In this document: piece by piece, positions 1 to 35,763 of the stretch
Layout of the letters: each line of letters starts with the position of its first letter
Position numbering within the stretch: the stretch's first letter is position 1
Virus genome (UHGV): UHGV-0260253
DNA length: 35,763 bases
Strand: one strand, 5' to 3'
Source of the DNA: a virus
Program-made: the position numbers and the translations under genes
The notes under the pieces: model-generated
Database searches by the model: none
What the model was told of the DNA's origin: nothing
The model's input: the letters and a program-made list of their open reading frames with translations, nothing else

Positions 1-430
1 TCGGATAAACCTTTGCCAGTTCCGGGTATTCTTCAGCAGAAAAAGCCGCACCATTGCATTTTAGCCAGCCTGTTGGCGGAGTGGCGGAAGGCCACGGGAC
101 AGGCACACCAACGGGTAATGCCGAACCTTCTCCCAAACCAAGGTTTTCGAGAGCCGTTTTCACCGTGCCATCCGATTTGATATCGCCAAACGGATTTTTG
201 CGGCTTAACAGCAGCGCACGAAGCGCGGTAAGCAACTGGTCGTGCCGCCCCTTCTCCAGGCTGGCACCGGATGCCTCCACCACGCTGCAGAGCTCTTCCT
301 GCAACATGTCAAAGTAGTCATCATCCAGATCGGTGGCAGGTGTGCCGGTCTGGGGGTTACCACGGGTAAAACCGTTCTTACCCGCGCCGAACTTATCCTT
401 CTGCGCGGTTTTCGTGTCTATACGATGCAT
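1..430 (-). CDS. Tail fibre protein, N-terminal part (gene continues beyond window start)
   Basis: Minus-strand ATG at 428-430 with GGAG upstream, 3 nt after the stop of the DUF2313 gene; open to position 1. Translation [27 protein letters not shown]...[30 protein letters not shown] resembles the conserved collar motif of lambda Stf-type side tail fibres (recalled). Not in the ORF track because no stop lies in the window. Confidence 0.6.
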
Positions 431-433
431 GGA

Positions 434-1018
434 TTACTCCGGATATTTAAAAATTACGTAGGTATGCGAAGGGCAGAGTTTGTTAAGCACGCACTCGACA
501 ACGGTGTCGCCCCAGATACGCAGTGCGGAATCACAGGGATCGCCACATGTCATCCAGGTGGTGTTGGTGGCGGCTGGCATGTTGACCTGCCAGTAATACC
601 GCCATTCAGGCGCGTTCACAGCGTCAGTACAGGCCGATGAGCAGGTGAACGTGCTTTTGTCGTATCGCGTGATGGTGGCATCTGGTCTGCCCAGGGCAGC
701 AAGCTGTGCAAGATAAAAATCCTCGTTGATGCCGCCCGCCAGGTTAACCTTCGCATCCAGTCGTTGCTGACGCTGGCGAAGGGTCTGTGTTCCTGCGGGA
801 ATACATTCATCCGGCAGGCCGCACAGACGCTCCCAGCGATTTATCAGTTCGGTGGTGGTGCGCGGATCCAGCTCCCGCATCAGGGCATCCGCACGCTGAT
901 GAACGCGGGTTAATGACGGTGCCGCACCGGCAATCGCCGGATCGCTGGCTGACCACGCCGGACCGGGCGGCAGCAGTGCCGACAACAGACGGATGTAATC
1001 ATCGTTTGTCACGTCCAT
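434..1018 (-). CDS. Mu gp48-like tail protein (DUF2313, YmfQ-like)
   Basis: 194-aa ORF between baseplate J-like gene and tail fibre; position and size match Mu gp48 / e14 YmfQ family. Confidence 0.65.
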
Positions 1019-2067
1019 GAAATCGTCCCCAGAACCGCCAGTTCATTTTTTGCAATGGAGATATTTTCCGCCGGTGCAAGCAACTGATGGCTGTATTCCC
1101 CGTTCGCACCGGAAATCGCTTCACTGATACGCGACACCTTCAGTTCTCCCTGCGGATAACCATCACGCAGCAGGAACGAACGCAACTCCGCGGTGATGGC
1201 AGCCCGTATTTCCGGTGTATCCGGCGTCACACGGATATGAAAATCCACCGTATGCGCCACCGGCCTGAACACATACAAATCAGAGCCTGCCACCGGGGCC
1301 AGTGGCCCGATATGTTGTCTTGCCGCCGTTTCCGTTGATTCTTCCGGAATGGGATTAATCAGGTCACTGCTGGCAATCATCACACCGACAGTCCCCGTTC
1401 CCATCCAGTGACGGTATGCCCATGCGCGGGTAATGCCGGGCACTTCTTTAGCCCAGACAACATAGTCCCCGTCAGCCCCGCCCTGAGGAGTCCAGTAATA
1501 CCGCTCAATGACGCGGGCGCGCCACGTTTCCAGATCTTCAGTATCAAATCCACCTGTCAGAGTGTCTGCCACGCCGGAAGACGGCAGACCATTAACCGGC
1601 GTAACCAGGATTAATGCCGTACCGTCGTCAGCGTTACCGACCGCGCCTGCAGTTGAGCAGGCGATCGGCACGCGCAGGACACCACCGGAGCTGGTTGCAT
1701 CGGCAGTTGCCGTGTACTGAACCAGGTCATCGCGCTGAATAACACTCCCGGCAGTCACCTTCAGGCCATCGCTGACACCTTCCCAGCGCATATACCCGCT
1801 GGCAGCCGTGGCCCCCTTGCGCGGACACCGTTTCATCGCAGCATGTCGCGCCAGCCAGGACTCATCGCACAGGTCAGGCAGCATGTTCATTGCCAGATAA
1901 TCGATGTAACCGTAAACCGTATGCAGCGCCGCCGCATACACCTTTGCCCGCACGTCTTCATCCATGCGCCGGAGCGTGTCGCTGACGTCCAGCCTGGCGA
2001 ATAAATCGTTACGGAGCATACTGATATTTTCTGCCAGCGTCGGGCGCTGAAATTCACTGTCCGCCAT
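1009..2067 (-). CDS. Baseplate J-like protein (Mu gp47 type)
   Basis: 352-aa ORF in the canonical position after gp46-like gene; overlaps neighbours by a few nt as in Mu-like tail operons. Confidence 0.75.
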
Positions 2068-2482
2068 GCGTTATCGCACTCCACAGATCATCAAAAGAAA
2101 TCATTACCGGTCCGTCACGACGCCAGAGGGTGATACTGTTACCCAGTTCATTAATCCCGGTGCGGCGGATATCCAGATCAATACGGGACACCACGCCGTC
2201 ATCAATCATCCATTGCAGGCATTCGCGGATATACCCCCTTACCGTCTGCACCAGCTGATTGGTCAATTTGCTGCGCTGAAGCAGCCACAGTCGGGAGCCG
2301 TAACGGTCATTCTGTACCGCAGGCCAGGTATCCCCCCACCATCCCATCGGGACGTCGGCGTTGTCATCAGGCTCCGCCCGCCGCCAGGTAAACAGGGAAA
2401 TCACCACAGCGCGGGTCAGCGGATCCAGCGGTGCGCTGGCGCAGGTGCGTTTACCGTTCACCGTCAGCCACAGTTCCATCAT
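2054..2482 (-). CDS. Mu gp46-like baseplate protein
   Basis: 142-aa ORF, 4-nt overlap with upstream gene, position between V-like and J-like genes. Confidence 0.6.
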   Translation of the reverse strand: MMELWLTVNGKRTCASAPLDPLTRAVVISLFTWRRAEPDDNADVPMGWWGDTWPAVQNDRYGSRLWLLQRSKLTNQLVQTVRGYIRECLQWMIDDGVVSRIDLDIRRTGINELGNSITLWRRDGPVMISFDDLWSAITHGGQ

Positions 2483-3027
2483 GCCTCCATCGCTTTATCA
2501 GGTTTGTCGGTGTTACTGCCCTGACCGTTCTCTCTGTGACGATGCCCGTTATAGGCAAGCCGCATCGCTGACATGGTGGTGCCGCCGGAGTCGCACAGGT
2601 CTTTCACCTGTCCGGTCACTTCCAGGTCCATTTCAAAACGTGCTCTGGGCGCATTGCGAAACGTGATCGTTTTACCTGCACCGTCCACCACGATCCCCTC
2701 CCGGGTCAGCGTCACAGACTGCCCCTGATCGTCATAGACAGCCACCTCCCCCGTTTGCAGCCCTTTCAGGCGGTAGCGCCGGTCCGACACCGTAACAACC
2801 ACCGCATGAGAACGGTCGCCATCCGGAAACAACACCACCGCTTCCGCACCGCTGTTTGCCCTTGCGGTAAAACCGTAGGGTTCAAGATGTTCAACCCCGG
2901 CTTTGGGTTCACCGGCAATCAGGGACACATCCACGGTCTGACATTTCGTGGCGGCACTGATGCTTTTCACCACTGCCCGCCCAATCAGGCCGAGGAGTTG
3001 TCGCTGCATGGCTTCAATCGTCCTCAT
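2479..3027 (-). CDS. Baseplate assembly protein V-like (Mu gp45 type, spike)
   Basis: 182-aa ORF following the P-like gene; order P-V-gp46-J is Mu-like. Confidence 0.6.
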   Translation of the reverse strand: MRTIEAMQRQLLGLIGRAVVKSISAATKCQTVDVSLIAGEPKAGVEHLEPYGFTARANSGAEAVVLFPDGDRSHAVVVTVSDRRYRLKGLQTGEVAVYDDQGQSVTLTREGIVVDGAGKTITFRNAPRARFEMDLEVTGQVKDLCDSGGTTMSAMRLAYNGHRHRENGQGSNTDKPDKAMEA

Positions 3028-4106
3028 CAGAACGGGTCCTCCTGTACTCTGGCTTTTTTCTTTTTCCGCGCGCCGGGGGCTTCGGGTTCAGGCAGATAAG
3101 CATCAGGTGGGCCGACACGGATTTCCGTCAGGGTGCCGTTCTGGTCCTGAGTAAACGTGACTTCCGAGACAAGCAGTTCGGTATTGTCGAAACCACAGAC
3201 CGGATCGAAGACAATCACCCGCTGGTTGGGCTGCCACAGCGTACCGTTACCCTGTCGCCAGCCCTGCACCACATAGGTGGTTTCATCCGTCCGCGCCGCC
3301 CGTTGTCGGGCTTCAAAGTCAGCACGCGCAATACAGCCTGCCCCCGTGGCCTGCCCTGTCTGCCTGATATACATCGGACGGTAACGAGCAATAAATGCGT
3401 CCTCTGTGCGGGCCCGCAGCGCGGTGGTGGTGGCCTCACCGAAATCATCGTCGTTTCCGGCACGCTGCCCCGCCACCTGGTAAACTGAAAACCGCTCCCG
3501 GATACTCTTCTCCGTATCACAGGAAAGGATGTTTTCCCCAACTACCAGCGCGGTATGTGCCCGCGTTGAGCCAATACCGCCAATCACCAGCCTGCCGTGC
3601 GGGTCGTCGTAAGCCAGCGCCTGCTGCTGACCGAGTATTTTGTTGATTACCTCAATCACCGTTTCACCGTGATCAGGCTGAACATCAGGAATAACACCCG
3701 ATGGCGCACCGCTGTTCACCACCTCAATGCCGAAAGGCGCAGCAAGCGCCTGCGCAATCTGCACCAGCGAGCGTCCGTTAAACTGTGTCGGTTCGGCTGC
3801 ACAGTCAATCAGGTCAGCCGTCAGACTACGTCCGGCAATACCGGTGCTGACCGAACGGGCATCGTAACGAACGGGAGTCGCCTCCACCCAGCCGGTAATC
3901 ACCAGCTCATCACCAATCAGCACTTCCACTTTTGAACCGTTTTTAATGCGCGGCTGAAGCGTGGTGATACCCTCATCTCCCGGCCACTGGCGAGTGATCT
4001 CCACACTGAAATCCCGCGCCAGCCGTTCAATACCGGCACCGATGCGCACCGATGTCCAGCCATTCCACTCCCGGCCATTTACCCGTAGCGTGACATTGTC
4101 GTTCAT
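3027..4106 (-). CDS. Mu P-like tail protein (late control D family, baseplate hub)
   Basis: 359-aa ORF after the DNA-circulation gene; start codon overlaps upstream stop. Confidence 0.65.
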   Translation of the reverse strand: MNDNVTLRVNGREWNGWTSVRIGAGIERLARDFSVEITRQWPGDEGITTLQPRIKNGSKVEVLIGDELVITGWVEATPVRYDARSVSTGIAGRSLTADLIDCAAEPTQFNGRSLVQIAQALAAPFGIEVVNSGAPSGVIPDVQPDHGETVIEVINKILGQQQALAYDDPHGRLVIGGIGSTRAHTALVVGENILSCDTEKSIRERFSVYQVAGQRAGNDDDFGEATTTALRARTEDAFIARYRPMYIRQTGQATGAGCIARADFEARQRAARTDETTYVVQGWRQGNGTLWQPNQRVIVFDPVCGFDNTELLVSEVTFTQDQNGTLTEIRVGPPDAYLPEPEAPGARKKKKARVQEDPF

Positions 4107-5479
4107 TGCACTGGCACCTTCAGAGGGATCACCGGCACAAAGCCGGGATGCGTAATGGCATTACGCCGGATAATGTCCGCGTCACGCGCCGCGTTATCAA
4201 ACCAGGTCGCCGCCAGCACCAGCGCGGGTAAAACCTCATCCGGTGTGCGCTGAATGATCCGTGCAGACTGTTCAAGGCGCGTGTTGATATCCGCATTCAG
4301 ATCTGCTTTCACCCGGCGCAGCGCCAGAAACAGCGCATCACTGGTTGTACGGGACAACTCCTTATCAATTGCCGTATTCAGTGTGTCGCGAATGTCAGTC
4401 AGTTCTTCCCACGTCGGCAGGTCAACCGTGTTTTTCACCGCCGGTGCATTGTTCAGTGCCGGATGCGTGACGGAAGGCCAGCCAGTGCTCTGCGCGGGTG
4501 TTGTTGCCTGCCCCACTGCGGAATTCTGCATCACCGCGGAAGTTATTGGCGCAGGCAATCGGGTGACGGCATACGCCGCTTCGCTGATTGCGGTCGTACG
4601 AAGGGTGCTGGCAACCACGTTACGCTGCTGCGTCGCCGTGGCGGTGGTTTTACTGTCCGTTTTCCAGACGCCGCGCGGTTGCAGATCGCTGCCGAGGCTG
4701 ACACCGGAAAGCGTTTTGATCATGGTGACCAGGTCGCTGGCGTTACCATAAAGGCGTTTCCCGGTACGCCACATTTTCTGCACCTGCTCAACGAAATTTT
4801 TGCCTGACGATGGCGGCGGCAGAAGTACCGAGATATCCCCCTGCAACAGCCTGGCGGCATCCGATACGGCAGAATCCACCACTTTCATCGCATCAGAAAC
4901 ATACCCCAGCATTATGCTGGCATTACCGATAACGTCGTTCTGCACGAAATCCGCCACGCCATCGATACTGAAACCGCTGAAGCTGTCACTGATGCAGTCA
5001 TCCAGTGCAGAACAGGATGACATCAGCGTCTGCGCCGTCGCCGCACCTGAAGTGGGGTAAGAGAGTTCTCCCGCTTCGACAAACTTCAGGTCAAAGCGGA
5101 CAATACGCCCTTCACTCTTCAATGTGCTGACCCGAACTTCCCCGTCAACACAGACTTTCAGCTCACCATATGTCGGATGGACAAGCGTGCCGGGACCGGG
5201 TTTATTCAGCGCTTCAATCAGGCGATCGCGCTGGTCAAAGCAGTCATCTCCCACCACATAAGCCGTGATGGACGGGCGGAAAGTGATTTTCCCCAGGTCT
5301 TCGGTATAGGGTTTGTCGCGGTTCGGGTATTCGTGTGTTTCCACACGGCGACCGGTTCCCGCACTTTCTTCTTCAACCTTAAACGGCACGCCGCGAAATG
5401 ACGCGTCCTGAAGTCTGTCACGCCAGCCTGAAGACGACGAAAGTAATGAAGGTCGGGTGGGAAATGAGGATAAATCCAT
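4103..5479 (-). CDS. DNA circularisation protein N-like (Mu N type)
   Basis: 458-aa ORF directly after the tape-measure gene, 4-nt overlap with the P-like gene. Confidence 0.65.
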   Translation of the reverse strand: MDLSSFPTRPSLLSSSSGWRDRLQDASFRGVPFKVEEESAGTGRRVETHEYPNRDKPYTEDLGKITFRPSITAYVVGDDCFDQRDRLIEALNKPGPGTLVHPTYGELKVCVDGEVRVSTLKSEGRIVRFDLKFVEAGELSYPTSGAATAQTLMSSCSALDDCISDSFSGFSIDGVADFVQNDVIGNASIMLGYVSDAMKVVDSAVSDAARLLQGDISVLLPPPSSGKNFVEQVQKMWRTGKRLYGNASDLVTMIKTLSGVSLGSDLQPRGVWKTDSKTTATATQQRNVVASTLRTTAISEAAYAVTRLPAPITSAVMQNSAVGQATTPAQSTGWPSVTHPALNNAPAVKNTVDLPTWEELTDIRDTLNTAIDKELSRTTSDALFLALRRVKADLNADINTRLEQSARIIQRTPDEVLPALVLAATWFDNAARDADIIRRNAITHPGFVPVIPLKVPVQ

Positions 5480-5503
5480 AGACTGACCTCAAAAAGGACT
5501 GCG

Positions 5504-7411
5504 TTATCGTGGAAAACGAAAAGGGGAATACCCCACATCGTGCGTGATTTTCATCAGGGGATCGGCTTTGCCCGGTACATCAATTATCTTCATACCTGGC
5601 GGAGCATTCTCGAACGTGACTTTCAGCTCGCTGTGCTGTGTCATGGAAGAGGATGGATTCAACAGCGGAACATTGGGTTTGTACTGACTCAGGCTGGCCT
5701 GATACTGCTCGTACTCTTTACGATCAAAAAAAGGCGTCCAGTCTGAAGCCAGAAACAGCCCTTTATTATCCAGCCAGTTAACCGTATCTTCAGGAACAAC
5801 ACTTTCCAGAGTGTCTTTAACCGGCTCATACATCAGGGTTCCCAGAAAACCATATACCCCGGCCTTCCCGATAAAGCCGCGGCCTTTCCCCATCAATCCC
5901 GTTTCTGCCGATACCTTCCCCAGCGTACGCATCTCTCTGGTCACTGCGGTAATGGATTTGGTAACGTCAGCAACCCATTTGGTTGTCATAAACAGGGCAA
6001 TCGCTTTCAGAACAGTTTCCCATCCCCCCATCGCCTGCGCCGTTTCATCCACCACGTGCCAGACTTTTTTTATGACAGGGCCTACGGTTTCCCAGTTATC
6101 AATAATGAGGTAAGCACCACCAACCAGAAGAGCAATCAGCCCCTTAGCAGGCGTCATATTCATCACACCGCCGAGAACTTTCATAATTCTGGACAAAGAG
6201 CCTGCAGCGGCTCCCACTGTCAGTAAGGCCAGACCGATTTTAGCAATGGTCTTAACGAGCTCCGGGTTTTCACGGACAAATGTTCTCACTTCCTCAAGGA
6301 GCGGTTTTACCGCTTCAAGACCATCATTAACCTCAGGAAGAAACGTTTCCCCCAGCGTGGAAGAAATGGCATCAAGTTGATTTTGCAGAAGTAAAAGCTG
6401 GTTTTCCGTCGTCGCTGCCCTCGAAGCATATTCCTTCTGCATCGAACTGCCATACTGCTGGGAATCTGCAACCCGCCTGAAGTTGGTACGCAACAAATCA
6501 AGGTTAGTCAGCAGAGGTGCTATCGCGCCCAGAGACTCTTTCCCGAACAGGGCATTCAGCACAGCTGCCTGTTTTTCTTTAGGCACTTTAGCCATCGCAT
6601 CCAGTACAGACAGCATGGTGCCCCGGGCATCTTTCTGCATATCAGCAGCTAATTTCTTCGGATTGATCCGCAGAAAACGCAATGCCTGTTTCTGCGATTT
6701 TGTCGCAGAATTTCCCGCGGTCAGGGAAAGCATGAAGTTCTTGATCCCTGTGGCGGCAATTTCTGACTCCACGCCCATCCCGGCAATGGTTGCCCCCATC
6801 GCCGCGATTTCGCCGGAAGCCACACCTGCAACACCACCTAAAGGACCAATACGCGTAACAATATCGGAGATTTTCTTCGCGTTCGCCGGGCCGGTATTAC
6901 CAAGGTAGTTGATTTTGTCAGCCAACCCGGCCACTTCATCCTGCGTCATATTAAACGCAGTACGCCACTGGGCCATCATCTGCCCGGACTCTTCAGCCGT
7001 TGTATCAAAGGCCACGCCCATCTTCACCGCATCAGTGGCAAACTGCATCAGTTCATCACGTGCAATCCCGGCCTGACCGCCAGCCGCCACAATTTCCGCG
7101 ATCCCGTCTGCAGACATGGGAAGCTCTGTAGACAAAGCGCGTACCTGTTCCGTCATGGCCTTAAATGCATCCGGCGTATCCAGACCGTCCACCACTTTGC
7201 GGACATCAGCCATCTTCGATTCAAGGGTGATGGCTGATTTTACAGGGAGTGCCAGTGCCCCCATTATTGCAGTACCCGCCCCGGCAGCGCCCAGAGCAAG
7301 GCTGGAGACTTCTTTCTGAAACCCCTTAAGCTGACGCTGCATACCTTTAAGCGGGCCGGACAGCCTGTCAACGGCGGTGATGATGGCTTTCAGCTGAAAA
7401 TTATCAGCCAT
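5504..7411 (-). CDS. Tail tape measure protein
   Basis: 635-aa ORF, Ala/Gly-rich with predicted coiled regions, positioned after tail assembly chaperone and before baseplate genes. Confidence 0.8.
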   Translation of the reverse strand: MADNFQLKAIITAVDRLSGPLKGMQRQLKGFQKEVSSLALGAAGAGTAIMGALALPVKSAITLESKMADVRKVVDGLDTPDAFKAMTEQVRALSTELPMSADGIAEIVAAGGQAGIARDELMQFATDAVKMGVAFDTTAEESGQMMAQWRTAFNMTQDEVAGLADKINYLGNTGPANAKKISDIVTRIGPLGGVAGVASGEIAAMGATIAGMGVESEIAATGIKNFMLSLTAGNSATKSQKQALRFLRINPKKLAADMQKDARGTMLSVLDAMAKVPKEKQAAVLNALFGKESLGAIAPLLTNLDLLRTNFRRVADSQQYGSSMQKEYASRAATTENQLLLLQNQLDAISSTLGETFLPEVNDGLEAVKPLLEEVRTFVRENPELVKTIAKIGLALLTVGAAAGSLSRIMKVLGGVMNMTPAKGLIALLVGGAYLIIDNWETVGPVIKKVWHVVDETAQAMGGWETVLKAIALFMTTKWVADVTKSITAVTREMRTLGKVSAETGLMGKGRGFIGKAGVYGFLGTLMYEPVKDTLESVVPEDTVNWLDNKGLFLASDWTPFFDRKEYEQYQASLSQYKPNVPLLNPSSSMTQHSELKVTFENAPPGMKIIDVPGKADPLMKITHDVGYSPFRFPR

Positions 7412-7495
7412 GCTTCATCTCCTCATTTATACGGACGGCCTCTGCCTCCAGATCAGCAAAGTGGGAAATAGCCGTCCGGCGAAGTTCAAGGGGGT

Positions 7496-7819
7496 TTAAT
7501 TTCCAGAACCACGCGACATTGTAGAATCGCTTCCGGAGGTCTCTTCCGTCTCCAAGCCGGTAAAAAAACGCATTACAATCATGCCTGCCTTGAAAATATC
7601 CAGCTTCGTCATCTGCGCTGCAGACGAGCGCGGGATCCCGGCCAGAAGCGGGATATATTTCAGCGCTACCTGACTGTCCATTTTCATACCACCATCAGGC
7701 GAAACAGAGAAAGGGAACCCCAGCGCCTCAATCTCGTCATACGTAGGCTCACGTATTTCCAGCACATGCAGTGTTTCTTTGTGGGCGATGATCGGTTTTT
7801 TAAGTACAAGCTCAATCAC
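7496..7819 (-). CDS. Tail assembly chaperone (short form)
   Basis: 107-aa ORF between tube and tape measure; contains slippery T_TTT_TTT near its 3' end (see frameshift finding). Confidence 0.6.
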   Translation of the reverse strand: MIELVLKKPIIAHKETLHVLEIREPTYDEIEALGFPFSVSPDGGMKMDSQVALKYIPLLAGIPRSSAAQMTKLDIFKAGMIVMRFFTGLETEETSGSDSTMSRGSGN

Positions 7820-8172
7820 TGGTAATCCCCTTCTTCACCGTGGAACTCAAGATCAACCGTGCCTTCTTCGGCATTATGGTTCGCTTCGCCGTGCAGCCAG
7901 GCAGACGACAGTACATAGACCTGACCGTTCGCCAGCTCGGCAGTGATGGTCATCTCATCAGACGAGGTGATTTTGCTCACCGGAAAATTCTTCGGCACCT
8001 TGAAGGTCCCTTTGACATAGGGCGCACGGTGAGTTTCCTTGCGGTCCACTGAACCGTCCAGGCCGATGATGTCATCATTGACCGTCCTGTTCATGGGCAC
8101 CTCAATGCCGCCGGTCAGCGATAGCTGCTGACCGTCAATTTTGAAATAACAGGTTCCCCCGATACGGGCCAT
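7816..8172 (-). CDS. Tail tube protein
   Basis: 118-aa ORF immediately after the sheath gene, 4-nt overlap with chaperone. Confidence 0.7.
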   Translation of the reverse strand: MARIGGTCYFKIDGQQLSLTGGIEVPMNRTVNDDIIGLDGSVDRKETHRAPYVKGTFKVPKNFPVSKITSSDEMTITAELANGQVYVLSSAWLHGEANHNAEEGTVDLEFHGEEGDYQ

Positions 8173-9668
8173 TATGCGGACTCCTCTGAATACTGAAGAC
8201 GGAACTGGTTAACCACGGCAAAGACACGCAACTGGTTAACATAGTCAGGCGGGAACAGCGTGTTCAGGCGGTTCGGATCGCTGGCATCACGCTCCACAAC
8301 CAGGTACTGCTTAAACAGTTCGTAGTTTTCCACGATCCCCGCACGCTCAAGCTGACGGTAGGTTGCCAGCAGTTCCCCTTTGATCACCGCCGGGGTGACA
8401 ATCGCCTGACCGGGACCAAAGCGGGTACCGTCACTGGCAAGCTTGTGACGCCCGTACTTACTGGTAATGACGGATTTCAGTTTGCGCAGTACATACGCGC
8501 TGGTATGCAGCGTCTCGCTGTCGAGGTAGCTGTTATCCGCAACCCCGTAAGCGTTTTTCCTGTACGTGGTGACATCACGCTGAATGCGCAGTACCCCGCT
8601 TTCGACATACGCCGTTGCCACGCCATGAGACAGCAGGGTCTGTTGTTCGGTCATCGTGAACCGTTTCCCCTTCGGCGCAGGCAGCATACCCACCAGCTCA
8701 CCGGTCTGCGTGGGACGTGCCGGATCGTTGCGGATAAACACCGCTGCGCGGGCGGTACGACTTGCCGCCAGCTCGTCGGCAGGCGTCTGGGTCTCTTTTT
8801 CGTACCCCGCCAGGGTGATGTGCTGCTGGTTAAACTGGTCACCTGCGGTCACCAGTTCTGACAGTGTGCCGATCTTTGCCGTATACACATGACCATACAG
8901 CTGACGCGCATAGCTCCAGCGACCGCTGGTATCGTTCATCTCGGTCACCAGCGTGTTAACGGAGGCCGTGTCGTTGAACGGCAGACCGATATAATCAAAC
9001 GGCTCATCCGCCATTGCAGCCACCGCGCCGGTGAGAACAGGAGCGCCCGTTCCGGCGGTACCCGTCGCCACGGCAATCTGTACGCCCGCTGGCAGCACTT
9101 CGCCCCCACCGAAGCCGTAGTAATTGAGGCTGACAGGAATTTCATTCCCGCAAAGCCCCTTATGACGCGCGGTCAGTGTGACCACGCCAGCCGAAGATGA
9201 AGCTGTAAACGGCAGAGTCGGAACGGCATTGATGGCATCCTGGATACTGCCGGCAATCGTCGTGACGTTATCGCCGTTGGTCACCGGAGCCTGCACGCGG
9301 GTACGTCCCACATAGACATTCACCGTGCCGCTTTCGGTTGCTTCCCCGGTCACCGTCAGCGTAACCGTTGCCGCCGCGCCTGTGGCTTCCGGAACGGCAA
9401 TCACATACAGCTCGCCAAACGGGTCGGTCTGGCGATAAGCCTCGACCATACGCGCCAGCTGACTTCCCGCACCACAAATCTGGCGTGCATAGTCTGCCGA
9501 CGGCATCAGCACCAGACTGTTGGCAACAATCTCTGCACCGTTATTGGCATGACCAATCAGCAGCGATGCTCCGCTGTCCTGTGCAGTATTCGCCGCCTGG
9601 TTATCCATTTCCGCATAAAACAGCGGAACCAGCGTATTCGACGGAATGGTGTTAAAGCTTATCGTCAT
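8172..9668 (-). CDS. Contractile tail sheath protein
   Basis: 498-aa ORF, largest structural protein preceding tube gene; Mu L-like position. Confidence 0.85.
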   Translation of the reverse strand: MTISFNTIPSNTLVPLFYAEMDNQAANTAQDSGASLLIGHANNGAEIVANSLVLMPSADYARQICGAGSQLARMVEAYRQTDPFGELYVIAVPEATGAAATVTLTVTGEATESGTVNVYVGRTRVQAPVTNGDNVTTIAGSIQDAINAVPTLPFTASSSAGVVTLTARHKGLCGNEIPVSLNYYGFGGGEVLPAGVQIAVATGTAGTGAPVLTGAVAAMADEPFDYIGLPFNDTASVNTLVTEMNDTSGRWSYARQLYGHVYTAKIGTLSELVTAGDQFNQQHITLAGYEKETQTPADELAASRTARAAVFIRNDPARPTQTGELVGMLPAPKGKRFTMTEQQTLLSHGVATAYVESGVLRIQRDVTTYRKNAYGVADNSYLDSETLHTSAYVLRKLKSVITSKYGRHKLASDGTRFGPGQAIVTPAVIKGELLATYRQLERAGIVENYELFKQYLVVERDASDPNRLNTLFPPDYVNQLRVFAVVNQFRLQYSEESA

Positions 9669-9822
9669 CGGTATTCACCTTTTTATTCACGCGCCGGATA
9701 TCACCCGCTGCTTCACGGCGCAGCCAGTAGTTGTTCTCGTCAACATTTCGCCCTTCGGCGGGCAAAAGGTCGCCGCGGGCAGGGTCAGGAACTGACCGCC
9801 CTTTAACAGGTTTGACAAACAT
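9652..9822 (-). CDS. Small hypothetical protein (56 aa), not in ORF track
   Basis: Manual translation from ATG at 9820-9822: MFVKPVKGRSVPDPARGDLLPAEGRNVDENNYWLRREAAGDIRRVNKKVNTDDDKL; fills the gap between DUF1834-like gene and sheath. Confidence 0.3.
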   Translation of the reverse strand: MFVKPVKGRSVPDPARGDLLPAEGRNVDENNYWLRREAAGDIRRVNKKVNTDDDKL

Positions 9823-9830
9823 GAGGATCC

Positions 9831-10391
9831 TCAGGAAGGAAGGGTTATTTCGGTGTGATGTTCGATATCGCCGTCAGGCCCGTTACCGGGCTCGAGATAA
9901 TCAACATCAATCGCCAGCGTTTGCAGTTCATCCAGACTGTTCAGATCATCCTGCTGGCGGGTATCGTCTTCAGTCAGCTCGCTGATGACCGAAAAATCGA
10001 ACTGATAAATCAGCTCATGACGATTCAGATCCAGCAGCGTGCCGCCGTCATAGGTAATCGGGTTACCGCACGCCTCCGGGTTCCAGCCCAGCAGAGCCTT
10101 AAAGAGCATCTGCCGGACATCGTCCACCACATCATACGAGGCAAACTGACCGCGCTCATCATGCCCGTTACTCAGTATGACAACCACGGAGAAACCCTCT
10201 TTCAGCTCCTGCCAGTAGTCGGTCTGGCTTTTGTTTTCTCCCGGAGAATCATCACCCGGTACAACATATGCCGCCGGGAGTTTCAGCTTTCCGACCTCCG
10301 GCAGATTTTTGAACTGGGCCGCGCCTGCAACCCGGTTTTCAAAATACGGACAGCGGGCACGCAGTGCAGCAATAACAGGCGTCAGTTTCAT
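9831..10391 (-). CDS. Mu-like tail-associated protein (DUF1834-like)
   Basis: 186-aa acidic ORF between gp10-like gene and sheath. Confidence 0.5.
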   Translation of the reverse strand: MKLTPVIAALRARCPYFENRVAGAAQFKNLPEVGKLKLPAAYVVPGDDSPGENKSQTDYWQELKEGFSVVVILSNGHDERGQFASYDVVDDVRQMLFKALLGWNPEACGNPITYDGGTLLDLNRHELIYQFDFSVISELTEDDTRQQDDLNSLDELQTLAIDVDYLEPGNGPDGDIEHHTEITLPS

Positions 10392-10894
10392 CTGTGTCGT
10401 CGCTCCGGCTTCAGTGATTTACGCAATTCCCGCGCCAGAAAATAGCGTGTCCAGCTGCGGTTCTTTTCAAGCGTTTCCACCATAAAGTTATTACGTGGAG
10501 CCAGTCGCCAGCCGCTGCCACCGGATGCACCACGATGATGGCTGCGACGACGCTTTGCTCCTCCCCGGACACCAAAAAACAGAAACGCCGGATAGAAGTC
10601 ACCAGAGATCATCCGGTTCCCCTTCCCGTTGCGCTGGTTAGGGGCAATGCGTGTCATAAAACCGGTTCGCTTTTTACTGGCTCTCGGCACCATGTAACCA
10701 ATCGAACGAGCCAGGCGTCCGGTCTGATAACCGGGGTTTTCACCCGGTGCCGACCGCGCACGGCGCATCACCAGCCGACGGGCATCACGCATATGACGCT
10801 GCCCAATCGTGACAAACGCCCGCCGGACACGGGCACGGTTAAAGCGCATCTCCGCGGGCTGCTGAACATCAACGTGAAAAAAGGGAGTCGCCAT
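10388..10894 (-). CDS. HK97 gp10-family tail completion protein
   Basis: 168-aa very basic ORF, 4-nt overlap with downstream gene. Confidence 0.55.
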   Translation of the reverse strand: MATPFFHVDVQQPAEMRFNRARVRRAFVTIGQRHMRDARRLVMRRARSAPGENPGYQTGRLARSIGYMVPRASKKRTGFMTRIAPNQRNGKGNRMISGDFYPAFLFFGVRGGAKRRRSHHRGASGGSGWRLAPRNNFMVETLEKNRSWTRYFLARELRKSLKPERRHR

Positions 10895-11279
10895 TGCTGC
10901 CTCCGTGACTCTGCCTACATTCGCCCAGTTCCGTACACTCCAGCAGCAGAAAGCGCCGCGCCCCGTTCAGATCGCGCTGACGTTTCACCCGGTACACACT
11001 GTCACCGCAGACCACCTCATAATCAGCGGTGATCCCCCGGCGGTAGCGAATGGTGATGTAATGGGTGATGGCGTCCCCGGTCTGCGCGGTTTCCTGCCAG
11101 GTGGTGGCACTGGTCTGGATAACCTTCGCCCATGTCCGGAACGTAACCGGGTATTGAGACTCCACGCCAAAGTTATCCGCGGGCATATCCACCCGCTGGC
11201 GGATCAGGACGCGTTTATTCAGTTCACCGGGGTCCGGCAGAATGTAGGTTGCGCTGGTCTGCGCCTGACGAATTTTCAT
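10869..11279 (-). CDS. Head-tail adaptor / head closure protein
   Basis: 136-aa ORF following connector gene. Confidence 0.5.
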   Translation of the reverse strand: MKIRQAQTSATYILPDPGELNKRVLIRQRVDMPADNFGVESQYPVTFRTWAKVIQTSATTWQETAQTGDAITHYITIRYRRGITADYEVVCGDSVYRVKRQRDLNGARRFLLLECTELGECRQSHGGSNGDSLFSR

Positions 11280-11599
11280 TGCGGAAAGTACCTGTACGGG
11301 CCGACAAGCCAGCCAAAACTCTGCGGCATGTCGAGTTTCTCCACTTCCGTAACCGACGAGCGGTTTTCGTAAAAATGGCTGATAAGCATCAGCATCCCCA
11401 GACGAATATCATCCGACAGGTGCAGCCCGTCCGGATCGCTGTCCGGAATGGTTTCATCCGGTGCATAGAGCTTCCGGTTCAGATACGTTTCCGTCCGCTT
11501 TTGCGCCGCACAGGCCAGCAGTTGCAGATGGCGGTCATCAGCATCGAAATCCTCATCCAGCCGGAGTTGGGCTTTAATCTCTTCCATTGTCAGAAGCAT
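11276..11599 (-). CDS. Head-tail connector protein (gp6-like)
   Basis: 107-aa ORF, N-terminus MLLTMEEIKAQLRLDEDFDADD typical of gp6-like connector family. Confidence 0.6.
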   Translation of the reverse strand: MLLTMEEIKAQLRLDEDFDADDRHLQLLACAAQKRTETYLNRKLYAPDETIPDSDPDGLHLSDDIRLGMLMLISHFYENRSSVTEVEKLDMPQSFGWLVGPYRYFPQ

Positions 11600-11601
11600 A
11601 C

Positions 11602-11802
11602 TCAGCCCTCTTTACTGGTCGTGGCTTTTTTCTCTTTTGCTGCTTTACTGCTTTTTGTACTGGTTCCGCGCTCTGCTAACCCGGCCTGAAGTGCAATCTC
11701 CTGCACCCGGGCAGGAAGCGTCCCGTCGTCATACTCACCGGCCCGAATGACCTCAACACGCATACCGTCCGGTGACCATTTCAGATCTTGTTTCAGGATC
11801 AT
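11602..11802 (-). CDS. Small hypothetical protein after capsid gene
   Basis: 66-aa ORF with Lys-rich C-terminus, 3 nt from connector start. Confidence 0.4.
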   Translation of the reverse strand: MILKQDLKWSPDGMRVEVIRAGEYDDGTLPARVQEIALQAGLAERGTSTKSSKAAKEKKATTSKEG

Positions 11803-11851
11803 GATTCTTCACCCGTCAGAACAGGGGGCGCGGTTCCGCGCCCCTGAATGA

Positions 11852-13057
11852 TTACGCCGCTGCAATCTTCAGCAGTTTGATGGCCTGCGAATCGACCAGC
11901 ATCCCGCCGGTGCGCTTGGTGGTATAAAAACCGACAAACGGTTTATTGGTGTACGGGTCACGCAGAATGCGGGTGCCGATACGGTCAACGATGGTGTAAC
12001 CCCGTTTGAAGTTACCAAATGCAATGGCTTTCGCATCAGCGGCGATATCCGGCATCTGTTCGTTTTCAGCGATACCGTAACCCGCCAGAGAGGACGGCTG
12101 CCCCAGTTCCAGCCCCGGACGCCACAGATAGTTACCCTCGCTGTCTTTAAGCAGACGGATGGCAAACAGGCTGTTGTTGTTCATCATGAACTTCGCGCCA
12201 GTGCGGTGTGCCTTACGCAGCGTGTAAATCAGTTTGATAATGGCGTCTGCGGTCACCGCCGTCGCTTCGCCGGATACAATATGCTGAAGTTTGCCGAACG
12301 CCCGGACCTTATCGGTTTCATCAGTGGATTCATACGCCAGGAACCCTTTCGGCTTCTTGGTACCATCGCCGGTGGTAAAGGCAATTTCTTCCTGTTCGGC
12401 AAATTCGGTTGCCAGCTCGCTGTTGATCCATGCTTCCACGTTGAAAAAGGCATCATCCAGCATTTTCTGGGTGGCCTGCGGGTTACCGTAGATTTCCCCC
12501 ATGAAAGGTTCAATCAGTCCCAGTTTTGAGGTGGCGGTCTGGGAGCGCGCGTCAGTCTCGCCAACCCATCCGGAAGCCGTGCCGCCCAGATTCACCAGTT
12601 TTTTGTAGTCGGAACCGCCAACAGTGATTACCGTGGCTTCCTGGCGCATCACCACTTCATCTTTCAGCAGGGTGAGAATGTTGCGATCCAGTGCTTCCGG
12701 CACGGCATAGCCACCGTCTTCATCGGTGCCCACCTGCAATGCCTTGCGCTCCAGATCGCGCAGACCGTCTTCACGGCCTTTACGCAGGAAGCCCACAAAC
12801 GCCTCTTTGTGCTCTGTGGCCAGTTTATTTTGCGCACCACCTGCCGGACGTTTCAGCTCAAGCAGCTCTTTTTCAAGGTCGCTTTTGAGATTTTCCAGCT
12901 CGCTGAGTTTCCCGTTCAGGGTTTCCACCTGTCCGGCAAGTTTGCCTTTTTCCTGCTCAATCGCATCCACGCGCTTGTCGTTCTTTGCCTTGAAGTCGTC
13001 AAACTTCTGCTGCAGCTCCTGCGCGACCTGTTCGACATCTTTAATATCAACCGCCAT
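11852..13057 (-). CDS. Major capsid protein, HK97 family
   Basis: 401-aa ORF; N-terminal coiled delta-domain-like region (LNGKLSELENLKSDLEKELLELK) followed by capsid body. Confidence 0.9.
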   Translation of the reverse strand: MAVDIKDVEQVAQELQQKFDDFKAKNDKRVDAIEQEKGKLAGQVETLNGKLSELENLKSDLEKELLELKRPAGGAQNKLATEHKEAFVGFLRKGREDGLRDLERKALQVGTDEDGGYAVPEALDRNILTLLKDEVVMRQEATVITVGGSDYKKLVNLGGTASGWVGETDARSQTATSKLGLIEPFMGEIYGNPQATQKMLDDAFFNVEAWINSELATEFAEQEEIAFTTGDGTKKPKGFLAYESTDETDKVRAFGKLQHIVSGEATAVTADAIIKLIYTLRKAHRTGAKFMMNNNSLFAIRLLKDSEGNYLWRPGLELGQPSSLAGYGIAENEQMPDIAADAKAIAFGNFKRGYTIVDRIGTRILRDPYTNKPFVGFYTTKRTGGMLVDSQAIKLLKIAAA

Positions 13058-13071
13058 CGTATTTCTCCTGA

Positions 13072-13722
13072 TTAGAAGTTCAGATTTTTCAGTGCATTCA
13101 GTGCAGAGCCCACATCCTCAGCGTCGCGCAGGGACAGTGCGCCATAGCCCCCGGCCATGAATGCTTTGGCCTGGGTACGGGAGAGTCCGACATCACGCAG
13201 GACTCTTTCAATTTTTTTCTGTTCGGGGATTTCCCCGCGGGCCAGTGCGTTCTTGACGTCGCTGATCCGCGCCTCGTCGTTAGACGGGAACGTCACCAGG
13301 CTGACTTCCCAGAGGTCGATTTCTTTCAGCAGAAAGGCTTCTTTGCTCCGGTCGTATTCCCAGTCTTTCAGGACGTACCCAATAGAAAGGCCGGTTAACG
13401 AACCGGCCTTCATGTGTGCATGTGCGCGTTTTGCGAGGGGATCATCATCAATAAGCAACCGTCCCCTGACGTAAAGCCCGATATCGTCTTCCTTCATTTC
13501 GGTGTAAACACCGATGGGTTCATCCATGCGGTGCTGCCAGAGCAGCGCAGGTAACGCTTTTCTGTCACTCCACACCCGCAGGGAAGCAGCAAATGCCCCG
13601 GACATCACCACATCATCGTGGCTGTCCTTTACACCAAAGACGGAGCCATACCCTTCAAACTCACCGGAGTCACTGACAGATTTCAGACTCAGCGGTACAT
13701 CAAGACGTTGTTTCGTCTGCAT
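13072..13722 (-). CDS. Prohead protease, HK97 family
   Basis: ORF 13072..13758; preferred start is ATG at 13720-13722 with AAGGA upstream. Position between portal and capsid. Confidence 0.8.
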   Translation of the reverse strand: MQTKQRLDVPLSLKSVSDSGEFEGYGSVFGVKDSHDDVVMSGAFAASLRVWSDRKALPALLWQHRMDEPIGVYTEMKEDDIGLYVRGRLLIDDDPLAKRAHAHMKAGSLTGLSIGYVLKDWEYDRSKEAFLLKEIDLWEVSLVTFPSNDEARISDVKNALARGEIPEQKKIERVLRDVGLSRTQAKAFMAGGYGALSLRDAEDVGSALNALKNLNF

Positions 13723-14899
13723 TGGCGTTATCCTTCTGCTTACCGGCTTTACTGCCATCGGAGGGTTTCGTGGTCATGTTCATCGGTGTGAGATAGACAT
13801 CACCACCGGGACGCGGATTCATATCTTCCAGGTCGCGGCAGTCATTGGGAGAGTAAATTCCCCAGTTGATCCCGGTGGCGTAGGCTTCAAAACGGGACTT
13901 CATATCCCCGCGCAGTAAGGCCCCGGCGTTAAATTTGGCGTAATAAACGCCCTGCTTACTTTTTCGTACCAGTCCGGTGTTGATCCGCTGCTCAATGCGG
14001 GTCAGATACGGCACCAGTGAATAGTTGATAAATCCCAGCCCCAGCTCTTCGATATTGTTGAAGGTGGCGCGATCGGTGTTCTGCACCATGTGCAACGGCA
14101 CCCGGAACAGACGACAGATTTCTTCAAGCTGAAACTTGCGGGTTTCCAGGAACTGGCTGTCCTCGGCGTTCAGCGCCATCGACTTCCAGTCCAGCCCCAT
14201 CTCAAGGATCATCGGGCGGTGAGCATTGCCAAGCCCGGTGTGACGCTCCTCAAAATCTTTCTTCAGGCGCTCATAAGCCTGATCTGACAGCGTCTGCTCT
14301 GTACGCAACACACCCGACGTCACCGCGCCATTGCTGAACAGTCTGGCCCCGTGCTCTTCGGTCGCAGCTGCCAGCGATATTGCCTCGCGGGCATAGGCGA
14401 TGGGATTCAGCCCCACCAGTCCGTCCAGCGTCAGCGTGCGCACATGCCAGATATCCTCCTGGCTCAGTACATCCGTGGAGCCATCCGGGAATGTGACCTG
14501 ATAGATCGGCTCCCAGCTACTGTTAAGCTTCGGTACCACACAGCCGGGATCGACGGGCAGCAGTTCAGCCACTTCGCCAAATGCTTTCACTTTGTAGGCG
14601 TAAAAGTTTCCCCGCAGGCACAGACAGGTGACCACCAGCTCCCAGAACTCCTGCGGCGTCATATAGCCATTGGGATGCGTGGAGATCAGCTTATGCAGAC
14701 GTTCGCCAGTGGCTCTCTGCTTCAGGCTGCCGTTCAGGTGATACAGGTTGCAGGGCAACATCCCGACCGACTCCGCCAGCACCCTGACACAGGAAAAAAC
14801 CGCCGTCAGTCGCATGGCCCGCTGGCTGCTGATCTGCTTTCCGGTATAGGTGTCGTAGGACAACCCGATAGCATCCGCCAGCTCTGCTGGCGTGGTCAT
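13700..14899 (-). CDS. Portal protein, HK97 family
   Basis: ORF 13700..14941 opens with GTG; first ATG at 14897-14899 (MTTPAELADAIG...). Start uncertain by 14 codons. Confidence 0.8.
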   Translation of the reverse strand: MTTPAELADAIGLSYDTYTGKQISSQRAMRLTAVFSCVRVLAESVGMLPCNLYHLNGSLKQRATGERLHKLISTHPNGYMTPQEFWELVVTCLCLRGNFYAYKVKAFGEVAELLPVDPGCVVPKLNSSWEPIYQVTFPDGSTDVLSQEDIWHVRTLTLDGLVGLNPIAYAREAISLAAATEEHGARLFSNGAVTSGVLRTEQTLSDQAYERLKKDFEERHTGLGNAHRPMILEMGLDWKSMALNAEDSQFLETRKFQLEEICRLFRVPLHMVQNTDRATFNNIEELGLGFINYSLVPYLTRIEQRINTGLVRKSKQGVYYAKFNAGALLRGDMKSRFEAYATGINWGIYSPNDCRDLEDMNPRPGGDVYLTPMNMTTKPSDGSKAGKQKDNANADETTS

Positions 14900-14940
14900 C
14901 GGTGCGTCACTTTTTCGTTGAAATAATCCCGAAAAAAACA

Positions 14941-15123
14941 CTATTTACCTCCGCCGACAGACGACTGTGTACGCTCAAGATATCGCGCCACCAGCCACGA
15001 CCAGAACAGGCACAACGCCCCGGCAACAACAAACCCCGCCGGGGGATAAATCAGCCAGGCACCATACGCCAGCAAAAGCGCCCCCAGCACGCCCACCAGA
15101 GGCGCGAGAATCAGCATGATCAT
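14941..15123 (-). CDS. Small hydrophobic protein between terminase and portal
   Basis: 60-aa ORF, predicted two transmembrane helices ([46 protein letters not shown]). Confidence 0.35.
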
Positions 15124-15134
15124 AATTACCTCAG

Positions 15135-16868
15135 TTAAAGCGAGCGGATCCCATAGGACTCAATGTGGTCAGACAACGTGTCTTCTTTCTCGTACAGCAT
15201 GGCTCTGCCAACCGCCATAATCAGCGCAACTGCACCATCGATTTTGTTTTCCGCCTGCTCTTTGACGGGCTTCACCACATCATCGTTACCCGGAATGGTT
15301 TTGCCGACCACGTTGCCGATACACCAGGTCATGATGGGATTGCCATCATGATGAAAGCGCCCCGATTCAATTGCCGCTTCCAGCTCTTTCATCGGGTCGG
15401 ACATGTTGGTGTAGTTCTGAATGATAGTGATGGGGTTCAGGTCTTCATCAGCAAGGTCATGTGACAACCCGGTCGCCCCGAAGGGGTCGATGGGTGACTC
15501 ACTGACCGGGCTGATTTTGTTCGCCGCTTTGGCCTCCTCGAGGATGTAGCGATAATCCACCTCCGCACCATCGGTAACGGTCAGAACGCCCATTTCCACC
15601 CATTTCTGAAAGCGTTCGGCTGTCCGGCGATCTTCATTTTTCTCGACGCTGTACACCGTGTCATACGGTACCCAGAAACGCGGGGCCACACTGTAGTAAT
15701 GCGTTTTACCGTCAATCTCGCGGGTATAAAGTCGCGCCATGCTGTTCATATCCAGCTTACGCGCCAGGTCAAAGGCCAGAATGCACGGCTGCCCCTCGAA
15801 CTGCTCAAGGGTCAGTGATTTATCCTCGCAGCTCTGCCAGCTCACCAGGTTGAAATACGCCGAACGCGCCGACACCCAGATATTGAGGTGCTTTGTTTTA
15901 AAGACGTTTGCCAGACGGGCGTTATTTTTCGCACGCTGCTGCTGACTTAACAAAAATTCGCGATAAACCGACACGCCAATATTCGGGTTAGCTTTTTCCA
16001 GCACCTGCGGGTCGGTCCAGTCATCGCCTTCGTCAACGGTATAGATGATCCCGAACAGTTCATCGTTGGGTACCGACCCGTTGAGCATCTCGATAACTTC
16101 CCGTCGCTTGTCGTAGCACGGCCCCTCAATGTTGTACCCGGCGGTAGTGATAGCCCACATCAGTGGCTGACGTCGCGCCCCCATCCCGGTAAGCATCGTG
16201 GTGTAAAGCGCATCTGTGGCGTGCTCGTGATATTCATCCACCACCGCACAGTGGGGTGATGAACCATCACCGGGGTTACCGATCAGCGGTTCAAAACGCG
16301 CACCATCCTCCGGACGGTTCATGTTTGAGGCGTTAACCTCAATCCCGAACGCTTCCGTCAGCATGGGTGTGCGTTTACACATCAGTCGTGCCGGACGAAA
16401 GACTTCCCATGCCTGTTTCTCCGTCGTGGCACCGGAATACACTTCCGCGCCGAACTCGTTATCACAGGCAAAACAATACAGGGCGACACCGGCAGAGATT
16501 GCCGATTTGCCGTTCTTACGGGGGATTTCGGTATACACCTCCCTGAAGCGGCGCAGCCGGGAGCCTTTATTGACCCAGCCAAACGCACAGCAGACCACAA
16601 AGAGCTGCCACGGTTCCAGCGTGATGGGCATCCTCTTGAATGCCCACTCCCCCTTGGTGTGTGGCAACAGCTGAATAAATTTCGCGGCCCGTTCAGCCAG
16701 GTCCTTGTCGAAGCGGTAACGAAACGACTTACTTTTTTCCGCCATCAGGTCATCAAGATGGCGCTGGCAGGCCTGAATCACAAACTGGCAGGCCACAATC
16801 TTTCCGCGCACGACATCACGGGCATACTGATTGGCAGCATTTACGTTGGGGTAAGATTTCCGGCTCAT
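15135..16868 (-). CDS. Terminase large subunit
   Basis: 577-aa ORF, 4-nt overlap with small subunit gene. Confidence 0.9.
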
Positions 16869-17359
16869 GATTCGATGATTTTCAGAAACGGGTTAGTGGC
16901 TTTCTTCTGCCCCGCCAGGCCAATCAGACGCTGGCGGCTGCTGGGGTCGAGTCCGAGCATTGCCCCCGTGCTGCTCATCTCGGACTCCTGTTCTTTCTTG
17001 GCGGTCAGCTCCGGATTTTTGACCATGCCACCCATTGCACCGGTGATGGTGTTGCCCTGTCTGGCAATATTTTTCACGGCACGCCGCCAGAACTCGTAGG
17101 CCACGCACCACCGCTCAAGCACCGCGAGGTCAGTCACGCACAGCAGGCCCTGACCGCAGAGTTCTTTGGTTGTCAGTTGCCACATGATCGTAGCGAGAGG
17201 GAGATCTTCTTCAGCGAACCACTCCGGTGGCTCAACACCTTTGATGGGCGTAAAAACAGGTTCATCTTTATTCAGGGCTCGCTTGCCGGGGTTTCCGGCC
17301 AGCGCCTTGCGCGCCGTTGGCTTGGGGCGACGCCCGGAACGCCCCGCCGTTCCAGCCAT
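16865..17359 (-). CDS. Terminase small subunit (P27 family-like)
   Basis: ORF opens with GTG at 17368; first ATG at 17357-17359 preceded by AGGAG. N-terminus [30 protein letters not shown] is typical of P27-type small terminases. Confidence 0.75.
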
Positions 17360-17484
17360 ATGCGGCACTCCTGGTTAAATTTCATTTTTCGCGGGTATAA
17401 AAAAACGATGGGGCGGGCAGTCCGGAAGACGTCAGGTCACAGGGATTTGACCCGCCCCTCCCCTCAGACAGTTGAGAATTATTA

Positions 17485-17835
17485 TCACTTTAACCGTTCA
17501 CGGGCCGTCTTCGCCTTATGGCAGGGCCAGCACAGACTCTGCAGATTACTGTCGGCATCAGTGCCGCCATGCGCTTTAGGAACGATGTGGTCAACGGTTT
17601 TCGCCTCACGCACCACACCAGCATGCAGACATGACTGACACAGGCCTTTGTCACGCTTCAGCACACGTTCACGGATGACGTCCCATTTCGAACCATAACC
17701 GCGCTGGTGACGGGATTGTCCAGGTTTGTATTGCTTCCAGCCTTCGCCTTTGTGGCTTTCGCAGTAGCCTGACGGGTCAGTAGTGGTATGGCGGCAGCCG
17801 CGAACACGGCAGGCTTTTGGTGTGCGTGGTGGCAT
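17485..17835 (-). CDS. HNH endonuclease (packaging-associated)
   Basis: 116 aa with CxxC...HxxxxH...N...CxxCH pattern (CRVRGC...DHIVPKAHGGTDADSNLQSLCWPCH); sits just upstream of terminase genes as in HK97-like cos phages. Confidence 0.85.
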   Translation of the reverse strand: MPPRTPKACRVRGCRHTTTDPSGYCESHKGEGWKQYKPGQSRHQRGYGSKWDVIRERVLKRDKGLCQSCLHAGVVREAKTVDHIVPKAHGGTDADSNLQSLCWPCHKAKTARERLK

Positions 17836-17924
17836 TATCCGTCCTTCGGTGATGTAGCTGCTTCTGTTGGGTTCATAGTTGAAATCCTGTTACGCCATAG
17901 CAATGTATCTGCCATCGTAATGGC

Positions 17925-17951
17925 AATAAAAAAGCCCCGCGATTGCGGGGC
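17925..17951 (-). terminator. Rho-independent terminator after moron gene
   Basis: GCCCCGC-AATC-GCGGGGC hairpin followed by TTTTTTATT on the minus strand. Confidence 0.55.
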
Positions 17952-17969
17952 TGATGGTTATATAAAATA

Positions 17970-18371
17970 TTAGCCAATTAAGTCGTCAATTTTTTTCTGA
18001 ATATAACCATCCAGCAAACGCCTTGAAACGTCAACTAATGTTCCAATGCTTGCATCTTTAAAGCCGGTCTTGAGAGAATTCCAAACCTCTTTATTCCTGA
18101 GAGCTTCAAGGAAGTCATGACCGCTTGAAGTTAAGCGTAACGGTATAACGAACCATGATCCTCCATCAGCAGCCTCAGAGAAACCAAACCCATACTTGCC
18201 GTCTGTTCTAGCAATTAGTTGACGATCAGCCAATAAACGCATATGGAATAAAAATTCATCGGTGCTGTAGTCATACCCAGCCAGCTGCAGCTGCTTTATA
18301 TCAGTATGCGGCTCTTCAGACGCCTCGAAAGCGTCCAAAAGACCTTTCAAATACTCGTGATCTATTTTCAT
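17970..18371 (-). CDS. Hypothetical moron protein (133 aa)
   Basis: AT-rich ORF with AAGGGA SD 7 nt upstream; lies between lysis cassette and HNH/terminase, followed by a terminator. No family assigned with confidence. Confidence 0.5.
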   Translation of the reverse strand: MKIDHEYLKGLLDAFEASEEPHTDIKQLQLAGYDYSTDEFLFHMRLLADRQLIARTDGKYGFGFSEAADGGSWFVIPLRLTSSGHDFLEALRNKEVWNSLKTGFKDASIGTLVDVSRRLLDGYIQKKIDDLIG

Positions 18372-18445
18372 AACATTCCCTTTTATGAATGAGGGAATAA
18401 TTTAACATTAAACTAGGCACTTGATGAATACTTGGCGTAATGCCT

Positions 18446-18640
18446 CTAGTGGTCGAGTTGCAATACACCGTGCTTCAGTAACTCTAAATAAGCGATGAGC
18501 CAGGCATAAACGGGGATAAACTCACAATCATCTTCGAATTCTGGGATGATTCCGGTAGCGATGGTGTATTGAGGCTGGCTATCTTCCTTCGCGAAGGATG
18601 CAAGGTCTTCAAACTGCTTAGCTGTAAGAACCACTGTCAT
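18446..18640 (-). CDS. Hypothetical small acidic protein (64 aa)
   Basis: AT-rich ORF; SD spacing poor (GAGG 1 nt before ATG), so protein-coding status is uncertain. Confidence 0.3.
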   Translation of the reverse strand: MTVVLTAKQFEDLASFAKEDSQPQYTIATGIIPEFEDDCEFIPVYAWLIAYLELLKHGVLQLDH

Positions 18641-18652
18641 ACCTCTGTCGTT

Positions 18653-18674
18653 AAAAAACCTCGCTATTGCGAGG
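18653..18674 (-). terminator. Rho-independent terminator at end of lysis cassette
   Basis: CCTCGC-AATA-GCGAGG hairpin followed by TTTTTT on the minus strand; overlaps Rz1 stop. Confidence 0.5.
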
Positions 18675-18921
18675 TTCGCGATTGCTCAATCGTTCGGATG
18701 TCCGCTTTATCTCTGTTACACTGCCCCAGCGCCAACAACAAGCTGACATTCAAATCCAAACTGCCGCCATAGGTCAGCGGCTCAGGAATAGCTGGTTGCA
18801 GTGTTTCAGTGGTCAGATTCGCCGGTAATGGCACCGCTGGAACTGGCACGTAAACTGTCCGCGTACTTCCGCAACCGGTCAGCAGCGGCAGCAGGCACAG
18901 CACGTGAAGCACAATCATCAT
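18664..18921 (-). CDS. Rz1: Rz1-like outer-membrane spanin (lipoprotein), embedded in Rz in +1 frame
   Basis: Internal start MMIVLHVLCLLPLLTGC within ORF 18664..19173; lipobox LLTGC, Pro-rich mature region. Confidence 0.7.
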   Translation of the reverse strand: MMIVLHVLCLLPLLTGCGSTRTVYVPVPAVPLPANLTTETLQPAIPEPLTYGGSLDLNVSLLLALGQCNRDKADIRTIEQSRTSQ

Positions 18922-19198
18922 CCGCAACAGCCATTTTGATATCTTCCTGGGTTCTCTGTGACTCCAGTGTGCTCTGCTGTTTTGCATGCTGGTTAGCCTC
19001 CAGTACTGTATTGACGATTTGCAGTGATTGCAGGACGTTATTGGTAATGGCAGTTGCCGATTTGGCATTTTGTACAGCCTCATCAGCACGTTTCTTTTCG
19101 TGCTGATATTTGCTGTAGTAGTAGTTGGCTGACCAGATGAAAGAACTGACGACAGTAAAAAGGAAAGCAGCAATAACCAGCTTATAGCTTAACTTCAT
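18806..19198 (-). CDS. Rz: Rz-like inner-membrane spanin
   Basis: 130 aa, N-terminal TM helix then coiled-coil periplasmic domain; 17-nt overlap with endolysin. Confidence 0.8.
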   Translation of the reverse strand: MKLSYKLVIAAFLFTVVSSFIWSANYYYSKYQHEKKRADEAVQNAKSATAITNNVLQSLQIVNTVLEANQHAKQQSTLESQRTQEDIKMAVADDDCASRAVPAAAADRLRKYADSLRASSSGAITGESDH

Positions 19199-19658
19199 TT
19201 ACCACCCCACCAGCCTCTTTAAATCGGGCAATCAGGTCACCGATTTTATGTTCATACTGACCGTAACCTGCACCAGGTAACGACGCCCAGATATTGCTGC
19301 AACGGTCGATTGCCTGACGAATACTGCCGCGGTCAATCATCGGTAAAGCACCACGCTCTTTAATCTGCTGCAGAGCTACAGCGTCCTGGCTTTCTGGAGA
19401 AAAATCTTTCAGGCCAAGCTGTTTACGGTAAGCATCCCACCAGCGTGAAAGAAGCTGGTAACGTCCGGCGGCTGTTGATTTGAGTTTGGGGTTTAGCGTG
19501 ACAAGTTTGCGAGGGTGATCGGAGTAATCAGTGAACAGTTCGCCACCAACAATAACATCATAACCGTGGTTACGTGTCGGTTGTCGCCCGTTATCCGTTC
19601 CTTCTGACCATGCCACCATATCCAGGAAAGCTTTACGCTGGGAATTTAGTGCCTGCAT
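19182..19658 (-). CDS. Endolysin, lambda R-like lytic transglycosylase
   Basis: 158 aa; AFLDMVAWSEGTDNGRQPTRNHGYDVIVGGELFTDYSDHPRKLVTLNPKLKST... closely matches lambda R as recalled. Strong AAGGAG SD. Confidence 0.9.
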   Translation of the reverse strand: MQALNSQRKAFLDMVAWSEGTDNGRQPTRNHGYDVIVGGELFTDYSDHPRKLVTLNPKLKSTAAGRYQLLSRWWDAYRKQLGLKDFSPESQDAVALQQIKERGALPMIDRGSIRQAIDRCSNIWASLPGAGYGQYEHKIGDLIARFKEAGGVVNEVKL

Positions 19659-19661
19659 AAA

Positions 19662-19997
19662 TTACTCCTTCGAGCTACCAAATTTGTTACCGATTACTCG
19701 CATTGCAGCCCCACGAATAGCATCGACACCGATCAGCCCCACGCCACCACCAATGGCAACAGAAAGCGATTTAGGCCATCCGACATATTCAAGAGCGGAT
19801 GCAAAGGTCAGCGTCAGAGCGCCACATAGCAAAATCTCGAGCGTTTTTCGCTTCCAGCCACCACCACCGCCAAAATAGGCGATGCGCAAACCAGCCATAA
19901 CGATCGACATAATCACTGCACCCAGCGGTGTGTCTCCACGCCACCAGCTCTGAAACAACTCCAGCCAGTCCGGCCAGGTATTTGGGTTATGAGGCAT
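19662..19997 (-). CDS. Holin
   Basis: Start moved to internal ATG at 19995-19997 (GAGGTGAGAG SD); the longer ORF would overlap the MTase. Hydrophobic segments IVMAGLRIAYFGGGGG and LLCGALTLTFASAL, charged C-terminus. Confidence 0.7.
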   Translation of the reverse strand: MPHNPNTWPDWLELFQSWWRGDTPLGAVIMSIVMAGLRIAYFGGGGGWKRKTLEILLCGALTLTFASALEYVGWPKSLSVAIGGGVGLIGVDAIRGAAMRVIGNKFGSSKE

Positions 19998-20073
19998 TTC
20001 GTCATCTCTCACCTCGCGATATTTGCGGGTGCTGTGTTGGAAATAAAAAGGCCACGCAACGTGGCCACCAGAA

Positions 20074-21126
20074 TTATTTCCCCACCAGTTCACTTACCTC
20101 TTTCACCGTCTGATTAAACCGCTCTGACTCAAGTTCAACACCTAACGCCCGACGCCCCAGCGCCATTGCTGCTTTTATTGTGGAACCGGATCCCATAAAG
20201 AAATCAGCAACCAGATCGCCTGGTCGACTACTGGCATTGATTATTTGCCGGAGCATATCCGCCGGTTTCTCGCACGGATGTTTACCCGGATAGAACTGAA
20301 CGGGCTTATGCGTCCAGACATCGGTATAAGGCACGGAGACTGATACGGAGAAATAGCGCCGGAGTGATTTAAACTCATCCAGCAATTCAGAATATTTGCG
20401 ATTCAGTGAATCATAAGATGCCACCAGCTGGTGGTGTGGTTGTTCCAGTTGCTGTTCCTGAAACTTCTCTGCCGCTATACGGGAAAACAGTGCCTGTAAC
20501 TTCCGGTAGTCAGCCTCATTCGGCAACTGCCACTGACTGGCACCAAACCAGTGGGAAACCATATTTTTCTTACCTGTGGCTTCGGCAATTTGTTTTGCCG
20601 TTATACCCAGTTCGGCACGAGCATTCCTGAAATACGATATCAGCGGTGCCATTATGTGCTGTTTGAGTTCCCTTTCTTTTGCCGCATAGCCGTCACTTTT
20701 GCCACGATATGGCCCATGGTAATGTTCAGCAAACAGAACGCGCTCTGTGGCAGGAAAATATGCACGCAGACTTTCTTTATTACACCCATTCCAACGTCCG
20801 GACGGCTTCGCCCAGATGATATGGTTAAGCACGTTGAAACGTTCACGCATCATGATCTCAATATCAGATGCCAGGCGATGTCCACAGAACAGGTAAAGGC
20901 TTCCGGCAGGTTTCAGCACCCGCCAGAACTGGGCCAGACAGTGATCCAGCCACTTAAGGTAATCTTCGTCCCCTTTCCACTGATTGTCCCAACCGTTGGG
21001 TTTCACCTTGAAGTACGGCGGATCGGTAACAATCAGGTCAATGGAATCATCAGGCAGGGACTGAATAAAATGCAGGCAATCAGCGTTGATTAAATCAACA
21101 CTGTTTATTTTTACAGTATTTTTCAT
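20074..21126 (-). CDS. DNA methyltransferase (N6-adenine/N4-cytosine class, DPPY motif)
   Basis: 350 aa; motif IV LIVTDPPYF near N-terminus and motif I FFMGSGST near C-terminus (beta-class order). Confidence 0.85.
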   Translation of the reverse strand: MKNTVKINSVDLINADCLHFIQSLPDDSIDLIVTDPPYFKVKPNGWDNQWKGDEDYLKWLDHCLAQFWRVLKPAGSLYLFCGHRLASDIEIMMRERFNVLNHIIWAKPSGRWNGCNKESLRAYFPATERVLFAEHYHGPYRGKSDGYAAKERELKQHIMAPLISYFRNARAELGITAKQIAEATGKKNMVSHWFGASQWQLPNEADYRKLQALFSRIAAEKFQEQQLEQPHHQLVASYDSLNRKYSELLDEFKSLRRYFSVSVSVPYTDVWTHKPVQFYPGKHPCEKPADMLRQIINASSRPGDLVADFFMGSGSTIKAAMALGRRALGVELESERFNQTVKEVSELVGK

Positions 21127-21275
21127 GGATCAGTAAGCGTAACTCTGGTAGGCTCACTCTGCTTTTGCGCTAAAGCAGTGGGCCGTGGTTCGCTTGTGAC
21201 CAGTAAGCATGAGCGAATGGCTGGCAGGTGCTACCAACACCCACCAGCCGCCCATTTTCACAAATTAAAAGTCCT

Positions 21276-21470
21276 TCATTGCTGAAGGCGTCTGTAACAG
21301 CCGAACTGGTAATCTGCCAGCCCCGCCATAACCAACTGGGTCAGTATTAACTGACAGCGTTCGCGTGAAAGATATGTGTTTTGTGCAATCTCCCCGACTG
21401 TTGCCGGTTCGATGCTTAATTCATTAAAAACAACTTTCGCCGTTTCTGTCATATCTTGCTGTTTTAGCAT
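21276..21470 (-). CDS. Small hypothetical protein (64 aa), possible winged-helix
   Basis: Start chosen at internal ATG 21468-21470 with AAGGA SD; the longer ORF lacks an SD. Confidence 0.35.
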   Translation of the reverse strand: MLKQQDMTETAKVVFNELSIEPATVGEIAQNTYLSRERCQLILTQLVMAGLADYQFGCYRRLQQ

Positions 21471-21586
21471 GCCTTTTTCCTTCTGGTTAACATGACATAC
21501 CAATAACTCTTGTCTAAAAAGCCAGCAAGATAAAAAGTCAGTATTCACGACCACCAGCGTGTTTACCGAACTGCCAACATCAAGGC

Positions 21587-21612
21587 ACAAAAAAACCCGC
21601 TCAGCGGCGGGT
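21587..21612 (-). terminator. tR'-like terminator downstream of late promoter
   Basis: ACCCGC-CGCTGA-GCGGGT hairpin followed by TTTTTTT on the minus strand. Confidence 0.6.
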
Positions 21613-21659
21613 TCTTAAATCTTATCAACGGTAGACATACAAAGCCCATCGTTGGAAAA

Positions 21660-21688
21660 ATCTTATCCATATTTTTTGAAAAATGCAA
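21660..21688 (-). promoter_or_regulatory. Late promoter pR'-like
   Basis: Minus strand TTGCAT-N17-TAAGAT, 32 nt downstream of the Q stop and about 60 nt upstream of the terminator. Confidence 0.5.
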
Positions 21689-21719
21689 GCATTATGTCGC
21701 CATCTTCGGCGAAAATCAT

Positions 21720-22472
21720 TTATCTCGTCACTTTTCTTAATTGCGCCTCAGCATATGCTTCTTCCTGCCAGCACTTTGTAACCAGTTTATCAATGACATC
21801 TGCATATCCTTTGTACCACTGATAATCTGTCAGGTCTGGTACCAGCTTCTGGACATGATGCCGCGCCAGTGTGGTTGGTAAACGGCTAAACCGGTTTCCA
21901 TTGCAACGCCCACAAATCTTATAAACAGGCGTGCCATGAAGCCGGGTCCTTTTTTCATCCAGGACAATACCTTTACCCTTACACCCTCTGCACGCTGTGC
22001 TGACTTCTCCCTTACCATGACAATGCTGACATAGTTCCTTCACCCACTCTTCCTTGATAACAGATTCCCCGCTTCTGGAGTGTTTCACCACTTCGCGCAA
22101 TACATTATGAAATCCAGTACCAGCACAATGCTCACAGCGAGCCTTACTTGCCGCAGACCTGGAATAATCAGCAAAGGCAAAATTCACAAGGTAAGGGATG
22201 ATCTGTAACCGGGTTTCTTCACTCAATTTATTCAATGTCGGGTTATCCAGTGCCATCGCGTAATTGAGCAGACCTTCAATCGCAAATTGAGGATCCTGAA
22301 CACCAACTTTTGCCAGGAATAAGGCAAACCCAAGCGGTGCTTTCGACTGCACCATCCCCTGCGCAGCCATCACATCCGTAATCGTTAAACCACCTGAGCC
22401 TGTCGCCGGTGCGTCATCGCTCAATTTTGGAGATTTCGGGGAGTAATATTTTGGTAAGGCTTCAAGGTTCAT
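21720..22472 (-). CDS. Late antiterminator Q (QuuD-like)
   Basis: Start at internal ATG 22470-22472 (MNLEALPKYYSPKSPK...); position immediately upstream of pR'/lysis genes. Contains four CxxCxGxG repeats. Confidence 0.75.
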   Translation of the reverse strand: MNLEALPKYYSPKSPKLSDDAPATGSGGLTITDVMAAQGMVQSKAPLGFALFLAKVGVQDPQFAIEGLLNYAMALDNPTLNKLSEETRLQIIPYLVNFAFADYSRSAASKARCEHCAGTGFHNVLREVVKHSRSGESVIKEEWVKELCQHCHGKGEVSTACRGCKGKGIVLDEKRTRLHGTPVYKICGRCNGNRFSRLPTTLARHHVQKLVPDLTDYQWYKGYADVIDKLVTKCWQEEAYAEAQLRKVTR

Positions 22473-22485
22473 GCTCGTTCTCCAC

Positions 22486-23481
22486 TTACGCCAATACGCC
22501 AATTGCCAGCGCACGATCGATAAAACGAAATATCAGCTCCAGCTGAGAGCCATACTTCTCTTCAAATGCCACGGTATCCGCATGCAGCTCGTCGTGATGC
22601 TTTCTGCACAAAGGCAACACAAAGAGGTCATGCGCTTTTGTACCCATTCCACCCTGACCGTGGCCTATCAGGTGGTGGGGATCATCAGCAGGCTTTCCAC
22701 AACATGCACACGGCTGTGTCTTAACCCAGCGCGTGTACTTTTCATTAACCCAGCGGCGGCGTTTTGGGCGTAACATAAAAGACTCCGGCGACTCCGGATC
22801 CACTTTCAGCGCCAGCACCTTTTTCGCTTTATCCTGGATGATGCTGGTGGCAGGAACCGAAGGCACAAGGTCACTTTCCCGGGTGACAGACGGCACAACA
22901 GGTTTCGGTAATCTCAGCGCCTTACGGGCTGCGCTTTCAGGTAAGGCATCCGCCAGGTCATTACGAATCAGCCACCAGCACAGTTCCGGCATTGTCACGG
23001 CATGGTTATCATCAAAACCGAGATCCCGACGGACTACAGACAACACCCAGCGGGCACAGTTATCCGTTGCCATTGATTCCAGCCGTTCCGTGAACTGATC
23101 GCGCAGCTGGTTATCGCAGTGCCAGCACAGACGGATTGCGCCCGGAGCGTGTCGCATTGTGGTCATGTTCTCGCTGTGCCAGTCGGAATGAGGCCACTGG
23201 CAGCCTTTTTCACGAAGTAACCAGCTTTCAAGACATTCCACGCCACCAGCACGACGGATCACTGCCTCATTGCGGAACACGGCCCGAACGGCAGGATCAT
23301 CCGCCAGCGGTTGTGATGCCGCCGGAACGGCACCACTGGCGAAAGATGAATAACGTTCCGGCTCAGGCTCCAGCAGGACACGCCCCTGCATAAACAGGGG
23401 CATCAGCTCTGAACCTGGCCTGAACAATACGATCCCCATACGCGGGGCAATTTCAGGAGTCAGTAGTGCTCTCACGGTCAC
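22486..23481 (-). CDS. DUF968-like protein with C-terminal Ref/HNH-like nuclease motif
   Basis: 331 aa; C-terminus CACCGKPADDPHHLIGHGQGGMGTKAHDLFVLPLCRKHHDELH. Confidence 0.55.
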   Translation of the reverse strand: MTVRALLTPEIAPRMGIVLFRPGSELMPLFMQGRVLLEPEPERYSSFASGAVPAASQPLADDPAVRAVFRNEAVIRRAGGVECLESWLLREKGCQWPHSDWHSENMTTMRHAPGAIRLCWHCDNQLRDQFTERLESMATDNCARWVLSVVRRDLGFDDNHAVTMPELCWWLIRNDLADALPESAARKALRLPKPVVPSVTRESDLVPSVPATSIIQDKAKKVLALKVDPESPESFMLRPKRRRWVNEKYTRWVKTQPCACCGKPADDPHHLIGHGQGGMGTKAHDLFVLPLCRKHHDELHADTVAFEEKYGSQLELIFRFIDRALAIGVLA

Positions 23482-23482
23482 C

Positions 23483-24292
23483 TCAATGAACGGTATCGAG
23501 CAGCTTTAACAGCTCAGGGAATCGGGATTCGAAGAAATGCGGCTGCGTCTCACGCGGATTTGCCGGACTGGTGATGTTCTTGCCGAACATGCAGCCTTTC
23601 GCCGTCAGCGACCAGAATTTTTTGATGTTATTAATCGCGGTACGGCTGTATCGTTCGCGCTGTTCGACGATCCCCAGTTTCACCATCTGGTGATATGCCT
23701 GATTAGCCGTCAGGCGGATACCATACTGCTTCAGCAGTGCACTCAGTGACAGCGTAGGGCGACTTGAGCCATCGGGTGCATCGGCAGGAGCATCAATTGC
23801 ATAGCGCGGAGCCAGATTCGGTAAGCCAACAGCCTCCTGGAGTTTCTGACAAGCCCCAAGCACAGATGAGTTAGACAGGTTTAATTCCCGACGCATAAAG
23901 TCCAGCAGAATCACACCAGCCTGCATCTTGTCAGCAGCCTGCCCGGATAATTTTTCCGGTGCGCTGGTTACCATATCGAAAGTACGGATCACCTTCAGAT
24001 GGAATGACGGGCTGATCCACATTGCATAGGCATACACCAGTTCCTTGCAGACATACGTTCCCCGTTCATTTCCCCCATGAATCACACTCACCGGGTCAAC
24101 ACCCAAATTCTGGGTGTTGGTCAATTCATGAACAAGCTCAACAGTTTGTTGGCTGGAAAGAAACTTTCCTGGCTCCTTGGTTCTGGCATTTGCACCAGAT
24201 GCTACTGCTGCGCGATGCAGATCGTTCAGGCTGTAACGTCCATAAGCATCACGACGAACTTCAATACCATCAATGACCATCAGATTATTCAT
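23483..24292 (-). CDS. KilA-N domain protein (putative antirepressor-like)
   Basis: 269 aa; N-terminal region resembles KilA-N/Bro-N type DNA-binding domain; nin-region position. Confidence 0.5.
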   Translation of the reverse strand: MNNLMVIDGIEVRRDAYGRYSLNDLHRAAVASGANARTKEPGKFLSSQQTVELVHELTNTQNLGVDPVSVIHGGNERGTYVCKELVYAYAMWISPSFHLKVIRTFDMVTSAPEKLSGQAADKMQAGVILLDFMRRELNLSNSSVLGACQKLQEAVGLPNLAPRYAIDAPADAPDGSSRPTLSLSALLKQYGIRLTANQAYHQMVKLGIVEQRERYSRTAINNIKKFWSLTAKGCMFGKNITSPANPRETQPHFFESRFPELLKLLDTVH

Positions 24293-24311
24293 ACTTCGTT
24301 TCTCCTCTTAA

Positions 24312-24701
24312 TCAGGCGGCTGCACCCGCCGGTTTCTCATACTTACTGATAGTGATCTCGACCTTCCCTTTCGGGATAACCGGTCCCCACTCCACCAGCA
24401 TTCTTTTCACCTGTCTGTCGTCTTCCCACACACCCGCGTGGGTCAGGGCGTCAAACAGCGCCTTGTTATAGTTGTCCAGATCGCGGATCCGGTTATCCGG
24501 AGGAAACAACACGATCTCCACTGAAGCAGGTGCCGACGTTGGTTTCGGCAGACGACGTAACTGCTCAACTATTGCTGCGCACGCCGCGCTCTGAAATTTT
24601 CGCCCCGCCTCGCTTATCAGGCTCTTACCAGCAAATGCCCCTTTGTTGGGGTGTCGCCAGTACGTGTTCACACTGGGCGGGAAAGGCAGGATCAGCTTCA
24701 T
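24312..24701 (-). CDS. rusA: Holliday junction resolvase RusA
   Basis: 129 aa beginning MKLILPFPPSVNTYWRH, with RIRDLDNYNKALFDALT - classic RusA signature. Confidence 0.9.
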   Translation of the reverse strand: MKLILPFPPSVNTYWRHPNKGAFAGKSLISEAGRKFQSAACAAIVEQLRRLPKPTSAPASVEIVLFPPDNRIRDLDNYNKALFDALTHAGVWEDDRQVKRMLVEWGPVIPKGKVEITISKYEKPAGAAA

Positions 24702-25024
24702 ACTTTCAGGCCTCTCTCATGTAACCAGTGAGTTGCACGCAGCCTTGCGTTTTCCTCACCGGCAAGCAGTGCGCGGATAATCCCGACCGCCTCGCTGTCG
24801 TCGTCCTTCACCGCGGTATGAAGCGTTATCCCCCGGGCCACGCCACGCTTTATCGTGATGACGCCTTTTTTCTCCAGTGCGCGAAGATGCTCCACCGCTG
24901 CATTCACTGAACGGTATCCCAGCATGGTTGCCACCTCCTGATTGGTTGGCGGGAAGCCACGTTCTTTCTGATAAGAAATCAGCATATCCAGCACCTGCTG
25001 CTGGCATTGAGTTAACGTCGTCAT
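24698..25024 (-). CDS. LexA N-terminal DNA-binding-domain protein (no peptidase domain)
   Basis: 108 aa; LTQCQQQVLDMLISYQKERGFPPTNQEVATMLGYRSVNAAVEHLRALEKKGVI aligns with the E. coli LexA N-terminal winged helix as recalled. No S24 Ser/Lys motifs. Confidence 0.7.
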   Translation of the reverse strand: MTTLTQCQQQVLDMLISYQKERGFPPTNQEVATMLGYRSVNAAVEHLRALEKKGVITIKRGVARGITLHTAVKDDDSEAVGIIRALLAGEENARLRATHWLHERGLKV

Positions 25025-25674
25025 GCCGCCATCTCCCTGACCAGTTTTTCTGCCTGCTGGCGAACCTGCGCCAGAAAGGCCTCACCACATGCCTCAAGTT
25101 CATCGCGCCCGATGTAGCTGATTGCCGGTCCCTTCCAGGTCTTGTCGAAAACAGCAATAGCACCAGCGAAGAAAGCGCCTGTCGGCACCTGCTTCTCATC
25201 CTTCGGGATAAACCAGGCAGGCAGTTCAAAACCAATACGCCCGCGAATAAAAGCAATATGATCTGCATCTTCCGGCCACCACACTTCGCTGGTGGCAGCT
25301 TTGATCAGGAAAACATAGCGCCCGCCTTTATCACGCATGGCACTGGCATGCTTCATGATGTAACGCATGCCGGTGATGTATTGCCCCTCATGCTGACTGG
25401 CGCGGCTGTATGGGGGATTACCAAAGGCAGCACCTTTAAGCTCCGCAAGGCGTTCTGACCAGTCATGCGCCAGCGCGTTGTCTTCCGCCGTGTAATACGC
25501 AGCACATTTGGCGTTATCACCGTCAGTGAACAGATCCAGAACAAACGGGCCAAACAGGGTGTTAATTCCCCAGAAAATGTTGTCCGGCGTGCGCCACTGA
25601 TCGCCCACTTCCTTCAGTTCATGGGCTGGTTTGTTCCGCAGTTCCACCAGCGCCTGGCAATATTTATTACTCAT
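25021..25674 (-). CDS. Phage Dam-like DNA N6-adenine methyltransferase
   Basis: Start at ATG 25672-25674 (MSNKYCQ...), TAATG-coupled to upstream gene; NPPY motif (AFGNPPYS). Confidence 0.8.
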   Translation of the reverse strand: MSNKYCQALVELRNKPAHELKEVGDQWRTPDNIFWGINTLFGPFVLDLFTDGDNAKCAAYYTAEDNALAHDWSERLAELKGAAFGNPPYSRASQHEGQYITGMRYIMKHASAMRDKGGRYVFLIKAATSEVWWPEDADHIAFIRGRIGFELPAWFIPKDEKQVPTGAFFAGAIAVFDKTWKGPAISYIGRDELEACGEAFLAQVRQQAEKLVREMAA

Positions 25675-26168
25675 TAAGCCCCCACGTAATTCCCTGAGAG
25701 ATACCACTCTTCACCTGATGCAGCCCGCTTACTGCTTTTCCGTAAACACCGTTCACGACGCGCCAGAAAATTGTTTCGTTCTGGCTGGGAGTGGCTTTCA
25801 CGGAATGCCGCCATCCACACCGTTGCAGCACGACGGTATAAGCCCCTGGACTCCAGTTCTTCCGCCTGGCGGGTCAGGCACAAAATCACCCGCGGGTCGT
25901 TAGTGCCGACATAGAAATTGCGCACAGGTCTGGTTTCACGAACTGGTTGTGGTTCCGGATCCTGCGCTCTCTCAGTCAGGCGCGGGAAATGTCTGCGTGT
26001 ATCTCCTTCACAACGGTGAGCCACACGCCCACTCTGACGTAACTTGCTTGCTGACTGCAGAACGCGCTGCCGTGAGTAACCAGCAAAAGCATCCGCAATG
26101 TCTCCGGAAGTACACCCCGGATGGGCTTCAATGAATTTCTGAACTTCATTCAAAAGACTCATAATCAC
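25674..26168 (-). CDS. Hypothetical protein with PerC-like C-terminal region
   Basis: 164 aa; ESRGLYRRAATVWMAAF resembles the PerC-family core as recalled; ATGA overlap with O-like gene. Confidence 0.4.
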   Translation of the reverse strand: MIMSLLNEVQKFIEAHPGCTSGDIADAFAGYSRQRVLQSASKLRQSGRVAHRCEGDTRRHFPRLTERAQDPEPQPVRETRPVRNFYVGTNDPRVILCLTRQAEELESRGLYRRAATVWMAAFRESHSQPERNNFLARRERCLRKSSKRAASGEEWYLSGNYVGA

Positions 26169-27106
26169 CCCCTGAATCCTGCCGGGATCTGGCTGTAGTC
26201 CACGTTGTCGTAACTGGATTTGAAGTACGGGTCTTCGCGTTTTTCGGTGTACGTGCTTACGGACGGCGATAAGCGCAGGGAAAGCTCATCCCATTTTTCC
26301 CGCAGCTTCGACGGGCTGAGCACGTTACGGCACCAGAACGGATCGCGGCTGACGCGGCTGTACATCTCGCAGATTTGTTTGTGAGTACGACCATCCTGCA
26401 CACACATCAGGCGAATTTCGTTTGCCCAGGCTGTCCAGTTTGGTTCTTTGGGACGAACCACCTCGCCGTCACATTCGGCGGCCTGCTCGTACAGGGCGAT
26501 GATTTTTTTCCAGAGCCACTGTGCACAGGTCAAATCATCCTGCGTTCCCCACTGGCGCTTTTTAGGGCTGAATACAACCGCATCAGGATGGCGAGTTAAA
26601 AAATCCTGTTCAGCCTTCTGCGTGTCCGGTTGCGAAGCGTCCGGACGAGAAGTTTTTTTATCTGACGGATCATGTTTTGATTTTACTGACGGATCCCCGC
26701 CAGATTCTGACGGGTGAAAACCCGCTTTTTTGCCAGATTTCGACGCATCAAATTTTGACGGGTCAGATTTTGATGCGTCAGATTTTGACGGGTCAGAATC
26801 TGACAGTTGAGAAAGTGCCGCTGCCTGAAGCTTTGCAACGTTAAGCTGATAGACGTTCGACGCATTGCGGTTACCCTGGCGACGCGCCTTACGCGTTAAC
26901 CAGCCTTCTGCTTCCAGCCGTGCGATAGCCGTTCTTACAGTACTCACCCCTGCGCCAATCTGGCGGGCAATGGTTTCAATTGATGGCCAGCACACACCTT
27001 CGTCATTACTGAAATCAGCCAGGCGGGCCATAATTGCCACGCTGGATAATTTCATGCCTGACGCTGCGCAACCATCCCATACATAGCCGGTTAATTTAGT
27101 GCTCAT
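26165..27106 (-). CDS. Replication initiator, O-like (N-terminal wHTH; iterons inside gene)
   Basis: 313 aa; N-terminal HTH region VSTVRTAIARLEAEGWLTRKA; central low-complexity DPSKSDASKSDPSKFDASKS encoded by the iteron array. Confidence 0.7.
   Translation of the reverse strand: MSTKLTGYVWDGCAASGMKLSSVAIMARLADFSNDEGVCWPSIETIARQIGAGVSTVRTAIARLEAEGWLTRKARRQGNRNASNVYQLNVAKLQAAALSQLSDSDPSKSDASKSDPSKFDASKSGKKAGFHPSESGGDPSVKSKHDPSDKKTSRPDASQPDTQKAEQDFLTRHPDAVVFSPKKRQWGTQDDLTCAQWLWKKIIALYEQAAECDGEVVRPKEPNWTAWANEIRLMCVQDGRTHKQICEMYSRVSRDPFWCRNVLSPSKLREKWDELSLRLSPSVSTYTEKREDPYFKSSYDNVDYSQIPAGFRG
26660..26808. repeat. Iteron array (candidate replication origin) with adjacent AT-rich stretch
   Basis: Eight copies of T(C/T)TGACGG-type motif at 26661, 26685, 26706, 26739, 26755, 26770, 26785, 26799; four tight 15-bp units TCAGATTTTGACGGG from 26747 to 26808. 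Confidence 0.65.
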
Positions 27107-27115
27107 GACCGACCT

Positions 27116-27454
27116 CTATTTCCCTGAATTTACGACGAAACTGTTCGAGCGGACTGAAGCATTCATGCTCATAACCTTCGCGGAGGTAGATAACCCGTTG
27201 TGTTTCCGGCTCCCAACGAATGACTCTGACGGGCACTCCGTAGTGATCTTTGAACCAGCGGTTAACTTGTCGCAAAGGACCGTCTCCTTCTGCCGGTTGA
27301 AATCACCCACAGCCCACTCTGCAAAGCTGTGGGTTACAATTTCCCTGTCACCTGGTACATTCACTGCATAGCAATATTCCACCTTCGCTTTTCCACCCGG
27401 TACAGGAAGCGCAATCAGTTGCGAGCGACGGTAGTGTGTTGTTAAACTGTTCAT
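27116..27454 (-). CDS. Hypothetical early-operon protein (112 aa)
   Basis: ATGA overlap with upstream gene, ends 9 nt before O-like start. Confidence 0.4.
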
Positions 27455-28020
27455 GCGTTAGTTTCTCCACAACCAGAAGCAATCGACGCCACGACGCCCG
27501 GAGCTGCACACTCGCGGGCGTCATTACTTTCTGAAATGCAAAAAATTTTGTAGACAAGTGCTGCATGCTCCTGCAGCTTCGAAATTGAGAGATACAGCTC
27601 GTCGTTAATTGCTGTCTTCTCATGCGGTTCCACTACACCGTCTTCGATTGCTGAACGAATCTGTTTTGAATAACTGCCGATCTGTTCAATGACTTCCAGC
27701 AGACGCTGGTTAATATCGGCGTTGTCCACATCCTCGACGTCAGGAAGCGACACAAAGACGCCATTTGCAGACTGCGCCACAGCATCAGCAATGAAGTGAG
27801 TGCCACCAGCACGCTGTAAAACCATTGCCCATCCCAGCGGGAAAATCTGATCGCCATCTGCACGAAGGCGGTTGAATAAAGCGTTTTCTGTTACATCGAG
27901 CCAGTCAGCCGCTTCAGCGTAACCACCCGGCAACGCCGCGATAGTTTTTCTGACAGCTTTCACGTACCACTCAGGCTGTTTTTCTATTTTCCAGTGATGC
28001 TTACCCACGATTAGCCTCAT
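27451..28020 (-). CDS. Putative CII-like / YdaT-like regulatory protein
   Basis: 189 aa directly downstream of cro-like gene; family assignment from memory only. Confidence 0.4.
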
Positions 28021-28051
28021 CGTTCTGTGGTTAAAAATTGAAAGTGTTCTG

Positions 28052-28252
28052 CTAATCTTTCGGATAGATATCCGGTCTTAAGTCAGATTTCGTAATTGCA
28101 CCTGACGTGCATTGCTCAAGTTTTTTAGCCAGCACAAAACTGGCTTTTTTATAGCCATTGAAAACCAGCCGTAAGTAGCCAGGTGTTGAGCCAACTTTTC
28201 CGGCCAACTCGCCCTGCTGTTCTTTGGTTAAAGAGTCCCAATACGCTTTCAT
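28052..28252 (-). CDS. Cro-like HTH repressor (YdaS-like)
   Basis: Internal start MKAYWDSLTKEQQGELAGKVGSTPGYLRLVFNG at ATG 28250-28252 with GGAGG SD; longer ORF would overlap cI start and operators. Confidence 0.7.
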   Translation of the reverse strand: MKAYWDSLTKEQQGELAGKVGSTPGYLRLVFNGYKKASFVLAKKLEQCTSGAITKSDLRPDIYPKD

Positions 28253-28257
28253 ACAAT

Positions 28258-28276
28258 ATGTACCTCCGGTATACAT
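28258..28276. promoter_or_regulatory. Operator-like site OR-a (ATGTACC-N7-TACAT)
   Basis: ATGTACCTCCGGTATACAT, inverted arms ATGTA/TACAT; overlaps pR -10 and cro leader; same architecture as the site in the pL-like promoter. Confidence 0.45.
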
Positions 28277-28302
28277 ATTACATGATTGAAATGAACCTTC
28301 AA
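28275..28302 (-). promoter_or_regulatory. pR-like promoter for cro operon
   Basis: Minus strand TTGAAG-N16-TAATAT upstream of cro-like gene. Confidence 0.45.
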
Positions 28303-28306
28303 GATA

Positions 28307-28327
28307 CTTGTACCTTAACGGTACAAG
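28307..28327. promoter_or_regulatory. Operator-like perfect palindrome OR-b
   Basis: CTTGTACC-TTAAC-GGTACAAG, 8-bp perfect inverted arms; overlaps -35 of the pRM-like promoter. Confidence 0.5.
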
Positions 28328-28336
28328 GGTTTTAAT
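28308..28336 (+). promoter_or_regulatory. pRM-like promoter for repressor (near-leaderless)
   Basis: TTGTAC-N17-TTTAAT ending 6 nt before the cI ATG at 28343; no SD, consistent with a leaderless transcript as for lambda cI. Confidence 0.4.
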
Positions 28337-28342
28337 TTCGTT

Positions 28343-29017
28343 ATGAAAACAATCCATGACATCCGGCGGTCTAACGCCAGAAAACTGAGAGATGGTGTTG
28401 GAGGGAATTCTTCCTTTGCCACTATGATTGATCGCGAGCCAACCCAGACCAGCAGGTTTATGGGAGATGGTGCTACTAAAAATATCGGTGACAGCATGGC
28501 ACGACACATCGAAAAATGTTTCGACCTGCCTGTCGGATGGCTCGATCAAGAACACCAGACAACGAACATCACAAAAAAACCTGATGTTTCAATCACTAAT
28601 AAACAAATCACATTAGTCCCTGTCATATCATGGGTACAGGCCGGAGCATGGAAAGAAGTTGGATATTCTGAGGTTGATTTGAGCACAGCAGAAACGTATC
28701 CCTGCCCTGTACCCTGTGGGGAAATGACTTATATCTTGCGGGTGATAGGTGATTCAATGATTGATGAGTACCGCCCGGGAGACATGATTTTTGTCGATCC
28801 TGAAGTACCTGCCTGCCACGGTGACGACGTTATTGCATTGATGCACGATACAGGTGAAACCACCTTCAAAAGGTTGATAGAAGATGGGACACAGCGTTAT
28901 CTCAAAGCGTTAAACCCAAACTGGCCTGAGCCTTACATTAAGATCAACGGTAATTGCTCTATAATTGGAACTGTGATTTTCTCAGGAAAACCAAGAAGAT
29001 ACAAAATCAAAGCCTAA
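28343..29017 (+). CDS. CI-like repressor (HTH plus S24 LexA-like peptidase domain)
   Basis: 224 aa; N-terminal HTH (ATKNIGDSMARHIEKCFDLPVGWLD), C-terminal autocleavage motifs VIGDSM (Ser) and TTFKRL (Lys). Confidence 0.85.
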   Translation: MKTIHDIRRSNARKLRDGVGGNSSFATMIDREPTQTSRFMGDGATKNIGDSMARHIEKCFDLPVGWLDQEHQTTNITKKPDVSITNKQITLVPVISWVQAGAWKEVGYSEVDLSTAETYPCPVPCGEMTYILRVIGDSMIDEYRPGDMIFVDPEVPACHGDDVIALMHDTGETTFKRLIEDGTQRYLKALNPNWPEPYIKINGNCSIIGTVIFSGKPRRYKIKA

Positions 29018-29030
29018 TCAATGTTTATGA

Positions 29031-29052
29031 ACCTGCTTCGGCAGGTTTTTTT
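29031..29052 (+). terminator. Rho-independent terminator after repressor gene
   Basis: ACCTGC-TTCG-GCAGGT hairpin followed by TTTTTTT. Confidence 0.6.
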
Positions 29053-29056
29053 ATAC

Positions 29057-29085
29057 TTGACAATGTACCTATGAGATACATAATG
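29057..29085 (+). promoter_or_regulatory. pL-like early promoter with embedded operator
   Basis: TTGACA-N17-ATAATG; spacer contains ATGTACCTATGAGATACAT (29063-29081) and a second ATGTACC at 29083-29089. Confidence 0.55.
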
Positions 29086-29188
29086 TACCCAAGAGAAACA
29101 ACAAACAGGCAGGACGCCCACGAAGTAGCCGCCGGTGGCGTATGAATGACCGGATGATTCGTTAAATACTATGTGTAAGAGAGCGCAA

Positions 29189-29392
29189 ATGAACCGTTAT
29201 TTCACATGCTCGTTTTGTGGCGCAAACGAGCTGCAGGCAAAAAAAATCATCGCCAAAGGCGGAAAAGATGAAGTTGCTATCTGCTCTGAGTGCGTAGTCT
29301 TGTGTGTCGGGGCATTAATCAATATCAGCACAACTATTCAGTTCACACCAAATGAGAATGCGCCTTTAGATGCGCGGAAATCTGGAGGTTAA
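29189..29392 (+). CDS. Small ClpX-type zinc-ribbon protein
   Basis: YFTCSFCGANELQAKKIIAKGGKDEVAICSECV: C-x2-C-x19-C-x2-C with CSFCG, as in the ClpX N-terminal zinc-binding domain (recalled). Start may be 29171 or 29189. Confidence 0.55.
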   Translation: MNRYFTCSFCGANELQAKKIIAKGGKDEVAICSECVVLCVGALINISTTIQFTPNENAPLDARKSGG

Positions 29393-29400
29393 AGAACAAA

Positions 29401-29676
29401 ATGAAAGTCCAGATTTTAAACAATAGTGGTGAAGTCGTTTGGTCATACGACATAGCCGCTCCTGTAGATCAGAGCGGCGATAGCTGGACCAATGGGAAAC
29501 ATCAGATTATGGCTGGAGTTGTGTTCTCTTTACGCCGTGCTTTAGAACAAGCTGAAGTCTTTCCATCAGACCCTGAATGGAAATGGCCTTTTTCTATTTG
29601 TCCAAATTCGGAGAGTACATTTCAGAAAATTGGTCAGAAAGTCGCACTCGAAGAGCATCAGCCAACTGTTTCCTGA
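29401..29676 (+). CDS. Hypothetical early protein (91 aa)
   Basis: Starts 9 nt after previous stop with GGAGG upstream; 3' end overlaps a convergent ORF. Confidence 0.4.
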   Translation: MKVQILNNSGEVVWSYDIAAPVDQSGDSWTNGKHQIMAGVVFSLRRALEQAEVFPSDPEWKWPFSICPNSESTFQKIGQKVALEEHQPTVS

Positions 29677-29839
29677 TTTTTTCAGGTAACTCGTCGGCAT
29701 CGCAGAAACAACAACGCTCGATCATGTTGAAAGCCGATTCGTAGAACTGTTTTTGCTGAGTGTCGCTGAGACAGGAAAAGAGCGACGTTACGATGATTTT
29801 ATTAATTGCATTATCAAGTTCTTTTTCATCAAAAGTCAT
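29594..29839 (-). CDS. Hypothetical protein (81 aa), antisense to early operon
   Basis: AAGGA SD 9 nt upstream of ATG; overlaps the 3' end of the plus-strand ORF by 83 nt. Confidence 0.35.
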   Translation of the reverse strand: MTFDEKELDNAINKIIVTSLFSCLSDTQQKQFYESAFNMIERCCFCDADELPEKIRKQLADALRVRLSDQFSEMYSPNLDK

Positions 29840-30279
29840 TTGATTTTCCTTTTATGTATACGGGCTTAAAAGGATACCACCGAGCCTGAAGTGGTGAAAA
29901 GACAGGCACATAACAGCTAAGTATTTTCAACCAGAGAGAATCCTTAGCGTTGTGGTGAATGCGCAGGCTGATGCGCGAAAGACATTGCAGCTATTGCAGA
30001 AAAGAGCTGTTCGGCGGGGCAATTAAATGCCCGTGAGAGTCTGAAATAACCGCATGCCGGAGATCAGCACCGGTCACCACAACAGCCACTGCTTTGGCGG
30101 TACCAGTTTGTACACTTGCTTCCGGCTGGTACCGCTCTTTTTACAAAACAGAGAAGAGCATCACCGGACGACGAGCTGATAACCCAATCCATCCGGGCGG
30201 CTGCCACCGCAGGTGTTCTTCTCTGTTTTGTGGAGAAACCAACCGACCTTGCAGGGTCGATATGATGAGGAGCAGCAAA

Positions 30280-30642
30280 ATGGCTAGCGAACGCAGTACT
30301 GATGTGCAGGCATTTATCGGGGAGCTGGACGGCGGCGTATTTGAAACCAAAATCGGCGCAGTTCTCAGTGAAGTCGCTTCCGGTGTGATGAACACGAAAA
30401 CCAAAGGTAAGGTCTCACTCAACCTGGAAATCGAACCATTTGATGAGAACCGTGTGAAAATCAAACACAAACTCTCATATGTTCGCCCGACTAACCGCGG
30501 GAAAATTTCCGAAGAAGACACCACCGAAACGCCGATGTATGTCAATCGCGGTGGTCGCCTGACTATTCTGCAGGAAGACCAGGGACAATTACTGACTCTT
30601 GCCGGTGAGCCTGACGGAAAACTACGCGCAGCAGGTCATTAA
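30280..30642 (+). CDS. Hypothetical protein (120 aa, possibly YfdP-like)
   Basis: Start chosen at ATG 30280 (MASERSTDVQ) with GAGGAG SD; the long upstream extension lacks an SD. Confidence 0.45.
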   Translation: MASERSTDVQAFIGELDGGVFETKIGAVLSEVASGVMNTKTKGKVSLNLEIEPFDENRVKIKHKLSYVRPTNRGKISEEDTTETPMYVNRGGRLTILQEDQGQLLTLAGEPDGKLRAAGH

Positions 30643-30707
30643 TATCGTTATTAATAAACTGATTATTTATCTCATCACTGAATATCTTTATATAGTGAGG
30701 ACTTATT

Positions 30708-31532
30708 ATGTCTCAGAACTTAGACGCAACCGCAATTAATCAAATCCATGCCCTTATTTCTGCTCAGGGTGTTAATGAAATTATCAGTAAGATTGGTGCC
30801 GATGCTGTGGCATTGCCTGAGAATTTCCGCATTCATGATCTGGAAAAATTTAATTTAAATCGCTTCCGTTTCCGTGGTGCGCTTTCCACTGCCAGCATCG
30901 ATGACTTTACCCGTTATTCTAAAGATCTTGCAGATGAAGGCACCCGCTGCTTTATCGATGCTGATAATATGCGTGCCGTCAGTGTGCTTAACCTGGGTAC
31001 TATTGATGAACCAGGTCACGCAGATAACACCGCCACTCTCAAACTGAAAAAGACAGCACCGTTCTCTGCTCTGTTGTCTGTTAACGGCGAGCGCAACTCC
31101 CAGAAGTCACAGGCAGAATGGATTGAAGACTGGGCCGACTACCTTGTGGGCTTTGATGCTAATGGTGACGCCATTCAGGCAACAAAAGCGGCTGCGGCAG
31201 TCCGTAAAATCACGATTGAAGCAAACCAGACCGCTGATTTTGAAGATAATGACTTCAGCGGCAAACGCTCCCTGATGGAGTCTGTCGAAGCGAAGACCAA
31301 AGACATTATGCCAGTGGCATTTGAATTTAAATGCGTTCCGTTTGAAGGCCTGAAAGAACGTCCGTTTAAATTACGCCTCAGCATTATCACTGGCGATCGT
31401 CCTGTACTGGTTCTGCGCATTATTCAGCTGGAAGCAGTGCAGGAAGAAATGGCTAACGAATTTCGTGATCTGCTTGTTGAGAAATTCAAAGACAGCAAAG
31501 TAGAAACCTTCATTGGTACTTTCAGCGCCTGA
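30708..31532 (+). CDS. DUF2303-like protein (YfdQ-like)
   Basis: 274 aa, GTGAGGA SD; size and neighbourhood match the CPS-53 yfdQ family as recalled. Confidence 0.5.
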
Positions 31533-31544
31533 TTTCATTACTGC

Positions 31545-31568
31545 AAATGCCCCTGCGGGGGCATTTAT
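31545..31568 (+). terminator. Hairpin (possible attenuator) after DUF2303 gene
   Basis: AAATGCCCC-TGCG-GGGGCATTT perfect 9-bp stem; weak U-tract, so termination efficiency is uncertain. Confidence 0.35.
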
Positions 31569-31659
31569 GGAAACGTAATTAACTCAATAATCGCCGGATG
31601 ATGAGGGCTTCCTTTTACCAAAATTCAGTATGGCGCAGCACATATACGTGGAGAACAAA

Positions 31660-32208
31660 ATGTCATTTATTAAAACTTTTTCCGGGAAGCATTTTTATTA
31701 TGACAAGATAAATAAAGACGACATCGTTATTAACGATATCGCGGTTTCCCTTTCAAATATCTGTCGCTTTGCAGGACATCTTTCACACTTCTACAGCGTC
31801 GCCCAACATGCGGTGCTTTGCAGCCAGCTGGTACCGCAGGAATTTGCTTTTGAAGCGTTAATGCATGATGCAACAGAAGCTTATTGTCAGGACATCCCCG
31901 CGCCACTGAAACGCCTTCTTCCTGACTATAAACAGATGGAAGAAAAAATAGACGCCGTGATCCGTGAGAAATACGGGTTACCCCCGGTGATGAGTACGCC
32001 CGTGAAATATGCCGATCTCATCATGCTGGCAACCGAACGCCGCGATCTCGGGCTTGATGATGGCTCTTTCTGGCCTGTACTGGAAGGCATCCCGGCAACA
32101 GAGATGTTCAACGTGATTCCACTGGCACCGGGCCATGCCTACGGGATGTTTATGGAACGCTTTAAAGAGCTGCATAAGATACATAAACAATCCAGACAGC
32201 GAAATTAA
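31660..32208 (+). CDS. HD-domain phosphohydrolase (YfdR-like)
   Basis: Start at ATG 31660 (MSFIKTFSGK) with GGAGA SD; HD-motif residues SVAQHAV...LMHDATEAY. Confidence 0.65.
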   Translation: MSFIKTFSGKHFYYDKINKDDIVINDIAVSLSNICRFAGHLSHFYSVAQHAVLCSQLVPQEFAFEALMHDATEAYCQDIPAPLKRLLPDYKQMEEKIDAVIREKYGLPPVMSTPVKYADLIMLATERRDLGLDDGSFWPVLEGIPATEMFNVIPLAPGHAYGMFMERFKELHKIHKQSRQRN

Positions 32209-32251
32209 CTAGTGAAATAGTTTTGTAGCAAAAGAAATGAGGTTATCAAAA

Positions 32252-32497
32252 ATGCTTCAAATGCTGACACTTGAGGAATGGGCTACGGAAAAATACAGAA
32301 GTAATCCTCCAAGTGTGTCCACATTGCGTCGTTATGCTAAGCAGAATTTATTTTGTCCACCGGCAATGAAACAAGGTCGACTATGGCGAGTGCGTGAGGA
32401 CGCAGAGTTAGTTGGGGAATTAGTTACTCCTGTCATCAAGAAAAGTGATTCTATTATTCTACAAAGGATTTTAAGTAATGGCAGCCAGACCACGTAA
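32252..32497 (+). CDS. xis: Excisionase, lambda Xis-like
   Basis: MLTLEEWATEKYRSNPPSVSTLRRYAKQNLFCPPAMKQGRLW parallels lambda Xis MYLTLQEWNARQRRPRSLETVRRWVRECRIFPPPVKDGREY (recalled); overlaps int start by 20 nt. Confidence 0.75.
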   Translation: MLQMLTLEEWATEKYRSNPPSVSTLRRYAKQNLFCPPAMKQGRLWRVREDAELVGELVTPVIKKSDSIILQRILSNGSQTT

Positions 32498-33608
32498 AAA
32501 TAATGTTTCAGTCCCGAACTTATATCCGCTCTATAGCAGAAAAGTAAATAAAGTCTATTGGCGATATAAGCATCCAGTGACCGGGAAGTTTCATTCTTTG
32601 GGCACAAACGAAGCTGAAGCCATTGCTATTGCCACTGAGGCCAATACACGCCTGGCTGAGCAAAGAACCCGGCAGATTCTAGCTATCAGTGACAGGATCG
32701 CAACCAGCAAAGGAAAAGCAATCACAACGTCAACCTGGTTAGATCGCTATCAAGCAATCCAGGATGACAGACTGAAAAGTGGCGATATAAAGCTCAACAC
32801 CTATAAACAGAAAGCTAAACCAGTATCCTTGCTCAGGGAACGAGCAGGAATGAAGTTAATTTCATCCGTTGATGTAAGGGATATAGCACAATTGCTTGAC
32901 GAGTATATCACTGCTGGGCAACCGAGGATGGCGCAAGTAGTCCGCTCCGTTCTAATTGATGTATTCAAGGAGGCACAACACTATGGGGAGGTCCCTCCTG
33001 GCTATAATCCAGCATTAGCGACCAAACAGCCCAGAAGAAAAATTACCCGACAACGGTTAAGCCTTGAAGAATGGCAAAAAATCTTTGATATCGCAGATGC
33101 CAGTCATCGTTATATGGGGAATGCCATGCTGTTAGCACTGGTTACCGGTCAGAGGTTAGGTGATATCTCGCGTATGAAATTTAGCGATATTTGGGATGAT
33201 CATCTCCATGTCATCCAGGAAAAAACTGGGAGCAAAATCGCCATCCCGCTTTCCCTGCGTCTCAATGCGATTAACTGGAGTTTGCGAGATGTAGTAGCCC
33301 GCTGCCGTGACTATGCTGTCAGTCCATATCTTGTACATTTTTTTCGCACAACCTCACAGGCTGAACGTGGCGCACAGGTAAAAGCTAATACACTAACGAT
33401 GAACTTTAGCAAGGCGCGTGATCTGGCAAAAATTGATTGGGGTACTGGAACTCCAGCAACTTTTCATGAACAAAGATCTTTATCTGAACGCCTTTACAAG
33501 GAGCAAGGGATAGATACCAGAAAACTGCTGGGCCATAAAACCCAGCAGCAAACCGATCGTTACCATGATGACAGGGGAAAAGATTGGAATAAGTTAGAAT
33601 TAAAATGA
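32478..33608 (+). CDS. int: Tyrosine integrase, lambda family
   Basis: 376 aa, AAGGA SD; C-terminal catalytic region HFFRTT...HEQRSLSERLY...LLGHKT...RY. Confidence 0.9.
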   Translation: MAARPRKNNVSVPNLYPLYSRKVNKVYWRYKHPVTGKFHSLGTNEAEAIAIATEANTRLAEQRTRQILAISDRIATSKGKAITTSTWLDRYQAIQDDRLKSGDIKLNTYKQKAKPVSLLRERAGMKLISSVDVRDIAQLLDEYITAGQPRMAQVVRSVLIDVFKEAQHYGEVPPGYNPALATKQPRRKITRQRLSLEEWQKIFDIADASHRYMGNAMLLALVTGQRLGDISRMKFSDIWDDHLHVIQEKTGSKIAIPLSLRLNAINWSLRDVVARCRDYAVSPYLVHFFRTTSQAERGAQVKANTLTMNFSKARDLAKIDWGTGTPATFHEQRSLSERLYKEQGIDTRKLLGHKTQQQTDRYHDDRGKDWNKLELK

Positions 33609-33626
33609 GGGGGAAAACTCCCCCTC
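33607..33626 (+). terminator. Bidirectional hairpin between convergent int and cargo gene
   Basis: GAGGGGG-AAAACT-CCCCCTC followed by ACTTTTT; overlaps the int stop codon. Confidence 0.55.
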
Positions 33627-33631
33627 ACTTT

Positions 33632-34198
33632 TTAACACACTTCAGAGCCACTTAACTGGAAAGTTATAGGAGATATTTTACCTCTAAACCTATAAGGTTT
33701 GGATAGTAGTAACTTTTCCATAACCCCATTATTAATTACTTTTTTTGCATACTGTTCATCAGTAAGTTCTTTCCCTAAAAAAGAGAATCTATTACATACA
33801 ATCCATATATTAAAATCAGTAATTTTCACATCTTCTTTTAAAAAACTATCAGAAAAACGCTCTTGCATGAAATCGTCTACTGCTGTCTTATACTTGCATC
33901 GTATATTTTCTTCATCTAATCGGGAAACTTTTGCAACATTCTTCAACTCAATTATGTAAAGTGCAAAACGATTATCCCCTCGCTTAATAACTAAAATATT
34001 ATCTGGTGAAGGAGGTGTAATAGGCAACCGAAGCGAATTATAATATGAATCCACAGAAAGATTGATTATTTTTTGGCAATCTAGTTTTCCGTTATCCTGA
34101 TAAAAATCAGCATCCAATTTGACAAACACATTATTTTCTTCGACTTCATCACGAAGTAAAGCAGTTAACTCAGGAGTTGCAAGAATTTTTTCGATCAT
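33632..34198 (-). CDS. Hypothetical protein with PD-(D/E)xK-like motif (candidate nuclease effector)
   Basis: 188 aa, AT-rich, no histidines; PD...(17 aa)...ELK pattern (SPDNILVIKRGDNRFALYIIELK); ATGA-coupled to the upstream ATPase gene. Confidence 0.45.
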   Translation of the reverse strand: MIEKILATPELTALLRDEVEENNVFVKLDADFYQDNGKLDCQKIINLSVDSYYNSLRLPITPPSPDNILVIKRGDNRFALYIIELKNVAKVSRLDEENIRCKYKTAVDDFMQERFSDSFLKEDVKITDFNIWIVCNRFSFLGKELTDEQYAKKVINNGVMEKLLLSKPYRFRGKISPITFQLSGSEVC

Positions 34199-35625
34199 TC
34201 TTTGCCATCCTCGTCTTCCATTTCGTCATTTATAGTTTGAAAGATATCCATCTTTTCATCAAATAACTCATTCGTAGCTGGGCCAAAGTTATTATCCTCA
34301 ATCCCTAACTCATCAATTTCTAGCGGTAAAGCAACACTTCCTGTTCCTGTCTTTTTAAATACTACTGATGATACATTATTTTTATGGATACCTGTCATGC
34401 AGTTCTCAGCAGTGTTCTTAATCACAAGATTATTAACCTTGTTGAATATAAAATTACTATGAGATGTCACAATAAGTTTAACATTTGCATCTATTAATTT
34501 TGCAAATATCTCTGTTAATTTTATTTGAATTTCCGGATGTAAATGAGCTTCTGGTTCTTCAATCATAATTAATGGTTTAGGTTCTGGACGTTTGAATTCC
34601 CTAGCCCCGCTTCCGATGCGTCTCATACCCGATTCGTCAGCTTTAGTAAGCACGTATCTTAAATATGATACAATAGGTGCCAACTCTGAAACCATCGAAG
34701 ATGTTGATGACAACTCTAATCTAAGATTTGTATTATTAGGATAAAAAAGAAGCTGTTTTGTCTGTGGATTAAATTCCACTCTACCATCTAATATTTTATC
34801 TTCTATTTCTTTGGCAAGGATATTTAATTTCTTATCTTCATAGTTCCGTTTAACAACTCTAATATCAGACAACTTAATGAAGTAATCACTAACAGGCTCA
34901 GATATACTTGGCAATTCAATTTTTTTTGATAAGAAAGATCTATTCTTAGATAACTCTGCAATTATTTGACCAAAAGCACTCAGAGCTTGATACAAACCCG
35001 AACGACTTGCTGGCAAATAATGGACACTCTTAAGAGTCGGTGTTAAAATTGTATTAACCATAACCATGAATGTTCTTTGAACAAAGAAGTGATTGTATTC
35101 GCCAATCAATCTGTTTATAGCTTCTTCATAATTATCGTTATTTTCCCTATAATAAATACTGGATGAATTTGCGCCATGGTGAAAAGTTCTATTTCTTTTT
35201 GATTTTTTTATATAAAATTGTTGAGCGTGCTTGATATCACTTACACATAATTTGTTATTTTCGAGTTTTATGTCTACAGATAAATCATTACCAACCAGAC
35301 TGATCTTAGCTGGTTCATTATTAAACTGATTTTGTAGATTGTTAAGTGATACAAATGTATTTGAAAAAGAATTAGTTAACTCTGCTAGTAAATAACTCGC
35401 AAACATATTTTTTATGTCTTCATTCACTAACATTGAAACATTCATATCTGTTTCATCACTTTCTATAAAACCTGCAAATTCTTTCCTCCTTATATCTGAA
35501 GTCATTTCAATATGATCGAAATCAAGATAATAATCGAAGGAATTGATTATATATGAGCGACGTTGTTTTAGTTGCAGTAAAGATTTAACAATTAAATAAA
35601 TTGCGGTTATTGCATATGATTTACC
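34195..35625 (-). pseudogene. ABC-type (OLD/AAA_15-21-like) ATPase, N-terminus disrupted by IS1
   Basis: Frame open upstream of the annotated ATG to the IS1 junction; native residues GKSYAITAIYL (Walker A remnant) abut IS1. Downstream motifs: VHYLPASRS, Walker B LIMIEEPEAHLHP, H-loop LIVTSHS. Confidence 0.65.
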
Positions 35626-35763
35626 GGTGATGCTGCCAACTTACTGATTTAGTGTATGATGGTGTTTTTGAGGTGCTCCAGTGGCTTCTGTTTCTATCAG
35701 CTGTCCCTCCTGTTCAGCTACTGACGGGGTGGTGCGTAACGGCAAAAGCACCGCCGGACATCA
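35626..35763 (+). mobile_element. IS1, insA-proximal end (partial, continues beyond window)
   Basis: GGTGATGCTGCCAACTTACTGATTTAGTGTATGATGGTGTTTTTGAGGTGCTCCAGTGGCTTCTGTTTCTATCAGC... matches the IS1 terminal inverted repeat and insA 5' region as recalled. Confidence 0.85.
35681..35763 (+). CDS. insA: IS1 InsA, N-terminal fragment (truncated by window end)
   Basis: GTG start then [26 protein letters not shown], the InsA zinc-finger N-terminus. Confidence 0.7.

What the first reader, a model, noticed from the sequence alone, without database searches (positions are those of the whole stretch)
29171..29392. ClpX-type zinc-ribbon mini-protein as first gene of the pL-like operon
The first ORF downstream of the pL-like promoter, the slot occupied by N in lambda, encodes a protein of about 67 aa whose core (CSFCG...x19...CSEC with K-I-A-G spacing) closely resembles the N-terminal zinc-binding domain of ClpX. 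A free ClpX ZBD could compete for adaptor or substrate docking on the host ClpXP protease (which degrades lambda O and Mu repressor), or it may be a zinc-ribbon regulator. Either would be an unusual immediate-early function.
Basis: partly seen in the sequence, partly recalled or inferred. Interest (0 to 1): 0.55.

Follow-up and report, generated by a model that had tools for sequence, protein, structure and literature searches.

The report
Prophage copy of ClpX zinc finger
A prophage of the e14/SfV type has, as the first gene of its repressor-controlled early operon, a 67-residue free-standing copy of the zinc-finger docking domain of the host ClpX protease; databases already label it, nobody has tested it, and it most plausibly acts as a decoy for that docking domain.

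Summary
The ORF (probable start 29189, stop 29392, 67 aa) matches Pfam zf-C4_ClpX above threshold. Its AlphaFold model superposes on E. coli ClpX zinc-binding-domain (ZBD) crystal structures. Across four subfamilies its first 45 codons are under strong purifying selection.

It is the first gene after a near-consensus promoter overlapped by two repressor operators. In K-12 e14 the same control region keeps its first gene, ymfJ, silent until the SOS response.

It is not new as an object. RefSeq already names it "ClpX C4-type zinc finger protein", and it falls in PHROG families of unknown function. It is also accessory:
- 131 of 5,426 complete E. coli genomes carry it.
- About 10% of related phages carry it; SfV and e14 do not.
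- Some copies are frameshifted.

No function is shown. The decoy idea is plausible because isolated ClpX ZBD inhibits RssB-dependent sigma-S degradation in vitro. A target unrelated to ClpXP is almost as likely.

The more surprising find lies just upstream, at 29098-29167. It is a ~65-nt structured leader RNA with two helices supported by covariation. It has no Rfam match and does not match HK022 put. It is conserved from E. coli prophages to Aeromonas phages and T5-like Providencia phages.

The parts
28343..29017 (+). cI-type repressor (YmfK/CohE homologue with a LexA-like S24 autopeptidase domain), transcribed towards the finding
   Evidence: Pfam Peptidase_S24, 92.8 bits. RefSeq annotates it as 'ymfK: LexA family protein'.
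29029..29048 (+). Intrinsic terminator after the repressor gene; it separates the cI transcript from the pL operon
   Evidence: 8-bp stem with 4 G-C pairs followed by a T run. SfV annotates the same site as a putative rho-independent terminator.
29057..29084 (+). pL-like sigma-70 promoter, TTGACA-16 nt-CATAAT
   Evidence: 11 of 12 consensus matches. The number of promoter-like sites in the region is not above chance; the support comes from the operators and from near-identity with e14 pL.
29062..29100 (+). Two repressor operator sites (29062-29080 and 29082-29100) over the promoter spacer, the -10 hexamer and the start region
   Evidence: The 19-nt motif AATGTACC-N5-GATACA occurs twice here. 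Related copies lie in the cI/cro intergenic region at 28257-28275 and 28290-28308, together with the palindrome 28307-28327.
29098..29167 (+). Conserved structured leader RNA. Helix P1 pairs 29101-29105 with 29158-29162; helix P2 pairs 29132-29136 with 29149-29153. They enclose a near-invariant 25-nt strand, CAGGCAGGACGCCCACGAAGUAGCC
   Evidence: 94.3% of cells form standard pairs; 9 of 11 pairs show changes on both sides; 0 of 500 shuffles reach the observed values; slid controls pair 19-44%. Covariance model R1 scores 90.5 bits here and finds a single copy in the window. No Rfam family matches.
29189..29392 (+). Gene for the ClpX-ZBD-like mini-protein (67 aa; an upstream in-frame ATG at 29171 would give 73 aa). 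Residues 1-50 form the zinc ribbon plus helix; residues 52-67 are predicted to be disordered
29239..29246 (+). A8 homopolymer inside the gene. Copies with one base fewer encode a truncated 35-aa product
   Evidence: locates the run. Five IMG/VR loci (L050-L054) carry the frameshift. Several E. coli genomes have 99%-identical copies that are one base shorter and unannotated.
29401..29676 (+). Next gene of the operon (91 aa, YmfJ/SfV orf33 family, unknown function). Its GGAGG ribosome-binding site lies inside the end of the ZBD gene
   Evidence: phrog_3195, E = 8e-64. It aligns with SfV orf33. It follows the ZBD gene in 30 of 53 ZBD-positive loci.

Best explanation
This is an accessory immediate-early gene of an e14/SfV-type lambdoid prophage. 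It encodes a free-standing homologue of the N-terminal C4 zinc-binding domain of ClpX, followed by a short disordered tail.

In the lysogen the YmfK-type repressor occupies two operators over pL and the gene is silent. After RecA-stimulated repressor cleavage, or on infection, pL fires. The transcript begins with a conserved structured leader RNA, and the ZBD gene is the first one translated.

The protein most likely folds like the ClpX N-domain, as a zinc-bound and probably dimeric treble-clef finger. It would then act as a soluble decoy. It would bind ligands that normally dock on the ClpX N-domain: the adaptors SspB and RssB, or N-domain-dependent substrates such as O-type replication initiators, UmuD or FtsZ. 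That would selectively slow N-domain-dependent ClpXP proteolysis without blocking the ClpX pore. Functionally this is analogous to lambda CIII acting on FtsH.

Shown: domain identity, predicted fold, purifying selection, position, and operator-controlled promoter architecture. Inferred: zinc binding, dimerisation, expression timing (by homology with e14), and the whole decoy step.
For: Domain and fold:
- Pfam zf-C4_ClpX 41.3 bits against a cut-off of 27.
- All PDB sequence hits are ClpX, led by the isolated E. coli ZBD.
- The AF2 model superposes on 2ds5, 2ds6, 2ds8 and 1ovx at rmsd 1.4-2.1 A and 36-41% identity.
- This is about twice the ~20% identity of CsfB, the only characterised stand-alone look-alike (PMC5890618).

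Selection:
- dN/dS is 0.10-0.25 over the ZBD codons, while the C-terminal tails differ completely between subfamilies.

Regulation:
- Operators lie over pL.
- e14 of K-12 has a near-identical pL, operators and leader. Its first gene, ymfJ, rises by log2 4-4.8 late in the SOS response (PMC11002266).

Feasibility of a decoy:
- Isolated ClpX ZBD at 5-20 uM inhibits RssB-mediated sigma-S degradation by 0.6 uM ClpXP (PMC7226468).
- The N-domain is needed for lambda O, MuA, UmuD, FtsZ and SspB-assisted degradation, and these ligands share one site (PMC3983244; PMC7804408).
- F16 of that hydrophobic site is invariant in the phage family as the F of CSFCG.

Context:
- In mEp237 the leader lies about 160 nt upstream of an annotated Kil gene, a small protein that acts on the host.
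Against: - No interaction was or could be tested here.
- I46, the second residue named for the lambda-O/adaptor patch, is Ala in this protein and A/I/V/T/K across the family.
- A 3-residue insertion alters the beta-hairpin turn. From my own recollection of Park et al. 2007, which is not held in the library, this hairpin contacts the SspB tail.
- Presence of the gene does not correlate with a particular O-like or CII module. YmfL-type CII is found in 53/53 ZBD-positive and 45/52 ZBD-negative loci, and O types are distributed alike.
- The gene is dispensable: absent from SfV and e14, and frameshifted in some copies.
- The in-vitro inhibition needed roughly 10- to 30-fold excess of ZBD over ClpXP, so high expression would be required.
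- ClpXP inhibition could hinder clearance of repressor fragments. This is an inference from LexA biology, from my own knowledge.
Confidence: 0.4

Rival explanations
1. Generic dimeric zinc-ribbon scaffold with a target unrelated to ClpXP. The fold would serve only as a stable dimerisation or presentation module, as in the Bacillus anti-sigma factor CsfB. Specificity would lie in surface residues or in the variable C-terminal tail, which inhibits or recruits some other host or phage protein such as a sigma factor, a division protein or a defence protein.
For: - CsfB shares the dimeric treble-clef fold with the ClpX N-domain but has different partners (PMC5890618).
- The four enterobacterial subfamilies keep residues 1-45 but carry unrelated tails of about 16 to 75 residues.
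- A sequence resembling the tail of the 121-aa type (…DKELFKQLLQLV…) occurs as a stand-alone first gene after the leader in another phage.
- 590 clusters of mostly short, often tandem ZBD-like proteins exist in metagenomes, so the module is widely reused.
- The domain is also reported within cyanobacterial sigma-factor architectures (PMC11119718).
Against: - The phage domain is much closer to ClpX (36-41% identity, nearly all Pfam consensus positions) than CsfB is.
- The 67-aa form in this window has only a short, low-confidence tail, so the ZBD itself must carry the activity.
Confidence: 0.3
2. It acts on ClpX itself. The mini-protein would heterodimerise with ClpX N-domains as a poison subunit, or dock onto the ClpX hexamer so that its tail delivers chosen proteins for degradation, making it a phage-encoded adaptor.
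For: - The ClpX N-domain dimerises through its C-terminal helix and hairpins.
- The phage helix (residues 33-51 in the model) is even more hydrophobic: VVLCVGALINI against VDLCNDIIREE.
- Variable tails on a constant ZBD fit a constant-anchor, variable-cargo design.
- Synthetic peptides that dock on ClpXP components can redirect ClpXP to new targets (PMC12373786).
Against: - Nothing suggests that ZBD dimers exchange subunits.
- No multimer prediction could be run here.
- The 67-aa form has almost no cargo-binding tail.
Confidence: 0.12
3. Nucleic-acid-binding zinc-ribbon regulator: an N-like antiterminator or a translational regulator that recognises the conserved leader RNA or operator DNA.
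For: - It sits in the N position, a constant 83-92 nt downstream of the start of the leader's 25-nt conserved core.
- Zinc ribbons often bind nucleic acids (general knowledge).
Against: - The leader is conserved in about 90% of related phages that lack the gene, including SfV and e14.
- There is no arginine-rich motif and no Pfam hit to N, Ogr/Delta or Com-type families.
- The ClpX N-domain is a protein-docking module.
Confidence: 0.05
4. Functionless captured fragment of a clpX gene that happens to be carried in a variable slot.
For: - The gene is accessory and is sometimes frameshifted at an A8 run.
- It is absent from close relatives.
Against: - Strong purifying selection operates across four diverged subfamilies whose synonymous sites are saturated.
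- The position, start codon and ribosome-binding site are conserved.
- The gene occurs across E. coli and Salmonella prophages with different immunity types.
Confidence: 0.03

Closest known systems
[quoted passage not shown]
   Same: - CxxC...CxxC zinc ligands, and the CSFCG, K-[IL]-[IV]-A and ICxECV motifs.
- 36-41% identity.
- The predicted fold superposes at rmsd 1.4-2.1 A.
   Different: - Free-standing, with no AAA+ module.
- A 3-residue insertion in the hairpin turn.
- The helix is more hydrophobic.
- I46 of the ligand patch is not conserved.
- Encoded by a phage and controlled by the phage repressor.
CsfB (Gin), the Bacillus subtilis anti-sigma-G/sigma-E factor
   Same: A small stand-alone protein whose dimeric treble-clef zinc finger resembles the ClpX N-domain. 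It works by binding and inhibiting another protein (PMC5890618).
   Different: Only about 20% identity to ClpX, and its evolutionary relatedness is doubted by its authors. It is a sporulation gene of Firmicutes, not a phage gene. The protein here is a clear sequence homologue of ClpX.
Lambda CIII (inhibitor of the host FtsH protease)
   Same: A small protein from the pL early operon that modulates a host AAA+ protease by competition. This comparison comes from established lambda biology (my own knowledge).
   Different: No sequence or fold similarity. The target is FtsH, not ClpXP. The analogy is functional only and is untested.
Anti-adaptors IraP, IraM and IraD, and other phage protease modulators (T4 PinA and T7 Gp4.5 against Lon; SPO1 Gp53 with ClpCP)
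   Same: Small proteins that tune regulated proteolysis by sequestering an adaptor or binding the protease. IraD, IraM and IraP bind RssB (PMC7226468). The phage examples are from my own knowledge.
   Different: Unrelated folds. None of them mimics a domain of the protease itself.
Lambda N and HK022 Nun (occupants of the first-gene slot after pL)
   Same: Position only.
   Different: No arginine-rich RNA-binding motif and no homology. The neighbouring leader RNA is kept in phages that lack this gene.

Membership tests
Pfam PF06689 zf-C4_ClpX (ClpX C4-type zinc finger) | Profile score above the curated gathering threshold | tested here: met
   41.3 bits against a cut-off of 27, E = 1.4e-10, covering profile positions 2-34 of 39. 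Five of the six relatives tested also pass (30.5-44.6 bits); the 121-aa type falls just below at 26.2 bits.
Pfam PF06689 zf-C4_ClpX | Four zinc-ligand cysteines arranged CxxC ... CxxC | tested here: met
   C7, C10, C32 and C35 are invariant in all intact family members.
Pfam PF06689 zf-C4_ClpX | Treble-clef fold (beta-hairpins plus C-terminal helix) as in the ClpX N-domain | tested here: met
   Predicted model only. The top 8 Foldseek PDB hits are all ClpX ZBD, with target TM-score 0.68-0.84 and rmsd 1.4-2.1 A.
Pfam PF06689 zf-C4_ClpX | Binds one zinc ion and forms a homodimer | not testable with these tools
   Needs metal analysis and SEC-MALS or NMR. No multimer prediction was available.
Functional ClpX N-domain (docking site for SspB, RssB, lambda O, MuA, UmuD, FtsZ) | Conserved hydrophobic ligand patch (F16 and I46 in E. 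coli numbering) | tested here: inconclusive
   F16 is conserved as F9. I46 aligns with A42 here and with I/V/T/K in relatives.
ClpX AAA+ unfoldase | AAA+ ATPase module and ClpP-binding IGF loop | tested here: not met
   The protein has 67 aa. The NCBIfam ClpX equivalog models score 25.8 and 22.7 bits against cut-offs of 359 and 371, and only over the N-terminal finger.
Lambda N-type antiterminators | N-terminal arginine-rich motif that binds a boxB hairpin, and a requirement for the cognate nut site | tested here: not met
   No arginine-rich motif in MNRYFTCSFCG... and no Pfam hit. The leader RNA persists without the gene.
Ogr/Delta-type phage zinc-finger activators | Profile match to the Ogr_Delta family | tested here: not met
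   No such hit at E up to 1. The only other hits are Elf1 (13.7 bits) and NOA36 (11 bits), both far below their cut-offs.
Known anti-phage defence proteins (PADLOC-DB) | Profile match to a defence-system component | tested here: not met
   No hit for the 67-aa, 112-aa or 121-aa forms.
HK022 put RNA (tested for the neighbouring leader RNA) | Sequence and structure similarity to putL/putR, with copies after both pL and pR | tested here: not met
   Model R1 finds nothing in the HK022 immunity region (best 9.7 bits). The window holds only one copy, on the pL side. A similar function is not excluded.

The most novel reading that the evidence does not exclude
The mini-protein would be the first natural, trans-acting mimic of a protease's own substrate-docking domain. 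It would be a phage-encoded ClpX N-domain decoy, made immediately after prophage induction. By titrating SspB, RssB or N-domain-dependent substrates it would rewire host ClpXP proteolysis, for example by stabilising sigma-S, the phage replication initiator or FtsZ-related targets, while leaving pore-dependent degradation intact. The longer paralogues (112 and 121 aa) would use the same anchor to carry different effector tails.
Probability: 0.3. Interest if true: 0.65.

Novelty: new member of a known kind. Interest (0 to 1): 0.4.

Why it matters
ClpXP controls lambda O, MuA, sigma-S, UmuD, FtsZ and several antitoxins. If the decoy idea holds, this 67-residue protein would be a compact natural tool for switching off only adaptor- and N-domain-dependent ClpXP degradation. 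It would also add domain mimicry of the protease itself to the ways phages manipulate host proteolysis.

The gene occurs in about 2% of complete E. coli genomes. Paralogues are present in the probiotic strain Nissle 1917 and in widespread Salmonella prophages.

If the idea fails, the gene remains an ordinary accessory early gene of unknown function. The adjacent leader RNA may turn out to matter more. It is a deeply conserved structured element at the start of early operons in many temperate phages. It has no Rfam family and is a candidate cis-acting regulator of transcription or of RNA stability.

Tried and rejected
- **Upstream start at 29171.** Rejected in favour of 29189 on the ribosome-binding site, the PGAP call and conservation.
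- **Ogr/Delta, Elf1 or another ribbon family.** No significant hits.
- **Defence gene.** No PADLOC hit, and the gene is repressor-controlled rather than expressed in the lysogen.
- **Link to a particular replication or CII module as a clue to the target.** No association found.
- **Function of the longer C-terminal tails.** No Pfam or PDB sequence match.
- **Residue-level mapping of the SspB-tail contacts.** Thibault 2006 was requested and is not held. Park 2007 is known only from reference lists, and no coordinates were available offline. Only F16 and I46 could be taken from PMC7804408. The CLIPPER paper gave no residues.
- **Literature on stand-alone phage ClpX fingers.** Searches returned nothing relevant.
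- **Mehta et al. 2004 on e14.** Not held.
- **The 7-codon mini-ORF in the leader as a leader peptide.** Rejected, because its ATG is lost in many variants while base pairing is kept.
- **Leader as an HK022 put homologue or any Rfam family.** Rejected.
- **A second, pR-side copy of the leader.** None found.
- **Possible H-type pseudoknot in the leader** (GUAGCC pairing with the GGC.UA of the P2 loop). It cannot be tested because those columns barely vary.
- **Genome-contig scan with the family alignment.** It found only two distant Clostridia hits and gave no useful context.

Full report
**What is there.** The + strand carries an ORF from 29171 to 29392. Only that ATG has a Shine-Dalgarno-like AAGAGAG run 5 nt upstream. 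RefSeq uses the same start (WP_001083098.1, 'ClpX C4-type zinc finger protein'). It is also where conservation begins in every relative. The protein is MNRYFTCSFCGANELQAKKIIAKGGKDEVAICSECVVLCVGALINISTTIQFTPNENAPLDARKSGG.

**Is it a ClpX-type finger?** Yes.
- Pfam zf-C4_ClpX scores 41.3 bits against a cut-off of 27, E = 1.4e-10. No other zinc-ribbon family comes close.
- All PDB sequence hits are ClpX, led by the isolated E. coli ZBD entries 2ds5 and 1ovx. The alignment shows a 3-residue insertion in the hairpin turn.
- An AlphaFold model built on a 10-sequence alignment has mean pLDDT 70, with 69-88 in 10-residue blocks over residues 1-50 and a disordered tail.
- The eight best Foldseek PDB hits for that model are all ClpX ZBD, with target TM-score 0.68-0.84, rmsd 1.4-2.1 A and 36-41% identity.
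- NCBIfam's full-length ClpX models match only the finger and fall far below their cut-offs, so this is a domain homologue and not a ClpX.

**Is it a real gene?** Four enterobacterial subfamilies share residues 1-45 and differ completely afterwards. They are the 67-aa form here, a 61-66-aa form, a 112-aa Salmonella form and a 121-aa form found in E. coli Nissle 1917. Over codons 1-45, synonymous sites are near saturation (pS 0.42-0.95) while pN is 0.14-0.23, giving dN/dS of 0.10-0.25 where computable. The ZBD is therefore under strong purifying selection.

**Setting and regulation.** The window is an e14/SfV-type lambdoid prophage; in the near-identical E. coli 14EC007 prophage the attachment end lies next to a tRNA-Thr gene and proA. 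The local order is as follows:
- a cI-type S24 repressor (28343-29017);
- an intrinsic terminator (29029-29048);
- a near-consensus promoter (29057-29084, 11 of 12 positions);
- the leader RNA, the ZBD gene, and then a ymfJ/orf33-type gene.

A 19-nt operator motif (AATGTACC-N5-GATACA) occurs twice over the promoter. Related copies lie in the cI/cro intergenic region. E. coli K-12 e14 has a near-identical promoter, operators and leader, followed directly by ymfJ. In K-12, ymfJ is silent and rises by log2 4-4.8 late in the SOS response (PMC11002266). By homology, the ZBD gene should be switched on by induction and be immediate-early rather than a lysogen-expressed gene. No expression data exist for this gene itself.

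**How common, and how essential?**
- 131 of 5,426 complete E. coli genomes have the gene or its 75%-identical paralogue.
- IMG/VR yielded 82 related loci.
- In about 78 of 83 loci the gene starts 83-92 nt after the start of the leader's conserved 25-nt core. This holds across at least five repressor clusters.
- Of 109 viral contigs found through the leader alone, only 11 carry it.
- The other contigs carry different first genes. In mEp237 an annotated Kil gene follows the leader.
- SfV and e14 lack the gene.
- Five IMG/VR loci and several E. coli genomes have a one-base loss in an A8 run, which truncates the protein to 35 aa.

The gene is therefore an accessory occupant of a variable first-gene slot and is not an N equivalent. 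Its presence does not track a particular O-like or CII module. PADLOC gives no defence hit.

**Mechanism.** Nothing here tests function, and I found no paper on stand-alone phage ClpX fingers. Published biochemistry makes a decoy feasible:
- The ClpX N-domain is the shared docking site for SspB, RssB, trigger factor, lambda O, MuA, UmuD and FtsZ (PMC7804408; PMC3983244).
- Isolated ZBD added in trans at 5-20 uM inhibits RssB-mediated sigma-S degradation by 0.6 uM ClpXP (PMC7226468).

The phage protein keeps almost every Pfam consensus position, including F16 of the hydrophobic ligand patch. I46 is Ala here, however, and the hairpin turn is longer.

I therefore put about 0.4 on a ClpX N-domain decoy. 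Functionally it would resemble lambda CIII acting on FtsH. I put about 0.3 on a CsfB-like use of the same fold against an unrelated target. Two things support that rival: the variable tails, and a stand-alone first gene in another phage whose sequence resembles the 121-aa tail. Smaller weights go to action on ClpX itself (0.12), nucleic-acid binding (0.05) and a functionless remnant (0.03, largely excluded).

**Wider family.** A profile search of 1.84 billion representative proteins found 590 clusters at E <= 1e-3. Among the 150 best listed, nearly all are 50-300 aa, and many contain two to four tandem ZBD-like repeats. Only 15 clusters are close relatives at E <= 1e-10. Stand-alone ClpX-type fingers are thus a large and uncharacterised class, and this gene is one more member of it.

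**Novelty and score.** The identification already exists in RefSeq and PHROGs (phrog_5259 and phrog_20296, both of unknown function). The hypothesis is attractive and cheap to test but is unsupported by direct evidence. I rate interest at 0.4 and novelty as a new member of a known kind.

**The leader RNA (outside the finding).** Window 29098-29167 encodes a ~65-nt element starting about 10 nt after the predicted transcription start.
- In 40 distinct variants, two helices are supported by covariation. 94.3% of cells form standard pairs, and 9 of 11 pairs change on both sides. No shuffle out of 500 reaches the observed values, and slid controls pair only 19-44%.
- The mini-ORF inside it is not conserved.
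- The invariance of the 25-nt core in the IMG/VR set is partly by construction, because that set was found with an exact-match pattern. The core is nevertheless nearly unchanged in independently found phages: Pectobacterium ZF40, mEp237, Aeromonas pAEv1818 and the T5-like Providencia phage PSTCR5.
- There is one copy per locus in 99 of the 100 sources searched; the exception, L139, also has a weaker second match of 43.5 bits. In the temperate phages whose annotation was read, the copy lies early in the early-left operon, directly after the repressor gene in most.
- It has no Rfam match, and the model finds nothing in the HK022 put region.
- Its function is unknown. Candidates are a put-like cis-acting antiterminator, a Rho antagonist or an mRNA stabiliser.

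Noticed in passing
window 29098-29167 (+); also L206 6109-6179 (e14), L002 4199-4268 (SfV), L003 4902-4971 (Nissle), L209 (ZF40), L208 (mEp237), L210 (Aeromonas pAEv1818), L207 (Providencia PSTCR5): A conserved ~65-nt structured leader RNA at the start of the early-left transcript. Two helices are supported by covariation, around a near-invariant 25-nt strand (CAGGCAGGACGCCCACGAAGUAGCC). There is no Rfam family, no match in the HK022 put region, and one copy per locus in 99 of 100 sources searched (L139 has a weak second match). It is present whatever the first gene is, and it even occurs in T5-like Providencia phages. Function unknown: a put-like antiterminator, a Rho antagonist or an RNA stabiliser are candidates. 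A possible H-type pseudoknot could not be tested because those columns do not vary.
   Followed up: partly
window 29239-29246: An A8 run inside the ZBD gene. Five IMG/VR loci (L050-L054) and several complete E. coli genomes (for example H60-H64, where the copy is unannotated) have one base fewer, giving a 35-aa truncated product. This could be real inactivation, phase-variation-like slippage or sequencing error.
   Followed up: partly
window 29401-29676 (+) and 29594-29839 (-): Convergent genes overlapping by 83 nt at their 3' ends. They fall in phrog_3195 (YmfJ/SfV orf33 type) and phrog_3311. K-12 e14 shows the same arrangement with ymfJ and ymfI (63-nt overlap). PGAP does not call the minus-strand gene in the near-identical E. 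coli prophage. Antisense interplay is possible.
   Followed up: no
window 29860-30300: About 440 nt with no convincing ORF that is 95-99% identical in many lambdoid phages (mEp460, Stx2 phages and others) and partly conserved upstream of rdgC in the Nissle prophage. Annotations vary between 'hypothetical protein', 'YfdP' and none. There is no Rfam hit. It may be a long regulatory 5' region or an RNA.
   Followed up: partly
L003 5001-5366 (Nissle 1917 prophage); one leader-bearing IMG/VR locus: The 121-aa paralogue is a ZBD fused to a C-terminal domain (…DKKLFKELLQLVLNLPDFG…). A similar sequence occurs as a stand-alone first gene after the leader in another phage (MDKSDLIAEQ…DKELFKQLLQLV…). This suggests domain shuffling, with the ZBD as a portable module.
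   Followed up: no
proteins P0024-P0160: Hundreds of clusters of short proteins made of one to four tandem ClpX-type zinc fingers and no AAA+ module, for example P0024 with four repeats in 226 aa. Their origin and function are unknown.
   Followed up: no
window 29143-29166: A 7-codon mini-ORF (MNDRMIR*) inside the leader. It looks conserved in a few phages, but its ATG is lost in many variants while base pairing is kept. It is most likely a by-product of the RNA structure.
   Followed up: yes

What the first reader, a model, noticed from the sequence alone, without database searches (positions are those of the whole stretch)
30280..32208. YfdP/YfdQ/YfdR-like trio including an HD-domain hydrolase in the early-left operon
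Where lambda carries exo/bet/gam, this phage carries a 120-aa unknown, a 274-aa DUF2303-like protein and an HD-domain protein with intact H...HD residues. HD-domain enzymes in phages can act on nucleotides or signalling molecules, so this block may be a nucleotide-metabolism or counter-defence module rather than recombination functions. The family assignments are from memory and need confirmation.
Basis: partly seen in the sequence, partly recalled or inferred. Interest (0 to 1): 0.5.

Follow-up and report, generated by a model that had tools for sequence, protein, structure and literature searches.

The report
Known yfdP-yfdQ-yfdR prophage early-gene cassette
The three genes are near-identical copies of the E. 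coli K-12 prophage genes yfdP, yfdQ and yfdR, a very common early-gene block of temperate phages whose HD enzyme is a weak deoxynucleotidase that binds the host replication initiator DnaA; the block is already known, but its function is only partly understood.

Summary
Window 30280-32208 encodes three co-oriented genes between the cI repressor and xis/int of an SfV-like prophage. Their products are 99%, 99% and 96% identical to E. coli K-12 CPS-53 YfdP, YfdQ (DUF2303) and YfdR (an HD-domain 5'-deoxynucleotidase). The same block occurs in 3012 of 5426 complete E. coli genomes and in SfV, SfIV, mEp460 and Stx phages, so it is already known.

None of the three matches a known recombination, replication or defence family. 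The YfdQ model has no whole-fold analogue in the released PDB. One solved YfdQ structure exists (9o7m), but I found no paper for it.

My additions from 84 diverse loci:
- yfdP sits directly upstream of yfdQ in 83 of them, so the two look like an obligate pair.
- The HD gene accompanies the pair in 52, and its catalytic residues are conserved.
- The block sits between repressor and integrase, and sometimes lies beside Rec modules, so it does not replace exo/bet/gam.

Best reading, inferred from K-12 experiments: a host-takeover module aimed at host replication initiation and the dNMP pool. One caveat: yfdS and yfdT, required for that K-12 phenotype, are absent here. The counter-defence idea has no support. 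Interest is low to moderate.

The parts
30280..30642 (+). yfdP: a 120-aa protein of unknown function and the obligate upstream partner gene of yfdQ.
30708..31532 (+). yfdQ: a 274-aa acidic DUF2303 protein.
31660..32208 (+). yfdR: an HD-domain phosphohydrolase (5'-deoxynucleotidase, DnaA-binding in K-12). The ORF extends upstream to 31630, but the likely start is 31660.
   Evidence: It is 169/176 identical to K-12 YfdR. It matches phrog_318 (E 8.4e-110) and PDB 2gz4 Atu1052 (E 2e-13), with H, HD and D aligned. H60, H79, D80, E83, D88 and D129 are at least 97% conserved in 101 homologues linked to yfdP-yfdQ. The last ~6 residues aligned with K-12 YfdR diverge, and nucleotide similarity to SfV ends near 32169.
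29029..29084 (+). A terminator-like hairpin after cI, followed by a pL-like sigma-70 promoter that would drive the early-left operon.
   Evidence: These are consensus scans only: a hairpin at 29029-29048, and TTGACA-16-CATAAT at 29057-29084 with 11 of 12 matches. SfV annotates a terminator at the equivalent place. Function is inferred, not shown.
32237..33608 (+). xis (32237-32497) and a lambda-type integrase (32478-33608) immediately downstream. They mark the end of the early-left operon.
   Evidence: Pfam Exc E 1.3e-11; Arm-DNA-bind_1 E 2e-37 plus Phage_integrase E 2.1e-16. phrog_629 excisionase E 3e-30.
28343..29017 (+). A cI-type repressor with an S24 peptidase domain, forming the upstream boundary of the operon.
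   Evidence: Pfam Peptidase_S24 E 1.5e-26. It is collinear with SfV cI.

Best explanation
Shown: this is the yfdP-yfdQ-yfdR cassette, a conserved delayed-early gene block carried between the repressor and the integrase of temperate phages of Gammaproteobacteria. Here it lies in an SfV-like prophage that has an O-like initiator but no helicase gene and no recombination module of its own.

Inferred mechanism: the cassette is a host-takeover module, expressed from the pL-type operon after induction or infection, that acts on host DNA replication and deoxynucleotide turnover.
- YfdR is a metal-dependent HD phosphohydrolase with weak 5'-dNMP phosphatase activity. In the K-12 orthologue (96% identical) it also binds DnaA domain I at Phe46 and competes with DiaA and DnaB. 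This damps initiation at oriC and would leave host DnaB available to the phage origin.
- YfdQ is an acidic protein with no fold analogue among released PDB structures, and a solved relative (9o7m) is deposited with 36 chains. It is genetically required for that YfdR effect.
- YfdP is the obligate partner of YfdQ, probably in a complex formed through its conserved C-terminal tail.

What is shown: gene identity, conservation, gene linkage and an intact HD site. What is taken from K-12 experiments: DnaA binding and inhibition of initiation. What is inferred: the phage-side purpose and the YfdP-YfdQ complex.
For: Identity to K-12 YfdP, YfdQ and YfdR is 99%, 99% and 96%.

Evidence from K-12 experiments (PMC4776307):
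- Multicopy yfdQ + yfdR + (yfdS or yfdT) inhibits initiation in vivo and in vitro. yfdQ and yfdR are both required; yfdP is not.
- The authors themselves propose a role analogous to lambda P in the ancestral phage.

Evidence from this window and related loci:
- The HD catalytic residues are at least 97% conserved in 101 homologues linked to yfdP-yfdQ.
- yfdP lies directly upstream of yfdQ in 83 of 84 diverse loci. The HD gene is on the same strand in 52 of 84, mostly immediately downstream.
- Neighbouring genes are DNA-metabolism and lysogeny genes: S24 repressor, integrase, SSB, DEDD and Rv2179c-like exonucleases, YqaJ, RecT and Erf.
- The window phage encodes an O-like initiator but no helicase or loader, so it must recruit host DnaB.
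- A preprint reports that deleting yfdQ abolishes, and producing YfdQ restores, plaque production by a resident phage (10.1101/413146).
Against: - The K-12 phenotype needed yfdS or yfdT in addition to yfdQ and yfdR; yfdQR alone did not suppress. Neither yfdS nor yfdT has a homologue in this window (best tblastn E 0.35).
- The effect was seen only with multicopy supply. Deleting yfdQRST had no replication phenotype, and the authors concede it could be an overexpression artefact.
- YfdQ did not bind YfdR or DnaA tightly in pull-down assays.
- The YfdP-YfdQ pair occurs without the HD gene in about 38% of diverse loci, including phages of Vibrio and Xanthomonas. The core function of the pair therefore cannot depend on YfdR-DnaA binding.
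- No lytic-growth phenotype of the cassette in its own phage has been reported in the papers I could search.
Confidence: 0.4

Rival explanations
1. YfdP-YfdQ is a DNA replication, recombination or repair accessory complex that acts on phage DNA (for example end protection, an SSB or exonuclease partner, or a new type of annealing or mediator protein). The HD enzyme would be an optional add-on.
For: In distant phages the pair is embedded among SSB, DEDD exonuclease, Erf, YqaJ and RecT genes. The pair is far more conserved than its link to the HD gene (83 of 84 loci against 52 of 84). [quoted passage not shown] The solved relative 9o7m holds 36 chains, which is compatible with a large ring or filament of the kind annealing proteins form.
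Against: No sequence or fold similarity to Red-beta/RecT, Erf/Rad52, Sak4/RecA, gp2.5, Gam/Ku or SSB was found. The cassette coexists with complete Rec modules, which led Casjens and colleagues to judge a hidden recombinase unlikely (PMC12315714). YfdQ is uniformly acidic (median pI 5.1). The chain count of 9o7m could simply reflect crystal packing.
Confidence: 0.25
2. The cassette is purely a nucleotide-pool module. YfdR dephosphorylates dNMPs (as the T5 Dmp type of enzyme does) to reshape the pools, and YfdP-YfdQ regulate or scaffold it.
For: phrog_318 and phrog_8467 are annotated as dNMP phosphatases. PGAP and EcoGene name yfdR a 5'-deoxynucleotidase. The HD catalytic residues are under strong conservation. 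One neighbour is a dATP/dGTP pyrophosphohydrolase.
Against: [quoted passage not shown] It falls below the curated cut-offs for the YfbR families (Pfam 25.0 against 25.9; NCBIfam 20.4 against 122). Destroying dNMPs is hard to reconcile with a phage that needs dNTPs. The pair often occurs without the HD gene.
Confidence: 0.15
3. The HD enzyme (with the DEDD exoribonuclease found nearby in some phages) degrades nucleotide second messengers, or YfdP-YfdQ act as a sponge or inhibitor of a host defence system.
For: Early-left operons are known to accumulate anti-defence genes (general knowledge). An Rv2179c-like 3'-5' exoribonuclease lies downstream in 12 of 84 loci, and there is one Tad2-like and one T7 gp5.9-like neighbour. 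A large homo-oligomer (9o7m, 36 chains) would be compatible with a sponge.
Against: There is no direct evidence of any kind. No similarity to known anti-defence folds was found in the PDB searches. The cassette is retained in 55% of E. coli genomes, including the cryptic CPS-53 prophage, and it has a documented host-protein target, DnaA. The PADLOC search was negative, although that library covers defence rather than anti-defence.
Confidence: 0.1

Closest known systems
E. coli K-12 cryptic prophage CPS-53 (KpLE1) yfdP-yfdQ-yfdR(-yfdS-yfdT)
   Same: Gene order and spacing are the same, and the proteins are 99%, 99% and 96% identical. The similarity begins at yfdP's ribosome-binding site.
   Different: The window lacks yfdS (DUF551) and yfdT; yfdR is followed directly by xis and int. 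The window prophage still has cI, cro and the early operons, which CPS-53 has lost.
Shigella phage SfV orf32-orf31-orf30, and the SfIV, mEp460, cdtI and Stx2 phage equivalents
   Same: The early-left region is about 97% identical in nucleotide sequence, with the same position between cI and int.
   Different: SfV has orf29 and orf28 (yfdS/yfdT-like) between yfdR and xis, and gtr O-antigen genes beyond int. The window instead has an AAA-ATPase gene pair beyond int.
Lambdoid phages LLS, ST64B and phiNP, the 'no Rec module' type (Genome Res 2025, PMC12315714)
   Same: They carry the same three-gene cluster in the early-left operon and lack exo/bet/gam-type genes. ST64B and phiNP YfdQ are 57-59% identical to the window protein.
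   Different: Those phages are siphoviruses or podoviruses with other structural modules. That paper also stresses that the cluster occurs in phages with full Rec modules, such as ArgO145.
YfbR, the E. coli HD-domain 5'-deoxynucleotidase (PDB 2paq), and Atu1052 (PDB 2gz4)
   Same: They share the HD fold and the metal-binding H...HD...D residues.
   Different: YfdR falls below the YfbR family cut-offs. Its reported nucleotide affinity is much lower, and it has a DnaA-binding activity not described for YfbR.
Lambda P protein, B. subtilis SirA, and Dps: proteins that bind DnaA to restrain initiation
   Same: They are functional analogues. Each binds DnaA to inhibit oriC initiation, and SirA and Dps target domain I.
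   Different: They have no sequence or fold relationship to the Yfd proteins. Lambda P binds DnaA domain III and is also the helicase loader.

Membership tests
YfdQ / DUF2303 (Pfam PF10065) | A full-length match to the family profile above the curated gathering score. | tested here: met
   E 4.7e-91, 305.2 bits against a cut-off of 26.6, covering profile positions 2-269 of 269. The protein is 270/274 identical to K-12 YfdQ.
YfdQ / DUF2303 (Pfam PF10065) | A relationship to the solved YfdQ structure 9o7m. | tested here: met
   phmmer E 3e-44 and profile E 2.7e-59 over residues 1-272. The coordinates are not in the fold libraries, so the fold comparison itself could not be made.
YfdP (Pfam PF27127 / phrog_204) | A sequence match to the family and orthology to K-12 YfdP. 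| tested here: met
   phrog_204 E 1.2e-49, and 119/120 identity to K-12 YfdP. All homologues carry precomputed PF27127. The local Pfam copy returned no match.
YfdP-YfdQ gene pair | yfdP immediately upstream of yfdQ on the same strand. | tested here: met
   The gap is 65 nt in the window. The same arrangement holds in 83 of 84 diverse loci and 80 of 80 close loci.
HD-domain metal-dependent phosphohydrolase superfamily | The conserved H...HD...D metal-binding residues. | tested here: met
   H60, H79-D80 and D129 are present and align to Atu1052 (2gz4). They are at least 97% conserved in 101 homologues.
YfbR-type 5'-deoxynucleotidase (Pfam PF12917; NCBIfam NF003009 equivalog) | A score above the curated family cut-off. 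| tested here: not met
   Pfam 25.0 bits against 25.9. NCBIfam 20.4 bits against 122. The protein is a YfdR-type HD protein, not a YfbR equivalog.
YfdR 5'-deoxynucleotidase and DnaA-binding protein (K-12 b2361) | Orthology to the characterised protein. | tested here: met
   169/176 identical residues. PGAP names the same gene 'yfdR: 5'-deoxynucleotidase' in matching genomes.
YfdR 5'-deoxynucleotidase and DnaA-binding protein (K-12 b2361) | dNMP phosphatase activity, and binding to DnaA domain I (Phe46). | not testable with these tools
   Known only for the K-12 protein (PMC4776307).
YfdQRS/T replication-initiation inhibitor gene set (Noguchi and Katayama 2016) | The minimal set is yfdQ + yfdR + (yfdS or yfdT). 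| tested here: not met
   yfdS and yfdT are absent from the whole window (best tblastn E 0.35). yfdQR alone did not suppress hda-185 in K-12.
Phage recombination modules (Red exo/bet/gam, RecET, Erf, Sak, Sak4, gp2.5) | Profile or fold similarity of any of the three proteins to a known SSAP, exonuclease or Gam. | tested here: not met
Known defence-system proteins (PADLOC-DB) | A match to any PADLOC model. | tested here: not met
   No families for YfdP, YfdQ or YfdR at E up to 0.01. The library does not cover anti-defence proteins, so counter-defence is not excluded by this test.

The most novel reading that the evidence does not exclude
YfdP-YfdQ is an obligate two-protein assembly with a fold not found among released PDB structures, conserved across temperate and some lytic phages of Gammaproteobacteria (Escherichia, Vibrio, Pseudomonas, Xanthomonas, Marinobacter). 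It would be a general phage device of a new mechanistic class. It might control the host replisome or initiator (with the HD protein YfdR as a DnaA-targeting adaptor in enterobacterial phages), or it might be a new kind of DNA-end or annealing factor, or a signal sponge. The unpublished 36-chain structure 9o7m would be its first view.
Probability: 0.25. Interest if true: 0.6.

Novelty: already known. Interest (0 to 1): 0.25.

Why it matters
The cassette is one of the commonest blocks of poorly understood genes in E. coli. It is present in 55% of complete genomes, including K-12, Shigella serotype-converting phages and Stx phages. A firm function would annotate thousands of genomes and could explain how lambdoid phages without a helicase or a Rec module of their own commandeer host replication. 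For this particular window nothing new is revealed: the genes are near-identical to characterised K-12 genes. That redirects experiments towards the YfdP-YfdQ pair.

Tried and rejected
2. The paper behind PDB 9o7m. A full-text search for the code found only unrelated papers. The YfdQ, YfdP, YfdR and DUF2303 searches found no structural paper. The entry is not in either fold library.
3. Zimmerman et al. 2008, the paper on YfdR enzymology, is not held in the library. I relied on its summary in PMC4776307.
4. A 73-sequence alignment was too diverse for the search for related loci. A 30-sequence subset sharing the motif QKxxAEW[LIM]ED worked.
5. The first IMG/VR scan returned only 99%-identical E. 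coli prophage copies. These were useful for linkage counts but not for diversity.
6. Apparent YfdP-YfdQ fusion proteins (P0040, P0131, P0194) are shorter than YfdP plus YfdQ and 95-99% identical to E. coli sequences. I treated them as probable frameshift or assembly artefacts, not real fusions.
7. Rfam and tRNA scans of the window found nothing.
8. The SrsR regulator boxes reported upstream of K-12 yfdP are not upstream of yfdP here. They lie inside the O-like gene, so that regulation does not transfer to this prophage.
9. A plasmid or ICE origin is unlikely. Only 23 of 72,556 plasmid records carry YfdQ, and many of those are phage-sized or chromosome-sized records.
Full report
**1. What is in the sequence**

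Between the cI-type repressor (28343-29017) and xis/int (32237-33608), the + strand carries three consecutive ORFs: 30280-30642 (120 aa), 30708-31532 (274 aa) and 31630-32208 (192-aa ORF).
- The 274-aa protein is a full-length DUF2303 protein (PF10065, E 4.7e-91).
- The 120-aa protein matches phrog_204 (E 1.2e-49), and all its homologues carry the newer Pfam family PF27127.
- The third protein matches phrog_318 'deoxyribonucleoside 5' monophosphate phosphatase' (E 8.4e-110). It also matches the HD protein Atu1052 (PDB 2gz4, E 2e-13), with the H, HD and D residues aligned.
- It stays just under the curated cut-offs for the YfbR families (25.0 against 25.9 bits in Pfam; 20.4 against 122 in NCBIfam).

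A GGAG ribosome-binding site precedes the ATG at 31660, and none precedes 31630. The K-12 and SfV proteins start at that Met, and it is conserved in 99 of 101 homologues. The HD gene is therefore most probably 31660-32208 (182 aa).

**2. Identity**

The window is an SfV-like prophage. The best phage matches are vB_EcoM-689R6 and SfV, at about 95-97% nucleotide identity across the early-left region. In SfV the same genes are orf32, orf31 and orf30.

Compared directly with E. coli K-12 MG1655 CPS-53, the three proteins are 119/120, 270/274 and 169/176 identical to YfdP, YfdQ and YfdR. The 1.9-kb block is found at 90% nucleotide identity or better in 3012 of 5426 complete E. coli genomes, where PGAP names the genes yfdP, yfdQ and 'yfdR: 5'-deoxynucleotidase'. 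It also occurs in hundreds of IMG/VR contigs: 519 confirmed relatives, of which the 80 kept are 99% identical in protein sequence. The cassette is therefore already known and named.

**3. What the literature says**

- Noguchi and Katayama 2016 (PMC4776307) isolated yfdQ-yfdR-yfdS-yfdT as a multicopy suppressor of over-initiation. The minimal set was yfdQ + yfdR + (yfdS or yfdT), and yfdP was dispensable. Purified YfdR bound DnaA in a manner dependent on Phe46 in domain I, and it moderately competed with DiaA and DnaB. Extracts inhibited oriC replication in vitro. Deleting the genes had no phenotype, and the authors noted that the result could be an overexpression artefact. They suggested a role like that of lambda P in the ancestral phage. 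They also cite Zimmerman 2008 for YfdR being a structural homologue of the 5'-deoxynucleotidase YfbR with much lower nucleotide affinity.
- A 2025 Genome Research paper on lambdoid phages (PMC12315714) describes exactly this trio in LLS, ST64B and phiNP. [quoted passage not shown] It concludes that the genes are unlikely to be hidden recombinases.
- A Wood-laboratory preprint (10.1101/413146) reports that deleting yfdQ abolishes, and producing YfdQ restores, plaque production by a resident phage.

**4. Structure and family searches**

- YfdQ has one solved relative, PDB 9o7m 'YfdQ protein', with 36 chains (E 3e-44 by sequence, 2.7e-59 by profile). I found no paper for it, and it is not in the fold libraries.
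- YfdQ is uniformly acidic: pI 4.97 here, family median 5.1.
- None of the three proteins hits a PADLOC model.

**5. New comparative result**

A full HMMER scan finds 1839 YfdQ clusters at 50% identity; the 150 best listed are single-domain proteins, mostly about 270 aa. I collected 84 diverse loci. Four are phages of Vibrio, Pseudomonas and Xanthomonas. Eighty are genome loci, drawn from a one-genome-per-species collection (a few species contribute more than one locus), mostly Enterobacterales, Pseudomonadales, Marinobacter, Cellvibrio and Hahella. Their YfdQ proteins are 32-38% identical to the seed sequence.
- With HMMs built here, a YfdP homologue lies directly upstream of yfdQ on the same strand in 83 of 84 loci. 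The typical gap is 30-65 nt.
- A YfdR-type HD gene is on the same strand in 52 of 84 loci, and in about 42 it is immediately downstream.
- The HD catalytic residues (H60, H79, D80, E83, D88, D129) are at least 97% conserved in these homologues, so the enzyme activity is under selection.
- Pfam annotation of 165 flanking genes gives the following counts. Upstream: S24 repressors 10, YqaJ 3, RNase_T 2, RecT 1. Downstream: Rv2179c-like 3'-5' exoribonuclease 12, integrases 10, SSB 5, ParB-HTH 3. Single cases include a Tad2-like protein, a T7 gp5.9-like protein and a dATP/dGTP pyrophosphohydrolase.
- The pair is rare on plasmids (23 of 72,556 records).

Three conclusions follow. yfdP-yfdQ is the invariant core of the cassette and the HD gene a frequent accessory. 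The cassette belongs to the repressor-to-integrase early operon of temperate phages. It sits among DNA-metabolism genes and alongside canonical Rec modules rather than in place of them.

**6. This phage's own context**

The early-right operon encodes Cro, a CII-like activator, an O-like replication initiator, RusA, a Q-like antiterminator and methyltransferases. It encodes no helicase or loader and no exo/bet/gam, RecT or Erf. The phage thus belongs to the 'no Rec module' type and must use host DnaB.

yfdS and yfdT are absent from the window (best tblastn E 0.35). They are present in 59 and 42 of the 81 closely related loci (SfV plus the 80 IMG/VR contigs). Nucleotide similarity to SfV ends near 32169, and xis follows yfdR directly.

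**7. Mechanism**

The best-supported reading (confidence about 0.4) is a delayed-early host-takeover module directed at host replication initiation and deoxynucleotide turnover.
- YfdR is an HD phosphohydrolase that also occupies the DiaA- and DnaB-binding face of DnaA domain I.
- YfdQ, with its obligate partner YfdP, is the large assembly genetically needed for that effect.
- For a phage that must borrow DnaB, blocking the DnaA-DnaB contact is a plausible benefit.

Several points weigh against this reading:
- The K-12 phenotype required yfdS or yfdT, which are missing here.
- It was seen only with multicopy supply.
- YfdQ showed no tight binding to YfdR or DnaA.
- The YfdP-YfdQ pair occurs without the HD gene in about 38% of diverse loci.

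The rivals are:
- a DNA replication, recombination or repair accessory complex (0.25), supported by the SSB, exonuclease and Erf neighbourhoods and by the weak MMS and H2O2 sensitivity;
- a pure dNMP-pool function (0.15);

**8. Verdict**

Counter-defence is unsupported, and the existing DnaA literature was missed. The feature is already known, and interest is low to moderate.

Noticed in passing
window 33632-35505 (- strand), and 35626-35763: Just beyond int lie two co-oriented low-GC genes (GC 0.33-0.39). One encodes a 436-aa ABC/AAA-type ATPase that matches the defence models NsnB (E 1.9e-18), PD-T4-4_A, AriA and GajA. The other encodes a 188-aa protein with no family match. Together they look like a candidate two-gene anti-phage defence cargo at the prophage end. 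Only 8 of 5426 complete E. coli genomes have this yfdR-xis-int-hypothetical-ATPase arrangement. The window ends in IS1.
   Followed up: partly
window 26748-26803: Four 11-bp repeats with a 15-bp period (TCAAATTTTGA, TCAGATTTTGA twice, and TCAGATTCTGA on the - strand) lie inside the O-like replication initiator gene (26165-27106, - strand). They are probably the phage ori iterons. Three of the four are identical, and the fourth nearly so, to the 'SrsR boxes' footprinted in the K-12 yfdO/yfdP spacer (PMC9181523). The strongest SrsR site in K-12 may therefore be a relic phage origin, brought next to yfdP by the CPS-53 deletion.
   Followed up: partly
window 29171-29392 (+): The first ORF after the pL-like promoter encodes a 73-aa protein with a ClpX-type C4 zinc finger (PF06689, E 1.4e-10; phrog_5259). 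This is an unusual small early protein that might mimic or titrate the N-domain of ClpX.
   Followed up: no
window 29401-29676 (+) and 29594-29839 (-): Two convergent ORFs overlap by about 80 nt at their 3' ends. Both have strong PHROG matches (phrog_3195 E 8e-64; phrog_3311 E 3e-55), so both look like real genes. The minus-strand gene interrupts the early-left transcription unit, and a non-coding gap of about 440 nt follows before yfdP. That gap is conserved with SfV at both ends but variable in the middle.
   Followed up: no
window 32169-32237: This is a recombination joint. Similarity to SfV ends about 40 nt before the yfdR stop codon. The last ~6 residues aligned with K-12 YfdR differ and the window protein ends in a different tail. 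The yfdS/yfdT genes found in most relatives are replaced by a direct junction to a different xis/int pair, annotated xisE/intE in matching genomes.
   Followed up: partly
L153 (Caviibacterium pharyngocola), 29-868 and 1037-1825: This is the only one of 84 diverse loci with no detectable YfdP homologue upstream of yfdQ. A 280-aa ORF sits there instead.
   Followed up: no
L083 6212-7524 (Pseudomonas phage vB_PstS-pAN) and 12 genome loci: An Rv2179c-like or DEDD 3'-5' exoribonuclease recurs next to the HD phosphohydrolase, downstream of yfdP-yfdQ, in 12 of 84 loci. This may be a second conserved accessory of the cassette.
   Followed up: partly

What the first reader, a model, noticed from the sequence alone, without database searches (positions are those of the whole stretch)
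33632..35625. AT-rich two-gene operon beside int: ABC-type ATPase plus small PD-(D/E)xK-like protein, a candidate uncharacterised defence module
Just past the integrase, convergent to it, sits a clearly foreign (low-GC) operon of two translationally coupled genes. The upstream gene has the signatures of OLD/AAA_15-21-type ABC ATPases (P-loop remnant GKS, YLPASR, Walker B LIMIEEPEAHLHP, H-loop TSHS) but no TOPRIM or HNH domain. The 188-aa partner has no histidines and a PD-x17-ELK pattern, compatible with a restriction-endonuclease-fold nuclease. ATPase-plus-nuclease pairs in this hotspot are typical of abortive-infection or defence systems (Septu, PARIS, AbiL-like), but this partner does not match the HNH or TOPRIM effectors of those systems, so it may be a new pairing.
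Basis: partly seen in the sequence, partly recalled or inferred. Interest (0 to 1): 0.8.

Follow-up and report, generated by a model that had tools for sequence, protein, structure and literature searches.

The report
IS1-broken ATPase–nuclease prophage defence pair
Next to the integrase of an e14-like prophage sits a two-gene cassette, an OLD-type ABC ATPase plus a small restriction-endonuclease-fold protein, that looks like an unnamed relative of known ATPase–nuclease anti-phage systems such as WonAB, but this copy has been knocked out by an IS1 insertion.

Summary
Window 33632-34198 (-) encodes a 188-aa protein. Window 34195-35625 (-) encodes codons 32-507 of an AAA_15/AAA_21 ABC ATPase. 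The two genes overlap by ATGA, have about 32% GC, and are convergent with intE. An IS1 end (35626-35763) cuts the ATPase inside its Walker A motif. Eight complete E. coli genomes carry the intact 507-aa gene between intE and icd.

[quoted passage not shown] Neither protein meets sequence membership of those systems.

Best reading: an untested, unnamed variant of ATPase-gated nuclease abortive defence, inactive in this window. Interest is moderate.

The parts
33632..34198 (-). Gene for the 188-aa small partner, a predicted PD-(D/E)xK nuclease. Putative active-site codons: D50 34049-34051, D66 34001-34003, E84-L-K86 33941-33949, K102 33893-33895.
34195..35625 (-). 5'-truncated gene for an OLD-type ABC ATPase (codons 32-507 of a 507-aa protein). 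R239 of YLPASRS at 35002-35004; Walker B E387/E388 at 34555-34560; H-loop H420 at 34459-34461. It lacks the first 31 codons, including most of Walker A, and its native promoter.
   Evidence: In-frame translation. Intact homologue L001 8636-10159. Pfam AAA_15/AAA_21. Motif conservation.
34195..34198 (-). ATGA overlap of the ATPase stop and the nuclease start (translational coupling).
   Evidence: Sequence. Overlaps of 4-14 nt in homologous pairs from other taxa.
33606..33627 (.). Bidirectional hairpin terminator shared by intE and the operon.
   Evidence: Terminator scan: 9-bp stem with 6 G-C pairs and T-runs on both strands.
35626..35763 (+). Left end of an IS1 element (inverted repeat and start of insA) inserted into the Walker A codons of the ATPase gene. 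The window ends inside it.
   Evidence: Megablast hits annotated as IS1 family transposase, 93-97% identity. Junction compared with the intact gene.
32478..33608 (+). intE-type tyrosine integrase of the e14-like prophage (context: defines the int-icd cargo slot).
   Evidence: ORF. RefSeq annotation of the 99.8% identical copy.

Best explanation
This is prophage cargo: a two-gene anti-phage module carried in the integrase-to-attachment-site slot of an e14-like prophage.

In intact copies, a 507-aa OLD-type ABC ATPase is co-translated with a 188-aa PD-(D/E)xK nuclease. Inferred mechanism, by analogy with WonAB, Septu and PARIS:
- The ATPase dimerises or oligomerises and holds the nuclease.
- It senses a phage-derived cue.
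- Through ATP binding or hydrolysis it licenses the nuclease.
- The nuclease then cuts nucleic acid and aborts the infection. The target is plausibly tRNA or other RNA, giving translation arrest; DNA is the alternative.

In this window the module is dead. IS1 has removed the promoter, the first 31 codons and the Walker A glycine-rich loop of the ATPase. The rest of the operon is still 100% identical to intact copies, so the insertion is recent.

Shown: gene structure, IS1 lesion, fold class, conserved catalytic residues, strict gene pairing, and location in variable or defence-rich slots.
Inferred: defence function, complex formation, ATP gating and nuclease target.
For: Gene anatomy and IS1 junction.

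Intact pair: present in 8 of 5426 complete E. coli genomes, at 99.9-100% identity. In the one copy examined in detail it lies between intE and icd.

The same slot holds known or likely defence cargo in other strains:
- lit in K-12
- an AAA ATPase + HNH pair
- an AAA ATPase + Dam methylase

Nuclease:
- AF2 model pLDDT 85.7.
- D50, E84 and K102 are invariant, D66 is kept in 52/53, and position 86 is always K or R.
- D66 sits just before strand 67-72 and E84-x-K86 at the end of strand 77-86 of one hairpin.

ATPase:
- All ABC motifs are invariant in 47 homologues.
- The nearest solved folds are Septu and retron PtuA, Foldseek E 2e-11.

Co-occurrence:
- 5/5 informative loci found through the nuclease have the ATPase directly upstream, in Aeromonas, a Deltaproteobacterium, a Spirochaete, Clostridiales and Chitinophagales.
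- 4/4 loci found through the ATPase have the nuclease downstream.

Neighbours include Pycsar-like, CcdAB, TacAT, AbiEi, RelB/YafQ and HicB genes, and lambdoid prophage moron sites.

Precedent: WonAB needs both genes, and WonB toxicity needs active WonA (PMC12137116).
Against: - No experiment exists for this family, so defence is inferred from context and analogy only.
- 20 of 53 homologues have R instead of K in the ExK motif, which is unusual for a catalytic lysine. K102 may substitute, or some members may be inactive.
- I could not inspect model coordinates, so clustering of the residues is deduced from secondary-structure register, not measured.
- No hit in the phage or plasmid collections.
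Confidence: 0.65

Rival explanations
1. PARIS-like or toxin-antitoxin logic. The nuclease is a constitutively active toxin that the ATPase sequesters, and a phage trigger releases it. The ATPase acts as antitoxin rather than activator.
For: PARIS works this way with an ABC ATPase and a nuclease (cited in PMC12065111). Pfam labels AAA_21 as a 'putative AbiEii toxin, type IV TA' domain. TA modules are neighbours in several loci.
Against: In this window the ATPase is destroyed while the nuclease ORF is untouched and 100% identical to intact copies. That would be lethal if the ATPase were an essential antitoxin and the nuclease were still expressed. The argument is weakened because IS1 also removes the native promoter. 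In WonAB, the closest analogue, the nuclease is non-toxic without the active ATPase (PMC12137116).
Confidence: 0.15
2. Direct, non-abortive DNA restriction. The ATPase-nuclease complex recognises and cuts incoming phage DNA (modified DNA or particular structures), as McrBC, Gabija and OLD do, without killing the host.
Against: Characterised OLD-type ATPase + nuclease systems increasingly turn out to target tRNA or translation, according to abstracts listed: PARIS, Septu (PMC13096335) and OLD (bioRxiv 10.64898/2026.07.10.737580). WonAB arrests translation without degrading DNA. No DNA-recognition domain is evident in the 188-aa protein.
Confidence: 0.15
3. Not defence. The pair is a prophage- or host-serving DNA repair, recombination or element-maintenance module (RecF/SbcC-like ATPase with a nuclease).
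For: Weak NCBIfam similarities to RecF and RecN at the N-terminal P-loop. Rad50 appears among the structural matches of the ATPase.
Against: - Those matches are generic ABC-head similarities (E 0.01; Foldseek 1e-8, below PtuA).
- The distribution is sporadic: 8 of 5426 complete E. coli genomes.
- The pair is AT-rich and sits in hypervariable cargo slots beside TA and defence genes.
- It is repeatedly hit by IS elements.
This is the signature of accessory defence cargo rather than of a housekeeping function.
Confidence: 0.05

Closest known systems
WonAB of the Vibrio cholerae WASA-1 prophage, and the wider 'OLD-ABC ATPase + novel REase' operons (Krishnan et al. 2020, as used in PMC12137116)
   Same: - Prophage-borne two-gene operon: an OLD-type ABC ATPase followed by a small stand-alone PD-(D/E)xK protein.
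- Shared ATPase motif flavour: Y[IL]PA[GS]RS and IEEPEAHL[HF]P...T[ST]HS.
- A weak profile-profile alignment puts D50/D66/E84-x-K86/K102 in register with WonB D44/D55/E70-x-K72/Q82. hhalign P = 1.3e-3; score 27.3 against at most 22.2 in 30 block shuffles.
   Different: - The nuclease is 188 aa against about 145-170 aa and lacks the WonB 'VDGC...CD...ELKGSD' signature. HMM-to-sequence scores are below 10 bits both ways.
- The ATPase is 507 aa with different inserts and a TSSMVSE segment where WonA has SSGQQE.
- My family HMM scores WonA-type ATPases at only 40-57 bits, mostly over Walker B and the H-loop. BLASTP gives 25% identity over 237 aa.
- The motif YYNSL was absent from the held part of the authors' hit tables, which are truncated.
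PD-T4-4 (Vassallo et al. 2022) and HEC-02 (Payne et al. 2024)
   Same: ABC ATPase plus PD-(D/E)xK-class nuclease, two genes, validated anti-phage activity in E. coli. PD-T4-4_A is among the best PADLOC hits of the ATPase (1e-23, 82 bits).
   Different: No PD-T4-4_B hit for any of the 53 nuclease homologues. HEC-02B (NERD) was hit by 1 of 53 at E 0.0087, which is chance level. The ATPase hits are partial and no better than the generic AAA_15 model.
Septu (PtuAB) and retron type I-A PtuAB
   Same: Nearest solved structures to the ATPase model: Foldseek E 2e-11 to 1e-9, probability 1.00. An ABC ATPase oligomer controls a small nuclease. A Septu-like AAA + HNH pair occupies the same intE-icd slot in another E. 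coli strain.
   Different: The effector is PD-(D/E)xK, not HNH. Only 12-14% identity and TM 0.35-0.49 to PtuA. PADLOC PtuA hits are about 42-44 bits.
PARIS (AriAB), Gabija (GajA), OLD, Menshen (NsnABC)
   Same: OLD-type ABC ATPase sensor coupled to a nuclease, often on prophages or satellites next to int. PADLOC 'AriA' 7e-27, NsnB 1e-22, GajA about 1e-17.
   Different: - No TOPRIM/DUF4435 partner or fusion.
- No NsnA (ParB/DUF262) gene, and the small protein is not NsnC.
- The two 'AriA' models have the lengths of Pfam AAA_15 (373 against 374) and AAA_21 (304), so those hits are generic.
Lit of E. coli K-12 e14
   Same: Occupies the identical intE-icd cargo slot of the same prophage family. 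It is an abortive-infection effector that shuts down translation (function from established knowledge).
   Different: Unrelated protein: a single zinc metalloprotease that cleaves EF-Tu.

Membership tests
PD-(D/E)xK (restriction endonuclease-like) superfamily: small protein | Core alpha-beta-beta-beta-alpha-beta fold | tested here: met
PD-(D/E)xK (restriction endonuclease-like) superfamily: small protein | Conserved acidic residue at the start of the second core strand and (D/E)xK in the third | tested here: met
   D66 in 52/53, E84 in 53/53, position 86 K in 33 and R in 20 of 53. Also invariant D50 and K102, and E/D21. Spatial clustering was inferred from the hairpin register only; coordinates were not inspected.
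OLD-type ABC ATPase (Pfam AAA_15/AAA_21) | Walker A, Q-loop-like arginine motif, signature-like motif, Walker B, H-loop | tested here: met
   Intact homologues have GxNxxGKS (GQNSIGKS in the E. coli copy), LPASRSGLY, STSSMVSE, IEEPEAHLHP and HSN, invariant or nearly so in 47 sequences. Pfam AAA_15 at 45 bits and AAA_21 at 44 bits are above their cut-offs. In this window Walker A is cut by IS1.
[quoted passage not shown] | Two-gene operon: ABC ATPase followed by a small PD-(D/E)xK protein | tested here: met
[quoted passage not shown] | Nuclease recognisable as WonB / novel REase by sequence profile | tested here: not met
   HMM built from 11 published members scores the 53 homologues below 10 bits, and the reverse is also true. 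hhalign probability is 18%. The authors' own HMMs were not available.
[quoted passage not shown] | ATPase recognisable as WonA-type over its full length | tested here: inconclusive
   40-57 bits, mostly Walker B and H-loop. 25% identity over 237 aa, E 2e-9. Published sequences were truncated at 400 residues in the held supplement.
[quoted passage not shown] | Both genes required for phage protection; nuclease toxicity depends on the active ATPase | not testable with these tools
   Experimental feature (PMC12137116).
PD-T4-4 | Match to both PD-T4-4_A and PD-T4-4_B models | tested here: not met
   A: 1e-23, partial. B: no hit for the window protein or any of 53 homologues.
PARIS | AriB: DUF4435/TOPRIM partner | tested here: not met
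   The partner has no TOPRIM and no AriB hit. It has a PD-(D/E)xK fold.
Septu | PtuB: HNH nuclease partner | tested here: not met
   No HNH. The partner has no histidine at all and no PtuB hit.
Menshen | Three genes, including NsnA (ParB-DUF262) and NsnC (inPIN + nuclease) | tested here: not met
   Only two genes lie between intE and icd. No NsnC hit. The NsnB hit of 79 bits is partial.
Gabija / class 1-2 OLD | TOPRIM domain fused to the ATPase | tested here: not met
   The ATPase ends after the ABC head and a C-terminal helix.

The most novel reading that the evidence does not exclude
The pair is a distinct, still unnamed anti-phage system. A new, highly divergent PD-(D/E)xK family (D50/D66/E84-x-K/R86/K102) is licensed by its own clade of OLD-type ABC ATPase to cleave RNA (tRNA or rRNA) rather than DNA. 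That would add a fourth effector fold to the emerging rule that OLD-type ATPase sensors abort infection by attacking translation.
Probability: 0.3. Interest if true: 0.6.

Novelty: new variant of a known kind. Interest (0 to 1): 0.45.

Why it matters
ABC-ATPase sensors paired with interchangeable nucleases are becoming one of the largest classes of bacterial immunity, including OLD, Gabija, PARIS, Septu, Menshen, WonAB, PD-T4-4 and HEC-02.

This pair adds a conserved, cross-phylum ATPase clade and a nuclease family that no current profile library recognises. Defence-annotation tools therefore miss it.

It sits in the e14 slot that holds lit in K-12, so it is easy to test in E. coli. It offers a compact 188-aa effector for asking how these ATPases license different nuclease folds and what they cut.

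The IS1-killed copy here, and an IS3-hit copy elsewhere, fit the idea that such systems carry a cost. The design itself is already known, so the gain is incremental rather than conceptual.

Tried and rejected
Profile and sequence searches that found nothing:
- PADLOC, Pfam, NCBIfam and PHROGs scans of the small protein and of 53 homologues gave nothing, or single chance-level hits: GajB, Cmr3, DndF, HEC-02B, TnsA_N at E 0.001-0.01.
- PDB sequence-profile search with the nuclease family: no hit at E <= 1.
- Foldseek of the nuclease model against PDB: no significant hit.
- tblastn of the nuclease against the phage and plasmid collections: no match.
- Rfam scan of the whole window: no RNA family.

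Resources that were unavailable:
- The AFDB50 library was not available.
- Krishnan et al. 2020 could not be read, so its 'novel REase' definition was taken second-hand from PMC12137116.

Literature:
- Searches for the RefSeq accessions and for e14/icd defence hotspots found nothing relevant.

Systems considered and rejected as identities: Menshen (no NsnA or NsnC), PARIS (no TOPRIM partner), Septu (no HNH), Gabija/OLD (no fused TOPRIM), PD-T4-4 and HEC-02 (partner models do not match). AbiL was considered from memory only: the partner matched no PADLOC model, and I did not check that PADLOC holds an AbiL partner model.

The PADLOC 'AriA' top hit was discounted because the model has the length of Pfam AAA_15.

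Full report
**1. The observation**

- On the minus strand, a 188-aa ORF runs from 34198 to 33632.
- A longer frame is open from 35625 to 34195.
- The upstream stop and the downstream start overlap as ATGA (34195-34198).
- GC falls to 0.27-0.35 over 33600-35600, against 0.42-0.53 in the DNA to the left.
- The integrase gene (32478-33608, +) is convergent. A strong bidirectional hairpin terminator (33606-33627) lies between the two stop codons.
- The upstream protein has only AAA_15 and AAA_21 Pfam matches, with no TOPRIM or HNH.
- The small protein has no histidine and carries P65-D66, 17 residues, then E84-L-K86.

**2. The IS1 lesion**

From 35626 to the window end the sequence is the inverted-repeat end and first codons of insA of an IS1 element. 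It matches thousands of annotated IS1 copies at 93-97% identity.

Eight of 5426 complete E. coli genomes match window 33560-35625 at 99.9-100% identity and continue without IS1. In strain S19-651 the ATPase gene is 507 codons and begins MIIILKNFGPIREFQIDLEKDFHLLIGQNSIGKS. In the window, the IS1 end abuts the GGT-AAA-TCA (G32-K33-S34) codons.

This copy has therefore lost its promoter, 31 codons and the glycine-rich part of Walker A. An ORF finder calls only a 436-aa remnant from an internal ATG at 35505. Nothing else has decayed, so the insertion is recent.

**3. Genomic setting**

In the intact strains the order is yfdP-yfdQ-yfdR-xisE-intE, then the nuclease and ATPase genes (leftward), then icd. 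This is the cargo slot between the integrase and the attachment site of e14-like prophages.

Related intE genes occur in 503 genomes. The slot content varies between strains:
- lit + ymfE + ymfD in K-12
- an AAA ATPase + HNH endonuclease (Septu-like)
- an AAA ATPase + Dam methylase
- a 1040-aa hypothetical protein
- an 858-aa AAA ATPase + a ComEC/Rec2-like protein

It behaves as a defence or moron hotspot.

**4. The small protein**

It matches no model in Pfam, PADLOC-DB 2.0, NCBIfam 20 or PHROGs. Fifty-two diverse homologues do not either, beyond single chance-level hits.

A word-indexed search found only 14 clusters, in Enterobacter, Pectobacterium, Phytobacter, Klebsiella and Aeromonas. An exhaustive profile search found 258 representatives at 50% identity, nearly all stand-alone proteins of 165-205 aa.

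Conservation across 53 of them:

| Position | Conservation |
|---|---|
| D50, E84, K102 | invariant |
| D66 | 52/53 |
| E/D21 | always acidic |
| Position 86 | K in 33, R in 20 |

An AlphaFold2 model built on the close homologues is confident (pLDDT 85.7, pTM 0.84). D50 lies on helix 49-55. D66 lies immediately before strand 67-72. E84-x-K86 lies at the end of the antiparallel strand 77-86. K102 lies on the following helix. This is the canonical PD-(D/E)xK arrangement.

The fold assignment is sound, but the family is very divergent. I could not inspect coordinates, so residue clustering is inferred from strand register.

**5. The ATPase**

Intact homologues keep every ABC motif:
- GxNxxGKS (K33; GQNSIGKS in the E. 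coli copy)
- LPASRSGLY (R239)
- a signature-like STSSMVSE
- IEEPEAHLHP (E387/E388)
- HSN (H420)
- an invariant G472-x-x-D475-x-N477-F478 just before a long C-terminal helix

More than 1650 clusters match at E <= 1e-20.

PADLOC's best hits are 'AriA' (7e-27), PD-T4-4_A (1e-23), NsnB (1e-22), PDC-M47A and HEC-02A, then many GajA and PtuA models. All are far below orthologue-level scores. The 'AriA' model has the length of Pfam AAA_15, so that hit is generic.

By sequence, the nearest solved chains are a retron I-A ATPase (1e-7), retron PtuA, a class 1 OLD nuclease and AriA. An AlphaFold2 model of the 72%-identical Enterobacter orthologue (pLDDT 82.6) is closest to Septu and retron PtuA. That match has Foldseek E 2e-11, TM 0.35-0.49 and 12-14% identity.

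**6. Is the pair real?**

Yes.
- Starting from the nuclease, six loci from one-genome-per-species contigs were found. All five with upstream DNA encode a homologous ATPase directly upstream on the same strand: Aeromonas, a Deltaproteobacterium, a Spirochaete, a Clostridiales MAG and a Chitinophagales MAG. Two of the five are frameshifted.
- Pectobacterium has the pair too, in an island with Pycsar-like, CcdAB, TacAT, AAA+/S8 peptidase and AbiEi genes.
- Starting from the ATPase, four of four sampled loci have a family member downstream, at 156-214 bits to my profile. These are Serratia lambdoid prophages (between the replication genes and Q), a Vibrio parahaemolyticus prophage (right after int), Desulfolutivibrio (beside RelB/YafQ and HicB), and a metagenomic contig.
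- In the metagenomic contig an IS3-family element has inserted between the two genes and truncated the nuclease.
- Stop/start overlaps of 4-14 nt are the rule.

**7. Comparison with what is known**

The design is not new.
- Adams et al. (PMC12137116) showed that WonAB of the V. cholerae WASA-1 prophage is an OLD-type ABC ATPase plus a PD-(D/E)xK variant.
- Both WonAB genes and their catalytic residues are needed for protection.
- WonB is toxic only with active WonA.
- Activation arrests translation without degrading DNA.
- The authors place WonAB within the 'OLD-ABC ATPase + novel REase' operons of Krishnan et al. 2020 and note its similarity to PD-T4-4.
- HEC-02 pairs an ABC ATPase with a NERD nuclease.

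I took WonB and novel-REase sequences from the WonAB paper's supplement and tested membership.
- HMM-to-sequence scores are below 10 bits in both directions.
- Profile-profile alignment is weak: probability 18%, P = 1.3e-3, score 27.3 against at most 22.2 in 30 block-shuffled controls. It is nevertheless in register, aligning D50/D66/E84-x-K86/K102 with WonB D44/D55/E70-x-K72/Q82.
- WonA-type ATPases score 40-57 bits against my ATPase profile, mainly over Walker B and the H-loop.

The pair therefore works like WonAB and is perhaps a remote cousin. It fails the sequence-membership tests for WonAB and PD-T4-4. It lacks the partners that define PARIS, Septu, Menshen and Gabija.

RefSeq calls the two proteins 'AAA family ATPase' and 'hypothetical protein'. 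No paper in the library mentions their accessions.

**8. Mechanism**

My best account (confidence 0.65) is an ATPase-gated nuclease that aborts infection:
- The ATPase oligomer binds the co-translated nuclease.
- It detects a phage cue.
- It licenses cleavage through ATP binding or hydrolysis.

The target is unknown. Recent work on PARIS, Septu, OLD and WonAB points to tRNA or translation (abstracts listed), so RNA is at least as likely as DNA.

The state of this window gives a small hint. An intact nuclease gene survives with a dead ATPase gene. That fits an activator-type ATPase better than an antitoxin-type one, although loss of the promoter could explain it equally well.

Rivals are PARIS-like sequestration (0.15), direct DNA restriction (0.15) and a non-defence repair role (0.05).

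**9. Verdict**

The finding is real and correctly read. It is an unnamed, untested variant of a known kind of defence system, present here as an IS1-inactivated copy. It is worth a cloning experiment using the intact E. coli allele, but it is not conceptually surprising.

Noticed in passing
window 35626-35763: The IS1 end is only 93-97% identical to IS1 copies in complete E. coli genomes. No complete E. coli genome in the collection has this IS1/ATPase junction, so the window comes from a strain or species not represented there, with a divergent IS1 variant.
   Followed up: partly
L020 6001-9397: In a metagenomic homologue of the pair, an IS3-family element (HTH_Tnp_1 + rve) sits between the ATPase gene and a 5'-truncated nuclease gene. 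This is a second, independent IS inactivation of this module.
   Followed up: partly
L011, L013, L015 (intE-icd slot of other E. coli strains): The same slot carries unidentified cargo in other strains: a 569-aa AAA ATPase + Dam-type methylase, a 1040-aa hypothetical protein with a 156-aa neighbour, and an 858-aa AAA ATPase + a ComEC/Rec2-like protein. These are possible further defence candidates.
   Followed up: no
window 29017-30280: An ORF-poor stretch of about 1.2 kb lies between the cI-like repressor gene (28343-29017) and yfdP, with GC rising to 0.53 near 30000-30400. The same gap is unannotated in the RefSeq homologue. No Rfam family matches.
   Followed up: no
L018 1-8042: A Vibrio parahaemolyticus prophage has the same yfdP / DUF2303 (yfdQ-like) ... 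integrase layout as this window. It carries a homologous ATPase-nuclease pair right after int but on the same strand as int, suggesting the cassette moves between int-adjacent slots of related prophage backbones.
   Followed up: no
L009 1-12058: The Pectobacterium copy lies in a dense island with CcdAB, a PycTM (Pycsar-like) gene, an AAA+ ATPase + S8 peptidase pair, TacAT and AbiEi. Two small XRE-type HTH genes sit directly upstream of the pair and could be its regulators.
   Followed up: no
small-protein family, position 86 (window 33941-33943): The lysine of the ExK motif is arginine in 20 of 53 homologues, while K102 on the next helix is invariant. The catalytic lysine may have migrated, as in some restriction enzymes.
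   Followed up: no
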